NCBI GenBank assembly: GCA_965205215.1
Contig: OZ242041.1
Span: forward strand, 1,152,001-1,216,000
Direction: 5' to 3'
DNA from: Nitrosopumilus sp.
Lineage (GTDB): Archaea > Thermoproteota > Nitrososphaeria > Nitrososphaerales > Nitrosopumilaceae
Length of the DNA stretch: 64,000 bases
The position numbers and the translations under genes were made by a program. Under the pieces are notes generated by a model that was given only the letters and a program-made list of their open reading frames with translations, did no database searches and was not told the origin of the DNA. Positions 1 to 64,000 of the stretch are shown here, piece by piece. Positions within the stretch are counted from its first letter, which is position 1. The number at the start of each line of letters is the position of its first letter.

Positions 1-56
1 CCTGAAGGGGCCCGATGTCATGCTTAAATTGGGTCTGGCAAGAATGCGCAAATACT

Positions 57-130
57 GGGATCGTGGTCTAGCTTGGTATGATTCTGCGTTTGGGACGCAG
101 GGGTCGCAGGTTCAAATCCTGCCGGTCCCA
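57..130 (+). tRNA. tRNA-Pro(TGG)
   Basis: Acceptor stem GGGATCG/CGGTCCC+A, anticodon arm CTGCG-TTTGGGA-CGCAG, T-loop GGTTCAAATCC; no encoded CCA; TATA-like CTTAAA at ~23-28. Confidence 0.95.
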
Positions 131-374
131 TTTTGCCATACATTACATTGCCGCTGCCATACGCCGCCGCTGCCCTTGCCATACGCCGCAGCTTTCGCGC
201 CGCGCCGCTGCGTATGGGGAGCCGGCCTCCCCCCCAGCGCATCCATACTTTTATCACATGTAAGAACGCCACTAGCCGCGCCGGGCAATGAGGACGAGTT
301 AGAGTATTGACAGATGAGATGACTCAATTGCCGAGCTCGGCATCATTTTTACAAGCGCAGGTTCGGCACACGGC

Positions 375-638
375 ATGGAGTTTGGCAGGCGCGACATCCT
401 ACTAGTGGCCGGGCTGGTGCTGTTTATGATAGGGCTGATTCCGTTCATGGCGCCCGTGTACGCGGCTGTCATAGTCATAGCAATGTACTTTGGCATCAAG
501 GTGTTCGTTGCAAGGCGCAACCAGGCCGTCCGCGACGACCTGGGCCCGGAGGGCATATGCATGGAATGCGGCGGGAGCATATCGGGCGGGAGGTGTCCTG
601 ACTGCGACGCCGCCGGTGCGGAACGGCCTGCTGCATGA
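375..638 (+). CDS. Small membrane protein with C-terminal zinc ribbon
   Basis: Two hydrophobic helices followed by CMEC...CPDC. Confidence 0.75.
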   Translation: MEFGRRDILLVAGLVLFMIGLIPFMAPVYAAVIVIAMYFGIKVFVARRNQAVRDDLGPEGICMECGGSISGGRCPDCDAAGAERPAA

Positions 639-817
639 CGGCGCCTCGGCGGCGCCCGTGACTCGCCGTTGCATGGCCGGGGACGTCGGGCTTGCGCGTG
701 AAGAACATCTTTTTGGCCTGAGGGTTGGGCACGTCTGGCCAAGTACATACTATTTAACAACTAGCTCAAATTCGACCAAGTCCAACTATAAAAGCAAAGT
801 GCGCTACAACCATACGT

Positions 818-3800
818 ATGACATTAAATACGCAGGCCGCGCAGACGTGCGGCTCGCGCAGCAGGCGGGGCTGCCGCGCCAAGACGAGCGGGAGCGGCGC
901 GAGGATCCTGCTGCCTGCCCCAAGCGTGATTATGATTATGGCAGTGGCGGCAACGGTGGCCCTGGCAGCAACGGCCGTAGCGGCCCTGACATACGACGCG
1001 CAGGAGCCGCACGAGGCCATCCGGGAGACCTTGGACGTGAGCCGCGCCGCGTACGCGCAGGGCGTCGCGGGCGTCGCCGGGCACGTGGTGATAAACGAGA
1101 TAGACACAAACCCGCCCGGCAGCGACACGGCAAACGTCGCAGAGTGGGTGGAGCTGTACAACCCCACGTCCGAAGCAGTCGAGATAGGCGGATGGCAGAT
1201 ATCCTCCACCACGGGACTCAGGAAGGCCATGACAATACCGGAGGGGACCAGCATAAAGCCGGGCCAGTACCTGACGTACACGTACGAGCGAATATGGTTT
1301 GCAGACGTGGGCGAGACGGCGGAGCTGCGCGACGGCGACGGCACCGTAATACACAGCACTCCGAGAATTTCCGATACGGCAGACGACTCAAAGTCGTGGC
1401 AGCTCCTATACGACGGGTACTCGTCTGGCGACAGCGCCCTGGACTGGAGGCTCCACACGTCGACGCCGGGGTCCTCAAACGGCAAGATTCCGCAGGCGGG
1501 ATCCGCGGAGCAGCTTACAATCACGCTGTCCACGGACCGCGAGTCGTACAGCTTTGGCCAGACTGCCACCATAAACGGCGCCGTCTCGGAGAGGAGGTAC
1601 ATCGAAAAGCCGTTCTTCACGACAGAGTCGGTCACGCTTGAGATAAGCGGGCCCGGTTACAGCGAGACGGTCACGATGTACCCCGATGCGAACCTCGAGT
1701 TCTCGACCCTGCTCATACTGCAGCAGGTGCGCGGGATCCAGGGCGGCACGTACGAGTTGTCGGCCCAGTATTCCGGAGCGTCCGCGTCGGCCTCCTTTGA
1801 GGTGGGGTACGAGGAGGTGGAAGGCGCGGCGCCCCTAGACGACAGCATTACGATAACTGTAGACAGCACGACGTACACCCCCGGGCAGGAGGTCGTCGTG
1901 TCCGGCACCGTCAAGAGGGCCGTCCAGTTCGCCACGTTTGACGTTACGGTCGTGGGCCCCGACGGCAGTATAATATCGACCGGAAGCCTCGGCCCCGTAA
2001 ACGGCAGGGTCGGGACGTCCTTTTTGCTCAGCGCGGTGAACCCCGCGTACGGCACGCACACCATACACGCCTCGTACGCCGGCAAGAGCGCCACCGCCTC
2101 ATTTGAGGTCGTCGCCGAGCAGCGGGTGTCTGAGCGCATAACGCTGACATCCGACAGTCCCGCATACGAGCCGGGCCAGTCGGCAGTGATAAGCGGCAAG
2201 ATCAACAACGTCTGGGCCGCCGCGCTAGACCTGAAGATCGTGCAGACGCGGCAGGGCTCCGTGCCCGACAGCAGCACGGGCAGCCACACCGGATTCAAGA
2301 GGGGGGAGCTGCTGCACGTGGCAGGCGACGGCTCCTTCGAGTACACGTTCCACATACCAAACAGCACGCAGAGGCTCGGGGACTACTGGGTTACGGTTGC
2401 AGGCGGCGGCGGGACGGCGGGAATAGTGATATCGGTAGTCGAGGACGCCGACTCGTTCGTGGCAGTCAGCGGCCCGCTCACCATCACGACGGGCAGCCCC
2501 GTATACGAGCTCAACGAGCCCATAGTGTTCACGGGATACGCCACGGACGCATACACGGGAACCACCACCGAGTACGCCACCACGTCAGTCAGGATACACA
2601 TAACGGACTCCGACGGGTCGCCGCTGCGCAGCCAGCTGGAGGGAGACGACGTAAGGAGGGGCTTTGGAGGCGGCATGGAATCCACCATATACGAGGCAAT
2701 CGCGGTGCCAGAAGAGTCCGGCAGGTACACCGCGACCATAAACGCGCTGCCGAGCATCTTTGGGGCAGGAAACTACACGGCGGTCGCGACATACAAGGGA
2801 CTCACGGCCACGACGGAGTTCTCCATCTCCGACCAGTACGACATATCGGAGCCGGAGATCACGACGGACAAGGAGGTGTACGGGCTGGGCGAGACCGTGA
2901 CCGTCAACGGGGCCCTGCCGGGAAGCGGCACAAAGCACGTGTCAATCACGCTTACAAAACCCGACGGCTCGACCATACACAGCAGCGCGCCGGTAGTGGG
3001 GCAGCACTTTTCATGGGAGTGGGACGCGCCAAAGGCCGAAAGGAAGCACACGCTCAAGGAGGGCGAGCTGCGCGGCAGCAAGATGACCGTGTTTGGCGCG
3101 TACACGATAAAGATCTCGACCAGCTCGCACAACGACATAGTGTACTTCAAGGTCTCAGAGGACCCCCTCAACGACTCGCTTGCAAAGGAGCCGCTGATCG
3201 TCACCACCTCAAAGGCGCTCTACAAGCCCGGCGACGACCTGGAGGTCTCCGGCATAGTGACGCTGTACGAGCACGGCGGGGATGGCCTCAGGGCGCCGCT
3301 CAGGGTCGCCATAACGGTGAGCCAGGACTCGTTCCCATATACGAAGATCTACGAGGCGTGGGTCTATCCGGACAACGGCGGCGAGTTCTCAAGCGAGTTT
3401 GACCTGCCCCTGGGCGTGTTCAAGGAGGGATCCTACAAGGTCTCGGCCCTGTACGGGCCCGCCAAGACAAGCGTGCTGTTCCGCATGGCAAACGACTACG
3501 TGGTGAGCTCAAGCGATCCCCTCTCCATGAGCGTCTCGACTGACGCCGAGACGTACCATCCCGGCCAGACGGTTACGATATCGGGCGGGCCCAACAAGAT
3601 CATATACGTGGAGGACTACAGGGTCAGCGTGTACAAGACGACGGGCCAGGAGATAGACTGCGGCACGGCGGCCTGCGGCGACCACAGGGGCCCCGTAACA
3701 AAGATCAAGCCCGGCCCCACCGCCTCGTTCGTGCACCACTTTACGATACCGGAGGGCAGCGGCGCGGTAGGCACCTACGAGGTGACGGCCCAGTCGACAA

Positions 3801-4336
3801 ACTGGCTTGAGCGCATAACGTTTGAGGTCGTTGAGGAGCCGCAGCAGCAGCCGCCGCCTCAGGAGGAGGAGACGTCCCCGCCCGTCCCGGAGGTCGTGAT
3901 TACAAAGCACAACAGGCTTCCGGGCTCGGAGTTCGTGATAGACGCGCGAGCAACCGACTCGCTGGTGTTCGGGGACGTGACGCTCGGCGCCAGGCCCGTG
4001 TCCGTGTCCGGCTCCATGATCACGACTGCAGGAGAGGAGCAGTCGGTGAACCTGCAGGTGCTCTCAGAAGACGGGGCCTGCCTGATAGGCCCCTCCGAGT
4101 CCTGCATGATAAGCGGCTCGACTGAGTCCCAGGGCGGGGCGTACGCGACAGTCCAGCTCGAGGACGGGACTCCCCTGAGGGTGGTGTACGGAGGGCCCGA
4201 CAAGAGGCTCGAATACTTTGCCATACATACCGGGGCCGGGGAGGACTATCTGCCTGACATGACGTGGACCGTAAACGTACTCAAGGACGACCAGGTGTCC
4301 AGGTTCTACTACAAGGTCGCGTACAAGGTAGACTGA
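818..4336 (+). CDS. Large secreted/surface protein: lamin-tail-like domain plus repeated Ig-like (MG2-like) domains
   Basis: Hydrophobic signal region; VVINEIDTNPPG..EWVELYNPT..GGWQI (LTD); recurring TD/TS..Y.PG..V motifs; start may be downstream (~930). Confidence 0.8.
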   Translation: MTLNTQAAQTCGSRSRRGCRAKTSGSGARILLPAPSVIMIMAVAATVALAATAVAALTYDAQEPHEAIRETLDVSRAAYAQGVAGVAGHVVINEIDTNPPGSDTANVAEWVELYNPTSEAVEIGGWQISSTTGLRKAMTIPEGTSIKPGQYLTYTYERIWFADVGETAELRDGDGTVIHSTPRISDTADDSKSWQLLYDGYSSGDSALDWRLHTSTPGSSNGKIPQAGSAEQLTITLSTDRESYSFGQTATINGAVSERRYIEKPFFTTESVTLEISGPGYSETVTMYPDANLEFSTLLILQQVRGIQGGTYELSAQYSGASASASFEVGYEEVEGAAPLDDSITITVDSTTYTPGQEVVVSGTVKRAVQFATFDVTVVGPDGSIISTGSLGPVNGRVGTSFLLSAVNPAYGTHTIHASYAGKSATASFEVVAEQRVSERITLTSDSPAYEPGQSAVISGKINNVWAAALDLKIVQTRQGSVPDSSTGSHTGFKRGELLHVAGDGSFEYTFHIPNSTQRLGDYWVTVAGGGGTAGIVISVVEDADSFVAVSGPLTITTGSPVYELNEPIVFTGYATDAYTGTTTEYATTSVRIHITDSDGSPLRSQLEGDDVRRGFGGGMESTIYEAIAVPEESGRYTATINALPSIFGAGNYTAVATYKGLTATTEFSISDQYDISEPEITTDKEVYGLGETVTVNGALPGSGTKHVSITLTKPDGSTIHSSAPVVGQHFSWEWDAPKAERKHTLKEGELRGSKMTVFGAYTIKISTSSHNDIVYFKVSEDPLNDSLAKEPLIVTTSKALYKPGDDLEVSGIVTLYEHGGDGLRAPLRVAITVSQDSFPYTKIYEAWVYPDNGGEFSSEFDLPLGVFKEGSYKVSALYGPAKTSVLFRMANDYVVSSSDPLSMSVSTDAETYHPGQTVTISGGPNKIIYVEDYRVSVYKTTGQEIDCGTAACGDHRGPVTKIKPGPTASFVHHFTIPEGSGAVGTYEVTAQSTNWLERITFEVVEEPQQQPPPQEEETSPPVPEVVITKHNRLPGSEFVIDARATDSLVFGDVTLGARPVSVSGSMITTAGEEQSVNLQVLSEDGACLIGPSESCMISGSTESQGGAYATVQLEDGTPLRVVYGGPDKRLEYFAIHTGAGEDYLPDMTWTVNVLKDDQVSRFYYKVAYKVD

Positions 4337-4469
4337 CCGTGACAGCGGCAGCGGCGGCGACATAGGAGCGACTGCCAGCACCCCCGGCGAATCCGGACCG
4401 GTGCGGGGCTAAGAGGCCGGACCGTGTCGGTTGGCAAACCCTTTTAGGTCAACCTAGCGGTCGCGGGTC

Positions 4470-5651
4470 ATGGGAAACTCTGGCGTGCTTGCCGGCGGCG
4501 TGGTGGGCGCCATAATCGCGGCCTCCGTAATGTTCGTGTTTGTAGTGGGGCCCATGTGGAACGCGGACGGCGGCGACCCGACTGAACCGGCGCCCTTTGT
4601 TACCAACGGCCACGGCGGCGACCTGCAGGTGCTCTCCGAGCATGCCGCCCCGGGCGCAAAGGCGCCTGAATCCTCTCGCGATCTCACGCTCGTGCAGATA
4701 TTTGAAAAGACCGAGCCCGGCGTGGTTCGGATCAACGTGCAGCGCAGCTCGGACGTGGTGGTCAACGACGGCGGCGTCGGTTCGGGATTCGTATACGACA
4801 AGAAGGGGCACATCATGACAAACTCGCACGTGGTGCAGATGGCCGAGAGCATATACGTCACGTTCCTTGACGGCCGCTCATACGTGGCCGAGGTGGTGGG
4901 CGTGGACAAGTTCACCGACATTGCCATACTGCGGGTGGACGTGGATCCCGACCTGCTGCGGCCCCTTGCGTTTGGCGACTCCTCCGGCCTCAGGGTCGGC
5001 GAGCCGATTGCCGCAATCGGGAACCCGTTTGGGCTGTCCGGCTCCATGACGGCTGGAATAGTGAGCCAGGTGGGCAGGCTGCTGCCGTCCGGCTCGGGCT
5101 ACTCGATACCCGACGTGATACAGACCGACGCGGCCATAAACCCGGGCAACTCCGGCGGGCCCCTGCTGAACATGAGGGGCGAGGTCATAGGCATAAACAA
5201 CGCCATACAGTCCACCACGGGCGAGTTTGCGGGGGTCGGGTTCGCGATATCCTCCCAGACCCTGGTAAAGGTCGCCCCCACCCTGATTACAGACGGCTCG
5301 TACGCGCACCCCTGGATCGGGATATCCGGCAGGGACATAGGCCCCGAGACTGCCAGGCTCATGAACCTTGAGGAGACAGTCGGGTTCCTCGTAGTGGACA
5401 TAATCGGCGGCAGCCCCGCCGACGAGGCCGGGCTGATGCCGTCTGAGGATACCGTGGTGATACGCGGCGAGGAGCTGAGGATAGGCGGGGATGTCATACT
5501 TGGAATAGACGGCCAGGACGTCAGGAAGATAGACGACATACTGATACACCTGCAGCGCTCAAAGTCGGTGGGCGACACGCTGGAGCTCGACATCCTGCGC
5601 GACGGCCAGATGATGGAGCTGCAGCTGACGTTGCAGCAGAGGCCGGACTGA
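4470..5651 (+). CDS. htrA: HtrA/DegP-like membrane-anchored serine protease with PDZ domain
   Basis: GSGF, TNSHVV, DIAIL, IQTDAAINPGNSGGPL, C-terminal PDZ. Confidence 0.93.
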   Translation: MGNSGVLAGGVVGAIIAASVMFVFVVGPMWNADGGDPTEPAPFVTNGHGGDLQVLSEHAAPGAKAPESSRDLTLVQIFEKTEPGVVRINVQRSSDVVVNDGGVGSGFVYDKKGHIMTNSHVVQMAESIYVTFLDGRSYVAEVVGVDKFTDIAILRVDVDPDLLRPLAFGDSSGLRVGEPIAAIGNPFGLSGSMTAGIVSQVGRLLPSGSGYSIPDVIQTDAAINPGNSGGPLLNMRGEVIGINNAIQSTTGEFAGVGFAISSQTLVKVAPTLITDGSYAHPWIGISGRDIGPETARLMNLEETVGFLVVDIIGGSPADEAGLMPSEDTVVIRGEELRIGGDVILGIDGQDVRKIDDILIHLQRSKSVGDTLELDILRDGQMMELQLTLQQRPD

Positions 5652-5816
5652 TCTTTTCCTAATTGTCGCCTTTGAGTGTACCATGATGGTTCGCGCAGCA
5701 GGCTGCAAACTCTGCTGCGCCGAGGCCGTCGGCCCGTCAATCCTATCGATGCCCGGAACGGTCCGGCCGCGCCATTCCCGTACAAGCATAAATACCTCAT
5801 GACTCGAGTCGAACTG

Positions 5817-7076
5817 TTGAGCAAGCTCGTACCCGGTTCCGAATGCCTCAACGGCGTCCTGGAGGGCGGCAGGGCGGCAGGAGTCACTGAAATGACAGAT
5901 ATCGTGAGCGATGCTGCTGCCGCCTGCTCGGAGTACCGCGGCGCCCGTGACTCGTCCCTCCGTCCTGCAAGCCGCGATCACGATAATGGCGATCCGCGCG
6001 AACTGTTCGCGGCCGCGCGGATACTCCAGTCACGGCACAAGTCCCGTACCGTGACGTTCTCAAAAAAGGCGTTCATCAACGTGATAAACCTGTGCCGCGA
6101 CATCTGCTCCTACTGCACGTACAAGGCCGAGCCGGGGCAGCCAAAGTCCGTGATGATGTCCAGACAGCAGATCGACCTCTCGCTGCAGATGGCAAGGAAG
6201 TACGGGTGCATAGAGGCGCTGCTTGTCACGGGCGAGCGCCCCGAGGAGCGGTACGAGGAGGCCCGCCGGTGGCTCGGCGAGAACGGGTTCGAGTCGACGG
6301 CAGACTGCCTTGCATACGCGTCTAGGAAGGCCCTTGAGCTGGGCCTGTTCCCGCACACCAATGCCGGCAACCTCACGCGGCCCGAGATGGCGGAGCTGCA
6401 GGAAACCAACGTCTCGATGGGCGTGATGCTGGAGACCTCGAGCGGCCGCCTCGCGTCGGAGCCCGGGGGGGCACACTACCTGGCCCCGAGCAAGCGCCCT
6501 GAGGCCAGGATCGCCGTGCTGGAGGACGCAGGCCGGCTCCGCATCCCCATGACCACTGGAATACTGCTCGGGATAGGCGAGACCGTACGCGAGGCCGTCG
6601 AGTCGCTTGGCGTCATACGCGACATACACAGGCGGTACGGGCACATCCAGGAGGTGATAATACAGAACTTTTGGCCAAAGCCGGACACTGCCATGCGCCG
6701 CGCCCCCCCTGCCGACAGGGCCTACTTTATGGCCGTCGTGGCGGCCTGCCGGGTGATGATGCCTGACATGAACATCCAGATTCCCCCGAACCTGTCGCCT
6801 GGCACGTACGGGGAGTTTCTGTCTGTCGGGATAAACGACTGGGGGGGAGTCTCCCCGCTCACCCCGGACTATGTAAACCCGGAGTTTCCGTGGCCCGCGA
6901 TACGGCGCTTGAAGCGGGACACGGAGGCGGCAGGGTACAGGCTCGAGTGCAGGTTCCCGGTGTACCCGGAGTTTGCGCACATGGTGCCCGGACACCTCCG
7001 CGACATGATGTCGCGCGTAGCGCAGGCGGGCGGCGACGGCGGGGCGATGCTTGTAAAAAGGGAACTCTGGGAGTGA
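5817..7076 (+). CDS. cofG: FO synthase subunit CofG (F420 biosynthesis, radical SAM)
   Basis: CRDICSYC motif, PHTNAG, MTTGILLGIGE, IQIPPNL, GINDWGGVSP; TTG start chosen ~25 nt after CATAAATA (ORF open from 5676). Confidence 0.9.
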   Translation: MSKLVPGSECLNGVLEGGRAAGVTEMTDIVSDAAAACSEYRGARDSSLRPASRDHDNGDPRELFAAARILQSRHKSRTVTFSKKAFINVINLCRDICSYCTYKAEPGQPKSVMMSRQQIDLSLQMARKYGCIEALLVTGERPEERYEEARRWLGENGFESTADCLAYASRKALELGLFPHTNAGNLTRPEMAELQETNVSMGVMLETSSGRLASEPGGAHYLAPSKRPEARIAVLEDAGRLRIPMTTGILLGIGETVREAVESLGVIRDIHRRYGHIQEVIIQNFWPKPDTAMRRAPPADRAYFMAVVAACRVMMPDMNIQIPPNLSPGTYGEFLSVGINDWGGVSPLTPDYVNPEFPWPAIRRLKRDTEAAGYRLECRFPVYPEFAHMVPGHLRDMMSRVAQAGGDGGAMLVKRELWE

Positions 7077-8539
7077 TGGTGACGATGGCGGCGACAACAA
7101 CAACAGCAACAGCGACGACTGCCACCATACCTGACGAGCGCGCGTCTTCCGGCGCGGCCCCGGAGGGCGGCGACGGCGGCGCGTTCTCCCGCCTCGCAAG
7201 GGGGGCGGACCCGGACATCCGCGACATACTTGAGCGGGCGCTTGCCGAGGAGGAGATATCCGAGCGCGACGCCCGGGCGCTGTACGCCGTGCCTGACACC
7301 GACCTGCACCTGGTGGGGATGGCCGCCGACGAGCTTCGCAGGCGCCGCGTGGGCGACGTGGCCTCGTACGTGGTGAACCGCAACATCAACTTTACAAACG
7401 TCTGCATAAAGCAGTGCGGATTCTGCGCGTTTAGCCGCGACTTTAGGGGGGAGAAGGAGGGGTACATGCTGCCCGTCCATGAGATCGTGAGGCGCGCAAG
7501 GGAGGCGCACGAGCTTGGCGCCACCGAGGTATGCATCCAGGCCGGGCTGCCGCCGGACATGGACGGGGGGCTGTACGAGCAGATATGCCGCGAGATAAAG
7601 CGGGAGGTCCCCGGCATACACATACACGGGTTCTCGCCGGAGGAGATCCTGTACGGGGCGACCCGCTCGGGCGTGCCGGTGGAGGAGTTTCTGGCGCGCG
7701 TCAAAGAGGCCGGGGTGGACACGCTGCCGGGAACGTCGGCCGAGATCCTCGACCAGGAGCTGCGCGACTCGATATCGCCGGGGCGCATAACCGTGAGCGA
7801 CTGGGAGCGCGTGATACGCGGCGCCCACGCGGCGGGCCTCCGGACCACGTCCACCATGATGTTCGGGCACGTCGAGACGATGCGGCAGAGGGTCGCCCAC
7901 ATGGCCCGCATACGGGACATCCAGAGGGAGACCGGCGGGTTCACCGAGTTTGTGCCGCTGAACTTTGTGCACACGGAGGCGCCCATGTACATACGCGGCA
8001 CGCATGACAACATACGCAAGGGGGGCAGCGGGCGCGACGTGCTGCTGACGCACGCCATTGCAAGGATAATGCTCAACAACTACATAGACAACATACAGAT
8101 GTCCTGGGTAAAGGAGGGCCCCGGGATGTCCCAGATTCTGCTCAGGTGGGGCGCAAACGACTTTGGGGGCACGCTGATAAACGAGAGCATATCGACCTCT
8201 GCCGGCTCCGCGTACGGGCAGCTTCTCAGGCCCCGCGAGATACGCCGCATGATCAGGGAGGCCGGGCGCGTCCCGGTCGAGCGCGACACGAGGTACAACG
8301 TACTGCGCAGGTTTGCGCCGTCAGACGACGACGATGATGACGACTGCTATGGTGACTTCCACGGCGGCAACGGAAAGGCCGCCGCCGGACTGCGCAGTGG
8401 TAGCGGCCCCGGCCCCGGCAGTGCAAAATCAGACGGGCTTGACTCTGCCGACGTGTCCTCGTTTGGCTCCTATGCGGAGCTGATAACGATCTCAAAGTTC
8501 CGCTATCAGAACCCGCGCGGCAAAAAGCAGTCGGAGTGA
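7076..8539 (+). CDS. cofH: FO synthase subunit CofH
   Basis: YVVNRNINFTNVCIKQCGFCAF, PGTSAEIL, FVPLNF, GANDFGGTLINESI; ATG overlaps cofG stop. Confidence 0.92.
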   Translation: MVTMAATTTTATATTATIPDERASSGAAPEGGDGGAFSRLARGADPDIRDILERALAEEEISERDARALYAVPDTDLHLVGMAADELRRRRVGDVASYVVNRNINFTNVCIKQCGFCAFSRDFRGEKEGYMLPVHEIVRRAREAHELGATEVCIQAGLPPDMDGGLYEQICREIKREVPGIHIHGFSPEEILYGATRSGVPVEEFLARVKEAGVDTLPGTSAEILDQELRDSISPGRITVSDWERVIRGAHAAGLRTTSTMMFGHVETMRQRVAHMARIRDIQRETGGFTEFVPLNFVHTEAPMYIRGTHDNIRKGGSGRDVLLTHAIARIMLNNYIDNIQMSWVKEGPGMSQILLRWGANDFGGTLINESISTSAGSAYGQLLRPREIRRMIREAGRVPVERDTRYNVLRRFAPSDDDDDDDCYGDFHGGNGKAAAGLRSGSGPGPGSAKSDGLDSADVSSFGSYAELITISKFRYQNPRGKKQSE

Positions 8540-10203
8540 GGCGCCCGTCCTTGCCCTCCGGTCAGTCCGCCGCATCGCCGCGTCCGCCTGACCCGCCGGC
8601 GGATCCCGAGCGCCTGCTTGGCACGGCAGTACGGCTTGGCGCCGACGAGTGCGAGGTCGTGCGCGCGGCCCGTCGCGTCACCACCATTCGGATCACGGAT
8701 TCCGCCGTGTCGGAGGCAAAGCAGATCTCAGACGATCAGTACGGCATACGGCTGGTGGCGCGAGGGCGCATTGCGTCGGCCTCGGTCCCCGCCGGCCACG
8801 GCCGGTTCTCTGAGGTTGTCGGGCGCATGATGCACGCGTCCGGAAGCATCCAGCGGCCCTGCAGGTTCTGGCGTGGGCTTGCAGAACCCGCATCGCGCGG
8901 GCGGCCGGGCGAGCTGCGCGGCACGTACGACGCGCGCCTTGACCGCATGACCTGTGGGGAGGCCGAGGATCTGGCAGAGCGCATGATTGTGGCCGCCTCG
9001 AACAAAAAAGTCGGGGCAATTACGGGCTCGCTCCACGTCGTATGCGAGACGTTCGAGGTGTCAAACACCCGCGGCCTGCACGATGTCGAGACGTCCACGT
9101 ACGTGGCGGGACTTGTAAATGCCGAGTCGGCCCTGCGCGCGGGCGGCGCGTCTGCGTCTGGCGCAGCGGCGCAGCAGCAGTCGCAGCAACAGCAGCCGCC
9201 GCCATACCCGACCGTCTCTGGAATCGGATACGGCAGCGCCAGGACGCTTGACGGCTTTGATCCGGAACGGGCCGGGGCCGACGCCCGCGAGATGTGTCTC
9301 CGCTCGGAAAATCCTGTCTCTGTAGACGGCGGCACGTACACGGTCGTATTCGAACCGTACTCGGTCGGCGAACTGCTGGCCTTTGTCGTGGCCCCGAACT
9401 TTGAGCTCAAGCGTGTCCTGGACGGACGCAGCTGCTTTTCGGGCAGCGCGGGCCGCCCCGTAGCATCCGAGATGCTCACCATACGAGATGATCCCCACGC
9501 GCCGGACGCCATCGGCTCGCATCGCATAGACGCGGAAGGCATGCCGACTGCAGGCCGCCCGCTTGTAGAACGCGGGGTGTTTGAGGAGACGTACTCTGAC
9601 CTCTTTGACTATTACAGGGCCGTTTATGATAACGATGACAATGATGACGACAGCGACACCAATCACGGTGGCGCCAACGGTAGCGCCGCGCCCGACGACC
9701 ATGATGCCGCAGATGAATCCTCTGCAGGTATATCTGGGTCTGACCCTGCGGCACGCGGCCCCGTCGGAGAAGATCGTGTATTGGCAGCTGCCAGGCCTGG
9801 AAACGCGACGCGCATGGCGGTCCCACTGGGCCGCGGCGCCGACCCGATACCGGTGTCCGCCCCGCACAACATGTCCGTATCCTCAGATGTGGAGCTGATC
9901 CCCCCTGATGAGATGATTCAGGATGTAAAAAGAGGGCTGCTGGTAGGCCGCCTCTGGTATACGTACGCGGTAAACCCGATAAGCGGTGACTTTTCGTGCA
10001 CGGCGCGCAGCGGGATCTTTCTCATAAGGGACGGGCGAATCGTATCCCCTGCAAGGCCTGTCCGCATCATGCACAGTCTTCCTGCACTGCTCTGCGATAT
10101 ATCTGGCATCGGCAACGACGCGCGCAACGTCGTGCAGTGGGCGTCACTGTCATCAGTCGCGCCGTCCCTGCGTGTCGAGAACGTCCCCGTGATTCGCATA
10201 TGA
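8536..10203 (+). CDS. TldD/PmbA family protein (PmbA/TldE-like)
   Basis: DDPHAPDAIGS..DAEG, NPISGDFS, LIRDGRIVSP; carries Gln-rich and Asp-rich insertions. Confidence 0.85.
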   Translation: MRRPSLPSGQSAASPRPPDPPADPERLLGTAVRLGADECEVVRAARRVTTIRITDSAVSEAKQISDDQYGIRLVARGRIASASVPAGHGRFSEVVGRMMHASGSIQRPCRFWRGLAEPASRGRPGELRGTYDARLDRMTCGEAEDLAERMIVAASNKKVGAITGSLHVVCETFEVSNTRGLHDVETSTYVAGLVNAESALRAGGASASGAAAQQQSQQQQPPPYPTVSGIGYGSARTLDGFDPERAGADAREMCLRSENPVSVDGGTYTVVFEPYSVGELLAFVVAPNFELKRVLDGRSCFSGSAGRPVASEMLTIRDDPHAPDAIGSHRIDAEGMPTAGRPLVERGVFEETYSDLFDYYRAVYDNDDNDDDSDTNHGGANGSAAPDDHDAADESSAGISGSDPAARGPVGEDRVLAAARPGNATRMAVPLGRGADPIPVSAPHNMSVSSDVELIPPDEMIQDVKRGLLVGRLWYTYAVNPISGDFSCTARSGIFLIRDGRIVSPARPVRIMHSLPALLCDISGIGNDARNVVQWASLSSVAPSLRVENVPVIRI

Positions 10204-10396
10204 TGCGCGTCAGGCGGCCGAACTGACTACGGGCGACTGCTGACAAAGCCAGAATTGTCCCCAGACCGTACAGACTCTGATGAACCTGCCGACCTTCTAA
10301 AGTCCCAGCACGGCGTTTGCCAATACTCACGATGTTCTAGACACGTTCAGAAAGTCAACATACGCGCTACAATCCGTAGAAGACACATGCGTACAA

Positions 10397-10573
10397 TTAG
10401 CGATGATGAGTTCTGGCATTCGACATAAGCGGGGCTTGCTCATCTGCCTCTTTTACTGCCCTTACGCAGAAGCTTATGCCGTGACTCTTGCTTGCAAATC
10501 TGCCACGCTTTACTTCAGACTCGATCCACTTTAGCAAGTCTATGTCGATTGAGACGGCCGTCTTTGTCTTCAA
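10397..10573 (-). CDS. Ribbon-helix-helix (CopG/ParD-like) DNA-binding protein
   Basis: TTG start; KTKTAVSIDIDLLKWIESEVKRGRFASKSHGI fits the RHH strand-helix-helix pattern. Confidence 0.75.
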   Translation of the reverse strand: MKTKTAVSIDIDLLKWIESEVKRGRFASKSHGISFCVRAVKEADEQAPLMSNARTHHR

Positions 10574-10579
10574 TAGATT

Positions 10580-10626
10580 GGTATGACAGAGTATAACTGT
10601 TAAATTGGGTATAACTTTGTTATACC
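10580..10626. promoter_or_regulatory. Putative RHH operator around a TATA-like box
   Basis: Perfect inverted repeat GGTATAAC-TTT-GTTATACC (10608-10626), extra half-sites GGTATGAC (10580) and AGTATAAC (10590), flanking TTAAATT. Confidence 0.6.
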
Positions 10627-10782
10627 ATAGTGAGACGATGGTAGTATCTCGCATATGGCAGTACAACCTACACAGGATCCGCTTAGGGTCTTGCGATACA
10701 GGCCTGTCTTGTAGGCACGCCTGCAGGGGGATAGAACGTCCTCTGCTAGAAGTTACTGATATTGCTCAACCAAGTGACGTCT

Positions 10783-12324
10783 ATGGCTAGGCCAAACTGG
10801 AAGAACAGAACACTGTTGCATGGAGATAACCTAGAGTTTCTCAGGTCAATGAACAGCGAATCCGTGAACCTGATAGCAACTGACCCCCCCTTCAACAAGG
10901 GGCGCGATTTTCATGCGACACCCGACTCCATGGCCAATGGAGCATCGTTCCAAGACAGGTGGTCGTGGGACGTGGATGTCCACGAGTCATGGGTCGACAA
11001 GCTGCAGGACGACTTTCCAAAGGTCATGAACGTCATAAACGGAAGCCGCGAATCATACGGGGACGACATGGGTGCGTTCCTGTGCTTCATGGGGGTGCGC
11101 ATCATAGAGATGCACCGCATACTCAGGGAGACCGGGAGTATGTATCTCCACTGCGATCCAACGGCAAGCCACTATCTCAAGGAACTGATGGATTCCATAT
11201 TCGGTAGAGATAACTTCCGGAACGAGATCGTTTGGAAGCGCTCAATGGGGCCCAAAGGCAGTAACCACATGCCTAAGAAATTTGGAGCCATGCATGATGT
11301 CATCTTGTTCTATTGCAAAGATTACAGTGCGTGGGAATTTACAAATCCTTGGAAACCGTTATTGCAAGAAGAGATTGAATCAAAATTCCCGAATGTGGAC
11401 GAGATGGGCAGGCGTTGGAAAGATGATTCGGCCCATATTTGGGGCATACCATTTGATGCAAAACGTCCTAATTTATGCTACGAATGGAGAGGTTTTACGA
11501 ATCCTGACAATAAATGCTGGCGATTCATGAAAAGCCGTCTTGAGGAAGAATATCAAAAAGGCAATTTTGTAATCATAATGAAAAACGGCAAAAGAAAACT
11601 TCAGAGACGTATGTATGCCGATACGTATCGAGGTGAACGAATGGATGATTTTTGGGATGACATTCTAATCCCGTTAGGAAGGGAAAAAGTCGGTTACCCC
11701 ACCCAGAAGCCCCTCGCCCTCTACGAGCGGATCATTGGAACAAGCTCAAGCGAGGGGGACATCGTGCTCGATCCGTTCTGCGGCTGCGCCACCACGTGCG
11801 TGGCCGCCGAAAAACTGGACAGGCAGTGGGTCGGCATCGACATCTGGGACAAGGCGCACAAGGTGGTCATAGACCGGCTCCGAACGGAGGGATTCCTTGC
11901 GGGGCCGAAAGAACTGAGGCGGCAGGACCTGCTGATAACGAGAGGTGAAATCACGTATACTAAGAAACCACTCAAACGTACAGACGGGGGTTCAGAGGCA
12001 GTGCCGTTCTTAGAAACCAAGATGAAACAGTATGATGATCGTGAACGTGATCCACACAGTAATCAGAAGAAAAAATGCATATTGTTAGAACAGAACGGTT
12101 CATGTTGCCAGGGGTGCGGCATCGAACTACATGAAAGGTATCTTGAGCTGGATCACAAAGAGCCTAGGTCTGCAGGCGGTTCAAACCTACTTAGAAACAG
12201 GATTCTACTATGCGGCCCATGCAACAAACTAAAGAGAGACCTGCACACGATAGTGTGGCTTAGAAAAGAGAACAAGAAGCTAGGCTATATGATGAACGAG
12301 AAGGCACTAGTATCATTGAAGTAG
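10783..12324 (+). CDS. N6A/N4C DNA methyltransferase (beta-class motif order) fused to a C-terminal HNH endonuclease
   Basis: HGDNL, TDPPF, GSMYLHCD, FRNEIVW, YPTQKP, LDPFCGCATT; then CQGC..ELDHKEPRSAGGSN..NRILLCGPCNKLK. Confidence 0.9.
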   Translation: MARPNWKNRTLLHGDNLEFLRSMNSESVNLIATDPPFNKGRDFHATPDSMANGASFQDRWSWDVDVHESWVDKLQDDFPKVMNVINGSRESYGDDMGAFLCFMGVRIIEMHRILRETGSMYLHCDPTASHYLKELMDSIFGRDNFRNEIVWKRSMGPKGSNHMPKKFGAMHDVILFYCKDYSAWEFTNPWKPLLQEEIESKFPNVDEMGRRWKDDSAHIWGIPFDAKRPNLCYEWRGFTNPDNKCWRFMKSRLEEEYQKGNFVIIMKNGKRKLQRRMYADTYRGERMDDFWDDILIPLGREKVGYPTQKPLALYERIIGTSSSEGDIVLDPFCGCATTCVAAEKLDRQWVGIDIWDKAHKVVIDRLRTEGFLAGPKELRRQDLLITRGEITYTKKPLKRTDGGSEAVPFLETKMKQYDDRERDPHSNQKKKCILLEQNGSCCQGCGIELHERYLELDHKEPRSAGGSNLLRNRILLCGPCNKLKRDLHTIVWLRKENKKLGYMMNEKALVSLK

Positions 12325-12595
12325 GGAATAGATGTGCCAAGTACGCTTGAAGATGAAGGTATTCAAACCGGCGGTATCTGGCCCATATCTTGGTCGGCAT
12401 CGTTGGCGGCATTATCGTGTTCTTTGCACTGCGGGGGGACGCGCCGCACACGTCCAAGTACCATCTCACTGCTTGTCGGCATTATCTCATAGGTCATACA
12501 CGCGCCGACTCTTCATGCAATAGATCCCTGTCGTAATTGGCCTCCTGGACTGCCATGATTTCAAAGTTATAAGACCCCGCGTGCGGATCAACGCC

Positions 12596-13714
12596 ATGAG
12601 AAACATAATGATCATGACGGCCGCCATTGCAGTGGCGGCGGTGGCTCTGTTGGCTGCGGGGACGGCACAGGCGCAGGCGCCACCGAGTATCCTGAGCATA
12701 ACATACATTGAGATGGGCGGGTCCGGAGACGCGACACTGATTCAGGCACCAGACGGCTCAAACATACTAGTGGACGCAGGCGACAGGTTCAAGTCAAGAT
12801 ATCAGGAGGTCAAAAGCGTCTTGGAGCAGAACAACGTGGACGTAATCGATCTGGCAATAGCCACGCATGGGGATGCAGACCACGTGGGTGGATTTAACCA
12901 CCTGCTGGAAGACCGCGATTACACGGTAAACGAGATATGGTTTATGGATACGGAAAAGACGACGGCCACGGTAGGGAAGTTTCTAACACTATCGGCAGGC
13001 ATAAGAACCCACGTAAGCGCAGGGCAGACAGAGAGCTTTGACGGCATGACAATCGAGGTTCTCAGTCCACCAACGCAAGGCATAGGAGGTGATGAGAACG
13101 CAAACTCAATTGTGTCGCTGCTGGAGTATGGGGATCTGGAGTTTCTGTTCACAGGAGATGCCACGGAAGCCACAGAATCATGGCTTGTCAACAACGTTCC
13201 AAGCGACAAGCTGGACATAGACATCATGAACGCGCCGCACCACGGCTCAATCAAGACATCCAACACGCAGGCGTTCATTACGGCTACGTCACCGGAACTG
13301 GTAATATTCTCTGCAGACGAAGACAATCGATACGGCCATCCGCACCAAGAAACCCTGGACAGGTATGCGTCAAACGACGTAGTTCAATTACAAACAGGGC
13401 GCGACGGGCACGTCAACATACGGACAGACGGCACAAAATGCTCAATACTGTTTACAGACGGTACGGAGATTGCATGTTTTGAGGGCGTGCCAAGACTGTC
13501 AGATGTGACACCAAACTCGGGCAATCGGGATTCGCCGCAACAGCCGCCCGGGAATGCGGAACCGCAGGAGACGGGCGCTATGGAACGCGACATTCCCGAC
13601 TGGGTACGACAGACCGCCGAATGGTGGGTTCAGGGACTGATACCTGATGAGGTGTACATTCAGTCCCTCGAGTATCTGATCAAAGTAGGAATAATCAACG
13701 TTGGTACATCGTGA
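12596..13714 (+). CDS. Secreted ComEC/Rec2-like metallo-beta-lactamase-fold hydrolase with thaumarchaeal C-terminal domain
   Basis: Signal peptide; LVDAG, THGDADHVGG, LFTGD, PHHGS, YGHPH; IPDWVRQTAEWWVQGLIPDEVYIQSLEYLIKVGII tail. Confidence 0.85.
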   Translation: MRNIMIMTAAIAVAAVALLAAGTAQAQAPPSILSITYIEMGGSGDATLIQAPDGSNILVDAGDRFKSRYQEVKSVLEQNNVDVIDLAIATHGDADHVGGFNHLLEDRDYTVNEIWFMDTEKTTATVGKFLTLSAGIRTHVSAGQTESFDGMTIEVLSPPTQGIGGDENANSIVSLLEYGDLEFLFTGDATEATESWLVNNVPSDKLDIDIMNAPHHGSIKTSNTQAFITATSPELVIFSADEDNRYGHPHQETLDRYASNDVVQLQTGRDGHVNIRTDGTKCSILFTDGTEIACFEGVPRLSDVTPNSGNRDSPQQPPGNAEPQETGAMERDIPDWVRQTAEWWVQGLIPDEVYIQSLEYLIKVGIINVGTS

Positions 13715-14080
13715 TCGTGTGGACTAATTTACGTCTGAAATCTGTACTGACAGGTGGGCATGAATCTTCCGTGGGTCTGAGCGCATGTTCGTGATCCGCC
13801 AGACGCGCCCGGTGCATTGCGGGGCGGGTGTTTGGCGCCTGCCGTGAAATGATGGCTGGGGGTGTTCCTAGCGATCGCATGCTGTCCACAAGCGACGTTA
13901 TCCCATCTCTCCTATCCTCCCCCTCCAGAAATCATACGCCGCTGCCCCTAATCTGAACGCCTGTGGTGTGGGGGGGGGGGAGTGTAAATAGGTGACAAGA
14001 GCAGAGTGAGCGAGGGAAAGAACCGTATGCGATAGAGTGTGACTGGTGGCGCCCATTTTCGTCTGCAAGCGCGCCGTCGG

Positions 14081-15079
14081 CTACCTCAGGAGCGACATCC
14101 CGAGGTATGCGACGTATCCCGCGACCAGACATATGCCGACTGACCTGTTGATTATGTTTGTCTTTATCGCGACCAAAAGCGACGCCCCGAATGCCAGCAT
14201 TATGCCGTAATCCAGATAGACGTCCTGCGATATCGAGACGCCCCCGAGGACTGCCCCGACCCCCATTATCATGAGCACGTTGTAGATGTTGCTCCCGATT
14301 ATGTTGCCCACGCCTATGTCGTGACGGCCCCTCCGGATCGCCATTATGGACGTGATCAGCTCGGGCAGCGAGGTGCCTATTGCCACCACAGTCAGGCCTA
14401 TGACCTTTTGCGAGAGCCCGAACGCCTCTGCCAGTATGACCGCGTGGTCGACTGTCAGGATTGCCCCCACGTACAAGAGCGCGATTCCTGCGCCCAGCAT
14501 GCCGACATTTTTTGCATAGAACCTGCCTCCTGACTGCCGCAGGACTGACTCTGACGCGGCGTTGCCATTGCCATCGGTGCCGGACTCCGCGGCCGCCGTC
14601 CCGCCTGCCGCGCCCCGCGCCCTCTGCCCCGAGATCATCCTCACGGTGCGAAACGTGACTATGCCAAGGCCGCCAAGCAGGGCCAGTCCGTCATACGTGG
14701 ATATGCTGCCGTCCATTGACAGCGCGACTAGCAGCGCCGACACGGCAATCATGATCGGTATCTCCCTGCGCAGGACGCTTCTCCCTATCGCAAGGGGCAA
14801 GAGTATGGCCGACGCCCCGATTACCATCCCGATGTTGGCGATGTTGCTTCCCACGACGTTTCCAAGTATTATGGCGCTGTGCTGTCCCGCGGCAGCTATG
14901 CTGGCTGCCAGCTCGGGCGTGGACGTGCCGTAAGCGACTACGGTCATGCCGATTACAAAGCTGCTTATGCGAAGGCGCCTGGCAATGTTCTCGCCTCCGC
15001 CTACCAGCCAGTTGCCGCCAAAACAGAGCAGGGCCAGCCCCGCCGCCACGAGAGCGGCGCTGGCCAAGACCTCTTCCAT
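14081..15079 (-). CDS. Ca2+/Na+ antiporter (YrbG/CaCA family)
   Basis: Duplicated GTS(T/L)PEL and GN(V/I)(V/I)GSNI alpha repeats. Confidence 0.92.
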   Translation of the reverse strand: MEEVLASAALVAAGLALLCFGGNWLVGGGENIARRLRISSFVIGMTVVAYGTSTPELAASIAAAGQHSAIILGNVVGSNIANIGMVIGASAILLPLAIGRSVLRREIPIMIAVSALLVALSMDGSISTYDGLALLGGLGIVTFRTVRMISGQRARGAAGGTAAAESGTDGNGNAASESVLRQSGGRFYAKNVGMLGAGIALLYVGAILTVDHAVILAEAFGLSQKVIGLTVVAIGTSLPELITSIMAIRRGRHDIGVGNIIGSNIYNVLMIMGVGAVLGGVSISQDVYLDYGIMLAFGASLLVAIKTNIINRSVGICLVAGYVAYLGMSLLR

Positions 15080-15388
15080 GCCTGTAGGGCACGAGTGCTA
15101 TGTTTAAAGGAGATGATCATAGGACATGGCGGCAGCAGCGGCAGCCGGCGCTGGCGCCCAAACGCGCGCCGCAAGCGCGGCCCGATGGCGCGGGCCTGCC
15201 CCGAATGTGACTCCCCCGCGCCCTTTCCCTCAGACGCGACTGCCAAAGGTAATTAACACGCATGACGCGGCGCGTTGCTGTGGATGCATGTGAAACAATT
15301 TATCAGGCGCGGCTCGCGCACGGAGTCATGACTCGGCACGCGGCGGCATGCGGGCGCTTGCAGCGCGCCAAGTGGGGGCCGATGTGAA

Positions 15389-16447
15389 ACGGCCACCACG
15401 TACAAGTCGGCCGGGGTCGACATTGCGTCGATCAAGAAGAGCCAGAACCGAATAGGCCGCATAATAGCCGACACGCACCGGGCGCAGGATGCGGTCCGGG
15501 TGGAGCACGGGTTCGGGCACTATGCCGGGATCGTCAGGATCGGCGGCGGGGGCGCGCGCATAGCGACCCATACGGACGGAGTCGGAACAAAGGTGATGGT
15601 CGCAAACGCGCTGAGGAGGTACGACACGGTCGGGATAGACTGCGTGGCCATGAACGTCAACGACGTGATATGCACGGGCGCCATTCCGATATCTTTTGTA
15701 AACTATATCGCGGCGAACCGGAACGACGAGTCCAAGTTCGCCGAGATTGCCCGGGGGCTTGCCAGGGGGGCAAGAAGGGGGACCGTGCCCATAGTCGGCG
15801 GCGAGACTGCGGTGATGCCGGGGCTGTTTGGGGGCGGCGGCAGCGGCAGAAAATTCGAGTTCGACCTTGCCGGCACGGTGGTCGGGCTCCTGCCCCAGTC
15901 AAAGAGGGACACTGCGGGGATCCTTGGCGGCCGCATCGCCAGGGGCGACGTCATAATTGGCGCCCACAGCACGGGGCTGCACTCAAACGGGTATACGCTT
16001 GCAAGAAAGGCGCTCGGCGACACGTCCCTCCGCTCAAAGCTGTATCGGGGAGGGCCCACCGTAGGAGATGCACTGCTGGAGCCTACTGAGATCTACGTCA
16101 AGCCCGTGCTGGACCTGATACGGGACGCCAAGATCGAGATACACGGCCTTGCCCACATCACGGGGGGCTCCTTTACCAAGCTGACTAGGCTCAAGCGCAT
16201 AGGGTTTGAGATCGACGATCTGCCCCCCATGCCGAGGATAATGCAGCTTGTGATGGAGCGCGGCCGCATATCCGTGAGCGAGATGTACCGCACCTTTAAC
16301 ATGGGCGTGGGGTTCTGCGTGGTGGCCCCGGAGGACTCGGCCCCTGCCATCACAAGGGCGTTTTCAAGATACCGCATACGCTCAAGGCGCATAGGCCGCG
16401 TTACGGCAAACGCCGGAGTCACGGTCGGGTCTACACGCATCGCGTGA
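15389..16447 (+). CDS. purM: Phosphoribosylaminoimidazole (AIR) synthetase; start codon unresolved
   Basis: TYKSAGVD at 15398, TDGVGTK, GIDCVAMNVND, GGETA, GLHSNG, HITGG, MYRTFNMGVG; first canonical in-frame start is GTG 15500. Confidence 0.9.
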   Translation, partial: TATTYKSAGVDIASIKKSQNRIGRIIADTHRAQDAVRVEHGFGHYAGIVRIGGGGARIATHTDGVGTKVMVANALRRYDTVGIDCVAMNVNDVICTGAIPISFVNYIAANRNDESKFAEIARGLARGARRGTVPIVGGETAVMPGLFGGGGSGRKFEFDLAGTVVGLLPQSKRDTAGILGGRIARGDVIIGAHSTGLHSNGYTLARKALGDTSLRSKLYRGGPTVGDALLEPTEIYVKPVLDLIRDAKIEIHGLAHITGGSFTKLTRLKRIGFEIDDLPPMPRIMQLVMERGRISVSEMYRTFNMGVGFCVVAPEDSAPAITRAFSRYRIRSRRIGRVTANAGVTVGSTRIA

Positions 16448-16699
16448 CATCGGCCTGGCCGGACGCATTGGGCTGATTCGACGGCGCGGCGCTGCCTGCA
16501 TATGTGGACGCTCGGACGCGTACGGTGGAGCCGTTCGTGCCTGCAGGGGCGCCCGCAGGTACCGGTGCGTCTGGGTGGAGAGCTGCCGGCGCCATGCGGT
16601 GACAACTGCCGGCGCCACGCGGAATACGGGTCTGCGCGCGTGCTCCGGGGCGGCGGGACGGCGTGGCCGTATATATTGCACGCTGGGTACGCGATCTGC

Positions 16700-17977
16700 A
16701 TGGCAGCCGAGGCGGGCTTTATCGAGATTATCATTGCAGTGGGGATCCTGCTGTTTGCCGCAAAGCTGATGGCGGAGCTGTTCCTGCGTCTAAAGCTGCC
16801 GATCGTACTGGGCGAGCTTCTCGCTGGCATGATCGTGGGGCCCTTTGCGCTCGGCTCGTTTCTCATCATAGACGGCTCGAAACTGCTGGAGATAGGGCCC
16901 GAGCTGAAGCTGCTCGGCGAGATTGGCGCAATCGTGATACTGTTCATGGCGGGCCTAGAGATGACGCCGCGGGAGTTTCTGCGCGGCGGCAAGGCATCCT
17001 TTACGGTCGGGACGCTCGGCGTAGTCGTCCCGTTCTTTGCGGGGCTGATGGTCTTCCAGTGGTTCGGGTTCGACGCGCTCCAGTCCATGATGATCGCGAC
17101 CGCGCTGACCGCGACGAGCATAGCGATATCCGTCCAGGTGCTCAACGAGCTTGGCAAGATAAAGTCGCCGGAGGCGCGGCTGATAATAGGGGCCGCAATC
17201 GTGGACGACATACTTGCAATCGCGGTGCTCTCGGTGGTGACGTCGATTGCAGGCAGCGCAGACGGGCTTGAGAGCCTCGACGTTACGGAGGTGACGATAA
17301 CCATACTGCAGGTGCTCGGGTTCTTCGCGGCCATGCTGATAACCTCGGTGGTCATAATGCCCCGCCTGATGTCCACCCGGTTCTGGAAGGCCGAGGGCAG
17401 CGTGGAGGGCATAGCCACGGCGTCGTTCTTCGGGGCCGCCGCGTTTGCCGGCTCCATAGGGCTGTCTCCCATAGTGGGGGCCTTTGCAGTCGGCATGGCG
17501 CTGTCCACCACGAAGATCTTCAAGGTGGTCGGGCTGTACACGCAGAAGATTGCGCTGATATTTGCGCCGCTGTTCTTTGCCATAATAGGGGCCCAGGTGG
17601 ACTTTAGGTCGGTTGACGCGACCGTGCTGATGCTCAGCGGGGTCATAATGGTGATTGCAATCTCCACAAAGCTGTTCGGATGCGGCATTCCGGCGATGCT
17701 GTTCCTGAAGAGCCGGATGCGCGGGATGCGCGTCGGGGTCGGGATGGTCTCCAGGGGAGAGGTGGGGCTCATCGTGGCCGGCGTCGGCGTGGGCGCCGGG
17801 ATACTGACGTCGGAGGTGTACTCGACTGTCGTGATCATGGTCGCGCTCACCACCATAATCACGCCGATATGGCTCAAGATGCTGTACAAGAACGAACCCG
17901 CCTCGGAGCCCGGACAGGCGCCCGAGTCCGGGGAGGACGGGGAGGAAGGCCCCGGAGAGGAGAGGGTGGTGTTCTAG
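16700..17977 (+). CDS. Cation:proton antiporter (CPA2/Kef-type)
   Basis: LGELLAGMIVGP, ATSIAI, AAIVDDI, GMVSRGEV; many TM helices. Confidence 0.9.
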   Translation: MAAEAGFIEIIIAVGILLFAAKLMAELFLRLKLPIVLGELLAGMIVGPFALGSFLIIDGSKLLEIGPELKLLGEIGAIVILFMAGLEMTPREFLRGGKASFTVGTLGVVVPFFAGLMVFQWFGFDALQSMMIATALTATSIAISVQVLNELGKIKSPEARLIIGAAIVDDILAIAVLSVVTSIAGSADGLESLDVTEVTITILQVLGFFAAMLITSVVIMPRLMSTRFWKAEGSVEGIATASFFGAAAFAGSIGLSPIVGAFAVGMALSTTKIFKVVGLYTQKIALIFAPLFFAIIGAQVDFRSVDATVLMLSGVIMVIAISTKLFGCGIPAMLFLKSRMRGMRVGVGMVSRGEVGLIVAGVGVGAGILTSEVYSTVVIMVALTTIITPIWLKMLYKNEPASEPGQAPESGEDGEEGPGEERVVF

Positions 17978-18048
17978 ATGCGGGAACCGACTTCCGCCGG
18001 GGGGCCGCTGCATGTGACTTGCCGCCAAGCCTGGTGCGGTGCCGAGAC

Positions 18049-19902
<1,854 letters not shown>

Positions 19903-19975
19903 TGGTGGCGACGTTGGTGGTGACGGTGACTATGATGCTGGCAGTTGCGACGCCTGGTACGCGGGCGGTGCTGCC

Positions 19976-21676
19976 ATGACTGGCACGCGGGATGCCGCAA
20001 AGGCGACGGCGGAAGGCCCACGCGACGACGGCCGCGGCAGCGGCGGCAACAGCAGCAGCAGCCGCGACAGGAGCGGGGACGTCATCGGACACGGGACGTG
20101 GCTTGACAAGCTTGCATACGAGCTTGTGCGCCGCGAGGAGTCGCTTGGGCGCGACACCGGCATGATTGTAGTCGAGAGCGGGCTTGGCGCCTCTGGCATT
20201 CCCCACATAGGCAGCCTGGGTGACGCGGCCAGGGCCTACGGCGTCAAGCTGGCGCTGGGCAACCTCGGATACGACTCAAAGCTGATCGCCTACTCTGATG
20301 ACTTGGACGGGCTGCGGAAGGTGCCCGACGGACTGCCGGCCTCGCTTGAGGAGCACCTGGCAAAACCCGTCTCGCTCATTCCGGATCCGTTCTCGTGCCA
20401 CGACTCGTACGGCATGCACATGAGCAGCATACTGCTCGACGGGCTTGACAGGGTCGGCATCGAGTACGAGTTTAGGCGGGCATACGACACGTACAGGCAG
20501 GGGCTGCTCAGAGACCAGATTCACGCCATACTGTGCCGCAGCGCCGAGATCGGCGAGAAGATTGCCGAGATGGTAGGCCAGTCAAAGTACCAGATGTCGC
20601 TGCCGTACTTTCCGGTGTGCGAGTCGTGCAGCAGGCTCTACACGGCGCAGGCCGTATCATACGACGAGTCGGCGCGCGCGGTATACTACGAGTGCCGCGA
20701 CACCCAGATGGCCGGCCGCGCCATATCCGGATGCGGCCATTCGGGCTGCGCCAAGATCGACGGGGGCTCTCTTGGCAAGCTCGCCTGGAAGGTGGAGTTT
20801 GCCGCCCGGTGGGCCGCATTTGACGTCAGGTTCGAGGCATACGGCAAGGACATAATGGACTCTGTAAGGGTCAACGACTGGGTGGCCGAGCACGTGCTGG
20901 GGTACGCGCATCCACACCACACCAAATACGAGATGTTCCTTGACAAGGGCGGCAAGAAGATATCAAAGTCTGCAGGCAACGTACTGACGGCGCAAAGGTG
21001 GCTGGAGTTCGGCTCCCCGCAGTCCATACTGCTGCTGCTGTACAAGAGAATCGCAGGCGCGCGCGAGCTTGGCATACGCGAGGACGTGCCCTCCCTCATG
21101 GACGAGTTCAACGAACTCGAGGACGTCTACTTTGGGCGCGTCCGGAAGGAGCTGCGCGGAAACCCCGCCAAGCTTGCCAAGGCCAGGGGGCTGTACCTTT
21201 ATGCAAGCCTGCTCAGGCCGCCAGAGCGCCCCGGCGCGCACGTCGGGTACATGCTTGCCGCGAAGCTTGCAAGGGTGTACAGGACAGACCGGATCAGGCG
21301 CGTCGTGGAAAAACTGCTCGAGTACGGGACCATACCGGAACCCTCGCCGGAGGTGGAGGAACTCGTACGCCTTGCCGGCAACTACGCCGACGAGTTTGAC
21401 GAGGGGGGCGGATCCGCTGAGATTACGGTTGACGACAACATGCGCGCGGCGCTCGGAAGCATTGCGCGCATGCTAGACTCCGGGAGCGGGACCCCCGATG
21501 ACATCCAGACGGGCATATACGACGCGGCAAAGTCGTGCGGAGTCCAGCCAAAGGACGTATTTGCCGCCCTGTACCAGATAATACTGGGGAGCCGCCGCGG
21601 GCCGCGGCTGGGCCCGTTCATAGCCGACATCGGGGAGGCCCGGGTGTCAAAGATGATAACGGAGCGCGTGAGCTGA
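19976..21676 (+). CDS. lysS: Lysyl-tRNA synthetase class I
   Basis: SGIPHIG, DDLDGLRKVP, GKLAWKVEFAARW, KISKSAGN, GPRLG. Confidence 0.95.
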   Translation: MTGTRDAAKATAEGPRDDGRGSGGNSSSSRDRSGDVIGHGTWLDKLAYELVRREESLGRDTGMIVVESGLGASGIPHIGSLGDAARAYGVKLALGNLGYDSKLIAYSDDLDGLRKVPDGLPASLEEHLAKPVSLIPDPFSCHDSYGMHMSSILLDGLDRVGIEYEFRRAYDTYRQGLLRDQIHAILCRSAEIGEKIAEMVGQSKYQMSLPYFPVCESCSRLYTAQAVSYDESARAVYYECRDTQMAGRAISGCGHSGCAKIDGGSLGKLAWKVEFAARWAAFDVRFEAYGKDIMDSVRVNDWVAEHVLGYAHPHHTKYEMFLDKGGKKISKSAGNVLTAQRWLEFGSPQSILLLLYKRIAGARELGIREDVPSLMDEFNELEDVYFGRVRKELRGNPAKLAKARGLYLYASLLRPPERPGAHVGYMLAAKLARVYRTDRIRRVVEKLLEYGTIPEPSPEVEELVRLAGNYADEFDEGGGSAEITVDDNMRAALGSIARMLDSGSGTPDDIQTGIYDAAKSCGVQPKDVFAALYQIILGSRRGPRLGPFIADIGEARVSKMITERVS

Positions 21677-21677
21677 G

Positions 21678-21875
21678 ATGGTCCACTCCGAACACAACCG
21701 CTCAAGAAACGGCGGGTGGTTTGCGCTGATAATACTGGGGGCAGTCCTGCTCTTTCTGGCGCCTACAATACACCCCGAGGAGCCTGAGATGGGAGTGGCC
21801 GCGTTTGCGGCGGGGCTGGTGATAGGAGGCCTGGGGTTCTTCCTGCGCTTTGTGAGGGGCAGGAAGCGGGACTGA
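21678..21875 (+). CDS. Small two-TM membrane protein
   Basis: Starts 1 nt after lysS stop; two hydrophobic segments and a basic tail. Confidence 0.65.
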   Translation: MVHSEHNRSRNGGWFALIILGAVLLFLAPTIHPEEPEMGVAAFAAGLVIGGLGFFLRFVRGRKRD

Positions 21876-21931
21876 CTGGCCGGCCGGCGGTAAATGGCAA
21901 GATTCATTTTTCAGTGAGCAGGTGGCACGTC

Positions 21932-23224
<1,293 letters not shown>

Positions 23225-23249
23225 ACGGATCCAGCGACCGTCTCTGCTG

Positions 23250-23747
23250 CTATGACTCTGCAAGGCGCGCACCCCACTTCTTTCTCACCTCTTCCTCAGT
23301 CGCGCCCATGTCATACAGCGGGGACGTCACGCTGGATATTCTCGACACCTCTACGGCGATGACTGCGCGTATCTTGCTCCTGATTCCCATCCTCTCGTAC
23401 ATTCCACGGGCCCTTCTGAGCATGTCGGCGTCCCGTATGACTGAGGCCGTGCCCTCAAACAGGTACCCCTTGCGCAGGACGGGGTCGATCGAGCTGATCT
23501 CCACGCTGTCGTTCTCCTCTATGTTCCTGACCGTGTCCGGGGATCGGATGTCCGCGAAAATCAGCGTGCTCTCGTCCCATCTTGCTATGGTGCCTTTTGG
23601 CGAGACGTTGGGCTTGCAGCCGGGGCCGATCGTCGCGACGTATCCGAGCCTCTGCTTGTCAAGAAAGGCCGAGATCTCGTCTGTTATGATGCGTGCACCG
23701 GTGCGGCTTGCTGGGTCTGGCGGCATGTCCTGCTCCGATCCCATCAT
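23250..23747 (-). CDS. Pyridoxamine 5'-phosphate oxidase-like FMN/F420-binding protein
   Basis: LGYVAT..KPNVSPKG, FADIRSPDTVRNI, RKGYLFEG. Confidence 0.85.
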   Translation of the reverse strand: MMGSEQDMPPDPASRTGARIITDEISAFLDKQRLGYVATIGPGCKPNVSPKGTIARWDESTLIFADIRSPDTVRNIEENDSVEISSIDPVLRKGYLFEGTASVIRDADMLRRARGMYERMGIRSKIRAVIAVEVSRISSVTSPLYDMGATEEEVRKKWGARLAES

Positions 23748-23808
23748 TCGCGCAAAATCGTGACGGCATTCCTCGTAGCCAGTGCCGCCGCCCCTGCCGG
23801 TGCGCGCA

Positions 23809-23907
23809 TCAGCGCATGACCTCTGCCATATACTGGGAGAAGAAGAAGAATCCTATGCCGCCGCCTATTATTGCAACCCACGCGGCGATCTGCTTTGCCC
23901 TTGACAT
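23809..23907 (-). CDS. 32-aa single-TM microprotein (not in ORF track)
   Basis: Manual translation MSRAKQIAAWVAIIGGGIGFFFFSQYMAEVMR. Confidence 0.6.
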   Translation of the reverse strand: MSRAKQIAAWVAIIGGGIGFFFFSQYMAEVMR

Positions 23908-24018
23908 GGCAGACGTGCGGACTCGTCATTATTGAATCTAGAGACTGGCATGTGCGGCGCAGCGGGCCCCGCCTCACTACAGTCTAATTGGGCCTGCGAG
24001 GGTGCCAGTCTGTTGCCA

Positions 24019-24204
24019 GTGGGAATAAGAAGCGTCGGCCGGTTCTTTCTCTTCATTGCAGGCGGCATCGCCGTAATTATAGTGGGTTTTTTCATGTTGA
24101 GGGGAAACATGAGAATGTGGGACAGGTCCAAGCCGGATGCCGGCGATGATGATGATGATAATGATGCAGCCGCTACCACTACTGCTGCTGCTGATGACGA
24201 TTAG
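24019..24204 (+). CDS. Small single-TM protein with acidic tail
   Basis: FFLFIAGGIAVIIVGFFML helix, then D/A/T-rich tail; start uncertain. Confidence 0.45.
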   Translation: MGIRSVGRFFLFIAGGIAVIIVGFFMLRGNMRMWDRSKPDAGDDDDDNDAAATTTAAADDD

Positions 24205-24394
24205 GGCGATGATTCTGGTGGTGACGTCGATGGTGGCGCCGGTAATGGCAGCGGCAAGTCGATTGAGTAAAGGGAAGATGCGCCGGTTTACGGCATTGGT
24301 TCCAAGGCGGCAGGCGGTATTAGCGCGCTGATTGGAGCGTGCAATGTGCCTTTTGTGACAAAACCCCTAAAAGAGAACGCCGCATATTATAGTA

Positions 24395-24700
24395 ATGCGG
24401 CTTGATTCGGCGGCGCGGAGATCCCTTGACTCGTACGTGCAGCGGCGCATACTGGAGATACCGGGCGAGATCAGGCAGTCTTTTCCGAGCGCGGGGCGCA
24501 TATGGAAGTGCGGCAGCGAGCCTGACTTTCTGTATGGATACTACATTGGCAAGATAGAGGAGGGCTCGCTGCGGTACCTGCTAAAGGCCACTAGGGCGCC
24601 GGGGGGCGGATACTTGGACATGTTTGAGATCCGGGGGGTGATAGAGTCGCACCGGGTGGAGATCAGGGCCGCCGTCGACTCGGCCTTGACAGTGAGGTAA
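24395..24700 (+). CDS. Hypothetical protein
   Basis: Globular composition (DFLYGYYIGKIEEG), AT-rich promoter-like sequence upstream. Confidence 0.7.
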   Translation: MRLDSAARRSLDSYVQRRILEIPGEIRQSFPSAGRIWKCGSEPDFLYGYYIGKIEEGSLRYLLKATRAPGGGYLDMFEIRGVIESHRVEIRAAVDSALTVR

Positions 24701-24727
24701 AAATACAAGCACGTGCAACCGTGCCGT

Positions 24728-24901
24728 ATGGTGGGACCGCAGGACGGAGGATTTGGATTCGACCAGTCCCGCAAGTACAGCAGCGTCGACAACCTAGATG
24801 AGATCTGCGTGCAGTGCCAGGCGGGCCAGCACAAGCGCTGCCTCAAAAAGGCGGGCCAGCAAGAAGTATGCGAATGCGAGCAGTGCATGATATTTGGCTG
24901 A
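24728..24901 (+). CDS. Small Cys-rich metal-binding protein
   Basis: CVQC..H..C..CECEQC; ORF open from GTG 24713. Confidence 0.65.
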   Translation: MVGPQDGGFGFDQSRKYSSVDNLDEICVQCQAGQHKRCLKKAGQQEVCECEQCMIFG

Positions 24902-25211
24902 TCCGGAACCTGCATTCCTTGCGCGGCCGGGATGTCCCATGCGCAGTGCGGCCAGAGGCCACGGCACGTTCCGCTGCCGCCGGTGATTCCGACAACCGTG
25001 GTAATCCCGGGCAGCCGACTGGGCCAAAAGGAACGTGCTAAAATGCGCCGTGCCGCGTGACAGGGGATCAGGGTGAAAAGTAACCGTCGTCACATTTTTC
25101 CTCCCTCCACTTTTGGCGCAAGCGTACGCCGCCTGTGGTGACAGCAGAACTGCGCGGAAACTAACGAGTTACGGCTCTGTCTAGTTTCATGCTTTAATAC
25201 TATGGAACCGC

Positions 25212-25391
25212 ATGTATCTCGTGCCAGACGACCAAGCGCGCGCCCAGAGCACGCAGCGGGCCGCATCCCCCTACGTGTTTGAATGCACGTTCTGCGGCAA
25301 GGTCTTTGGCTCTGACGTGATGGGACTGGCCCTTCACATAGGCCGCGCCCACGATCGTACGCGTACGCACCGGCGGCGAGCCTCGGGATAA
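25212..25391 (+). CDS. 59-aa C2H2-type zinc-finger microprotein (not in ORF track)
   Basis: FECTFCGKVFGSDVMGLALHIGRAH; TTTAATA upstream. Confidence 0.65.
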   Translation: MYLVPDDQARAQSTQRAASPYVFECTFCGKVFGSDVMGLALHIGRAHDRTRTHRRRASG

Positions 25392-25454
25392 TCTCTGAAA
25401 ATGCGACGGGCTATTTGCCGCAAGTCGTAGAGCGGGCGCGTAAAACTCCTGCAG

Positions 25455-25994
25455 TCATGGAGCGTCTGGCGCGGCCGGAGAGGCTGCGCCGGTACCGCCG
25501 CCGTTTCTTGCCCCTAGAATCTTGTCTATCTCGTTTACTGCAACGCCGTCCCTTCCTATGGTGTCGAATTTCTGCAGTATGTCCTCAAACTGAGCCTCCT
25601 CGTGCACCTGCTCCTTTACAAACCAGCTCAAAAAGTCAAACGTGGCATAGTCACCGCCCTTTTGTGCGGCCTGGGCCATCTTGTGTATGGCCTTTGTGAC
25701 GGCCTGCTCGTTTTTGAGGGCCGCCTTGACCAGATCCTCGACTGATTTGAACGACGCTACGGACGGCTTGTCGATCTTTGGGATGACGGCCCCCGCACCT
25801 ATGGTGTTCATGTAGTTGACTATTCTCAGCATGTGGCCCCGCTCCTCGGCCGACTGGGCGTAGAAGTAGGATGCGGTCCCCGGATATCCTGCAAGCTCCG
25901 CCCACGAGGCCATTGCCAGGTATGAGTGGGATGCGGCCGCCTCGAGAGCAACCTGATCGTCGAGCTGCTTTTTCATTGCCGGCGATATTTTCAT
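25455..25994 (-). CDS. ftn: Ferritin
   Basis: QVALE..YLAMASW, EERGH, NEQAVT, FLSWFVKEQVHEE ferroxidase residues. Confidence 0.93.
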   Translation of the reverse strand: MKISPAMKKQLDDQVALEAAASHSYLAMASWAELAGYPGTASYFYAQSAEERGHMLRIVNYMNTIGAGAVIPKIDKPSVASFKSVEDLVKAALKNEQAVTKAIHKMAQAAQKGGDYATFDFLSWFVKEQVHEEAQFEDILQKFDTIGRDGVAVNEIDKILGARNGGGTGAASPAAPDAP

Positions 25995-26226
25995 AGATGT
26001 GCCACTTGTCACGTCGATAAAAAGGATTCGAAGGGGTAACCTCGTATCCAAGCTAAGGCAGGGCTCTGCAGTAAAACGGCTGTTTCTGAGTGATGGTGCG
26101 GCGTTCTTTTATGATGCTGTGCACACTGCAGGCATAGGCCAGCCCTGTGGCAACACGCAAGGTTCGTGGCACTGCCCCGCCCAATGGTCGGTAACGAATA
26201 TCATGCGGCCTTTTTTTATTTTCACC

Positions 26227-26505
26227 ATGAAAAGCAAAAGGCTGCTTTTTGCAGGTTTGGCACCAATGTCAGTAGGCATAGCATTGTCATTACGGCCATA
26301 CAATCCTGAACGGTTCAGAACCGTTCACGAGTTTACAGTGCAGTGCCATATGCGTTCGGAGCATTTTCTTGAGGCTTTTGGAGGAACGCTTGCGGAGGCT
26401 GATTGGTGCCTTCACAATACCGGTTTGTCTGTGCTGCTCTATGCAGTTATTGGCTTGGGGTGTTTTCTAGTTTACAGGTCTAGATTGATCAACCCAAAGC
26501 ACTAA
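26227..26505 (+). CDS. Orphan two-TM protein in an AT-richer patch
   Basis: N- and C-terminal hydrophobic helices; composition differs from flanks. Confidence 0.45.
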   Translation: MKSKRLLFAGLAPMSVGIALSLRPYNPERFRTVHEFTVQCHMRSEHFLEAFGGTLAEADWCLHNTGLSVLLYAVIGLGCFLVYRSRLINPKH

Positions 26506-26627
26506 CAGCATGTCAGATGTCATACCCGTGGGGGAAGATGCTTGCTGCGTCTTGTATGGTGATCTTCCATTTGTTGCTGCCTGCCATCCTGGCGCGCGCC
26601 CGCGGCCCCGCCCCCCTCGGCACCCGG

Positions 26628-27311
26628 CTACAGGTCCTCGAGGTTGTCTTTGAGGTTTGAGCTTGACACGTCGGGCATCGGCGACTCTATCCTGACTATC
26701 TCCACGTCAAGCCCCAGTTTTCTGCAGCCGTTCTCGATGTCCTCCTTTCTGTGCGCCTGGTCGTATCCGAGCGCTATGATGTCGGGCCTTATCGCCCTCA
26801 CGGTGTCAAAGATGCTCCCCTCCGCCCCGATGACGCACGCGTCCACCGTCCTGATCATGCTTACGAGGTACTGGCGTATGTCCTCGGCATGGCGCAGCGG
26901 GGCTTTCCTCTTGCTCCTTCTTGCCGTGCTGTCGGATGCGACCACAACCACCAGCATGTCGCCTAGGGATCTTGCCGCTTCTAGCATGTGCACGTGGCCG
27001 TGGTGTATGATGTCGAACACGCCCCCGGTGAGCACCACCGTGAGGGCGGCGCGGCCGCCCGCCGTCACCCTTGCGTCCTCCGTTATGAGGCCCCGCCGCA
27101 CCAGGCTCTTGATGCGCTCCTCTGTCTCCGACTCTGAAAAGATCTCTGACATTGCATAGCGTGGGTCTGTCATTGTCATGCTACACGCGTGTATGATGCG
27201 CAGCGTGCTCTTGTCATCACGGCTGATCTCGGATTTTTGTCCTGTGTCGGTGCGCGGTTCCGGCCCCGCAGTTTTGTAATGCTGCTTGTCATCATCCGAT
27301 GACTGTTTCAT
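26628..27311 (-). CDS. ribL: Cytidylyltransferase-family FAD synthetase with N-terminal extension
   Basis: GGVFDIIHHGH, LVVVVASD, RPDIIALGYDQ, SSS. Confidence 0.8.
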   Translation of the reverse strand: MKQSSDDDKQHYKTAGPEPRTDTGQKSEISRDDKSTLRIIHACSMTMTDPRYAMSEIFSESETEERIKSLVRRGLITEDARVTAGGRAALTVVLTGGVFDIIHHGHVHMLEAARSLGDMLVVVVASDSTARRSKRKAPLRHAEDIRQYLVSMIRTVDACVIGAEGSIFDTVRAIRPDIIALGYDQAHRKEDIENGCRKLGLDVEIVRIESPMPDVSSSNLKDNLEDL

Positions 27312-27662
27312 CGCAGTGCGGAGTCACGCATCCAATAAATAGCTTCATGGCTCTGCCGCCGTTTCTGGGTGGCTCCGCGCGTATGGCGCGTTTTGGCAGG
27401 ATCCTAAATATACACATACATTTTGCATGAATCATGTGGGTAGCTCGCGTGCGGGCCTGCCGTTACTCGCGCATGCCGCGGGGGTGGCGTCTGCGCCCTG
27501 TCAAGGATATACGCGCGCGGCAACGGTACCTTTGCAATGAGAGGACAGCGGCAGTCGGCCCCGGCCCCGGTTCGGCCGTTGACTCAACCCCAAAGGTAAT
27601 AACCCGCGCCGTTGCAGGCAGCGCTGGGTGCCGATGATGGAATCGGAAAAGCCTTCTGAGGC

Positions 27663-28466
27663 ATGATGAGGATTATGAGTGATGAGGCACCTCTCTCAAC
27701 GGATGCGCACCGCCCCCTGCCCCGCACGCGCGCGCCGCCTGATTCGGGCCGCGCACCCGAGAAAGGGCTGAGGCTGGCGTCCATGTTCTCCGGCGGCAAG
27801 GACAGCGCGTATGCCGCGTACGATGCGCAGGCGCAGGGACACGAGGTCGCGTGCCTCGTGTCGGCGTTTGCCAAATCCGAGGAGAGCATGCTGCTGCACA
27901 GCCCGAACATCCGGTGGGTGGGGCTGCAGGCCGAGGCCATGCGCGGCGCGCCGCCCCTGCTGTCCCTGGAGGTCGGATCCGATGACACGCAGCGGGAGCT
28001 GGACGCTCTAATGCTGCTGCTGCGGAGGGCAAAGCGCGAGCACGGCGTGCAGGGCGTGGTGCACGGCGGCATCAGGAGCGAGTTTCAGAGGTCGAGGTTT
28101 GCCAAGGTCTGCGACGCGCTGGGGCTCGCGGTAGTCTCACCGTTGTGGATGCGCGAGCCGGCCGGGCAGTACATGCGCCGCGTGCTGGACGCGGGGTTCG
28201 CGGCCATAATAACCGCCGTCTCGGCAGGCGGGCTTGACGGCTCGTGGCTGGGGCGGAGCATCACCCCGGACTCACTTGCCGAGCTGCACGCCCTGTCTGA
28301 AAGGCACGGCTTTGCGCTCGACTTTGAGGGCGGCGAGGCCGAGACGTTCGTTCTGGACTGCCCGCTGTTTGAGAGTCCCATCGAGATACTCGACTATGAC
28401 ACGGTCTGGGACGGGTACAGAGGAAGGTTTGAAATATTGGACGCGAGGATAATGCGCCATGCTTGA
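27663..28466 (+). CDS. dph6: Diphthine--ammonia ligase
   Basis: FSGGKDS, HGGIRSEFQ, SPLW, EGGEAETFVLDCPLF. Confidence 0.9.
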   Translation: MMRIMSDEAPLSTDAHRPLPRTRAPPDSGRAPEKGLRLASMFSGGKDSAYAAYDAQAQGHEVACLVSAFAKSEESMLLHSPNIRWVGLQAEAMRGAPPLLSLEVGSDDTQRELDALMLLLRRAKREHGVQGVVHGGIRSEFQRSRFAKVCDALGLAVVSPLWMREPAGQYMRRVLDAGFAAIITAVSAGGLDGSWLGRSITPDSLAELHALSERHGFALDFEGGEAETFVLDCPLFESPIEILDYDTVWDGYRGRFEILDARIMRHA

Positions 28467-29793
28467 CGGGCTAAAGGAGAACTTGGGGGCTGCCCTCAAA
28501 AAGGTGCTAAGGTCCTCCACCGTGGACAAGGAGCTGATAGACGAGCTTGCCAAGGACGTGCAGAGGGCGCTCATACAGTCCGACGTCAAAGTGGGGCTCA
28601 TACTGGAGGTGACAGAGCGGCTCAAGGAGCGCGCGCTGGGCGAGGATCTCCCGCCCGGATTCTCAAGGAAGAACCACCTCGTAAAGATACTGCACGACGA
28701 GCTGGCGGGCCTTCTGGGCGGGGACTCGGAGTTTGAGTTCCAGTCCGGCAAACAGAACAAGGTGCTGCTGCTTGGAATACAGGGGAGCGGCAAGACCACG
28801 ATTGCCTCGAAGCTGTCCCGGCTGCTGACGCGGCAGGGCTACAAGGTGGGGGTGATCGGGGCCGACACGTACAGACCGGGCGCGCTCGTGCAGCTGCGCA
28901 CGATGTGCGAGAAGGCGGGAGTCGAGGTGTACGGCGAGGAGAAGAACGACGACGCGGTCGCGGTGGTCGGGAACGGGCTGCGGCACTTTGAGCGGGAGCC
29001 GCTTGACATCATATTGATTGATACGGCGGGCCGCCACAAGCAGGAGCAGGACCTGCTTGACGAGATGAGCCGCATAGGCGCGGTCGCGTCGCCGGACATG
29101 GCGATGCTTGTCATAGACGGCACGATAGGGCAGCAGTGCTTTGGGCAGGCGGAGGCGTTTCACAAGGCGATACCCGTGGGCGGCATCATAATCACCAAGA
29201 TGGACAGCTCTGCCAAGGGGGGCGGGGCCCTCGCCGCCGCGGCCGCGACCGGGGCCCACGTGATGTACATCGGGACCGGTGAGCGCATAGACGATCTTGA
29301 AAAGTTCTCCTCATCGGGCTTTGTCGGCAGGCTGCTTGGGATCGGGGACGTGCAGGCCATTCTGGAACACTTCAAGCGCATAGAGGACGAGTCTGACGAG
29401 GTCAGGATGAAGCGGATAATGGGGGGCAAGATGAACATGGAGGATTACTTTTACCAGCTCGAGGAATTCACAAAGTCCGGCTCCATGCGGGGCATGCTTG
29501 AGAACCTGCCCGGATTCTCCGGGGCCGGCCCGGATCAGCTCGACAAGGTGGACAAGCTGGAGGAGAACATCGAGAGGTGGAGGTACATCATGCAGAGCAT
29601 GACCCCCGCCGAAAAGGCCGATCCGGATCTGATAAAGAATGCGTCCCGGACGCAGCGCATAGCTCGCGGATCCGGGAGGCCTGACTCGGAGGTGAAGAAC
29701 CTCCTCAAGACGTACAAAACGTCAAAGAACATGATGAAGGCCGCCAAGGGGCGCGCCATGCGCGACATGCTCAAGCGGATGGGGATTGGGTAG
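28459..29793 (+). CDS. srp54: Signal recognition particle protein SRP54
   Basis: [26 protein letters not shown], Met-rich M domain. Confidence 0.96.
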
Positions 29794-29935
29794 CGGTGCG
29801 TATTGTCGCAAGCGGGGGCCGGCGGGACAGGGGCTGGGGTAACAGCAGCAGCAGCAACCGCAGCCGCAGCCGCAACAGCGTCGGCGGCATCAGAGTACAT
29901 GATGCTGAAAAGTACCTGCGGAGGCAGCGCGCGGC

Positions 29936-31288
29936 GTGAAGCCCGACGTGCCCGACCCGCGGGATGCCGCCCGCTCAAAGGCGTCCGTACTGCTTGGCAG
30001 GCATGCCCTGTGCGATCACTGCCTTGGCAGGCTCTTTGCAAGGGGCCCCGGGCTGGCATCATACGAGCCGTCCGGCAGGAGGCTGCGCGGCTCGCTAGAG
30101 GCCGTAGCAGACGGCCCCTCCGCCCAGTGCTATGTCTGCCGCGGGCTCTTTGACAGTCTGCCGGACATGCTTGACCTGATGGAAACGACCGTTGCAGAGT
30201 ACGAGTTTGACACTTTTGCCGTGGGGGCCACGATCAAGCCCTCCATTCTCGACAGGGACGACCACGTGCGTTCCGTGTACAGGCTGCAGGGATCCGACTG
30301 CATAAAGACGGGGCTCGTAAGGGAGCTCGGAGGCCGGTTTGCCAGGATGACGCGCCGCCGGCAAGACCGGCACGAGCCTGAGGTGCTGATCAAGGTGCAG
30401 CCCGCGGACCGGTACTGCGAGGTGAGCCCAAAGCCGGTCGCGGTCTTTGGAACGTACCTCAAGCAGAAGAGGGGCGTCCCGCAAAAACAAGAGGCGTGCA
30501 CCAGCTGCCTTGGCAGGGGGTGCTCGACGTGCGGGTTTCACGGAATACCCGCATGCGGGGAAAGCGTGGAGGGGCAGATATCGGACCTCCTGTTTGACCG
30601 GCTGGGGGGCAGAACGATCCGCTTTACCTGGATTGGCGGCGAGGACAGGGAGAGCCTGGTTGCAGGGCGCGGCAGGCCGTTTTACGCCCGCATACAGCGT
30701 CCAAAAAGGAGGCGCGTACGGATATCCCGGAGCGTGCCGCTCGGTCACGGCGTTCTGGTAAGCCGACTGCGAGATGTCGCCGCGTCCGATGCGGGGCCCC
30801 TGGCCTTCTCGTCGCGCGCAAGGATACAGGTCAGGATGACGCCTCGCGCGTTTGTAGAAACTGAGAACGATGCCGCCGCCGACGGCAGCTACAACGACGA
30901 CCCCGGCAGTGGGGGCGGCGATGAGGGCGGCGCCGGTGCAGGCCCACCGGCCTCCACTCCTGTCGCACCCGACGCGGCCGGCCCGTCCCTGCTTCGGAGG
31001 CTGAGGCGACTTGCCGACCTCCCGCTGATGATCCGCACCAAGAACGGCCGCGAAGCCGTAAAGTCCATAACGCGCCTCACATACAGGAAGAAGGGGACGG
31101 ATTCGTTTGTAGTAACGGCCGACCTGGACGGGGGGATTCCCATAAAACGGCTGGTTACGGGGGACGGGGTCCGGCCCAGCATATCCGAGGTGCTGGGCGT
31201 TCAGTGCGAGTGCGTGCTGTTTGACTTTGAGGACGTGTGGCTGCGTGACGGCCCCGCGGACACCCCTTCAGGCGCACGCGACGCCTGA
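29936..31288 (+). CDS. pus10: tRNA pseudouridine synthase Pus10
   Basis: LCDHCLGR, CYVC, YLKQKRGVPQ, GGED..GRGRPF, GGIPIKRLVTGDGVRPSISEVLG. Confidence 0.85.
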   Translation: MKPDVPDPRDAARSKASVLLGRHALCDHCLGRLFARGPGLASYEPSGRRLRGSLEAVADGPSAQCYVCRGLFDSLPDMLDLMETTVAEYEFDTFAVGATIKPSILDRDDHVRSVYRLQGSDCIKTGLVRELGGRFARMTRRRQDRHEPEVLIKVQPADRYCEVSPKPVAVFGTYLKQKRGVPQKQEACTSCLGRGCSTCGFHGIPACGESVEGQISDLLFDRLGGRTIRFTWIGGEDRESLVAGRGRPFYARIQRPKRRRVRISRSVPLGHGVLVSRLRDVAASDAGPLAFSSRARIQVRMTPRAFVETENDAAADGSYNDDPGSGGGDEGGAGAGPPASTPVAPDAAGPSLLRRLRRLADLPLMIRTKNGREAVKSITRLTYRKKGTDSFVVTADLDGGIPIKRLVTGDGVRPSISEVLGVQCECVLFDFEDVWLRDGPADTPSGARDA

Positions 31289-31371
31289 CTGACACCTGAC
31301 GGCGGCGCCTGCACGGATCCTGCTTGGCGCGCAATGGCAACAATTAACTGTCGGACATCCTGGCGCAGTGC

Positions 31372-31464
31372 ATGACAAAGAGGAAACGCGGCAAGCACCA
31401 GAGGCACGCGGACCAGATGGCCGCCACGCGCAGGAGAAAAACGTCCGGCAAGCCAAAGGCCTGA
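31372..31464 (+). CDS. 30-aa highly basic microprotein (not in ORF track)
   Basis: MTKRKRGKHQRHADQMAATRRRKTSGKPKA; CAATTAA ~25-30 nt upstream. Confidence 0.5.
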   Translation: MTKRKRGKHQRHADQMAATRRRKTSGKPKA

Positions 31465-31535
31465 CAATACGTGGGGCCCGTACGGCCGCTGCGCATGCAA
31501 GCTTTTTTACGTGCATCGCCGCTCTGCCACACAGT

Positions 31536-32239
31536 TGGACCCCCTACAGCGGCTAAGAGATGCGCACGGGACCGCGATGATTCCGGACGACATATTTGAG
31601 CTCGTGGCCAAGAGGTTCCCCATAGCAGTCGACGGGATAAACCGCATCGAGCGGGCCTCGCAGGCAAGGTTCCCCGTCGCATACGTGGAGCCGTCCGTTG
31701 TCATGACCCGCGCGGATCCGACCATAGGATACGGCATACTGTTTGCCAGGACCATACCCGTATGCTCCGGCGACAAGTTTGGGATCGTCATACAGATAAC
31801 GGCGCCACTGATCGCGTACGGCCTCAAGGGCACCATACACGCCGTGCTTGCGCACGAGTTCCTGCATTACCTGGAGCTCGTGTGGCGGGTCTCGCAGATG
31901 AGGATAACCTCCGACTATACGTCCTCGAGCCTGTTTGAGAACGTGTACAGCGACGAGTCCCGGCTGTTTGATCCGAGGGCCGTCTTTGATGACCGCACGC
32001 TGATCAGGCACATAACAAAGAGGTTTCCGGCGGGATTCAGGGATTACAAGCTCGAGGACAAGGTCTCAAAGTACTGGCAGTCCCGGCGCCTTCCAAGCAC
32101 CACGGTGGACATCGCTGAAAACAACGTAAAGATACCCGCCGAACTGCTTGCCACTGCAAGGTTTGACCCCGAACTGATTGCCACCGTGGAGCAGATACGC
32201 GAACGTAGTCTGAAGCTGCGCAGAAAGCGGCTCTACTAG
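31536..32239 (+). CDS. Hypothetical protein with HExxH (zincin-like) motif
   Basis: AVLAHEFLHY; TTG start estimated (ORF open from 31511). Confidence 0.75.
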
Positions 32240-32242
32240 CGC

Positions 32243-32419
32243 CTATTGCTTGAACTCGGTAAGCCCGCACTTGCCGCACGCGTGCCTGTCCTTGTGCTCT
32301 GACATGAATACGCCCTTGCCGCACCGGGAGCAGATCTTTTTTGTACGACTGAGGCTGTCGCCGTCCAACTTGTAATAACTGCTGATTCTGGGACTCGAGC
32401 CCTTCTTGCCGTCTCCCAT
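32243..32419 (-). CDS. rps27ae: 30S ribosomal protein S27ae (not in ORF track)
   Basis: YYKLDGDSLSRTKKICSRCGKGVFMSEHKDRHACGKCGLTEF; TAATG overlap with S24e. Confidence 0.93.
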   Translation of the reverse strand: MGDGKKGSSPRISSYYKLDGDSLSRTKKICSRCGKGVFMSEHKDRHACGKCGLTEFKQ

Positions 32420-32868
32420 TACGATGCAGCCTCCGCTTCCTTGCCGCCTGATGATTCGTCCGCAGAGGCCTCGGGCTCTGCATTACTGCCGTCCTGGGCC
32501 GCCCCTGACGAATCCTTTGCCTCTCCTTCTTCTTCTGAGGACGCGTCTCCTGCCGCCGCCGCCCCCTCTTCCTCTGCCTTTTTTGCCCTGCTTTTCTCAA
32601 GCCTTGCAAATATGGTGGGATTGACGTGCTTGCGCGCCAGGGACTCGTCGTCGTATACGTAAAACAGTCCCGTTATTGCAGGCCTCCCAACGTGGTTTCT
32701 GAGCCTCATCGGAATTACCGTCTTGCCGTCCAACCCGTACTCCTTTGAGACCATCTCCACTGCGTCCAACCTGCTGAGTTTGCCGCCAAGGCCCGCAAAG
32801 TCACATGTAATCTCGCGCCTTGAGAGCAGCGCGTTGCTGGTATCAGACACCTTGCCCACAACTGACAT
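32419..32868 (-). CDS. rps24e: 30S ribosomal protein S24e with acidic tail
   Basis: NALLSRREI..GLFYVYDD; conserved pairing with S27ae. Confidence 0.85.
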   Translation of the reverse strand: MSVVGKVSDTSNALLSRREITCDFAGLGGKLSRLDAVEMVSKEYGLDGKTVIPMRLRNHVGRPAITGLFYVYDDESLARKHVNPTIFARLEKSRAKKAEEEGAAAAGDASSEEEGEAKDSSGAAQDGSNAEPEASADESSGGKEAEAAS

Positions 32869-33146
32869 GTACCATGTGCCCCCGAGAGATTTCATATAAA
32901 CCTAAAGTCAGCGTGGGGGGGGGGGGAGGGAGTGTAGTAGGAGGGTAGTGAAAAACGCAGGGCTGGCAAACGGCGGTCAGCCAAACCCCGCCTTGGCAGT
33001 CGGTACCCGCGGGCTTGTAATCCCGCGGGCTCTTGCAGGCCGGCGCGTGCCTGTCGTCTGCAGGGTTGGGCCCTGCATGGCTGTGCATGCATGCATGCAT
33101 GTGTGCGTGCCCCAAGACAAGGAATTTATGAAAAGGGTTGTCGGCT

Positions 33147-33716
33147 ATGCGCATGGAGAGATACATGCTGCACCTCAAAAACGACGGAAAGTACGGCCCC
33201 CACGACTCCCGCAGGGTCGTGTACAGGGCCCGCGGACTGGGAACGCGGACAGGCGCCTCCGTACGCGTCGCAAGGATTGCAACCCAGTTCATAGAACTTG
33301 ACGTGTCAGTAGAGGCCGGACGCCTTGATGAGCTGGCGAGGGATCTGGCGCCGATCGGGCCCGTCAACAACGTACGGCACGTGGTAGAGGAGGAGATTGA
33401 AAAGGAGCAGGGCATAAGGGACGGCATATTCTACTTTAACAGCGAGCGGTTCTGGGAGAGCCACGAGGCGTTTGAGGGCGTCTGGAAAAAGTGCTTTGGC
33501 AGGGAAAAGGAGCTCGTGCAGGGGATCATACTGGTCGCAGTGGCCTTTGCGCACGGCCAGAGAAACGAGGCGCTGATAGGAATAAGGATGCTAAAGCGGG
33601 CCCTTGAAAAACTCGGGACGTCCCCCTCCAAGTATCATGCCATAGACGTGGACATGATCCGGGAGAGGGCCTCTGATATGCGCACAACGAAGAAACTGGC
33701 GCTGTTCGAGATATGA
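33147..33716 (+). CDS. DUF309 family protein
   Basis: YFNSERFWESHEAFEGVW..QGIILVAVAFAH. Confidence 0.85.
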   Translation: MRMERYMLHLKNDGKYGPHDSRRVVYRARGLGTRTGASVRVARIATQFIELDVSVEAGRLDELARDLAPIGPVNNVRHVVEEEIEKEQGIRDGIFYFNSERFWESHEAFEGVWKKCFGREKELVQGIILVAVAFAHGQRNEALIGIRMLKRALEKLGTSPSKYHAIDVDMIRERASDMRTTKKLALFEI

Positions 33717-33825
33717 CGCGCGCCCGCGGGCTGCAGGGCCCGTGCGCGCCCCGCACACCCGGAATATCAATAACTGCCGACGCGCCCGCGTGGGACGCGG
33801 CCGCCTGCTGCTCGCCGTACGGTTC

Positions 33826-35127
33826 TCAATCGGGGCGCGTGCCCTCTCCTTGAGTGATTCGCCTTAGCATGCCAAGCGCGGTGGGGATCACGTCTGCCCC
33901 CGCAAGCATTCCTATCCTGCCCCTTGCCGCCTGGGACTCTGTCATCCTGGTGGTGCCGTCGCCCTGTATGCCGTCGTGTGATATCACCACCGGAACCGGG
34001 TCGTCGCTGTGCCCGTGGTTTATGCACGGCGTCGAGTGGTCCGCCGAGATCACTACCGCGGTTCTCGACGTGTCTATGCCGTCAAGCAGTCTTGCAAAGA
34101 ACCGCCTGTCGATCTCCTCGATGTTCTCCTTTTTCCCGACTGCGTCCCCGTCGTGCCCGAACTCGTCGGGGCCCTTGATGTGGACGTATATCGCGTTCTG
34201 GGTCTCCATGGCCTCGGAGGCCACCCTGGCCTTTTCCTCGTAGTCTGTCAGGCCCCCGGCCTCAAAGGCCTTCATCCTGAGTACCTTTGATATGCCTATC
34301 TCGACTGGCATGTCGACTATGCATGAAAAGTTCATCCCGTACCTCTGGTTGATGGGCTCGACTCGCGGGTACTTGCTGCCCGCGTCGCGGAGCAGTATGC
34401 AGCTGAGCTCCTTCTTTCCCGCCGCGACGCGAGCCGCGTTGATCCCGCTGCCCCCCATTATCGAGATTGCCTGCTCTGAGAACTCGTTTGTCGCGTCCGC
34501 GGCCGCCGCAGCCTCGCCCGAGCCGTCAAGCGGGACGCACCTCTCGACTTTCATAAAGTCGGCGACGGCCTTTGCGACCCCCATCCCGCCGATGTTGGTG
34601 TACGCGGGGTCCGTGTTTGATATCTTTGCCGAGTACGGCCTGCCGCCGCCCCTCCTCAGCCTGACCGTCACGCGGTGCCCGATGGTCGGGGAGACCTTTA
34701 CGGACGTGCGGGGGTCCGAGAACCTGACGCTCTCCTCGATCTCCCTTGATATGGCCTCCGAGTCGGCGGGCTCTATGTGCCTGCCTGCCCTCCTGTCGGT
34801 TATGACGTTGTCGCCGCCGCCCCTGTCAAGCGTGGCAAAGTTTCCACGCAAGGCCAGGTCCCCGTCGGCAAAGTCTATCCCTATGCCGATCGCCTCTATC
34901 ACGCCGCGCCCGGCATAGTCTGCATGACTGAACTTGTATCCTAGCATGTTGAATACTGCAATATCCGACTCCGGGGCGATCCCCTTGCCAACTGATATCA
35001 CCCTGCCAGACGCCCCGTTTGACGCTATTGCGTCGAGCGCGGGCGTGGATGCGGCCTCCAGCGGCGTCCTGCTCCCAAGGTCGGCGTGCGGCAGGTCCCC
35101 GACCCCGTCAAGCAGCACGTATATCAT
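33826..35127 (-). CDS. apgM: 2,3-BPG-independent phosphoglycerate mutase, archaeal type
   Basis: LDGVGD, TPLEAA, PESD, GRGVIEA, HIKGPDEFGHDG, ADHSTP..HSDDPVP. Confidence 0.92.
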   Translation of the reverse strand: MIYVLLDGVGDLPHADLGSRTPLEAASTPALDAIASNGASGRVISVGKGIAPESDIAVFNMLGYKFSHADYAGRGVIEAIGIGIDFADGDLALRGNFATLDRGGGDNVITDRRAGRHIEPADSEAISREIEESVRFSDPRTSVKVSPTIGHRVTVRLRRGGGRPYSAKISNTDPAYTNIGGMGVAKAVADFMKVERCVPLDGSGEAAAAADATNEFSEQAISIMGGSGINAARVAAGKKELSCILLRDAGSKYPRVEPINQRYGMNFSCIVDMPVEIGISKVLRMKAFEAGGLTDYEEKARVASEAMETQNAIYVHIKGPDEFGHDGDAVGKKENIEEIDRRFFARLLDGIDTSRTAVVISADHSTPCINHGHSDDPVPVVISHDGIQGDGTTRMTESQAARGRIGMLAGADVIPTALGMLRRITQGEGTRPD

Positions 35128-35629
35128 GCTGATGCCGGAATTGTTAGCGTCACCTGAACTGGCGCCATAATTAGCGGCGGTGCTGCCGTCATGTCTGCCG
35201 TCGGAACGAGAAGAAGACACTGACTCGCAGAATCGGGGCTGTGTTTTAAAGCTTGGCTGCTTTTGCCGCGGTCTGTCGCAATTGCATGGACTGTTGTCTT
35301 GGCGCGCGCTCCGGTTTGGGCGCCTGCTTGCGGGCATGGCTTGGGACTGGCAGGATGGGGAAAGGCGTGGCGGGGATGGAGGGGGTGGGGAATGGAAGGG
35401 AAGGGGAGGGAAGGGGAGGGAGCAGGTAGAGGAGGAGGAGGAAGGGGAAGCAAGCCGGGAAGGAGCTACGGATTCACGCGCGACTTTTGTACTATCTGCG
35501 ATGATCCCGGGCGCCATTTCCGGAGATCACGGCTGCGCGCATGGGCCGGGGCGGCAACCGGACACCGCGCCACCTGCGCCGCCGCTAACCTTCTGGAAAC
35601 TTTTTAACAGCAATACGGTATCTCTTGGC

Positions 35630-36643
35630 ATGGGAAGCATACGGGTCGATTACGCCTCGGAACGCTTTATGATAATATATGAGGGGGACGATTCGGGCGT
35701 GGGCGCCAACTCTGCGTACGCGTCGGGAAACGAGAAAAAGACAAACCCCTCGATGCTCTCCCTTGTGATAAAGGACGGCATACTGCGGCGGCAGCAGGAC
35801 ATAGACGGCCAGATAGTAAAGGGGTGGGCCGTCAGGGTCTTTGAGAGCAAGAATCCCGTCGTGTCCGTTTCGGCCGGAAACGATTATGGCAAGGAGCCGT
35901 TTGAGAGCCAGCCGGCGTACGGGCACCACCTGGTGCTCGTGGCCTCGCCGGATCCCTCAAAGACGCTGGCCACCATCGACTCTGAGCAGTGGTCAAACGC
36001 GCTCGTAGTGGTGCAGGACCGCCTTAGGTGGCTTTACACGCAAAAGGGCGTCGCCTACGTGGCCGTATACGCGGATCACGTCGGCGGGCTCAGGGGAAGG
36101 TCCAAGGTACACCCGCACCTGAACATCGTATCGTTCCGGATGATTCCCCCGACCGTGAACGACGAGATGGAGTCGTACAAGAGGACGCAGGAGAAGCGCG
36201 GCACGTGCCCCACGTGCCACATAATAGAAAGCGACGACCAGCTGAGGCGCGTCCTGCAGACTGAGAGCTTTGTGGCCTACTGCCCGTGGTCCCCGACGTA
36301 CCCGTTTGAGTTCTGCATCGCCCCCAAGAGGCACGCGGTCAGCTTTGCAAAGATGTCGCAGAAGGAGATTGAGGACCTGGCGCTGATGATCAGGGCCACG
36401 CTTGGCGGGCTTGCAAGCATGATAAAGAACGTGACGTTCAGCATGGTGTTCCACCTGTCCGCGGAGCGCAAGAGCAGTCGCCTGATGCACTGGCACATCG
36501 AGGTATACCCCGTAACAAAGCAGTGGTCCGGCATGGAGCGCGGGTACGGCATCCACCTCAACGACGTGTCCCCCGAGGACGCGGCAAAAAGGCTGGGGGC
36601 CTCGTGCAGAAAGGAGCTCGCAAACATGGTCGGCATTGGCTGA
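35630..36643 (+). CDS. galT: Galactose-1-phosphate uridylyltransferase / HIT-like protein
   Basis: AYGHHLVLV, HPH, CPTC, PFEFCIAPKRH, HWHIEVYP, GMERGYG. Confidence 0.75.
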   Translation: MGSIRVDYASERFMIIYEGDDSGVGANSAYASGNEKKTNPSMLSLVIKDGILRRQQDIDGQIVKGWAVRVFESKNPVVSVSAGNDYGKEPFESQPAYGHHLVLVASPDPSKTLATIDSEQWSNALVVVQDRLRWLYTQKGVAYVAVYADHVGGLRGRSKVHPHLNIVSFRMIPPTVNDEMESYKRTQEKRGTCPTCHIIESDDQLRRVLQTESFVAYCPWSPTYPFEFCIAPKRHAVSFAKMSQKEIEDLALMIRATLGGLASMIKNVTFSMVFHLSAERKSSRLMHWHIEVYPVTKQWSGMERGYGIHLNDVSPEDAAKRLGASCRKELANMVGIG

Positions 36644-36763
36644 GTCCTGCTGCTGCGCCGCCCCCTGTTTGCAGGCCCTGCAGGCGCGCCGGGATTTTTG
36701 CGCGGAGGCGGCTTCCCGCACCGACTTGAATGATTTATTTGCCAACGCCTCGGTGCGGCCGTA

Positions 36764-37204
36764 ATGGCGCTTGAAAAGTGGCTCGGGCTTGCAAGCCTGG
36801 CGCTCTTTGCAATGTTCTCGGGGCTCATGATAAGCGTGTATGGGTTTCTGACCGACGTGCCGGACGACTTTGACTACGCGCTGTCCTTTGAGGCCGATCC
36901 CAAGCTGCTCCAGTTCATATCGATAGGCGCGGCGCCCGCCGGCGTGATGGGGGCGATCGCGTTCATCATGTCCAGGTATTATGGGTCGAGGCCGGTGGGA
37001 CTGCTTTTGATCGGCGGCGGCGCCGTCATGCTGGCCGGAATGTACGTGTGCCACGTGATGCTTGAGAGGATAGACGAGGCGTACGTCACGGACGCGCTGG
37101 CGATTACCCCCTACGTGTTCATGGGGATGTCGGCCCCCGTGGTGGCGTTTGGCGCGCGCCTGTTCAAGCGCAGAAAGAGGCGGCCGAAAAAAGAGTACTT
37201 TTAG
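36764..37204 (+). CDS. Four-TM membrane protein
   Basis: Hydrophobic helices and basic C-terminus. Confidence 0.75.
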   Translation: MALEKWLGLASLALFAMFSGLMISVYGFLTDVPDDFDYALSFEADPKLLQFISIGAAPAGVMGAIAFIMSRYYGSRPVGLLLIGGGAVMLAGMYVCHVMLERIDEAYVTDALAITPYVFMGMSAPVVAFGARLFKRRKRRPKKEYF

Positions 37205-37294
37205 CATGCCGCGTGCCTTGCTGCTATCGCCGTTGCAGATGTCGCGGCGCCGCCGCAGTCGCCGCCGCAGCCGCAGCTGTACTGGCCTGCGAGC

Positions 37295-38023
37295 TCATAT
37301 CTTGCCCAGGCGCTTTATGTACTCCTGCTGCGCCATCTCGTAGGACTCTTTGTCCCCGATGTCCAGAAAACTGTTTCTTGGTGCGATGTACCCTGACACC
37401 GTCCTTTTCTGGGCTATGGCCTTTTTGATGAGCGCGTCCATGCCGTACGGCTTGTTTGCCGGAATCATCTTGATTATGCCCGGCTCCATTACGTAGCATC
37501 CCATGTTTATCGTGGCCGCAATCTCGGGTTTTTCCCTCCAGTCGGTCACCCTGCCGGACCCTGTCGTCTCTATGACCCCGTACGGCAGGTTGGTCTTGTA
37601 CGTGCTGAGGCCCATGGTGGCAAACGCCTTTGATTCCTTGTGGTGCTTTATCATGCCCCTCAGCGAAAAGTCGTATATCGCGTCCCCGTACATGCACACA
37701 AAGGTTTCGTCTATCATGTCGCCCGCGATCCTCAGCTGGCCCGCGGTGGCAAGGGGCTTTGTGGATGCCGCGTACTCTATGCTGACGCCGAACCTCTGGC
37801 CGTCCTCGAAGTAATCCTCGATGGTCTTTCGCAGATAGCTGGTGCATATTATCATGGACTTGATGCCGTTCTTCCTTATCCAGTCTATGAGGTGCTCCAG
37901 TATCGGCTTTTCGCCCAGGGGCAGCATCGGCTTTGGCAGAAACGTGGTGTACGGCTGGAGTCTGGTTCCGAGGCCGCCTGCCAGTATGATTGCCTTCATC
38001 GTGGGTGCTGGCGTTGGCGCCAT
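37295..38023 (-). CDS. NDP-sugar synthase (mannose-1-P guanylyltransferase-like nucleotidyltransferase)
   Basis: KAIILAGGLGTRLQP..PKPMLP, YGD, EKP, INMGCY. Confidence 0.9.
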   Translation of the reverse strand: MAPTPAPTMKAIILAGGLGTRLQPYTTFLPKPMLPLGEKPILEHLIDWIRKNGIKSMIICTSYLRKTIEDYFEDGQRFGVSIEYAASTKPLATAGQLRIAGDMIDETFVCMYGDAIYDFSLRGMIKHHKESKAFATMGLSTYKTNLPYGVIETTGSGRVTDWREKPEIAATINMGCYVMEPGIIKMIPANKPYGMDALIKKAIAQKRTVSGYIAPRNSFLDIGDKESYEMAQQEYIKRLGKI

Positions 38024-38103
38024 TATTTATGTTCGCGACTCCGCGCGTGCTGTGTTACGCGCGCGTGGCGCAGGTGCGTATGCCCCCTCCCACCCCGGTG
38101 CCC

Positions 38104-39540
38104 TCATGCGGGGGCGGTTACCTGCCGCACCTTTGCCAGCACGTCGTCGGGGGACTCTCCGAATATTATGATCATGGGCTCCTTGCCGTGGTCGCCGTCA
38201 TGGCATACCGCGTCTGGGGCCGACTCGGCGTCCCTGACTGCCTCTGAGACGCCCCACTGCACGGACGACCCCCTGGCCTTCGTGCCTGCCGGTTCGAGGC
38301 TCCTGTCGTAGCGCGCAACGGTCATCCCGGATCCCGTGATCCTGCCTATGGTGCCCTTGTCATATCTGATGTTGACTGCTGATCTTATCCTTGGGAATTT
38401 CCTGCTTGCAGCGACCAGGGCCGCGGCCATGTGCTTTGAACCGCCATATGCAATGTCCCCCGCCACTGCAACCCCTCTGCCCGTCCGGACTATCCTGCCC
38501 CGTATGCCAAGCACATTTCGCGTGCTCCGCGGACCCGTCGTTTCGGAGTGCACAAAATTGGTCTGGCACTCTGGTATGTGCATGTATATGCCCCTGATGC
38601 GCGTAAACTCCGTTATCGCGCCTGCAAGGGCCGATGCGGCGCCGGACATACCTGCTCCATCCTGGACGTGAATATCTCCTGCAATGCCTGCGCCCTTTCC
38701 CGCATTGGTGGCGTTTCTCATGAGGCGCGCGACAAATTTTTTCGCGCCCCTTGCCGATTCCGTCACCGGCATGCCGGACGCAAGGCCGCACAGAAGCGAG
38801 GCCGCAAACGCGCACCCGCCCCCGTGCGTCTCGTACGGCACGGCCCGCCCGCGCAGGCGGCGCGTCCTAGTCCTTCCCCCGGCGTCGCGAGCCGCGACCA
38901 CGTCGTAATAATAATTGCCGGACTTGATGCCGGTGACCACGGCAGAGCCTGCGCCAAGCTCGTGCACCACCCGCAGCGCAAGCCTGTCGTATGCGTCGGC
39001 GGCCCCGTCGAGTTCCGGGTGCGCCGCGCGCGTTCTGGAGCTTTCTGCCCCTTTGGTCGCGCCTCCGCCCTCGCCCCGGGCGCAGCCAAGCAGCAGGCGC
39101 GCCTCCTGCACGTTCGGGGTCGTCGCGGCCGCAAGTGGGATTATGCGCCTTGCATAGTCGCGTAGCGCCGGCTGCCGCATGAGCGTCCCTCCCGTCGTGG
39201 ACTCGATTACTGGATCCGCCACTATGGGTACGGAGCCTGCCAGTTCGGCTAGGCGCCTTGACACGGCCCTGACGGCCCGCGAGGTGTATATCATTCCCAC
39301 CGCCACCCCGGACACCTCAAAGTCGGCCAGCACCGCGTCGAGCTGCGACTCTAGCATTCTCTGGGAGACGGGCTCGGCCCCCGCAAACGAGGACGTGTTC
39401 TGGGACGTCACGGCCGTGACTACCGACAGCCCGTAGGCGCCGTGAGCCCCGAACGTCCTGATGTCGCCCTGTACGCCTGCCCCCGACGAGGGATCGGAGC
39501 CGCCTATTGACAGGAGGTTCATGGGTGACATGGCGCGCAT
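38104..39540 (-). CDS. thiD: Bifunctional HMP(-P) kinase / thiamine-phosphate synthase (ThiD-ThiN)
   Basis: GGSDPSSGAGVQGD, TPNVQEA, THGGGC; C-terminal IPECQTN, GGSKH, GKEPMI. Confidence 0.9.
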   Translation of the reverse strand: MRAMSPMNLLSIGGSDPSSGAGVQGDIRTFGAHGAYGLSVVTAVTSQNTSSFAGAEPVSQRMLESQLDAVLADFEVSGVAVGMIYTSRAVRAVSRRLAELAGSVPIVADPVIESTTGGTLMRQPALRDYARRIIPLAAATTPNVQEARLLLGCARGEGGGATKGAESSRTRAAHPELDGAADAYDRLALRVVHELGAGSAVVTGIKSGNYYYDVVAARDAGGRTRTRRLRGRAVPYETHGGGCAFAASLLCGLASGMPVTESARGAKKFVARLMRNATNAGKGAGIAGDIHVQDGAGMSGAASALAGAITEFTRIRGIYMHIPECQTNFVHSETTGPRSTRNVLGIRGRIVRTGRGVAVAGDIAYGGSKHMAAALVAASRKFPRIRSAVNIRYDKGTIGRITGSGMTVARYDRSLEPAGTKARGSSVQWGVSEAVRDAESAPDAVCHDGDHGKEPMIIIFGESPDDVLAKVRQVTAPA

Positions 39541-39730
39541 GGGCTATTTTGCATTGTGGTTAGGTGACTATGGTAGCAGCAGCAGCAGCAGACACAGCGG
39601 CGGTGGCACCCGCAGCCGTCAACTGCATACTGCATCTTCCCCAACCGCATATGGCGCCTGCAGCCCCGTCGGCTGCCCTTGATATTGCATGCTGCGGCCG
39701 GCTCCCTTCACGTCGCCGCTACCACCACCG

Positions 39731-39829
39731 CTAGCTTGATGACTGCGAGGCGCACTTGTATGAGCAGAAGACATCACGCGTGTCGTAGAACTCTTCTCCG
39801 CAGTGCCTGCACACCCTGATGGTCCTCAT
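39731..39829 (-). CDS. 32-aa zinc-finger microprotein (TRASH/MYM-like; not in ORF track)
   Basis: MRTIRVCRHCGEEFYDTRDVFCSYKCASQSSS; CTTAAATA box ~25 nt upstream. Confidence 0.65.
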   Translation of the reverse strand: MRTIRVCRHCGEEFYDTRDVFCSYKCASQSSS

Positions 39830-40120
39830 GCGTACTGTGCGTCCATATCGTATTTAAGGACGGCCGGGTGTCGCGGCTCCGCACACACGCGGCGTCGCGG
39901 GGCGCGCGTAGCCTGCGGGCAGAACATCCTTCTCGTCGGCGTTCGCAGTGCGCCGGGGGCCGGGCCTGAGTCATCGCACTTCCTCCCGTCTGCAGGCCTC
40001 CACCGGCCGTGACGTGCAGGTGCGCTTTTTGGAGTGCGGGTTTACGTACGTCGCCAACCGCAAGCGGGGGGACGGTTGCCCTTCCTTACTACTTAAATCG
40101 GGCCGCCCCGTGCGCATGGC

Positions 40121-41515
40121 ATGTCAACCCAGATGGCCGCTGCAAGGCGCGGTGTAGTCACGGAGGAGATGAGGCAGGTCGCGCGTGACGAGGACGTCTC
40201 TGCCGACTGGCTGGTATCAAAGATGGCGTCTGGCGCCATTATCATACCTGCCAACAATGCCCGCCCGCAAAAGTCACATGTGCACCGGGTCGGGATAGGG
40301 CGCGGACTCAAGACAAAGGTCAACGTCAACATCGGGACCTCCACGCTCAACGTGGACCTGCCCGGCGAAATTGCAAAGGCGCGGGTGGCAGTAAAGTACC
40401 ACGCCGACACCATAATGGATCTGAGCGACGGGGGGGACGTCAAGGGGATACGGCGCAGGCTGCTGCAGGAGGCGCCGATAACGTTTGGGACGGTTCCCAT
40501 ATACGAGGCGTACAACTATGGCGTCGAGGAGCACAAGAACCCGCTGAACCTGACTGAGGACGACTATCTTAACGCGTTTGAGAACAACGCAAAGGACGGC
40601 GTGGACTATACCACGGTCCACTGCGGGATCACCAAGGACATTGCAAAGCGCATACTAAAGGTGAGGCGGCACGGCGGGGTGGTCAGCAAGGGCGGCACCA
40701 TCACGGCCGCGTGGATGCTAAAGCACGACAAGGAGAATCCCTACTACGAGCACTATGACTATCTTGTGGAGATTGCAAAAAAATACGACGTGACTTTCAG
40801 CTTGGGCGACGCGCTGAGGCCCGGCTCCATTCTGGACTCGCACGACGAGCTGCAGGTGCAGGAGATGATCAACATATCGCGCCTCACGAAGCGCGCCCAC
40901 GAGCAGGACGTGCAGGTGATGGTGGAGGGACCCGGGCACGTGCCCCTCAACGAGGTGGCCGCAAACGTCCGGCTTGCAAAATCGCTGATCGGGGACGTGC
41001 CGTATTACGTACTGGGCCCGCTGGTAACCGACGTGGCGTCCGGACACGACCACATTGCAAGCGCCATAGGCGCCGCCGTGTCGGCAAGCGAGGGCGTCGA
41101 CCTGCTGTGCTACCTGACGCCGTCCGAGCACCTGGCGCTGCCAAACGAGGAGGAGGTAAAGGCGGGGCTCATCGCGTACAGGATTGCCGCACACGCCGGC
41201 GATCTTGTCAAGCTGCGTGAAAAGGCCATAAAGTGGGACGCCGCGATGACCGAGGCCCGCCGCACGCTTGACTGGGAGCGGCAGATTGCGCTCTCAATCG
41301 ACCCCGAGGAGGCCGCGCGCATACACGGTAGGACCGGGCAGCACCCGGGAAACAACGTGCCGTGCACGATGTGCGGCGGGGCGTGCGTGTACATGATGCT
41401 GCCGCAGCAGAAAAAGTACGGCGACGGCGGTGATAGCGGTGACGGCAGTCGCGCCGGCAAACCCGCAAAACCCGAGATCCGTAACACGGCTGCGGCCACG
41501 ACCCTGCCATCATAG
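40121..41515 (+). CDS. thiC: Phosphomethylpyrimidine synthase
   Basis: KVNVNIGTS, ADTIMDLS, SLGDALRPG, EGPGHVP, EHLALP, CTMCGGAC. Confidence 0.97.
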   Translation: MSTQMAAARRGVVTEEMRQVARDEDVSADWLVSKMASGAIIIPANNARPQKSHVHRVGIGRGLKTKVNVNIGTSTLNVDLPGEIAKARVAVKYHADTIMDLSDGGDVKGIRRRLLQEAPITFGTVPIYEAYNYGVEEHKNPLNLTEDDYLNAFENNAKDGVDYTTVHCGITKDIAKRILKVRRHGGVVSKGGTITAAWMLKHDKENPYYEHYDYLVEIAKKYDVTFSLGDALRPGSILDSHDELQVQEMINISRLTKRAHEQDVQVMVEGPGHVPLNEVAANVRLAKSLIGDVPYYVLGPLVTDVASGHDHIASAIGAAVSASEGVDLLCYLTPSEHLALPNEEEVKAGLIAYRIAAHAGDLVKLREKAIKWDAAMTEARRTLDWERQIALSIDPEEAARIHGRTGQHPGNNVPCTMCGGACVYMMLPQQKKYGDGGDSGDGSRAGKPAKPEIRNTAAATTLPS

Positions 41516-41691
41516 CGTCTGTTCTGCCACTATCGGGGTCATCTTGAAAGGGCCTCTGGATGCGGATGTGATCCGGAGCACGCTCATTCCGGGTGGGTCA
41601 TACTGCCAGTCTTGTGCATGGCTGGGGCAGGCTACTGGGCCCCGAGCCCGCAATGACAGATCGATCGCCGGCTTGATCCGCGCGCCTGTCT

Positions 41692-42345
41692 TCATATCAG
41701 GCAGGACATCACCCTGTAAAGGTCGGGGACGGTCTCGTACTTGTCCATCTCTGATATCTTCACCCACCTGTAGTCCGAGTTCTCCCAGTTGAGCCTTACG
41801 GGGGGGCTGTCGGCCTCAAACAGGAACGCCGACACGACCCACTCGTGGTTCCTGTACTGCGGCGACTTTATCCGTATGCCGTCCGCGCTTCTTATCAGCC
41901 TGATCTTGCTTTTGGTAATGCCCGCCTCCTCGAATATCTCTGTCCTTGCGCGGTTCAGGGGCTTTTCGTTGCCCTCTATGATCCCGCTGACCCCGGACCA
42001 CTTGCCGCGCATGGTCCTCACCCTGTTGCTGCGCCTCAGGAGCAGGACCTTGTCGGTTCTGACATCCCGCACGAACGCGGTCACTATGCCGGTGGTGCGC
42101 ACTGCCGTGCTGCCGTCTGCCGCGGCCGGACGGCCGGCGCCTCGCGTGCCGTTCTCCTTTCTGTATCTTCTGCCTTTGGCGGTTCTGTCGGCCGACATGT
42201 TGCGGCCGCGGCCGCTGCTACCGTGGTTGCTGCTGCCACCCCCGCCATTATTGCGACTCCCGTCGTTCCCGCCGCTGCCGCGGCCACGCCTTTCTGTTCC
42301 CTTTCTGATAACTCTGCTGCCGGCATCCCCGGCGCTACTTTTCAA
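41692..42345 (-). CDS. NUDIX hydrolase with G/S/N-rich N-terminal extension
   Basis: LLLRRS, GKWSGVSG..ARTEIFEEAG, LNWEN. Confidence 0.85.
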   Translation of the reverse strand: MKSSAGDAGSRVIRKGTERRGRGSGGNDGSRNNGGGGSSNHGSSGRGRNMSADRTAKGRRYRKENGTRGAGRPAAADGSTAVRTTGIVTAFVRDVRTDKVLLLRRSNRVRTMRGKWSGVSGIIEGNEKPLNRARTEIFEEAGITKSKIRLIRSADGIRIKSPQYRNHEWVVSAFLFEADSPPVRLNWENSDYRWVKISEMDKYETVPDLYRVMSCLI

Positions 42346-43207
42346 CTACCTTTACCATCTTTGTCATTCTCTTGTACGACTCTCTGATGTCAGTGTGCTC
42401 CGCCAGGCGGTCCTGGCAGTCGGTGATGTATCCTATCACTTCGTCGGTCTTTGACTCCTGTACTGCGGTCAGTAGCCTGCCTATGTCCTTCCAGAATTCC
42501 TCGGCCACCCTCCTGATCTCGGGGTTTGCAATGATGGTCTCGATGAGCTCCGGGGACTCCGTCATTATGCTCTCGGCAAGCGTCTTTTGCAGCCGGAACG
42601 TGGTGCCCGACATCTTTTCTGTCAGCAGCACCTTTTCGTCCTTTGATATGATGTTTGCAAAGACCAGGTTGAGCAGGTGCGTGAGGCCCAGTATGACGGC
42701 TATCTTTTTGTCGTGCTCTGCGGCGTCTATCGTGACAAAGTTCGCGCCGGCAAACAGCGACTTTATCACGGTAAGCTCCTTCTTGGCGTCCCGTATCGGG
42801 ACCGATATTATGTTCTGCCCCTTTATGGTGCGGATCCCGGGCCCGAACATGGGGTGTATGCATATGGGGTTGACCTTGGCGGGCATCTTTGAGAGCGACG
42901 AGACCACCTTTGACTTTTCAGAGGATATCTCTATCAGGTAGGTGCCCTTTGGCATCTCCTTTGCAATCAGCCTTATGATCTCCGGCGTCCTTCTGGTAGG
43001 GGTGCACAGCACCACGTAGTCCGTGCTCAGCACGCCGGACACAAGCGACTGCGTCGTCTCTATGCCCTTGACGGTGACGTCCTTCTCAGAGTCGTATCCG
43101 GTCACGACAAAGCCCTGGTCAAGAAAGTACTTTGCAAACCAGCTGCCCATCTGGCCCCCGGCCCCTATCACCGTCAGGCGCCTGTTCTTCCTCCTTGCCG
43201 CCGCCAT
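42335..43207 (-). CDS. tyrA: Prephenate/arogenate dehydrogenase
   Basis: IGAGGQMG, HPMFGP, EHDKKIA..LTH. Confidence 0.9.
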   Translation of the reverse strand: MAAARRKNRRLTVIGAGGQMGSWFAKYFLDQGFVVTGYDSEKDVTVKGIETTQSLVSGVLSTDYVVLCTPTRRTPEIIRLIAKEMPKGTYLIEISSEKSKVVSSLSKMPAKVNPICIHPMFGPGIRTIKGQNIISVPIRDAKKELTVIKSLFAGANFVTIDAAEHDKKIAVILGLTHLLNLVFANIISKDEKVLLTEKMSGTTFRLQKTLAESIMTESPELIETIIANPEIRRVAEEFWKDIGRLLTAVQESKTDEVIGYITDCQDRLAEHTDIRESYKRMTKMVKVVEK

Positions 43208-44637
43208 TACATGTGACCTCCGTCTAACATGCTCTTTAATCTATTCATTCCCTCAATTAGTCTGTTTGTGTCCTCTCGTGCGGCCGATATCCTGATGTAG
43301 TCCCGGTAGTTCTCGCCGAATCCCGAGCCGGGAGCCACGGCAACCCCGTGCTCGGAGAGCAGCCGTTCTGCAAGGCGCGCCCCGTCCGTGCCGACCCGCG
43401 CAAACAGGTACATGGCGCCCTCCGGCTCCGCGTACTCCATGCCCATCTTGCGGGCCTCGGACGCAATGACGCCGAGCCTCTCTGATATGGTGCGGGCGTT
43501 GCCTGACACGTCCTGGCCGACGGCGGACAGCGCCGCGTGCTGCACGGGCGCAGGGACGCTTGTCATGCACAGCGACAGGAGCGAGGCAATCCCGTCGACT
43601 ACGTGCCCGTCTGCCATCGCATACCCGATGCGGAGCCCCGTCATGGCGTGCGACTTTGAAAAGGACTGGACCGCGATGGCGTTCTGGTACCCGTATGACG
43701 CGACGCTCCTCCACGGCTTGTCTCCCCTGACGTACTCTGAGTATATCTCGTCCCCCAGTACGTAGATGCCGCGGTCCGACGCAACCTCCATTATGCCGTC
43801 CATTATGTCCGGCCGCAGGACCGCGCCGGTGGGGTTGTTTGGATAGTTCAGTATTATCATCTTGGTGCTGGGGCTCACTGCATCCTGTATGTCCTGGACT
43901 GAGGGCATCCACGCCTCCTCAAGCGAGGCCTGCACGGCGCGCACCCTCGCCCCCACGTGCGCGGCGCAGTCCCTGTACGCGGGCCATGCGGGCTCCACCG
44001 TTATGACCTCGTCGCCGGGGCCCAAGAGCGCGGACATGGCGGCGAACACCGCAAAGCGGCCCCCCGGGGTGACCACTATGTTGCCCGGCCCCACACTGGC
44101 GCCAAACCTCTTGGAGCCGTACTCGGCAAGGGCGTCTAGGAGCGCCGGCACCCCCCTGGGGCCCTCGTACCTGATGTGCCCCCTGCCGTACGACTCGGAG
44201 AGCGCGGTCGCCACCGAGTCTGGCGGCATATAGTCCGGTTCGCCCACCTCCATGTGGATTATCTGCTTGCCCTCCTCTTCCTCCAGCCTCTTTGCGGCCT
44301 GGAATACGGACAGGTGCGTGGGGCCGCCCTTCCCGTCCCTGCGGTGCTGCGACTGTATTGTCGTGGACTCGTCGAGCAGAAAGTTCAGGAACCTGGATAC
44401 CGCGGCCTCTTGCGGCGCCGGATCCCCCGCGCTGCCCCCAAATTCTTTCCTGCACGCGTCAAGCACGACGCCGCGGAGCTGCTCCTCCCTGGACTCGTCG
44501 GTGATCCCCCTGCCGAGCTCTTTTTTGGCCCTGCCTATGTCAGATGAAATCTGGGCCCTCCTGACGAAGAGCTTGGCCATCTCAACCGTGACGCGGCCGA
44601 TCTCCTCTCGCAGCTCGCCCAGCTCGTCTTCTGTCAT
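43207..44637 (-). CDS. Chorismate mutase / class I-II aminotransferase fusion
   Basis: N-terminal CM (LREEI..R..IGRAK..DESRE); MEVGEPD, NYPNNPTG, DEIY, SFSKSHAMTGLRIG. Confidence 0.88.
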   Translation of the reverse strand: MTEDELGELREEIGRVTVEMAKLFVRRAQISSDIGRAKKELGRGITDESREEQLRGVVLDACRKEFGGSAGDPAPQEAAVSRFLNFLLDESTTIQSQHRRDGKGGPTHLSVFQAAKRLEEEEGKQIIHMEVGEPDYMPPDSVATALSESYGRGHIRYEGPRGVPALLDALAEYGSKRFGASVGPGNIVVTPGGRFAVFAAMSALLGPGDEVITVEPAWPAYRDCAAHVGARVRAVQASLEEAWMPSVQDIQDAVSPSTKMIILNYPNNPTGAVLRPDIMDGIMEVASDRGIYVLGDEIYSEYVRGDKPWRSVASYGYQNAIAVQSFSKSHAMTGLRIGYAMADGHVVDGIASLLSLCMTSVPAPVQHAALSAVGQDVSGNARTISERLGVIASEARKMGMEYAEPEGAMYLFARVGTDGARLAERLLSEHGVAVAPGSGFGENYRDYIRISAAREDTNRLIEGMNRLKSMLDGGHM

Positions 44638-45779
44638 TTTTCTAGCACCGGCTTGATGTGTCTTGATACCAGCGCGTGGTCTGCAACCACAAGCGAGACC
44701 AGCGCGTCGACCACGGGCGGCGCCCGGGGCACCACGCACGGATCGTGCCTGCCCACCACGCGCAGGGTGTCACTGCTCATGGTGTCGACGTTTACCGTGG
44801 GTTGGTCCTGCGGTATGGACGACGTGGGCTTGAATGCCACGCGCATCGTTATGGGCATGCCGTTTGATATGCCGCCCAGTATGCCGCCTGAGTTGTTCGT
44901 GTGGGTGACGACCCTCTTCGTGCCGTCCCCGTCCTCCGTCACGTAGTACGCGTCGTTGTTCTGGGAGCCCCATGTTCTGGAGCCGGCAAACCCGGATCCG
45001 AACTCGACGCCCTTTACCGACGGGATGGAGAACATGGCCGCGCTGAGGTCGGACTCAAGCGAGCCGAAGACGGGCTCGCCGAGTCCCACGGGGAGGCCTG
45101 TCGTAACCGACCTTATGACGCCGCCAAGCGAGTTGCCCTTCTTCTTCACGTCCAGTATGGACTTCCTCATGGCCTCTGCCGCCTCCGGGTCCGGGCACCT
45201 CGCCTCGTTTCCATATATCTGGGACTGGTCGTAGCAGCGCTCGGGGCCGCTGCGTGCGGCCGCCCCGCCGGCCTGGCCGCCCATCGCGATGCTCCCTATC
45301 TGCTGCACGTAGGAGCAGGTCTCGACGCCCAGCGACTCCCTGAGGAGCTTTCTTGCAATCGCGCCGCCCATCACGTGCGTGGCAGTCAGCCTGCCGGAGA
45401 ACCTGCCGCCGCCCCTGTAGTCGTTGAAGCGGCCGTACTTTACCATGGCCGTATAGTCTGCGTGCCCCGGCCTCGGCTTGATCTGCATGCCTTCATAGTC
45501 CCCCGAGCGCTGGTCGGAGTTTCTCATGATTATCGTAATGGGCGCGCCCGTCGTGCGCCCGCGGTACGTTCCTGAGATGATCTCGGCCCTGTCCTTCTCC
45601 GCGCGCTGCGTCGTAATGGCGCTCTGTCCGGGGCTCCTCCAGTCCAGCATGGGTTGTATGTCGCCCTCTGCGAGTTCCAGTCCCGCCGGGCACCCGTCAA
45701 GCGTGGCGCCAATCTGCTGGCCGTGGCTCTCGCCGAAGCTTGTGAGTACGAGTCTCTGGCCCATGCTGTTTCGGGACAC
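44634..45779 (-). CDS. aroC: Chorismate synthase
   Basis: FGESHG, RPGHAD, GGGRFSGR, KPTSSI, GRHDPC; GTG start estimated. Confidence 0.96.
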   Translation of the reverse strand: MSRNSMGQRLVLTSFGESHGQQIGATLDGCPAGLELAEGDIQPMLDWRSPGQSAITTQRAEKDRAEIISGTYRGRTTGAPITIIMRNSDQRSGDYEGMQIKPRPGHADYTAMVKYGRFNDYRGGGRFSGRLTATHVMGGAIARKLLRESLGVETCSYVQQIGSIAMGGQAGGAAARSGPERCYDQSQIYGNEARCPDPEAAEAMRKSILDVKKKGNSLGGVIRSVTTGLPVGLGEPVFGSLESDLSAAMFSIPSVKGVEFGSGFAGSRTWGSQNNDAYYVTEDGDGTKRVVTHTNNSGGILGGISNGMPITMRVAFKPTSSIPQDQPTVNVDTMSSDTLRVVGRHDPCVVPRAPPVVDALVSLVVADHALVSRHIKPVLEK

Positions 45780-45932
45780 GCATGTGGTATCGTGCACGTG
45801 CTTATAATTCCTAATAATTGCGGGGCGGCAGTCGGGGCCGTACCTCTTGATCCTGCCGCCGCCGCCGCGGCCGTACTGTCCCCGCAGCCCTGCAGCACAA
45901 TATGTCGTCATACTAAGGCGCAGGCGCCGCGC

Positions 45933-47312
45933 TCACTCGGCGTCCGTTATGCGGGCGCCCAGCGCCACCATGTCCCTTATGAATCCGGGATATGACACGG
46001 AGACCGAGCCGGGGTCCGATATCACGTACTCGCCGCCCGCCCGCATGGCCGCTATGCAGAGCGCCATGAAGAGCCTGTGGTCATTTTCCGGATTCAGGCG
46101 CGTGGCGTCGCCGCCGCCGTCCCGAGGCGTCGCCGCGCTTGCGTCTACCACCAGCCCGTCCTCCCGCTCATCTACGCCCACTCCGAGCTTTGGAAGCTCC
46201 CTTGCCAGTATGGATATCCTGTCCGTCTCCTTTATGCGCGCGTGCCCCACGTTGGATATCTCGAGGCTGCCTCCGCATCCGAGCGCCATTATGGCAAGCG
46301 GTGGCAGCAGGTCCGGGTGGTTTCCAAGGTCAAACTTGCCTCCCCTCAGGCCGCCGTCCGGCATGCCGACGCGCACCGTCTCGCCGCTTGCCGTATCTGT
46401 TATCTCTATGGACGCCCCCATCGACTCGAGCATGTCTATGAACGCCTCGTCCCCCTGCGGGAGCGCCCCCATCTGGGCCTCGACTGCGACGTTCCCGTCG
46501 TTGAGGGCGGAGGCCGCCAGCAGCAGGGCCAGGCTGGAGGCGTCGGACGGCACGGCAAACCCGCCTGCAGGCGGGCTGATTCTCTGCGGCGCTATGCGGT
46601 ACATCCTGTAGGGCACCTGGGTCTGGACCGACACGCCAAACTCGCGCATCGCGCTGATGGTGGACTCTATGTAGGGCCTTGAGACCATGCCCCCCGTTAT
46701 CGTGATGCTCATCCCCGAGTCCGTCTTGGGCGCGCACAGGAACAGCGACGTGACAAACTGGCTTGAGACGTTTCCCGGTATCTCCACGGCGCCTCCCCGT
46801 ATGGGCCCGCGTATGCGCATCGGGGGGCGGCCGTCCGCGGAACTGCACGAGGCGCCCATTGTGGAGAGCGCGTCGAGCAGCGGCTGCATGGGGCGGGTCC
46901 TGAGGCTGGAGTCCCCCGTGAGCTCGACGCGCCCGTCAAGCAGGGCCGCCACCCCCGCGGCAATCCTGATTGTGGTGCCGGAGTTTGCCGCGTCAATCTG
47001 TGTGATCTCTGCGCCGTCCGCCCCCGCCGCCGCGCCGCCGGGGCTGCGGGCCTTCCGTATGGTGTCCGTGACGGTAAGGGTGCCCGCCTCTGTGTCGTTG
47101 CCGTGATCTGCTTCTACCGTGATTGACGCGCCCAGCCTCCTGCACGCCTCGATGGTGGCGTCCGTATCGGCCGAGCGCAGGACGTTTGACACCCTTCCGC
47201 CCCCGGAGTCGGCGAGGGCGGCCAAGAATATGGCCCTGTGCGTATAGCTCTTGCTTGGGGGGCACCTGACGACCCCCGAGAGCGCGGACCTTGACACGCT
47301 ACAGTGTGTCAT
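45933..47312 (-). CDS. aroA: EPSP synthase
   Basis: PPSKSYTHRA, NSGTT, LRTRPM, SSQF, RIKETDR, DHR. Confidence 0.96.
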   Translation of the reverse strand: MTHCSVSRSALSGVVRCPPSKSYTHRAIFLAALADSGGGRVSNVLRSADTDATIEACRRLGASITVEADHGNDTEAGTLTVTDTIRKARSPGGAAAGADGAEITQIDAANSGTTIRIAAGVAALLDGRVELTGDSSLRTRPMQPLLDALSTMGASCSSADGRPPMRIRGPIRGGAVEIPGNVSSQFVTSLFLCAPKTDSGMSITITGGMVSRPYIESTISAMREFGVSVQTQVPYRMYRIAPQRISPPAGGFAVPSDASSLALLLAASALNDGNVAVEAQMGALPQGDEAFIDMLESMGASIEITDTASGETVRVGMPDGGLRGGKFDLGNHPDLLPPLAIMALGCGGSLEISNVGHARIKETDRISILARELPKLGVGVDEREDGLVVDASAATPRDGGGDATRLNPENDHRLFMALCIAAMRAGGEYVISDPGSVSVSYPGFIRDMVALGARITDAE

Positions 47313-48267
47313 GGGCCTCTGCCTTCTTGTTGCTCAGTCCGGACACTATCGTCCTGCCTTCCATCGAGGCGGCAAACACCTTGCTGACCCCCTGCACGTC
47401 GGCGTCCTTGGCGACGGCGGCAATGGCGGGGCCGTTTCCGGACACGGACGCGGCCAAGGCCCCCTTCTCGGCCAGCCTGGCCACGAGCTCGGGGTCGGAG
47501 CCGAGCACGGACGCGGTCGCCAGCCCGTTTACGGTCATGGCCTTCCAGTACTCCGCCCGCTTTGCCAGCCCCCATGCGCCGTCAAAGGCCTCCCTGAGCA
47601 GCCTGAGCCTCTTGAGGTTTCCGCGCCTCCTGCTCTTTGGTATGAATATCACCGCCGACATGCCGCGGGGCGCGCGCTGGTGCCGCACGAGGCGCCGCCT
47701 CGCGTTGTCGGTTACGTTGAACCCCCCGTAGTAGCACGAGCAGGCGTCGTCGTACGCCCCCGTGATGCTTACCTTTGACGCGATGGACGCCTCCACGCCT
47801 GCAAGGAGTATCTGGTGATCCGACATGCGGAGCCCGAACGCCCTGTCGCATGCGAGGGCCACGGCAGACGATATGGCGCTCGAGCTCTTCAGTCCAAAGC
47901 CGGCGGGCATCTCAGATGATATTGCTATCTCTATCCTGTTTGACTCGAGCTCGGGCTTTGGGACGACGCGCTGCACGGTCTTCTGTATCAGCCTCGAGCT
48001 GAACGGGTGGTTCGGCCGCCGCCTGCCCCCACCGGGGCGCCTCTCGCCCTCCTTCCGCCCGTCCTTTCTTGTCACCGTGATCCCGCTCCTGCCTGGCACT
48101 ACAAGCACGTCGGCCTCCACCCTGAGCGCCACGCCGAGGGTGGCCCCCTTTCTGGTGGCCAGTGCGTTTACTATTGATATGGCGCCGTGCACGGTGGCGC
48201 TTGCGCCCTTCTGCCCCCGCGCCGCCTCTGCTGCTCTCTCCATTTTCCTCTCTCCTCCGGCCGTCAT
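47299..48267 (-). CDS. aroK: Archaeal (GHMP-type) shikimate kinase
   Basis: GAISIVNA, GLKSSSA, SITGAYDDA, VSGNGP; ATGA overlap with aroE. Confidence 0.92.
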   Translation of the reverse strand: MTAGGERKMERAAEAARGQKGASATVHGAISIVNALATRKGATLGVALRVEADVLVVPGRSGITVTRKDGRKEGERRPGGGRRRPNHPFSSRLIQKTVQRVVPKPELESNRIEIAISSEMPAGFGLKSSSAISSAVALACDRAFGLRMSDHQILLAGVEASIASKVSITGAYDDACSCYYGGFNVTDNARRRLVRHQRAPRGMSAVIFIPKSRRRGNLKRLRLLREAFDGAWGLAKRAEYWKAMTVNGLATASVLGSDPELVARLAEKGALAASVSGNGPAIAAVAKDADVQGVSKVFAASMEGRTIVSGLSNKKAEAHDTL

Positions 48268-49109
48268 ACCCCTACTCCCAGAAGGGCCCTCTTCATCGCG
48301 TCCCTGGGGGCCTCGACCCCGTGCCATATCTCAAAGGCCCTGGCGGCCTGCCCCAGCAGCATCTCGTATCCCATTATGCACGTAGCGCCCCTCTCCTTGC
48401 CCTTCTGTATGAGGTCGGTCTTCATGGGCATGTATACCGTGTCGTATACGATGTCGTCCCTATTAATGGACTCTGGGGATACCGGGATGATCTTCTCGGC
48501 CGATGCCGGCAGCCCTATCGAGGTGGCGTTGATTATCACGTTGCACCCCTTCGCGGCCTGGTCGGCCTCCGACAGCGGGACGGCCCTGGCGTCGGGCAGG
48601 CCCGCGAGTCCTGCAAGTCTGGCCATCTCCGAGGCGGCCTCCGGGGTGCGGTTTGCAATGGTAATCTCCGATGCGCCCCCGAGTCTTGCCAGGGCCGCGA
48701 TGACGGCCCTCGCGGCGCCTCCCGCGCCCAGCAGCAGCACCGAGGCTCCTTTGAGGCTGATTGACCTCCTGCGGAGCGGATCTGCAAACCCCTCGACGTC
48801 GGTGTTGTACCCCTTGAGCGACCCGTCGCCGGCAACCTCCACCGTGTTTGCGGCGCCCACCATGCTGCACGTCTCGTCCGTCTTTGACAGGTGGCGCATA
48901 ATCTCCACCTTGTGGGGTATGGTGACGTTGAATCCGGAAATCCCTATCTTTAGGAGTGACTCGATTCCGTGCGCAAGCTCACCCCTTGGTATGCGGTATG
49001 CTATGTACGAGCAGTCGCCCATTCCCAGTTGCCTGAACGCGGCGCTGTGCATGTGCGGCGAGAGCGAGTGATCGATTGGATCCCCAATCACGGCAAATGT
49101 TCGTGGCAC
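48264..49109 (-). CDS. aroE: Shikimate dehydrogenase
   Basis: GDPIDHSLSP, NVTIPHK, GAANT, NTD, GAGGAAR, MLLGQA. Confidence 0.95.
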   Translation of the reverse strand: MPRTFAVIGDPIDHSLSPHMHSAAFRQLGMGDCSYIAYRIPRGELAHGIESLLKIGISGFNVTIPHKVEIMRHLSKTDETCSMVGAANTVEVAGDGSLKGYNTDVEGFADPLRRRSISLKGASVLLLGAGGAARAVIAALARLGGASEITIANRTPEAASEMARLAGLAGLPDARAVPLSEADQAAKGCNVIINATSIGLPASAEKIIPVSPESINRDDIVYDTVYMPMKTDLIQKGKERGATCIMGYEMLLGQAARAFEIWHGVEAPRDAMKRALLGVGV

Positions 49110-49475
49110 TGTATGTGCGGACACGGCTCTTGATTTAAACTCAGGGGTCATCTTTTAGACGGCCGCGGTTCTGCCGCGTGTAGTTGTTAAAACCTGGCCA
49201 GCTTCCGCCTGCCGCGTGATGCCGCGGGCGGCCCTGATTGGCCGCCGCGCGGTCCGCTGGCATGCGCCGGGCCCTTTGTGCCGGCGGCGCATACGCGGCG
49301 CGCTGAGGTCCTGCGGCCTGCGGTTGTGGGTTTTCTCATCCGCGTTGCGCCGACATGCCCGGCGGTGCAAGGCGGCGACCGCGATTCGGGCCGCGCTGCA
49401 GCGGGATCATGGCGGAGTTGGGGGATGGGGACAGGCCGGCAAGGGCCGGCGCCGGCCGCGCGCAGCATGCGGCCG

Positions 49476-49937
49476 TCATGCGGTTCTCGCATCGTTGCCG
49501 CCACTGCCTCCGTCTGTGACGCCCCTGGCTTTTTCAAGGGCCGAAAGTACGCCCTCGATTGAATCCAGTATCGCAATCTCCCTTTTCCTGTCAGTCTCCG
49601 ACTCAAGCTCGCCGGCAAGCGACTCGAGCTTTTTCTCCAGAACGTCGATCAGGTTGCGCCGCTGCTGCCCCCGTAGTTGCGCGCGTGCGTCCGTCCTCTT
49701 TGCGCCTGCATGGTCTTCCGCACCACTGCCGCTGTCCTGGGGGGGCGTTATAGGCACGTCCCGTCTCTCCGGTTCTTGTCCGCAGCTGACGCACAGCGCG
49801 TCGCCGTCCTTGATCACCCTGACGCCCCCGCAGTAGGGGCATGGGTGCCCCAGCAGGGTGGCCCCGGCAAGCAGCATCTCCGCGGCGCGCCTGACGCGCT
49901 CCCTCTCTTTCTCTCCGCCGCCGTCCTTGTGCGCCAA
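49476..49937 (-). CDS. Autoantigen p27 (SSSCA1-like, UPF0148) zinc-ribbon protein
   Basis: AEMLLAGATLLGHPCPYCG..CVSC; start estimated. Confidence 0.8.
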   Translation of the reverse strand: MAHKDGGGEKERERVRRAAEMLLAGATLLGHPCPYCGGVRVIKDGDALCVSCGQEPERRDVPITPPQDSGSGAEDHAGAKRTDARAQLRGQQRRNLIDVLEKKLESLAGELESETDRKREIAILDSIEGVLSALEKARGVTDGGSGGNDARTA

Positions 49938-50206
49938 CGCGCCCCGTATGACACGGGCGCTAAAAAACTGTGCCGTCCATCCTTCCGAGTCGATGCCGCT
50001 TGCCGCGAGACCCGTGCGCCAGTCTTCTCTGCGCCGCCTCTTGCCGATGACCGCGCCGGGTTTCATTAATCCGTGCATGCGGCCGCCTGCAAACCGTTTT
50101 CAGAGAATCATGGTATGAATTAAGCATCCCTGCCTGAGCCTGATCGAGGCGTCAAAATTTGTGCGTAATTTTTGATATTTTTATGGACAGGCGATCCGCA
50201 CGAATC

Positions 50207-51954
50207 TAGCGTGTTGCATAATTCGTCGACCTCCTTGGCAAAATGCCATCCTCGCTTGACGATCACAGGGTTGCTGTGGCGCGCGCCAGGTGTGCCGACC
50301 GCATTGCAGGGCCCCCGCCGCAACGTCTTGTTTCTGGACGAGGTTCGTCGGCTGCAGGCTGCCCGCATGCGCATGGCATGCGGCGGGAGGCAGGCGGCGA
50401 TCGGCCTGGGCCGGTCAGGCCTCCGCGGCCGCCTCCCTGCCGACCCGTAGCATCGTGTTGTACGTGCGGATCTTCAGCCGGATCTCCTGGCGTATGTACC
50501 CCAGCTTCCTTGCCATTACGGAGCCGCCGTACGTCCTCTTGAACGCCGATATGACAATCTCTACAAGCCACCGGGTCCCGTAGCCGACTAGCTTCTTCCA
50601 CTCTTTGCGGTTCCTTTCGCGCTCCGCCTCGTCCATGGCGGCGTACTCCTCGGCCGTAACGCCGGATCCTCCCCCGAGCTGCTCGAGCACCGCCTCGGCC
50701 CGCGCCCTGTCCGTTCCGTCCGCCCTGCAGTTGGCGTTCTTGCGGACGCGTATGCGCGTCCGGATGCCCAGCCTCCTGCACTCCGAAAAGATCTCCCTGC
50801 TGTCGTACCCGCCGTCGGCCATCAGCGTGATGGCGGCGTACGTCCTGCCGCGGCTGTTTTTCTGCCCCGAGACCGCCTTGCGCCTCCCGTCAGGATCCAC
50901 CCCCATGTTTGCCAGGGCGTTTTCCAGGAGCGGCCTGAACACGGTGGGCTCGCCTACCGAGTCGTCCGTGAGCTCGAACGCGACGATCTCCAGCGTCTTC
51001 TTGTTGATCATTATCGTAAGCCTGAAAAAGCCGCGCTTCAGCCTGTGCGTGACGCGCAGGTACTCGCTGCGCACGGCGGGCGTCATACCGGTACCGTCCG
51101 GGACAAGGTCTATCGCGACGTCCTCGCATGTGACGCCTGAGAGGCTCCCCCCTATGGGCGCGTCCTGGGAGCTGATCCTCCTGAATATGGTGGTGAACTC
51201 GGGGCCCCCGCCGTCCGCGAACGCGGCCGCCATGCCCTCGCACCCCCTAAAGTCGAGCTGCAGCCTGTCGCGCAGGAACGATATGGCCGCCACCATGCTG
51301 TGCGTGTACTTGTAGGGGCGGCCGCGCTTTTTGTGGTTCATGGCGGCCAGCTCGGCGTCGTTCCGGCGGAGATCGGCCAGCTGGCGCAGCACCCCGAAAA
51401 GGTGCCTTGCCCGTCCCACGTACCTGGCGTTGGTCCTGCGCCAGGATTCCTGCCTCGGCCTTTTCCTGCCGGGCCTCGCCCTTCCCGCCTTGCTCCCGTC
51501 CGCGTCCCCGCTCACGCCGCACCCGCCGCACCCGGCCCCGGGGGATGCCGCAGCGCGCAGCTGCCGTTAAATTCGCGCCCCGTGACATGCAGTTGCATGT
51601 GCGTTGATCCCATCATTAGTTAGCCGGTGGGATCTCGCATCGTGCATATTTAACCACCCGCGCCTGTCAGCTGAAGCCGCACCCGCGGCACGGCCCGTTA
51701 AATACGGCCCCGGACAATACGTGTCGGTACCCGCAGGGCGTCAAGGCGCGTAACGCGCCGTGCCTTGCCCGTACTCTCCGCAGGCCTGGAAGCGCGGCTT
51801 GCTTGCCGCCTGTTGCCGGGGAACCGTACCGGCACCATGGCGCGGAGGCACGCAGTACGTCCTGTTCGGTTTGCGGGGCAGCCGAGCGGCCTGCACCATG
51901 CTGCAGAGCCGCACCCTTCGAGCGGGGCAGCTTGGGGAATTATGCAACACGCTA
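50207..51954 (-). mobile_element. Complete IS5-family insertion sequence (IS903/ISH1-like), 1748 bp
   Basis: Perfect 18-bp IRs TAGCGTGTTGCATAATTC (50207-50224) and GAATTATGCAACACGCTA (51937-51954); 8-bp TSD CACGAATC (50199-50206, 51955-51962). Confidence 0.93.
50415..51515 (-). CDS. IS5-family DDE transposase
   Basis: GRPYKY, FRGCEG, PEFTTIFRR, PDGTG, ADGGYD, YGTRWLVEIVISAFK (YREK). Confidence 0.92.
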   Translation of the reverse strand: MSGDADGSKAGRARPGRKRPRQESWRRTNARYVGRARHLFGVLRQLADLRRNDAELAAMNHKKRGRPYKYTHSMVAAISFLRDRLQLDFRGCEGMAAAFADGGGPEFTTIFRRISSQDAPIGGSLSGVTCEDVAIDLVPDGTGMTPAVRSEYLRVTHRLKRGFFRLTIMINKKTLEIVAFELTDDSVGEPTVFRPLLENALANMGVDPDGRRKAVSGQKNSRGRTYAAITLMADGGYDSREIFSECRRLGIRTRIRVRKNANCRADGTDRARAEAVLEQLGGGSGVTAEEYAAMDEAERERNRKEWKKLVGYGTRWLVEIVISAFKRTYGGSVMARKLGYIRQEIRLKIRTYNTMLRVGREAAAEA

Positions 51955-51996
51955 CACGAATCACGATCCTCAAACCTTAATAGCATGTGATGCCAA

Positions 51997-52317
51997 TTGG
52001 TAACGAACGTGGCGGTAATCTGTAATACGTGTGGCCTACCCGATGACTTATGCGCATGCGGGGAGCTTGCCAAGGACAGCACCAAGATTATAATCAGGCT
52101 GGAGACGCGGCGCTTTAAGAAGAAGGGGACGATGATCGAGGGGCTTGATCCCAAGATCAACAGCCTTGAGACGGTCGCGAAGGATCTCAAAAACAAGTAC
52201 GCCTGCGGCGGAACGGCAAAAGAGGGATACATCTTTCTGCAGGGCGACCACCGCGACACGATAAAGGACACGCTGGTCTCGCTCGGCTTTGCCGAGGAGA
52301 GCATAGAGCTGCATTGA
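51997..52317 (+). CDS. sui1: Translation initiation factor aIF1/SUI1
   Basis: CNTCGLPDDLCAC, LKNKYACGGT, LQGDHR. Confidence 0.95.
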   Translation: MVTNVAVICNTCGLPDDLCACGELAKDSTKIIIRLETRRFKKKGTMIEGLDPKINSLETVAKDLKNKYACGGTAKEGYIFLQGDHRDTIKDTLVSLGFAEESIELH

Positions 52318-52318
52318 G

Positions 52319-53485
52319 ATGCCCCCGGACAGCAGCGGCAGCATTGACGATGATGATGTCGGCGGCGACGACGACGGCGCGCGGGGCGACCAGAACCAGG
52401 GCGACTACAACGACGCGGGCCGCCGCGCCGATGACGACAGTGGCGCCGCCGCCGGCAGCAGCAGCAGCAGCAGTCCCGCGCCTGCCGCCCTGACGCGGCC
52501 GTCCCTTGCGCGGCAGCTGCTCGGAGTCCCCCACGCTGCCCTCATATCGGTGACGTTCGGGCTGTTTCTAGCGTCCTTCCCGATGGGGGCGTTCGTGGTC
52601 TTTGCAAGCGGAATAGGGGGGGACATCAACTACGACCTGCCGCTGACGCACCTGAGCCTGTTTGAGGGCACGGGGCTGCACCTTGCCCCCGCGCCGGTAT
52701 CAGTCGGCGACGCGTTCGCGATACTGTGGCTTGGGTACCTGGTTGCGTTTGCAACCGCATGCATGGGCCCCGCCCGCGGGTTCATGGGCGCCATATCTGA
52801 CATCATGGCGGGCCGGCGCACGGCGCACCGGTTTGACAACTACATGCTGGGGGTCATAACGTGGTTCTCCATACTGGTGCTTGCGTCAATTGTGATAACG
52901 TCAGCGCAGGACTATGCGGGCATAGAGACCGCCCCGCCCGAGTCTGAGAACGACCTTGTGGAGTTCTTTTACGTGTCGCTTGCGCCCATCGTGGAGGAGA
53001 CCGGCTTTAGGCTCGTGCTTGTCGGGATACCCGTCTTCCTGATGTATTCCGGGCGCTTCTCGCTCCGGTACGTGGCGCGCTGCCTGTGGCGCCCCGACGC
53101 GGTCGGCATCGACGATCACAGGAGGGCGCTTGTGGTGATCGTGGCAGTCGGGCTCCTGTTCGGCTTTGCGCACATAGCGCTGGGCGAGCCGTGGAGCGAG
53201 GGCAAGTTTGCGCAGGCGGCCGCCGGCGGAATCATTTTGGGGTGGGTGTACGTCAGGTACGGGTTTGTCGCGTCGGTCCTAGTCCACTGGGCCACCAACT
53301 ATTTCATATTCTCGCACGCCCACTTCATATCGCAGACGCACCTCGTCCCGCTGGAGGAGGCATTCTCCCACTCCATGATGCTTTCTGTGGAGGTGATACT
53401 GGCCGTGTGCGGGATCCTGTCGATAATCGCGATAGTCATGTCGTCAAGGACGGCCGGCCCCTTGCGCCGAGACCGCCCCGTCTAG
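52319..53485 (+). CDS. CPBP/CAAX (Abi) family intramembrane metalloprotease
   Basis: APIVEETGFR, FGFAH, HWATN; acidic N-terminal extension. Confidence 0.88.
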   Translation: MPPDSSGSIDDDDVGGDDDGARGDQNQGDYNDAGRRADDDSGAAAGSSSSSSPAPAALTRPSLARQLLGVPHAALISVTFGLFLASFPMGAFVVFASGIGGDINYDLPLTHLSLFEGTGLHLAPAPVSVGDAFAILWLGYLVAFATACMGPARGFMGAISDIMAGRRTAHRFDNYMLGVITWFSILVLASIVITSAQDYAGIETAPPESENDLVEFFYVSLAPIVEETGFRLVLVGIPVFLMYSGRFSLRYVARCLWRPDAVGIDDHRRALVVIVAVGLLFGFAHIALGEPWSEGKFAQAAAGGIILGWVYVRYGFVASVLVHWATNYFIFSHAHFISQTHLVPLEEAFSHSMMLSVEVILAVCGILSIIAIVMSSRTAGPLRRDRPV

Positions 53486-54037
53486 CGCCGTCCTGAGCCA
53501 CTTACACCTGTTGCGGATGGTAACCTCCGTCACGCCGGCGGCCTCGGCCACGTCCCTCCGGGTCTTGTTCTCGCCGCACTCTGTGCACGCCATGTACAGC
53601 GCGGCCGCCGCCAGCCCCATCGGGTCCTTCTCGGCCGATACCTTGTACTGCTCGGCAAGCTTTAGTATCTTTGCGGCGTGGCGCTTTGTGCGCTCGGAGA
53701 GCTCCGCCTTGCTTGCGATCCTTGAGGTGCACTTTATGGGATCGGCTACGGGCATCGTGATGTCAAGCCCCCTGAGGAGCAGCCTGTAGCACCTTGCGAT
53801 GTCCTTGCGCTTTATGTTGCTTGCCTGGCCTATGTCCTTGAGCGTGCGGGGCGTCTCCGTGACGCGGCACGCCGCGTACAGCGCCGCCGCCGCTATCCCC
53901 TTCGGGTCCTTCCCGGCCGGTATCCTGTGCTGCTCGGCGAGCTTTAGTATCTTTGCGGCGTGGAGCTTTGTGCGCTCGGAGATCTCCGCCTCGCTTGCGA
54001 TCCTTGAGATGTACTCTGTGGGATCGACTACGGGCAT
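53444..54037 (-). CDS. Headless chimeric TFB cyclin-core paralogue (partial duplicate; could be a pseudogene)
   Basis: Near-identical to the 3' half of the adjacent TFB; 197 open codons; homology extends up to ~54096. Confidence 0.7.
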   Translation of the reverse strand: MPVVDPTEYISRIASEAEISERTKLHAAKILKLAEQHRIPAGKDPKGIAAAALYAACRVTETPRTLKDIGQASNIKRKDIARCYRLLLRGLDITMPVADPIKCTSRIASKAELSERTKRHAAKILKLAEQYKVSAEKDPMGLAAAALYMACTECGENKTRRDVAEAAGVTEVTIRNRCKWLRTALDGAVSAQGAGRP

Positions 54038-54098
54038 CGTAATGTCAAGCTCCCCGAAGGGCAGCAGCCTGCTGCACCTTGAGATGTCCTTGCGCTCC

Positions 54099-55040
54099 TC
54101 ACGCCGAGACCATCCCGTCTAGCGCCGTCTTGAGCCCCTTGTACCTGTTGCGTATTGTAACTTCCGTCACGCCGGCGGCCTCGGCCACGTCCCTCTGGGT
54201 CTTGTTCTCGCCGCACTCGGTGCACGCCACGTACAGCGCGGCCGCCGCCAGCCCCATCGGGTCCTTTCCGGCCGATATCTTGTGCTGCTCGGCAAGCTTT
54301 AGTATCTTCGTCGCGTGGCGCTTTGTGCGCTCGGAGAGCTCCGCCTTGCTTGCGATCCTTGAGATGCACTTTATGGGATCGACTACGGGCATCGTAATGT
54401 CAAGCTCCCTGAGGAGCAGCCTGTAGCACCTTGCGATGTCCTTGCGCTTTATGTTGCTTGCCTGGCCTATGTCCTTGAGCGTGCGGGGAGTCTCCGTGAC
54501 GCGGCACGCCGCGTACAGCGCGGAAGCTATGAGGGCCGATATCGACCTCCCCCTGACGAGCCCCTTCTCGAGGGCCTTTCTGTATATGTGGGCCGCCTTT
54601 TCGATGACGGCCTCCCCGACTCCGAGCTTGTCCTTTAGCCTGTCAAGCTCGCTGAACGCCTGCCTGAAGTTGCGGTCGACCGGCTCGTGCACCTGGCTCC
54701 TGTTGTCCCATGTGCGCAGCCTCTCGATGGTGCTCTTCATGGACGCGGCCAGCGGTTTGCCGGTGGCGTCCCTGTTTTGGGGGTTGATGATGGTTGCAAG
54801 GCCCATGTCGTGCATGGCAAGGGACGTGGGTACGCCGGCCCTGCTCTTGTTCTCCCCCTCGTTTGAGAACGAGCGCCACTCGGGGCCCGACTCCTCTGCC
54901 TTCTCGGACACCACGTAGCCGCAGCTGCCGCAAAAGTTCTCGCCCGTGCTTCCGTCCGTGATCATGGTGCCGCGGGCGCACCTTGGGCACCTCTCCTTTG
55001 CATTGATCGAACCTGCTATCTCCATTACCAACGCCTCCAA
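54099..55040 (-). CDS. tfb: Transcription initiation factor IIB (TFB)
   Basis: CPRC..CGSCG zinc ribbon, GPEWRSF, HDMGL, two cyclin repeats, GVTEVTIRNRY. Confidence 0.97.
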   Translation of the reverse strand: MEALVMEIAGSINAKERCPRCARGTMITDGSTGENFCGSCGYVVSEKAEESGPEWRSFSNEGENKSRAGVPTSLAMHDMGLATIINPQNRDATGKPLAASMKSTIERLRTWDNRSQVHEPVDRNFRQAFSELDRLKDKLGVGEAVIEKAAHIYRKALEKGLVRGRSISALIASALYAACRVTETPRTLKDIGQASNIKRKDIARCYRLLLRELDITMPVVDPIKCISRIASKAELSERTKRHATKILKLAEQHKISAGKDPMGLAAAALYVACTECGENKTQRDVAEAAGVTEVTIRNRYKGLKTALDGMVSA

Positions 55041-55105
55041 AGCTTTTTATTCTACTCTGTAATGTTAATTTACCAACTATATAAGTATTTTGTAGACTTT
55101 TTAAG
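55041..55105 (-). promoter_or_regulatory. AT-rich TFB promoter region with TATA box
   Basis: CTTATATA on the minus strand (~55077-55084) in an AT-rich patch between the divergent tfb and xpb. Confidence 0.55.
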
Positions 55106-55193
55106 TGTGGAGTCATGGGCGAGGCTTGCGCCGCCCCGGCCTAGTCGACGGGCCCCCGCATACCTATAACTGCCGCCCCGCCATGTACGGTGT

Positions 55194-56771
55194 ATGCACC
55201 CGCGCCTCGTCTTTGACCACGGGACGATACGCATCGAGAACGCCCGGATGCTGGAGATCCCGGATGCCAGATATGACGAGCGCAGCGGGACCCTGCGGGC
55301 GTACGGGATGAGCTACTCCGGCGTGCTCAGGTATTTGGAGGAAAGTGAGATTGCGCACGACGACGAGGTGAGGCAGTACGAGGCGATGCCCGCGCTGTAC
55401 GCGGAGATGCAGCTGAGGGACTACCAGCAGGACGCGGTCGACAGCTGGCAGAGGGCGGGGATGAGGGGGTGCGTGGTACTTCCGACGGGCTCGGGCAAGA
55501 CTGCAGTCGGCATGCACGCCATCTGCAGGGCCGCCGTGCCCGCCCTCGTGCTGGTCCCCACAATTGATCTGCTGCACCAGTGGACGGAGTTCCTGCGCGG
55601 CAATCTGCGCGTAATGGGATATGAGCGCGATCGTGAACATGGCGGCGACGGCGACGGCGACGTGGACGGTGACGGCGACGCGAACAATAGTAGCGGCGGC
55701 GGCGGGACGGTTGCAGTCGGGCGGCTCGGCGGCGGGTACGACGACATCCGGGCTGTGACCGTATCCACGTACGACTCCGCGTACGCTAGGGCCGCGGAGC
55801 TTGGGAACAGGTTCGGACTCCTGGTGTTCGATGAGGTACACCACCTGCCGGCCCCGGGCTACAGGCTGGTTGCAGAGCAGTGCATCGCGCCGTTCCGGCT
55901 GGGGCTGACTGCCACGCTTGAGCGCGAGGACGGACTGCATTCCGAGATCCCGAGGCTGGCCGGCGGCGTCGTGTACACGAGGGGCTCGGGGGAGCTTGCC
56001 GCCAAGAGGCACCTTGCCAAGTATGACGTGCAGAGGATACGCGTGCGCCTGACAGACGCCGAGCAGGCCGAGTATTCCAAGTGTAGGTCCAAGTTCCTCG
56101 CGGGACTGCGGGGGCTTGGCATGAGGACCGAGTCCATGTACAACCTAAAGCGGCTCATCCTCATATCAAACCGCAGCAAGGGGGCCCGCAGCGCGTTGCT
56201 TGCAAGAAACAGGGCAAACGAGATTGCATTCAATGCGGCCGAGAAGACGGCCGAGCTTGGGCGGATACTGGCCGAGAACTGCGGGCGCGCCACTGCGCGC
56301 GGCCGGGACGCCCCCGTGGAGGCCCCGGGGGCGAGGAGGAAGACCATAATATTCACGCAGAACAACAAGATGGCGCACTCCATATCCGACAGGTTCCTCA
56401 TACCGATAATAACCCACAAGACCGCAAAGGCCGAGCGCAGGGACATACTTGACGGATTCAGGGACGGAAGGTACGTGGCCGTCGTCACGTCCCGCGTGCT
56501 TGACGAGGGGGTCGACGTGCCCGACGCGGAGCTCGGCGTCATCGTGAGCGGCACGGGGAGCGGCAGGGAGATGGTGCAGAGGCTTGGGAGGCTGCTGCGC
56601 CCAAAGCGGGACGGCGCTAGGGCCAGACTGATCGAGATCGTATCTGAGGAGACTCGGGAGGTGGGCAGCAGCGCAAGGCGCACCGCGGCGCTGCGCCGCA
56701 GCGCGGCGGGGCGCACCGCGGGGCGCCGCGCCCAGGGACAGGGGCAGCGCCGCGGGGGGAGGGGCCGGTGA
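55194..56771 (+). CDS. xpb: XPB/Rad25-like SF2 DNA helicase
   Basis: LRDYQ, LPTGSGKT, DEVHH, GLTAT, VLDEGVDVP, QRLGRLLR. Confidence 0.9.
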   Translation: MHPRLVFDHGTIRIENARMLEIPDARYDERSGTLRAYGMSYSGVLRYLEESEIAHDDEVRQYEAMPALYAEMQLRDYQQDAVDSWQRAGMRGCVVLPTGSGKTAVGMHAICRAAVPALVLVPTIDLLHQWTEFLRGNLRVMGYERDREHGGDGDGDVDGDGDANNSSGGGGTVAVGRLGGGYDDIRAVTVSTYDSAYARAAELGNRFGLLVFDEVHHLPAPGYRLVAEQCIAPFRLGLTATLEREDGLHSEIPRLAGGVVYTRGSGELAAKRHLAKYDVQRIRVRLTDAEQAEYSKCRSKFLAGLRGLGMRTESMYNLKRLILISNRSKGARSALLARNRANEIAFNAAEKTAELGRILAENCGRATARGRDAPVEAPGARRKTIIFTQNNKMAHSISDRFLIPIITHKTAKAERRDILDGFRDGRYVAVVTSRVLDEGVDVPDAELGVIVSGTGSGREMVQRLGRLLRPKRDGARARLIEIVSEETREVGSSARRTAALRRSAAGRTAGRRAQGQGQRRGGRGR

Positions 56772-56777
56772 CCGGTA

Positions 56778-58604
56778 ATGCTGCCGTCTGAGCTGCTGCG
56801 CGCCCGCACGAGCCGGGGCAGGATATACCCCATGTTCTGCAGCGTGGGCGGCGCCGATACGGGGGCGGGGGGAGACGACGACGGCGGCCCCAAGGGCGGC
56901 GCGTCTGCTGCTGCTGCCGCTGATACCGAGCGCGAGCTTGCCTCCGCACTCATCTCAAGGTTCGAAGATGCGTCTGCAAGCGGCACGAGCCGGGGCGAAC
57001 TGAACCGTACGATATCGGACATGGAGCCCGACCATGACTACAAGCTCGTCAGGGGCCTCCGCACGCTGCTTGAGCGCAGGTCCTCGTTTGTGACGCAGAG
57101 GCCGGGGTCCTGCCCGCCGGGGCTTGACCCGTACGACGTGAGGCGCGCCCTCTTCACCGAGTCGTCCGCGGCGGGACTTGCCACGTCCTCTGCAAAGAGG
57201 GACGCGATAATAAGAAAGGCGGCCGACGCGTGCGGCATCCAGCCGCCCGACGTCCCGCGCGTCATGTGGGCCGACATGGAGGAGAACCAGACGCTGGAGC
57301 GCTTTGATGCAATCTCCGTCGGGGACCTGCTGCTGTGGTACAACATGTCGCTTGCGCAGACCCTGTTGTTTGGCTGCACCAGGATGGAGTTTTACGTCAG
57401 CGAGGGCCCGTACTGGAAGGATATACTGAGGGCGGTAAAGGCGCGCGGGCTCATGTACGTGCTGGAGCCGGGCGACGGCGCGGGTAAGAGGAAGGGCGGC
57501 GGCAGCGGCAGTAGCAGCAAGGAAGGCAAAGCCCCACTGCGCTGCATACTTGAGGGGCCGCTCAGCGTCTTCAAGATGACCACCAAGTACGGCACCGCCT
57601 TTGCGCGCCTGCTTCCGGTGATAACCCGCACCCCGTCGTGGTGGATTGACGCCACAATCTCAAGAAAGACGCCGGGCGGGGTGAAGCTGTACCGATTCGA
57701 GATGGCAAGCGACTCCGCGCATGCCCACCTGAGGGGCGTCGAGTACGGGCCGCGGCATGGAACCGACGCGGACCCGCAACAGTACGACAGCGCAGTCGAG
57801 CAAAAGTTTGCCGACATCCTGTACACGCATCTGGGGCGCGGCGACCCGCTCGGATGGCGCATGACGCGGGAGCCCGGGCCGCTCATATCCGGAAACAAGG
57901 CCATGCTGCCGGACTTTGTGTTTGAGCGGCTTGGGCGTCGCGTCTACCTTGAGATCGTCGGGTTCTGGACCCCGGACTATATACGCCGAAAGTTCGCAAA
58001 GCTGCGCGACATGCTGCTGGTCGAGCCCGCCGCCGCCGGCAAGGGCGGGCCCGGGGCGGGCCCGGAGGCCGGAGGCGCGGGCGGCATCGATATGCTCGTG
58101 GGAATCGACTCCTCGCTCCTGTGCTCGCAGGCCTCGGAGGTTGCCGGGCTGCCAGGCGTCTTTATGTTCGACAAGGACGTATCGGTAAAGCCCATACTGG
58201 ACCACCTCGGCAAGATTGACGCCGAGCTGGAGCGCGAGGCGGCCTCCGGCGCGCGGCTCTCGCCGAGCGACATCGGCGCCGACGTGATTGCGATACGGGA
58301 CGTTGCAGTCAGGCGTCTGGTGCCGGAGGGCGCCGTGCCCGGCATGTTCGAGGCGTCCGCGCCCGGGAGGTACGTCCGGGCGGGCCCGTGCATGGTGTCG
58401 GCGGCAAAGGTGTCGGAGATGTCCAAGGCGATTGACGGCGGCCCCGAGGGGTTTGTAGACGCGTGCCGCATACTGGCAGACGCAGAAATCCCCGGGGACT
58501 GCCACGCCGAACTCTTGTCCTGTATGGGCTACGACGTTGTCTGGCCCGACCTTGATCCGAGCAACGCCAGAATACAGAAGAGGGCAGCATCCGGAGGGGA
58601 CTAG
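56778..58604 (+). CDS. bax1: DUF790 / Bax1 endonuclease
   Basis: MLPSELL start, YNMSLAQTLLF, GPLSVF..KYG, YDSAVE, PDF..EIVGFWTPDY; adjacent to xpb. Confidence 0.88.
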   Translation: MLPSELLRARTSRGRIYPMFCSVGGADTGAGGDDDGGPKGGASAAAAADTERELASALISRFEDASASGTSRGELNRTISDMEPDHDYKLVRGLRTLLERRSSFVTQRPGSCPPGLDPYDVRRALFTESSAAGLATSSAKRDAIIRKAADACGIQPPDVPRVMWADMEENQTLERFDAISVGDLLLWYNMSLAQTLLFGCTRMEFYVSEGPYWKDILRAVKARGLMYVLEPGDGAGKRKGGGSGSSSKEGKAPLRCILEGPLSVFKMTTKYGTAFARLLPVITRTPSWWIDATISRKTPGGVKLYRFEMASDSAHAHLRGVEYGPRHGTDADPQQYDSAVEQKFADILYTHLGRGDPLGWRMTREPGPLISGNKAMLPDFVFERLGRRVYLEIVGFWTPDYIRRKFAKLRDMLLVEPAAAGKGGPGAGPEAGGAGGIDMLVGIDSSLLCSQASEVAGLPGVFMFDKDVSVKPILDHLGKIDAELEREAASGARLSPSDIGADVIAIRDVAVRRLVPEGAVPGMFEASAPGRYVRAGPCMVSAAKVSEMSKAIDGGPEGFVDACRILADAEIPGDCHAELLSCMGYDVVWPDLDPSNARIQKRAASGGD

Positions 58605-58842
58605 CGGCCGCTGCAGTTTTGCAGGGCGGCCCAAGGGTAGGCGGCGCCTCTTTCCCGGGCTTGGCGGCGGCGCGTCTAGCGAGTTGTCTGAAACGGAGCG
58701 CGCAAGATGTCTGCTGCGAATTCTGTGTGGAAATCGGCTTCATGCCGCTTGGGGGGGGGGGGGAGACGAACACAACACGGCCGGATGCCGCCACCGCCAC
58801 ATCATTGCATTAAATACGGAGATTCCACGCGCCGTGCGCAGG

Positions 58843-60315
58843 ATGAAGGATGCGCCAGACGCGTCACCCGGTGCGGCGCGCGCCGCGGGACAGGACGATA
58901 TGAAGGGGCGGGGCGCGCGGCAACTGCCGCGGCACGACGCGGACTCGAGCCGCGCCGCGCAGCCCACGGTTCTGGTTACCGGCGCGACTGGATTCATCGG
59001 CTCGAGGCTGATCCCGCGGCTGGCCTCGGACGGGTTTGACGTAGTCGGCATGAGCCGGAGGCGGATGGACGGGCAGGGCGCCGGTTCTGCCAAGGGCGTG
59101 CGATACGTCCAAGCCGACGCGTTTGATCCCGAGGGGCTCGGGAGGGCCATGCGCGGCGTGGATGTCGCGTACTATCTGATACATTCCATGGAGGGCGGAA
59201 GCGGCACGTGGCAGAAGTTTGCAGAACGGGAGATGCTCCAGGCCAAAAACTTTCTTGAGGCCGCAACGCGGGCGGGCGTGAAGAGGATCATCTATCTTGG
59301 CGGGCTGCACGACGCGGGCCGCCACCTCTCGCCCCACATGAGGAGCAGAAAGGAGGTCGGGGAGGTGCTGGCCTCGGGTGGCATCCCGGTGACGGAGCTC
59401 AGGGCCTCCCTGATAATCGGCGCCCGCGGAAGCTCGTACGAGATGCTGCAGTATCTCGTGGAGCGGCTGAGCGTGATGGTGTGCCCCTCGTGGGTAAAGT
59501 CCGCGGCCCAGCCCATTGCAGTGGGCGACGTAATAGAGTATCTGGCAAGGTGCCTGACGGCCGACGCCACTGTCGGAAGGATTCTTGAGATCGGAGGTCC
59601 CGACAGGGTCACCTACGAGGATCTCATGAGGATGTACGCCGGGCGCCTTGGCAGGAGGCTGATCATACTGCAGATACCCTTCCTGACGACGCGGCTCTCG
59701 TCGTACTGGGTGGATTTGGTGACCCCCGTCAGGGCGTCGCTTGCCAGGCCCCTCATAGACAGCCTCGTGCACGACACGGTGGTTACGGACGACTCGATGT
59801 CCGCCATCATCAAGATTCGGCCCAAGCCGGTACGCGAGTCCATCGACATTGCCGTTGAGGAGACCAGAAAGCTTGCCGACGCAGGAAGGCGGCAAAAAAA
59901 GGGGACGTCGGAGGCCGGGGGCAGCGGCGGCGGCCAGGAGGCGGGCCGTGCCGCGGTTCTGGTAATGCTGGTCCTGCTCGGGGCGGTCGGGACGTCCTAC
60001 TACTGGCTGGACGGCAGGGCAGACGCGTACCATCCGTTGTGGCTGTCAGGCTCGGCTCTGTGGCTCGTCGCCGTCGCGGCCTCTATTGCCATGGTCTCCG
60101 CGGGGACGCGTCTGGGATACCTGATTGCCGGCGTGCTGTCCGCGTCGGCCGCCGCGTTCTGGCTTGCTGACAACGCCCACGTCGCGTTTGGCACACCGGT
60201 CATAGCGGCGCTGCCAAGCGAGATGATCGTGGCGCGCAACTTTGCCGGCGCGGCCCTCGCCGCTGCCACCATGGCCGTCTCGCACGTCCTGTTCCACGGG
60301 GAGAGGCGCAGGTAG
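58843..60315 (+). CDS. NAD(P)-binding SDR/NmrA-like protein with C-terminal membrane domain
   Basis: VTGATGFIG, YYLIHSM, IIYLGGL, QPIAVGDV; C-terminal TM helices. Confidence 0.85.
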   Translation: MKDAPDASPGAARAAGQDDMKGRGARQLPRHDADSSRAAQPTVLVTGATGFIGSRLIPRLASDGFDVVGMSRRRMDGQGAGSAKGVRYVQADAFDPEGLGRAMRGVDVAYYLIHSMEGGSGTWQKFAEREMLQAKNFLEAATRAGVKRIIYLGGLHDAGRHLSPHMRSRKEVGEVLASGGIPVTELRASLIIGARGSSYEMLQYLVERLSVMVCPSWVKSAAQPIAVGDVIEYLARCLTADATVGRILEIGGPDRVTYEDLMRMYAGRLGRRLIILQIPFLTTRLSSYWVDLVTPVRASLARPLIDSLVHDTVVTDDSMSAIIKIRPKPVRESIDIAVEETRKLADAGRRQKKGTSEAGGSGGGQEAGRAAVLVMLVLLGAVGTSYYWLDGRADAYHPLWLSGSALWLVAVAASIAMVSAGTRLGYLIAGVLSASAAAFWLADNAHVAFGTPVIAALPSEMIVARNFAGAALAAATMAVSHVLFHGERRR

Positions 60316-60488
60316 CAGGCGCCGCCCGTGTCGGTTCGCTACCACCTCTCGTAATGGACTGCCGCGCGCCCGCGCCGGGCTACACGGGGCGGGTTCTGCA
60401 ATGAACAGGGTTTGCACAAGGATCGGCCGGTCCCGAACGGCGCACGTACGTCCCCGTAGATTTTTGTACAAGGCTGCAGGGGCCCGAA

Positions 60489-61169
60489 TCAGTTGCCCAG
60501 GCCGCGCTTTGGAAGAAACGGAATCAGCGCCCTTGCAAACTCCATCACGTTCTTGGTCTGGATGTAGACCGTGCCCGGGCCCGTGATCTCAAGGACGAGG
60601 GCCTCTCCCCCGAACAGCGACGTCTTGAGGCTGCCGTGCTTTGTCACGCGGTATTCGGCCGTGGTGGTCAGCGCCACCAGCTGGTAGTTGTCCAGGACCA
60701 TCCTCTCTCCGTGCTCTAGCTTTTTGGCGATTATCCCACCCCACGCGTTGACGAACATCCTCCCGGTTCCCACCGTTTTAAGCATGAAGAGGTTGCTTCC
60801 AAAGATCCCCTTGCTGAACCCCTGCCACTTTGTATCCAGCGTCAGGTCGGTGGTGGAGCAGACAAACGATCCGGACTGGACGATAAACTCTTGGTTCACG
60901 TCGATCATTGTAATGTCGCCCAGCATGTTGCCTGTCAGGCCCAGCCTGCAGCCGTCCTCCTCCGCGACGAACTCGTTTACAAAGAAGGACTCGCCGCCAA
61001 ACGCGGCCGCCTTTAGCGACTTGAAGAGGCCCCCCTTCCGCATCCTGGTCTCGGTGCGCACAGGCCCCTGGATGAACGCCATCGCGCCCGCCTCCGCGGT
61101 GATGGCCTCCCCGCGGTTCAGCGTAAACTCGATCAGCCCCATCGGATTCTTTGCTATCTCATACTCCAA
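60489..61169 (-). CDS. AIM24 family protein (TIGR00266-like)
   Basis: AEAGAM, GGESFFVNEF, GGEAL..GPGTVYIQT. Confidence 0.88.
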   Translation of the reverse strand: MEYEIAKNPMGLIEFTLNRGEAITAEAGAMAFIQGPVRTETRMRKGGLFKSLKAAAFGGESFFVNEFVAEEDGCRLGLTGNMLGDITMIDVNQEFIVQSGSFVCSTTDLTLDTKWQGFSKGIFGSNLFMLKTVGTGRMFVNAWGGIIAKKLEHGERMVLDNYQLVALTTTAEYRVTKHGSLKTSLFGGEALVLEITGPGTVYIQTKNVMEFARALIPFLPKRGLGN

Positions 61170-61611
61170 TGCGAACGCCCTTTCTCATGTGTATTTAAAC
61201 CATGGAGTTTATGTCGGCTGCTGGCAATCCTGCCTAGGATGCCGCAATCTGCACCTGTGGGCGGCGGCGGCGCGAAGTTTTGCCCCGGCCTCCCCGCGTA
61301 TGCACCCATGCAGCGCCGCGGGAGTGCGCCCAGACGGGTCCGCCCGGTCGACTATGCCGCCTACCGCCTCCCTGGGGATCCTCCCGGGCCTGCCGGTTCG
61401 CAGGCCTGGCCCGTGCTTGAGACGGCTCTTGCGAATTCGGGAGCCGGGCAGTGGCCGATCCTGTGTTAGTGGGAACAACCAGGCACCGGTCATGCCCAGC
61501 TCCAGAATTCTGTAAAGATACACAGTTATTTACTTGCTAATTACGCTATCTTAAAGGGTACGTTATACGCTGCTTTACAATTACAATACTAAATCCGACT
61601 GGCTGGCCCTG

Positions 61612-64000
61612 TTGGCTGTAGTGCCGCTCATTGCGGTCGCGGCGGCCGGCTCTGCGCCGTACGGGGGGACGGATCTGCCTGCGACGGGCGAGGCGTACCC
61701 CGGGACGGGGCTGCCGGGTGCCGCCGGCGCCTGGCCGGAGCCGGGACCGGCTGCACCGGCAGGCCTGCTGGGCCATGCCCATGCCGAACCGTCCCAGCCC
61801 GTGACTGGCAGGCTGGTTCCGGTGTCATCCGTCTGGGACGGCGCCGACGGCTTTACGGCGCTTGACGGCCCGCGCAGCGCGGCCGCCTTCCAGATAGGCC
61901 GGGGCACGTACGTGGCAGTAGCCTCGCAGGGGGACGGGATACAGATAATCGACGTCACCGATCCGGCCAACCCGGCGGCGGCCGCGTCCTTCATGGACAG
62001 CAGCATCCGCGAGCTGGCCGGCGCGCGCGCCATAGAGGCATTCGAGACCGGCGGCAGGACGTACGCCATCGTCGCGGGGTTCTCCGACGACGGCGTCCAG
62101 ATAGTCGATGTCAGCGACCCGCGCCGGCCGGTTGCGGCGGGGCACATCGGCGCCGCCGATCTGCGGGAGTTTGACGGCCCGTCCGACGTCGCAGTCTTCA
62201 GGGCCGGCGGCGGCCTCTACGCCGCCGTTACGACGTCGCAGAGCAACACAGTCCAGATCATCGACATCGCCGACCCGCTCAACCCCGCCCCGGCGGGGCG
62301 CGTGCAGGACGACCAGCACCTGGAGCTTAACGGGGCGTCGGGCGTCGACACGTTTGAGACGGGAGGCGGCGTGTATGCAATCGCCGTAGGATACCGGGAC
62401 AACGGCGTGCAGATAGTCAACGTCACCGACCCCCATGCCCCGGCCGCGGCGGGCTCGCTGGCGGACAGCGCCAGCCTGGAGCTGCACCACGCCTTTGACG
62501 TTGAAACGTTCGAGTCCGGAGGCGACGTGTACGCGGCCGTGGCGGGGTACGAAGACTACGGCATACAGGTCATCAACGTCACCGACCCGCTCAACCCCGC
62601 CCCGGCGGGGCGCGTCACCACCAGGGCGGGCGGGGGCGAGTTCAGCCGCGTGGTCCAGATTGATCTCTTTGAGGCCGGCGGCGCCACGTACGCGGTCGCC
62701 CCGGCGTACCAGTTTGGCAGCATACACCTGGTGGATCTTGCCGACCCGCACAACCCCGCCGACCTGGCGCACATCCGGCCTTCCGGGTACTCCACCGGGT
62801 ACGGCATCGAGGTCTTTGAGGCCGGCGGCGGCCTGTACGCAATCTACACGGAACTCACCTCGGACAACGCGCACATCCTGCGCATCTCCCTGTCCGTCGA
62901 CCGGCCGCCCCGGCTCGTCCCCAACCCGCCGCTGCCGGCGTCAATCCAGGCCGGCTCGGCCTACGAGGACGCCGGGGCCGCCTGCGTCGACGAGGTGGAC
63001 GGGGACCTTACCGGCCAGATACGCGCCACCTCGACGGTCGACCCGGCCCTGCCGGGCGACTACACCGTCACCTACGCTTGCGCCGACTCGGCGGGCAACG
63101 AGGCCGTAGCCACCCGGACCGTGACCGTGACAGGCCCCGTCCCGGCCACGCCCCCCGCCGGCGCCCCGGCCATCACCGTAGTCGGCGCCAACCCCGCCGA
63201 GGTGGCCGTCGGGGGCGCATACGCCGACGCGGGCGCCACGTGTGCCGACGAGGCCGACGGGGACCTGACCGGCTCCATCAGAACCACGTCATACGTCAAC
63301 GTCCATGCCCACGGCAACTACACCGTCACCTATTCGTGCGCCGACTCGGCGGGCAACGAGGCCGTAGCCACCCGGACGGTGTCCGTGATCGACGCGGACG
63401 CCCCGCGCATAGCCCTGCTCGGCAACTCCGCGGTCAGGATGTACGCCGGGGACGCCTACGCCGACGCGGGGGCTACCTGCATCGACAGGGTGGAGGGCGA
63501 CCTCTCAGACTATGTTGCGGCCGCCGGCAACGTGGACACCGCCGCCGCCGGGCGGTACGCGGTAACATACACCTGCGCCGACTCGGCGGGCAACGAGGCC
63601 GCCGCGACCCGGACGGTGCTCGTGCTCGATCCCACCTACCTTATCGCCGACGGGGTGGGAGGCTATACCGAGCTGGAAGGCGCAAGCGGCGTGGCCGTCT
63701 TTGAGAGGGGCGGCAGCACCTACGCGATAGTCGCCGCGGCCGTCGACGACGGCGTCCAGGTGATAGACGTCACAGACCCGAACCGGCCCGCGGCGGCCGG
63801 CAGCATCCCGGACGGCCCCGAACTGGAGCTTGACGGCGCCTCCGGCGTGGCCGTCTTTGAGAGGGGCGGCAGCACCTACGCGATAGTCGCCGCGTACGGC
63901 GACGACGGCGTCCAGGTGATAAACGTCACAGACCCGAACCGGCCCGCGGCGGCCGGCAGCATCTCGGACGGCCCCGAACTGGAGCTTGACGGCGCCTCCG
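61612..64000 (+). CDS. Large surface protein with LVIVD-type propeller repeats and Ig-like (DUF5011-like) repeats; runs off the window
   Basis: Frame reads open from ~61555 to the end; GIQIIDVTDPANP, GVQIVDVSDP, YEDAGAACVDEVDGDL..YTVTYACADSAGN; start uncertain. Confidence 0.85.
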   Translation, partial: MAVVPLIAVAAAGSAPYGGTDLPATGEAYPGTGLPGAAGAWPEPGPAAPAGLLGHAHAEPSQPVTGRLVPVSSVWDGADGFTALDGPRSAAAFQIGRGTYVAVASQGDGIQIIDVTDPANPAAAASFMDSSIRELAGARAIEAFETGGRTYAIVAGFSDDGVQIVDVSDPRRPVAAGHIGAADLREFDGPSDVAVFRAGGGLYAAVTTSQSNTVQIIDIADPLNPAPAGRVQDDQHLELNGASGVDTFETGGGVYAIAVGYRDNGVQIVNVTDPHAPAAAGSLADSASLELHHAFDVETFESGGDVYAAVAGYEDYGIQVINVTDPLNPAPAGRVTTRAGGGEFSRVVQIDLFEAGGATYAVAPAYQFGSIHLVDLADPHNPADLAHIRPSGYSTGYGIEVFEAGGGLYAIYTELTSDNAHILRISLSVDRPPRLVPNPPLPASIQAGSAYEDAGAACVDEVDGDLTGQIRATSTVDPALPGDYTVTYACADSAGNEAVATRTVTVTGPVPATPPAGAPAITVVGANPAEVAVGGAYADAGATCADEADGDLTGSIRTTSYVNVHAHGNYTVTYSCADSAGNEAVATRTVSVIDADAPRIALLGNSAVRMYAGDAYADAGATCIDRVEGDLSDYVAAAGNVDTAAAGRYAVTYTCADSAGNEAAATRTVLVLDPTYLIADGVGGYTELEGASGVAVFERGGSTYAIVAAAVDDGVQVIDVTDPNRPAAAGSIPDGPELELDGASGVAVFERGGSTYAIVAAYGDDGVQVINVTDPNRPAAAGSISDGPELELDGAS
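63688..64000 (+). repeat. Near-identical 156-bp (52-aa) tandem repeat units
   Basis: GGCGTGGCCGTCTTTGAGAGGGGCGGCAGCACCTACGCGATAGTCGCCGCG at 63688 and 63844. Confidence 0.9.

Follow-up and report, generated by a model that had tools for sequence, protein, structure and literature searches.

In two studies, the work of the archaeal general transcription factor TFB is divided between a core that binds TBP and the BRE and a Zn ribbon that recruits RNA polymerase (PMC6212726, PMC13502027). [quoted passage not shown] An AF2 model of ORF2 had a pLDDT of 84.2 and TM scores of 0.77 to 0.83 to 1AIS_B and 1D3U_B (0.83 to 1D3U_B, at 36% identity); by sequence, ORF2 matched 1AIS_B with an E value of 5e-30. 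The model predicts a complete TFB core fold for ORF2. TFBc, however, was cut down from a full gene in the laboratory, whereas ORF2 is a natural ORF with a chimeric first repeat, and its recognition helix carries Y-to-C and G-to-W replacements at invariant sites.

Partial tandem duplicates and unitary pseudogenes can exchange sequence with their parent by gene conversion. ORF2 resembles such copies in its lack of constraint, a sharp-edged conversion tract, and two-way exchange, but so far has no disabling mutation, and in a sister species the copy has altered the sequence of its parent, a general transcription factor of the essential type. Multiple full-length TFB paralogs are of the same family and also born by duplication. 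The three others in the studied genome (L002, L003, and L005, with 73%, 60%, and 31% identity) are complete, lie at separate loci, and include the Zn ribbon region within the match, whereas ORF2 is headless, partial, in tandem, and without an upstream region of its own. The truncated TFB paralog TFB3 of Sulfolobus is likewise a naturally incomplete member of the family. Two reports place TFB3 in the DNA damage response (PMC6101594, PMC6101591); it is a conserved, regulated gene, whereas ORF2 is known here from sequence.

The locus is best read as a decaying tandem duplication that is hard to lose, exchanges sequence with TFB, and evolves as a leftover rather than as a working gene (probability of about 0.6).

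Layout of the TFB locus

The window is the whole 64,000-nucleotide stretch of Nitrosopumilus DNA analyzed here. G000 denotes the studied genome, a single 2,098,239-base contig; G097 is a sister species, and G146 is a single-copy relative used as the reference. In G000, a TFB gene encoding a Zn ribbon (PF08271) and two TFIIB cyclin repeats (PF00382, twice) by Pfam is followed, after its stop codon, by unit U2, the end of repeat 1, and repeat 2 (Table 1).

Table 1. Features of the TFB/ORF2 region, in window positions
Feature	Position	Strand	Details	Source
Full-length TFB gene	54099..55025	(-)	308 aa from ATG; 313 aa from upstream TTG at 55040	ORF list
TFB stop	54099-54101	(-)	TGA	
AT-rich region upstream of TFB	55041..55110	(-)	TATA-like CTTATATAG at ~55078-55086	
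Proximal repeat copy A	54102..54521	(-)	TFB's final 140 codons (end of cyclin repeat 1 and whole repeat 2)	
Relic of convergent CPBP gene's 3' end	54102..54122	(+)	Reads RRDHPV and TAG	
Proximal junction	54096..54101	(-)	TFB stop TGA and GGA (old flank), then U2 at once	
Unit U2	53867..54096	(-)	Stretch RKDI...AAAALY, with 3-nt in-frame insertion	
Chimeric joint	53867..53886	(-)	20-nt ALYAAC microhomology common to repeats 1 and 2; U2 to end of repeat 1	
Distal repeat copy A'	53465..53884	(-)	At site of ancestral TFB 3' end	
ORF2	53444..54037	(-)	197 aa from first ATG	
Six-codon extension of ORF2	53444..53464	(-)	QGAGRP and stop	
Convergent CPBP / Rce1-like membrane protease gene	52319..53485	(+)		Pfam PF02517

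An initial annotation had described a rearranged copy of the TFB 3' half directly after the TFB stop, with about two dozen mismatches, and a BLASTN comparison of the region against itself bore this out. Copies A and A' (54521-54102 against 53884-53465) form a gapless 420-nt alignment with 24 mismatches (94.3%). Unit U2 (54096-53867) aligns with 54448-54222 (89.1%) and with 53811-53585 (87.4%), and the repeat matches, with E values of 0 and 1e-79, are far above the chance level. U2, 230 nt long and lying between the two 420-nt copies, is the most diverged unit and is older than the others; it holds the end of repeat 1 helix 5, the linker, and repeat 2 helices 1 to 3. At the ALYAAC joint, repeat family D4 has four copies spaced 282, 355, and 282. 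Tandem Repeats Finder reported nothing in the region; the periods (282, 355, and 637) and the rearranged order fall outside what it scores.

The frame containing ORF2 is open from 54118 down to a stop at 53444-53446, and its first ATG, GTG, or TTG is the ATG at 54037. Its translation runs from the first half of cyclin repeat 2 through ALYAAC into the end of repeat 1 (RVTETPRTLKDIG...) and then a full repeat 2, with no stop in the 197 codons, just as the initial annotation had laid it out (joined at ALYxAC). The first cyclin fold is thus a chimera of repeat 2 helices 1 to 3 and repeat 1 helices 4 and 5, which leaves only half of the repeat-1 surface. Pfam found PF00382 in two stretches (E = 4.3e-39) and no match to the Zn ribbon PF08271 in the 224-codon open frame, whereas the adjoining TFB has one; the frame begins within cyclin-repeat sequence and includes no N-terminal Zn ribbon, B-reader, or B-linker. 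The KTQRDVA-to-KTRRDVA change singled out earlier, which replaces a putative BRE-contacting Gln, is present at codon 109 of the repeat, and the conserved HTH recognition helix (TEVTIRNRYKxL) is not kept, reading RNRCKWLR in G000 ORF2 and RVWCKRLK in G097 ORF2. The QGAGRP extension exists because the ancestral TFB stop became CAA in the distal copy (53462-53464), a change also found in G097.

The convergent CPBP gene shares its final 42 nt with the end of ORF2, whereas its overlap in single-copy relatives is with the end of TFB itself. The order SUI1-CPBP-TFB is syntenic in loci L008, L009, and L021 to L024. The relic RRDHPV and TAG was duplicated along with the TFB end and keeps the ancestral spelling of single-copy relatives, in which the CPBP C termini read ...SLRRDHPV (G146 and G085).

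Gene conversion and substitution patterns

In G097, copies A and A' have no differences in nt 1 to 368 and 13 in nt 369 to 420 (P ~1.6e-12 if differences were evenly spread), and the identity over 368 nt is due to gene conversion. Few or no differences separate the three U units of G097. The G097 and G000 TFBs differ at four residues, all inside the repeat and all shared with G097 ORF2; at least one of the changes in the G097 TFB, T239A, is also present in G000 ORF2. At the level of sequence, these patterns demonstrate that G097 ORF2 has been repeatedly overwritten by TFB and has written into TFB through gene conversion.

Substitution counts in TFB itself show strong purifying selection at the sequence level: copy A differs from G146 by no nonsynonymous and seven synonymous changes. 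The branch leading to A' in G000 carries 14 nonsynonymous and 5 synonymous changes, where the neutral nonsynonymous share is 0.73 (p = 1.0), and U2 differs from the G146 unit by 12.5 nonsynonymous and 6.5 synonymous changes. Between G000 and G097 (dS of ~0.11 to 0.15), omega is 0.046 for TFB, 0.22 for CPBP, and 0.63 for ORF2. The initial annotation had proposed comparing dN/dS between copies, and the neutral 14:5 branch, together with the higher omega of ORF2, answers in favor of decay; judged by these counts, ORF2 in G000 shows no detectable protein-level constraint. Six replacements in ORF2 (E90G, G136E, Q160R, Y178C, G180W, and K182R) fall at residues invariant in 28/28 full-length TFBs, with G136E in the GKDP turn and Y178C and G180W in the recognition helix.

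Seventeen codons of G097 A' lie outside the conversion tract. They carry eight nonsynonymous and no synonymous changes, which is not significant against neutrality (p = 0.12), and over the same unconverted codons, omega between G000 A' and G097 A' is 3.3, with changes in and after the HTH recognition helix. The 8:0 pattern could reflect positive selection for a new way of reading DNA.

No stops or frameshifts were found in ORF2 in six sequences from two species, and U2 has a single indel, which keeps the frame. However, a frame of this kind stays open in ~36% of simulations with 38 random substitutions, so the lack of stops is uninformative by itself.

A leftover copy or a core-only factor

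The initial annotation had weighed a core-only factor, a recoded four-cyclin TFB, and a decaying duplication. The last is favored by the neutral branch, the six changed invariant sites, and the missing AT-rich promoter region; the second is rejected, as detailed below; and the first is retained through its intact ORF in two species and its TFB-core-like model. Measured as a pseudogene, ORF2 is a partial copy lacking the parent's 5' part and upstream region, and its substitution pattern in G000 is neutral. Disabling mutations are absent from all six sequences, although conversion from TFB can mend damage, and in G097, only 52 nt escape conversion and inform a neutrality test. Measured as a working TFB/TFIIB, ORF2 has the two cyclin repeats and lacks the Zn ribbon, the conserved recognition helix, purifying selection, an AT-rich promoter region of its own, and a conserved start codon.

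Several observations pull against decay: the frame is open in 6/6 sequences and survived a speciation, the sole U2 indel preserves it, the predicted fold is complete, the unconverted recognition-helix stretch shows the 8:0 count and an omega of 3.3, and an RNA-library contig carries the TFB-stop/U2 junction. Tandem duplications are as a rule lost fast. ORF2 would persist because it is trapped rather than needed: homologous deletion would be selected against, as TFB would be left with the decayed distal recognition helix. The case suggests a simple reason for the persistence of remnants, in which any homologous deletion would hand a damaged end to an essential gene. A small archaeal genome has here kept a partial tandem duplication through a speciation, and an essential general transcription factor has clearly evolved in concert with a copy of itself that is decaying. 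As a gene, ORF2 is most likely irrelevant, and annotators should leave it out of TFB paralog counts.

Signals for expression were sought in base composition. GC content is 0.49 in 55041-55193 versus 0.62 to 0.64 in the coding parts, with runs of AT-rich 8-mers upstream of TFB, and CTTATATAG is a putative TATA-like element. By composition, 55041..55110 is the only promoter-like region of the whole TFB/ORF2 unit; a composition test found no AT-rich promoter region for ORF2 in 54038-54400 apart from conserved codons. The start is not conserved either: in G000 it is an internal Met after a 61-nt spacer, in G097 a new ATG after 17 nt. A candidate TATA-like element ~120 nt upstream of the ORF2 ATG, AAGTTACAATAC, which a cluster of synonymous changes in TFB recognition-helix codons would have created, was rejected as unsupported, being a poor match to a TATA box and absent from G097.

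If ORF2 is expressed at all, its transcript would probably start at the TFB promoter and read through. RNA-library runs X18, X19, and X20, which contain relatives at 95 to 99% likeness, were searched as assembled contigs. One contig (X18 record 4) carries the TFB-stop/U2 junction, and read-through transcripts may therefore exist. No assembled contig of the three runs was placed on 53202-54101, which is no sign of ORF2 silence. Past the junction, X18 record 4 takes a U1-V1-like path, which may reflect a strain with homogenized copies, a less complex structure, or a chimera of the assembly graph.

From such a transcript, ORF2 would be translated as a working core-only TFB paralog and act as a decoy or blocker at TBP-promoter complexes, a reading that we consider unlikely. 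Its two cyclin folds would bind these complexes, possibly with altered reading of the BRE, and it would recruit no RNA polymerase because it has no Zn ribbon, B-reader, or B-linker. This would fit the division of labor between core and Zn ribbon described in PMC6212726 and PMC13502027, as well as the two TFIIB repeats with the Zn ribbon missing, the confident TFB-core-like model, the ORF intact in six sequences of two species, the ATG that G097 has acquired 17 nt past the TFB stop, the replacements clustered in and after the recognition helix where conversion escaped (8:0, omega of 3.3), and the RNA-library contig crossing the junction. Against it stand the neutral pattern along the entire G000 copy, the changes at six 28/28-invariant residues (including G136E, Y178C, and G180W), a chimeric first fold with half of the repeat-1 surface, the missing promoter region, and a start codon, junction, and N terminus that differ between G000 and G097; gene conversion, moreover, accounts for the likeness between copies. 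If this reading were nevertheless true, ORF2 would set a precedent as a naturally Zn-ribbon-less TFB core that acts on promoters; searches of open-access text turned up no other example. It is more speculative still, and quite improbable, that in sponge-associated ammonia-oxidizing archaea a headless TFB core from a read-through transcript serves as a natural TFB competitor with a diversifying recognition helix and also as a conversion partner feeding amino acid changes into TFB.

Origin, recoding, and assembly

The leftover copy favored here has a history that, as far as its substitutions tell, predates the speciation of G000 and G097. Their distal copies have in common the stop-to-CAA change, Y127C, and a change at site 410, and their U2 units have in common TTC and GAG. 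The distal changes postdate a common duplication because the proximal copies retain the ancestral stop. Shortly before the split, a unit that ran from RKDI... to just beyond the stop and took in the final codons of the convergent CPBP gene would have been duplicated, and misaligned repair or recombination at the 20-nt ALYAAC microhomology would then have put in the end of repeat 1 and a further unit. The pre-speciation arrangement, the conversion with the real TFB, and a duplicated unit that includes the convergent neighbor's 3' end all go beyond the initial annotation.

Independent duplications in G000 and G097 at a hotspot are improbable, and the question of function would be the same either way. 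The proximal junctions do differ, G000 joining TGA and GGA to GCGCAAGGACATC, while G097 retains ~25 nt of the old flank and begins U2 36 nt later. This is outweighed by the shared derived states of the distal copy, among them a stop-to-CAA change that takes two base changes, by the shared U2 states and the same chimeric ALYAAC joint, and by the ancestral stop retained in the proximal copies.

It is highly improbable that programmed frameshifting or stop bypass joins TFB and ORF2 into one 531-aa TFB with four cyclin folds. The arithmetic proposed earlier is correct: the G000 ORF2 frame is open from seven codons ahead of the TFB stop, and skipping the T of the TGA, a +1 step, gives 531 codons from the TTG start (313 + 218). 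However, the frame of ORF2 relative to TFB is +1 in G000 but −1 in G097, where the stop is TAG rather than TGA and is followed by 17 different nucleotides, so no shift site, direction, or context is conserved; TFB also ends at the same place in single-copy relatives. A recoded four-cyclin TFB, as the initial annotation had also envisaged, was rejected because the frame relation and junction sequence differ between the two species.

An assembly artifact, whether from stitched strain variants or from a repeat that was collapsed or expanded, can be dismissed: the copies, 94% alike, could mislead short-read assemblers, and depth in run X4 goes up over the shared parts, with two bins (53605-53818) lacking a listed contig, but an exact contig from another run crosses 54025-54192 and a second contig crosses 53078-53555, independent assemblies of G097, of a 2.3-Mb contig, and of further MAG records show the same chimeric order, and lineage-specific substitutions with a clear evolutionary pattern separate the copies. 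At the proximal junction, the first of these contigs (record 18 of run X4) has 0 differences and flank-like depth; the second extends from CPBP into the end of ORF2. Misassembly and stops in other strains had been named as grounds for abandoning the annotation; the junction contig from an independent run and the G097 assembly speak against the former, and the six intact sequences against the latter.

The arrangement is genuine: a partial tandem duplication, specific to this lineage, that took in the 3' part of TFB. Exact patterns of the G000-type proximal junction and of the chimeric ALYAAC joint each matched 0 records in metagenome_contigs, where the exact identity required makes this no sign of absence, and the joint pattern matched one record in genome_contigs, a search from which own-genome records were possibly left out. 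In six relatives inspected (G146, G085, G081, G002, G018, and G147), TFB is single and lies directly against CPBP. Among the 151 genomes of the genus searched, only G000 and G097 had two adjacent matches on one contig. Relatives with the same arrangement, which the initial annotation had suggested looking for, do exist: besides G097, four further protein records have the chimeric ORF, and one of these comes from a 2,316,901-base contig.

Structure and distribution of a partial TFB duplication

The complete TFB gene of this genome (G000) is followed by an open frame containing a second ORF, ORF2. BLAST of the region against itself aligned the 3' end of TFB (proximal copy) with a distal copy inside ORF2 over 420 nt, with 24 mismatches and no gaps, exactly matching the repeat with about two dozen mismatches described in the initial annotation. 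Between the copies lies U2, an older unit that is 89% and 87% identical to the corresponding parts of each (U1 in the proximal copy and U3 in the distal copy). Translation beyond the TFB stop bore out the order proposed earlier (start of repeat 2, ALYxAC joint, end of repeat 1, full repeat 2): U2 encodes RKDI..., a linker, and helices 1 to 3 of repeat 2, and is followed by the common ALYAAC motif, the end of repeat 1 (RVTETPRTLKDIG...), and a full repeat 2 with a 6-codon tail. A 20-nt ALYAAC-coding string, present in four copies at spacings of 282, 355, and 282, is the obvious microhomology at the chimeric joint. Pfam detected two TFIIB repeats in the ORF2 frame and no Zn ribbon in the downstream open frame.

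Features of the TFB locus and its neighbours (window positions)
Feature	Position	Strand	Description
TFB gene, complete	55025-54099	minus	308 aa from ATG; Zn ribbon and two TFIIB repeats
Frame after TFB TGA	to 53444	minus, +1 relative to TFB	open for 224 codons
ORF2	first ATG 54037	minus	197 aa
Proximal copy	54521-54102		420 nt
U2	54096-53867		230 nt
Distal copy	53884-53465		420 nt
Relic of CPBP end (RRDHPV + TAG)	54102-54122	opposite TFB	in proximal copy; spelled as in single-copy relatives
CPBP N terminus	52319-52560	plus	first ~60 residues low-complexity, acidic, Ser- and Ala-rich
DDE transposase gene	50415-51515	minus	PF01609, E = 1.4e-13
XPB/Rad25-type helicase, then DUF790 protein	55194-58604	plus	helicase with XPB damage-recognition domain; divergent from TFB

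The duplicated arrangement is real and not an assembly artefact. The window is part of one single 2,098,239-base contig, and a 168-nt contig from X4, a DNA run under a different study code, spans 54025 to 54192 with 0 differences and thus links the TFB stop with the beginning of U2. Another X4 contig, of 478 nt (53078 to 53555), connects the neighbouring gene with the end of ORF2, and X4 depths at the bridging contigs are similar to those of the flanks. A protein search recovered an ORF2 homolog (P0002; 206 aa, 84% identical, 99% coverage) on a 2,316,901-base contig, with three further records of 196 to 207 aa in its 90% cluster. When 151 genomes of the genus were queried with P0002, two adjacent matches on one contig occurred only in G000 and a sister species, G097. 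The comparison with related genomes proposed in the initial annotation thus found the arrangement in G097, along with the P0002 cluster records. The exact chimeric-joint pattern had one matching record in a species-representative collection.

Origin of the copy and exchange with TFB

In the six single-copy relatives inspected (G146, G085, G081, G002, G018, and G147), the gene order is SUI1-CPBP-TFB, and there is direct overlap between the TFB stop and the 3' end of the convergent CPBP/Rce1-like protease gene. In G000 and G097, CPBP is overlapped by ORF2 instead, so the distal copy occupies the place of the old 3' end. Because the proximal copy keeps a relic of the CPBP end, the duplicated unit must have extended past the TFB stop. 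G000, G097, and G146 are nearly equidistant in the N-terminal part of TFB and in CPBP (5.2 to 6.3% for CPBP), with G085 and G081 at ~10%. The acidic N-terminal stretch of CPBP varies in length and sequence among these five genomes and is missing from CPBP of the more distant G002 and G018. The G018 ortholog of TFB (L008:1468-2381) consists of two overlapping ORFs (1468..1887 and 1812..2381); the break in this complete 1.9-Mb genome is due either to a frameshift or to a sequencing error.

The distal copies of G000 and G097 have in common a stop changed to CAA (two base changes), Y127C, and a change at the second base of codon 137, all absent from the proximal copies and from every single-copy relative, and their U2 units have TTC and GAG in common. 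These derived states favour a single duplication before the G000/G097 split. The proximal junctions differ (TGA+GGA, then U2 from GCGCAAGGACATC in G000; TAG, ~25 nt of old flank, then U2 from TTCAGGGAGC in G097); later remodelling is the simplest account, though not a full explanation.

Gene conversion is evident in G097, where the 420-nt copies have 0 differences in nt 1 to 368 and 13 in nt 369 to 420 (P ~1.6e-12 if evenly spread). U1 and U3 are identical there; the 5 sites at which U2 departs from them all lie in its first part. The four residues distinguishing G097 TFB from G000 TFB (K227R, T239A, K243E, and V266A) all lie inside the repeat and all occur in G097's own ORF2. G000 ORF2 has T239A as well, and V266A regenerates the ALYAAC found at the chimeric joint. 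These shared residues show that sequence has flowed, at least in part, from the copy into the essential TFB gene. In another, related strain, SDT, a one-codon deletion, and VADPIEC are common to TFB (P0004) and ORF2 (P0122), which come from equal-sized contigs; an indel has therefore passed between copy and essential gene. In P0004, this deletion affects helix 5 of the first cyclin repeat (RCYRLLREL).

The G097 conversion tract ends just ahead of the codons with N125V, R126W, and Y127C in the distal copy, and selection against their entry into TFB would account for this edge. At the same edge, TFB recognition-helix codons of both duplication-bearing genomes (54153 to 54164, and ~1408 to 1450 of locus L019) carry clustered lineage-specific synonymous changes: three within 10 nt, all to A, in G000, and sites 372, 375, 376, and 378 in G097. 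The ORF2 copies retain the ancestral synonymous states.

Selection, expression signals, and the status of ORF2

The dN/dS comparison suggested in the initial annotation separated the two copies. With the 24 differences polarised using G146, G085, and G081, the G000 distal copy has 14 nonsynonymous and 5 synonymous changes within 140 codons, which fits neutrality (expected nonsynonymous share under random mutation of the repeat sequence, 0.73; p = 1.0), versus 0 and 7 for the TFB copy compared to G146. Polarisation with G002, G018, and a paralog placed all 11 polarised nonsynonymous changes in the distal copy. For the G000 U2, comparison with the G146 unit gives 12.5 nonsynonymous and 6.5 synonymous differences. 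The G000/G097 omega values are 0.046 for TFB, 0.22 for CPBP, and 0.63 for ORF2, and 0/13 differences in the unique N-terminal half of TFB are nonsynonymous. Six ORF2 replacements (E90G, G136E, Q160R, Y178C, G180W, and K182R) fall at residues invariant in 28/28 full-length TFB rows of alignment A2. In the best-supported reading, the partial tandem duplication is decaying, as one of the options raised initially had it, and trades sequence with its parent gene. Homologous deletion between the repeats would join the intact 5' part of TFB to the decayed distal recognition helix, leaving harmless removal to rare non-homologous deletions; this damage to TFB may be why the copy persists.

TFB lacking its N-terminal part competes in vitro with full-length TFB, and ORF2 could be a core-only TFB, a reading that we consider unlikely, although several observations speak for it. 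ORF2 is intact in all six sequences, has survived a speciation, and has a sole indel that is in frame. However, 36% of simulated copies given 38 random substitutions lacked a stop, so the open frame carries no weight. The stretch escaping conversion in G097 has 8 nonsynonymous and 0 synonymous changes, not significant versus neutrality (p = 0.12), with omega of 3.3 between the G000 and G097 ORF2s. ORF2 is also predicted to fold like known TFB cores: AlphaFold2, run with 31 relatives, gave a model (pLDDT 84.2) that superposed on the Pyrococcus TFB core with a TM of 0.83 for 1D3U_B and 0.77 for 1AIS_B. The domain roles assumed here follow passages of PMC6212726 and PMC13502027, in which binding of TBP and the BRE is assigned to the TFB core and recruitment of RNA polymerase to the Zn ribbon. 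Neither a natural Zn-ribbon-less TFB nor a report on the present locus was found in open-access text and preprints.

The sole AT-rich, TATA-bearing stretch lies upstream of TFB (GC of 0.49, versus 0.62 to 0.64 in coding parts). No promoter-like AT-rich region occurs upstream of ORF2, where every AT-rich 8-mer falls in conserved codons. Since the TFB strand has no run of at least 4 T after the gene (53200 to 54200), TFB transcripts probably read through into ORF2. In RNA library X18, one contig (depth 4.4) joins the TFB end, its stop, and the U2 start with one mismatch, where DNA carry-over is possible and the later path is ambiguous. In G000, the ORF2 start is an internal Met, 61 nt beyond the TFB stop, and in G097 it is a new ATG 17 nt beyond that stop, with frame offsets of +1 and −1, respectively; these differences rule out a conserved recoding device and with it the four-cyclin TFB initially raised as one option.

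The DDE transposase gene lies ~0.5 kb from SUI1, near the rearranged locus. The helicase and DUF790 genes are presumably the archaeal XPB-Bax1 pair.
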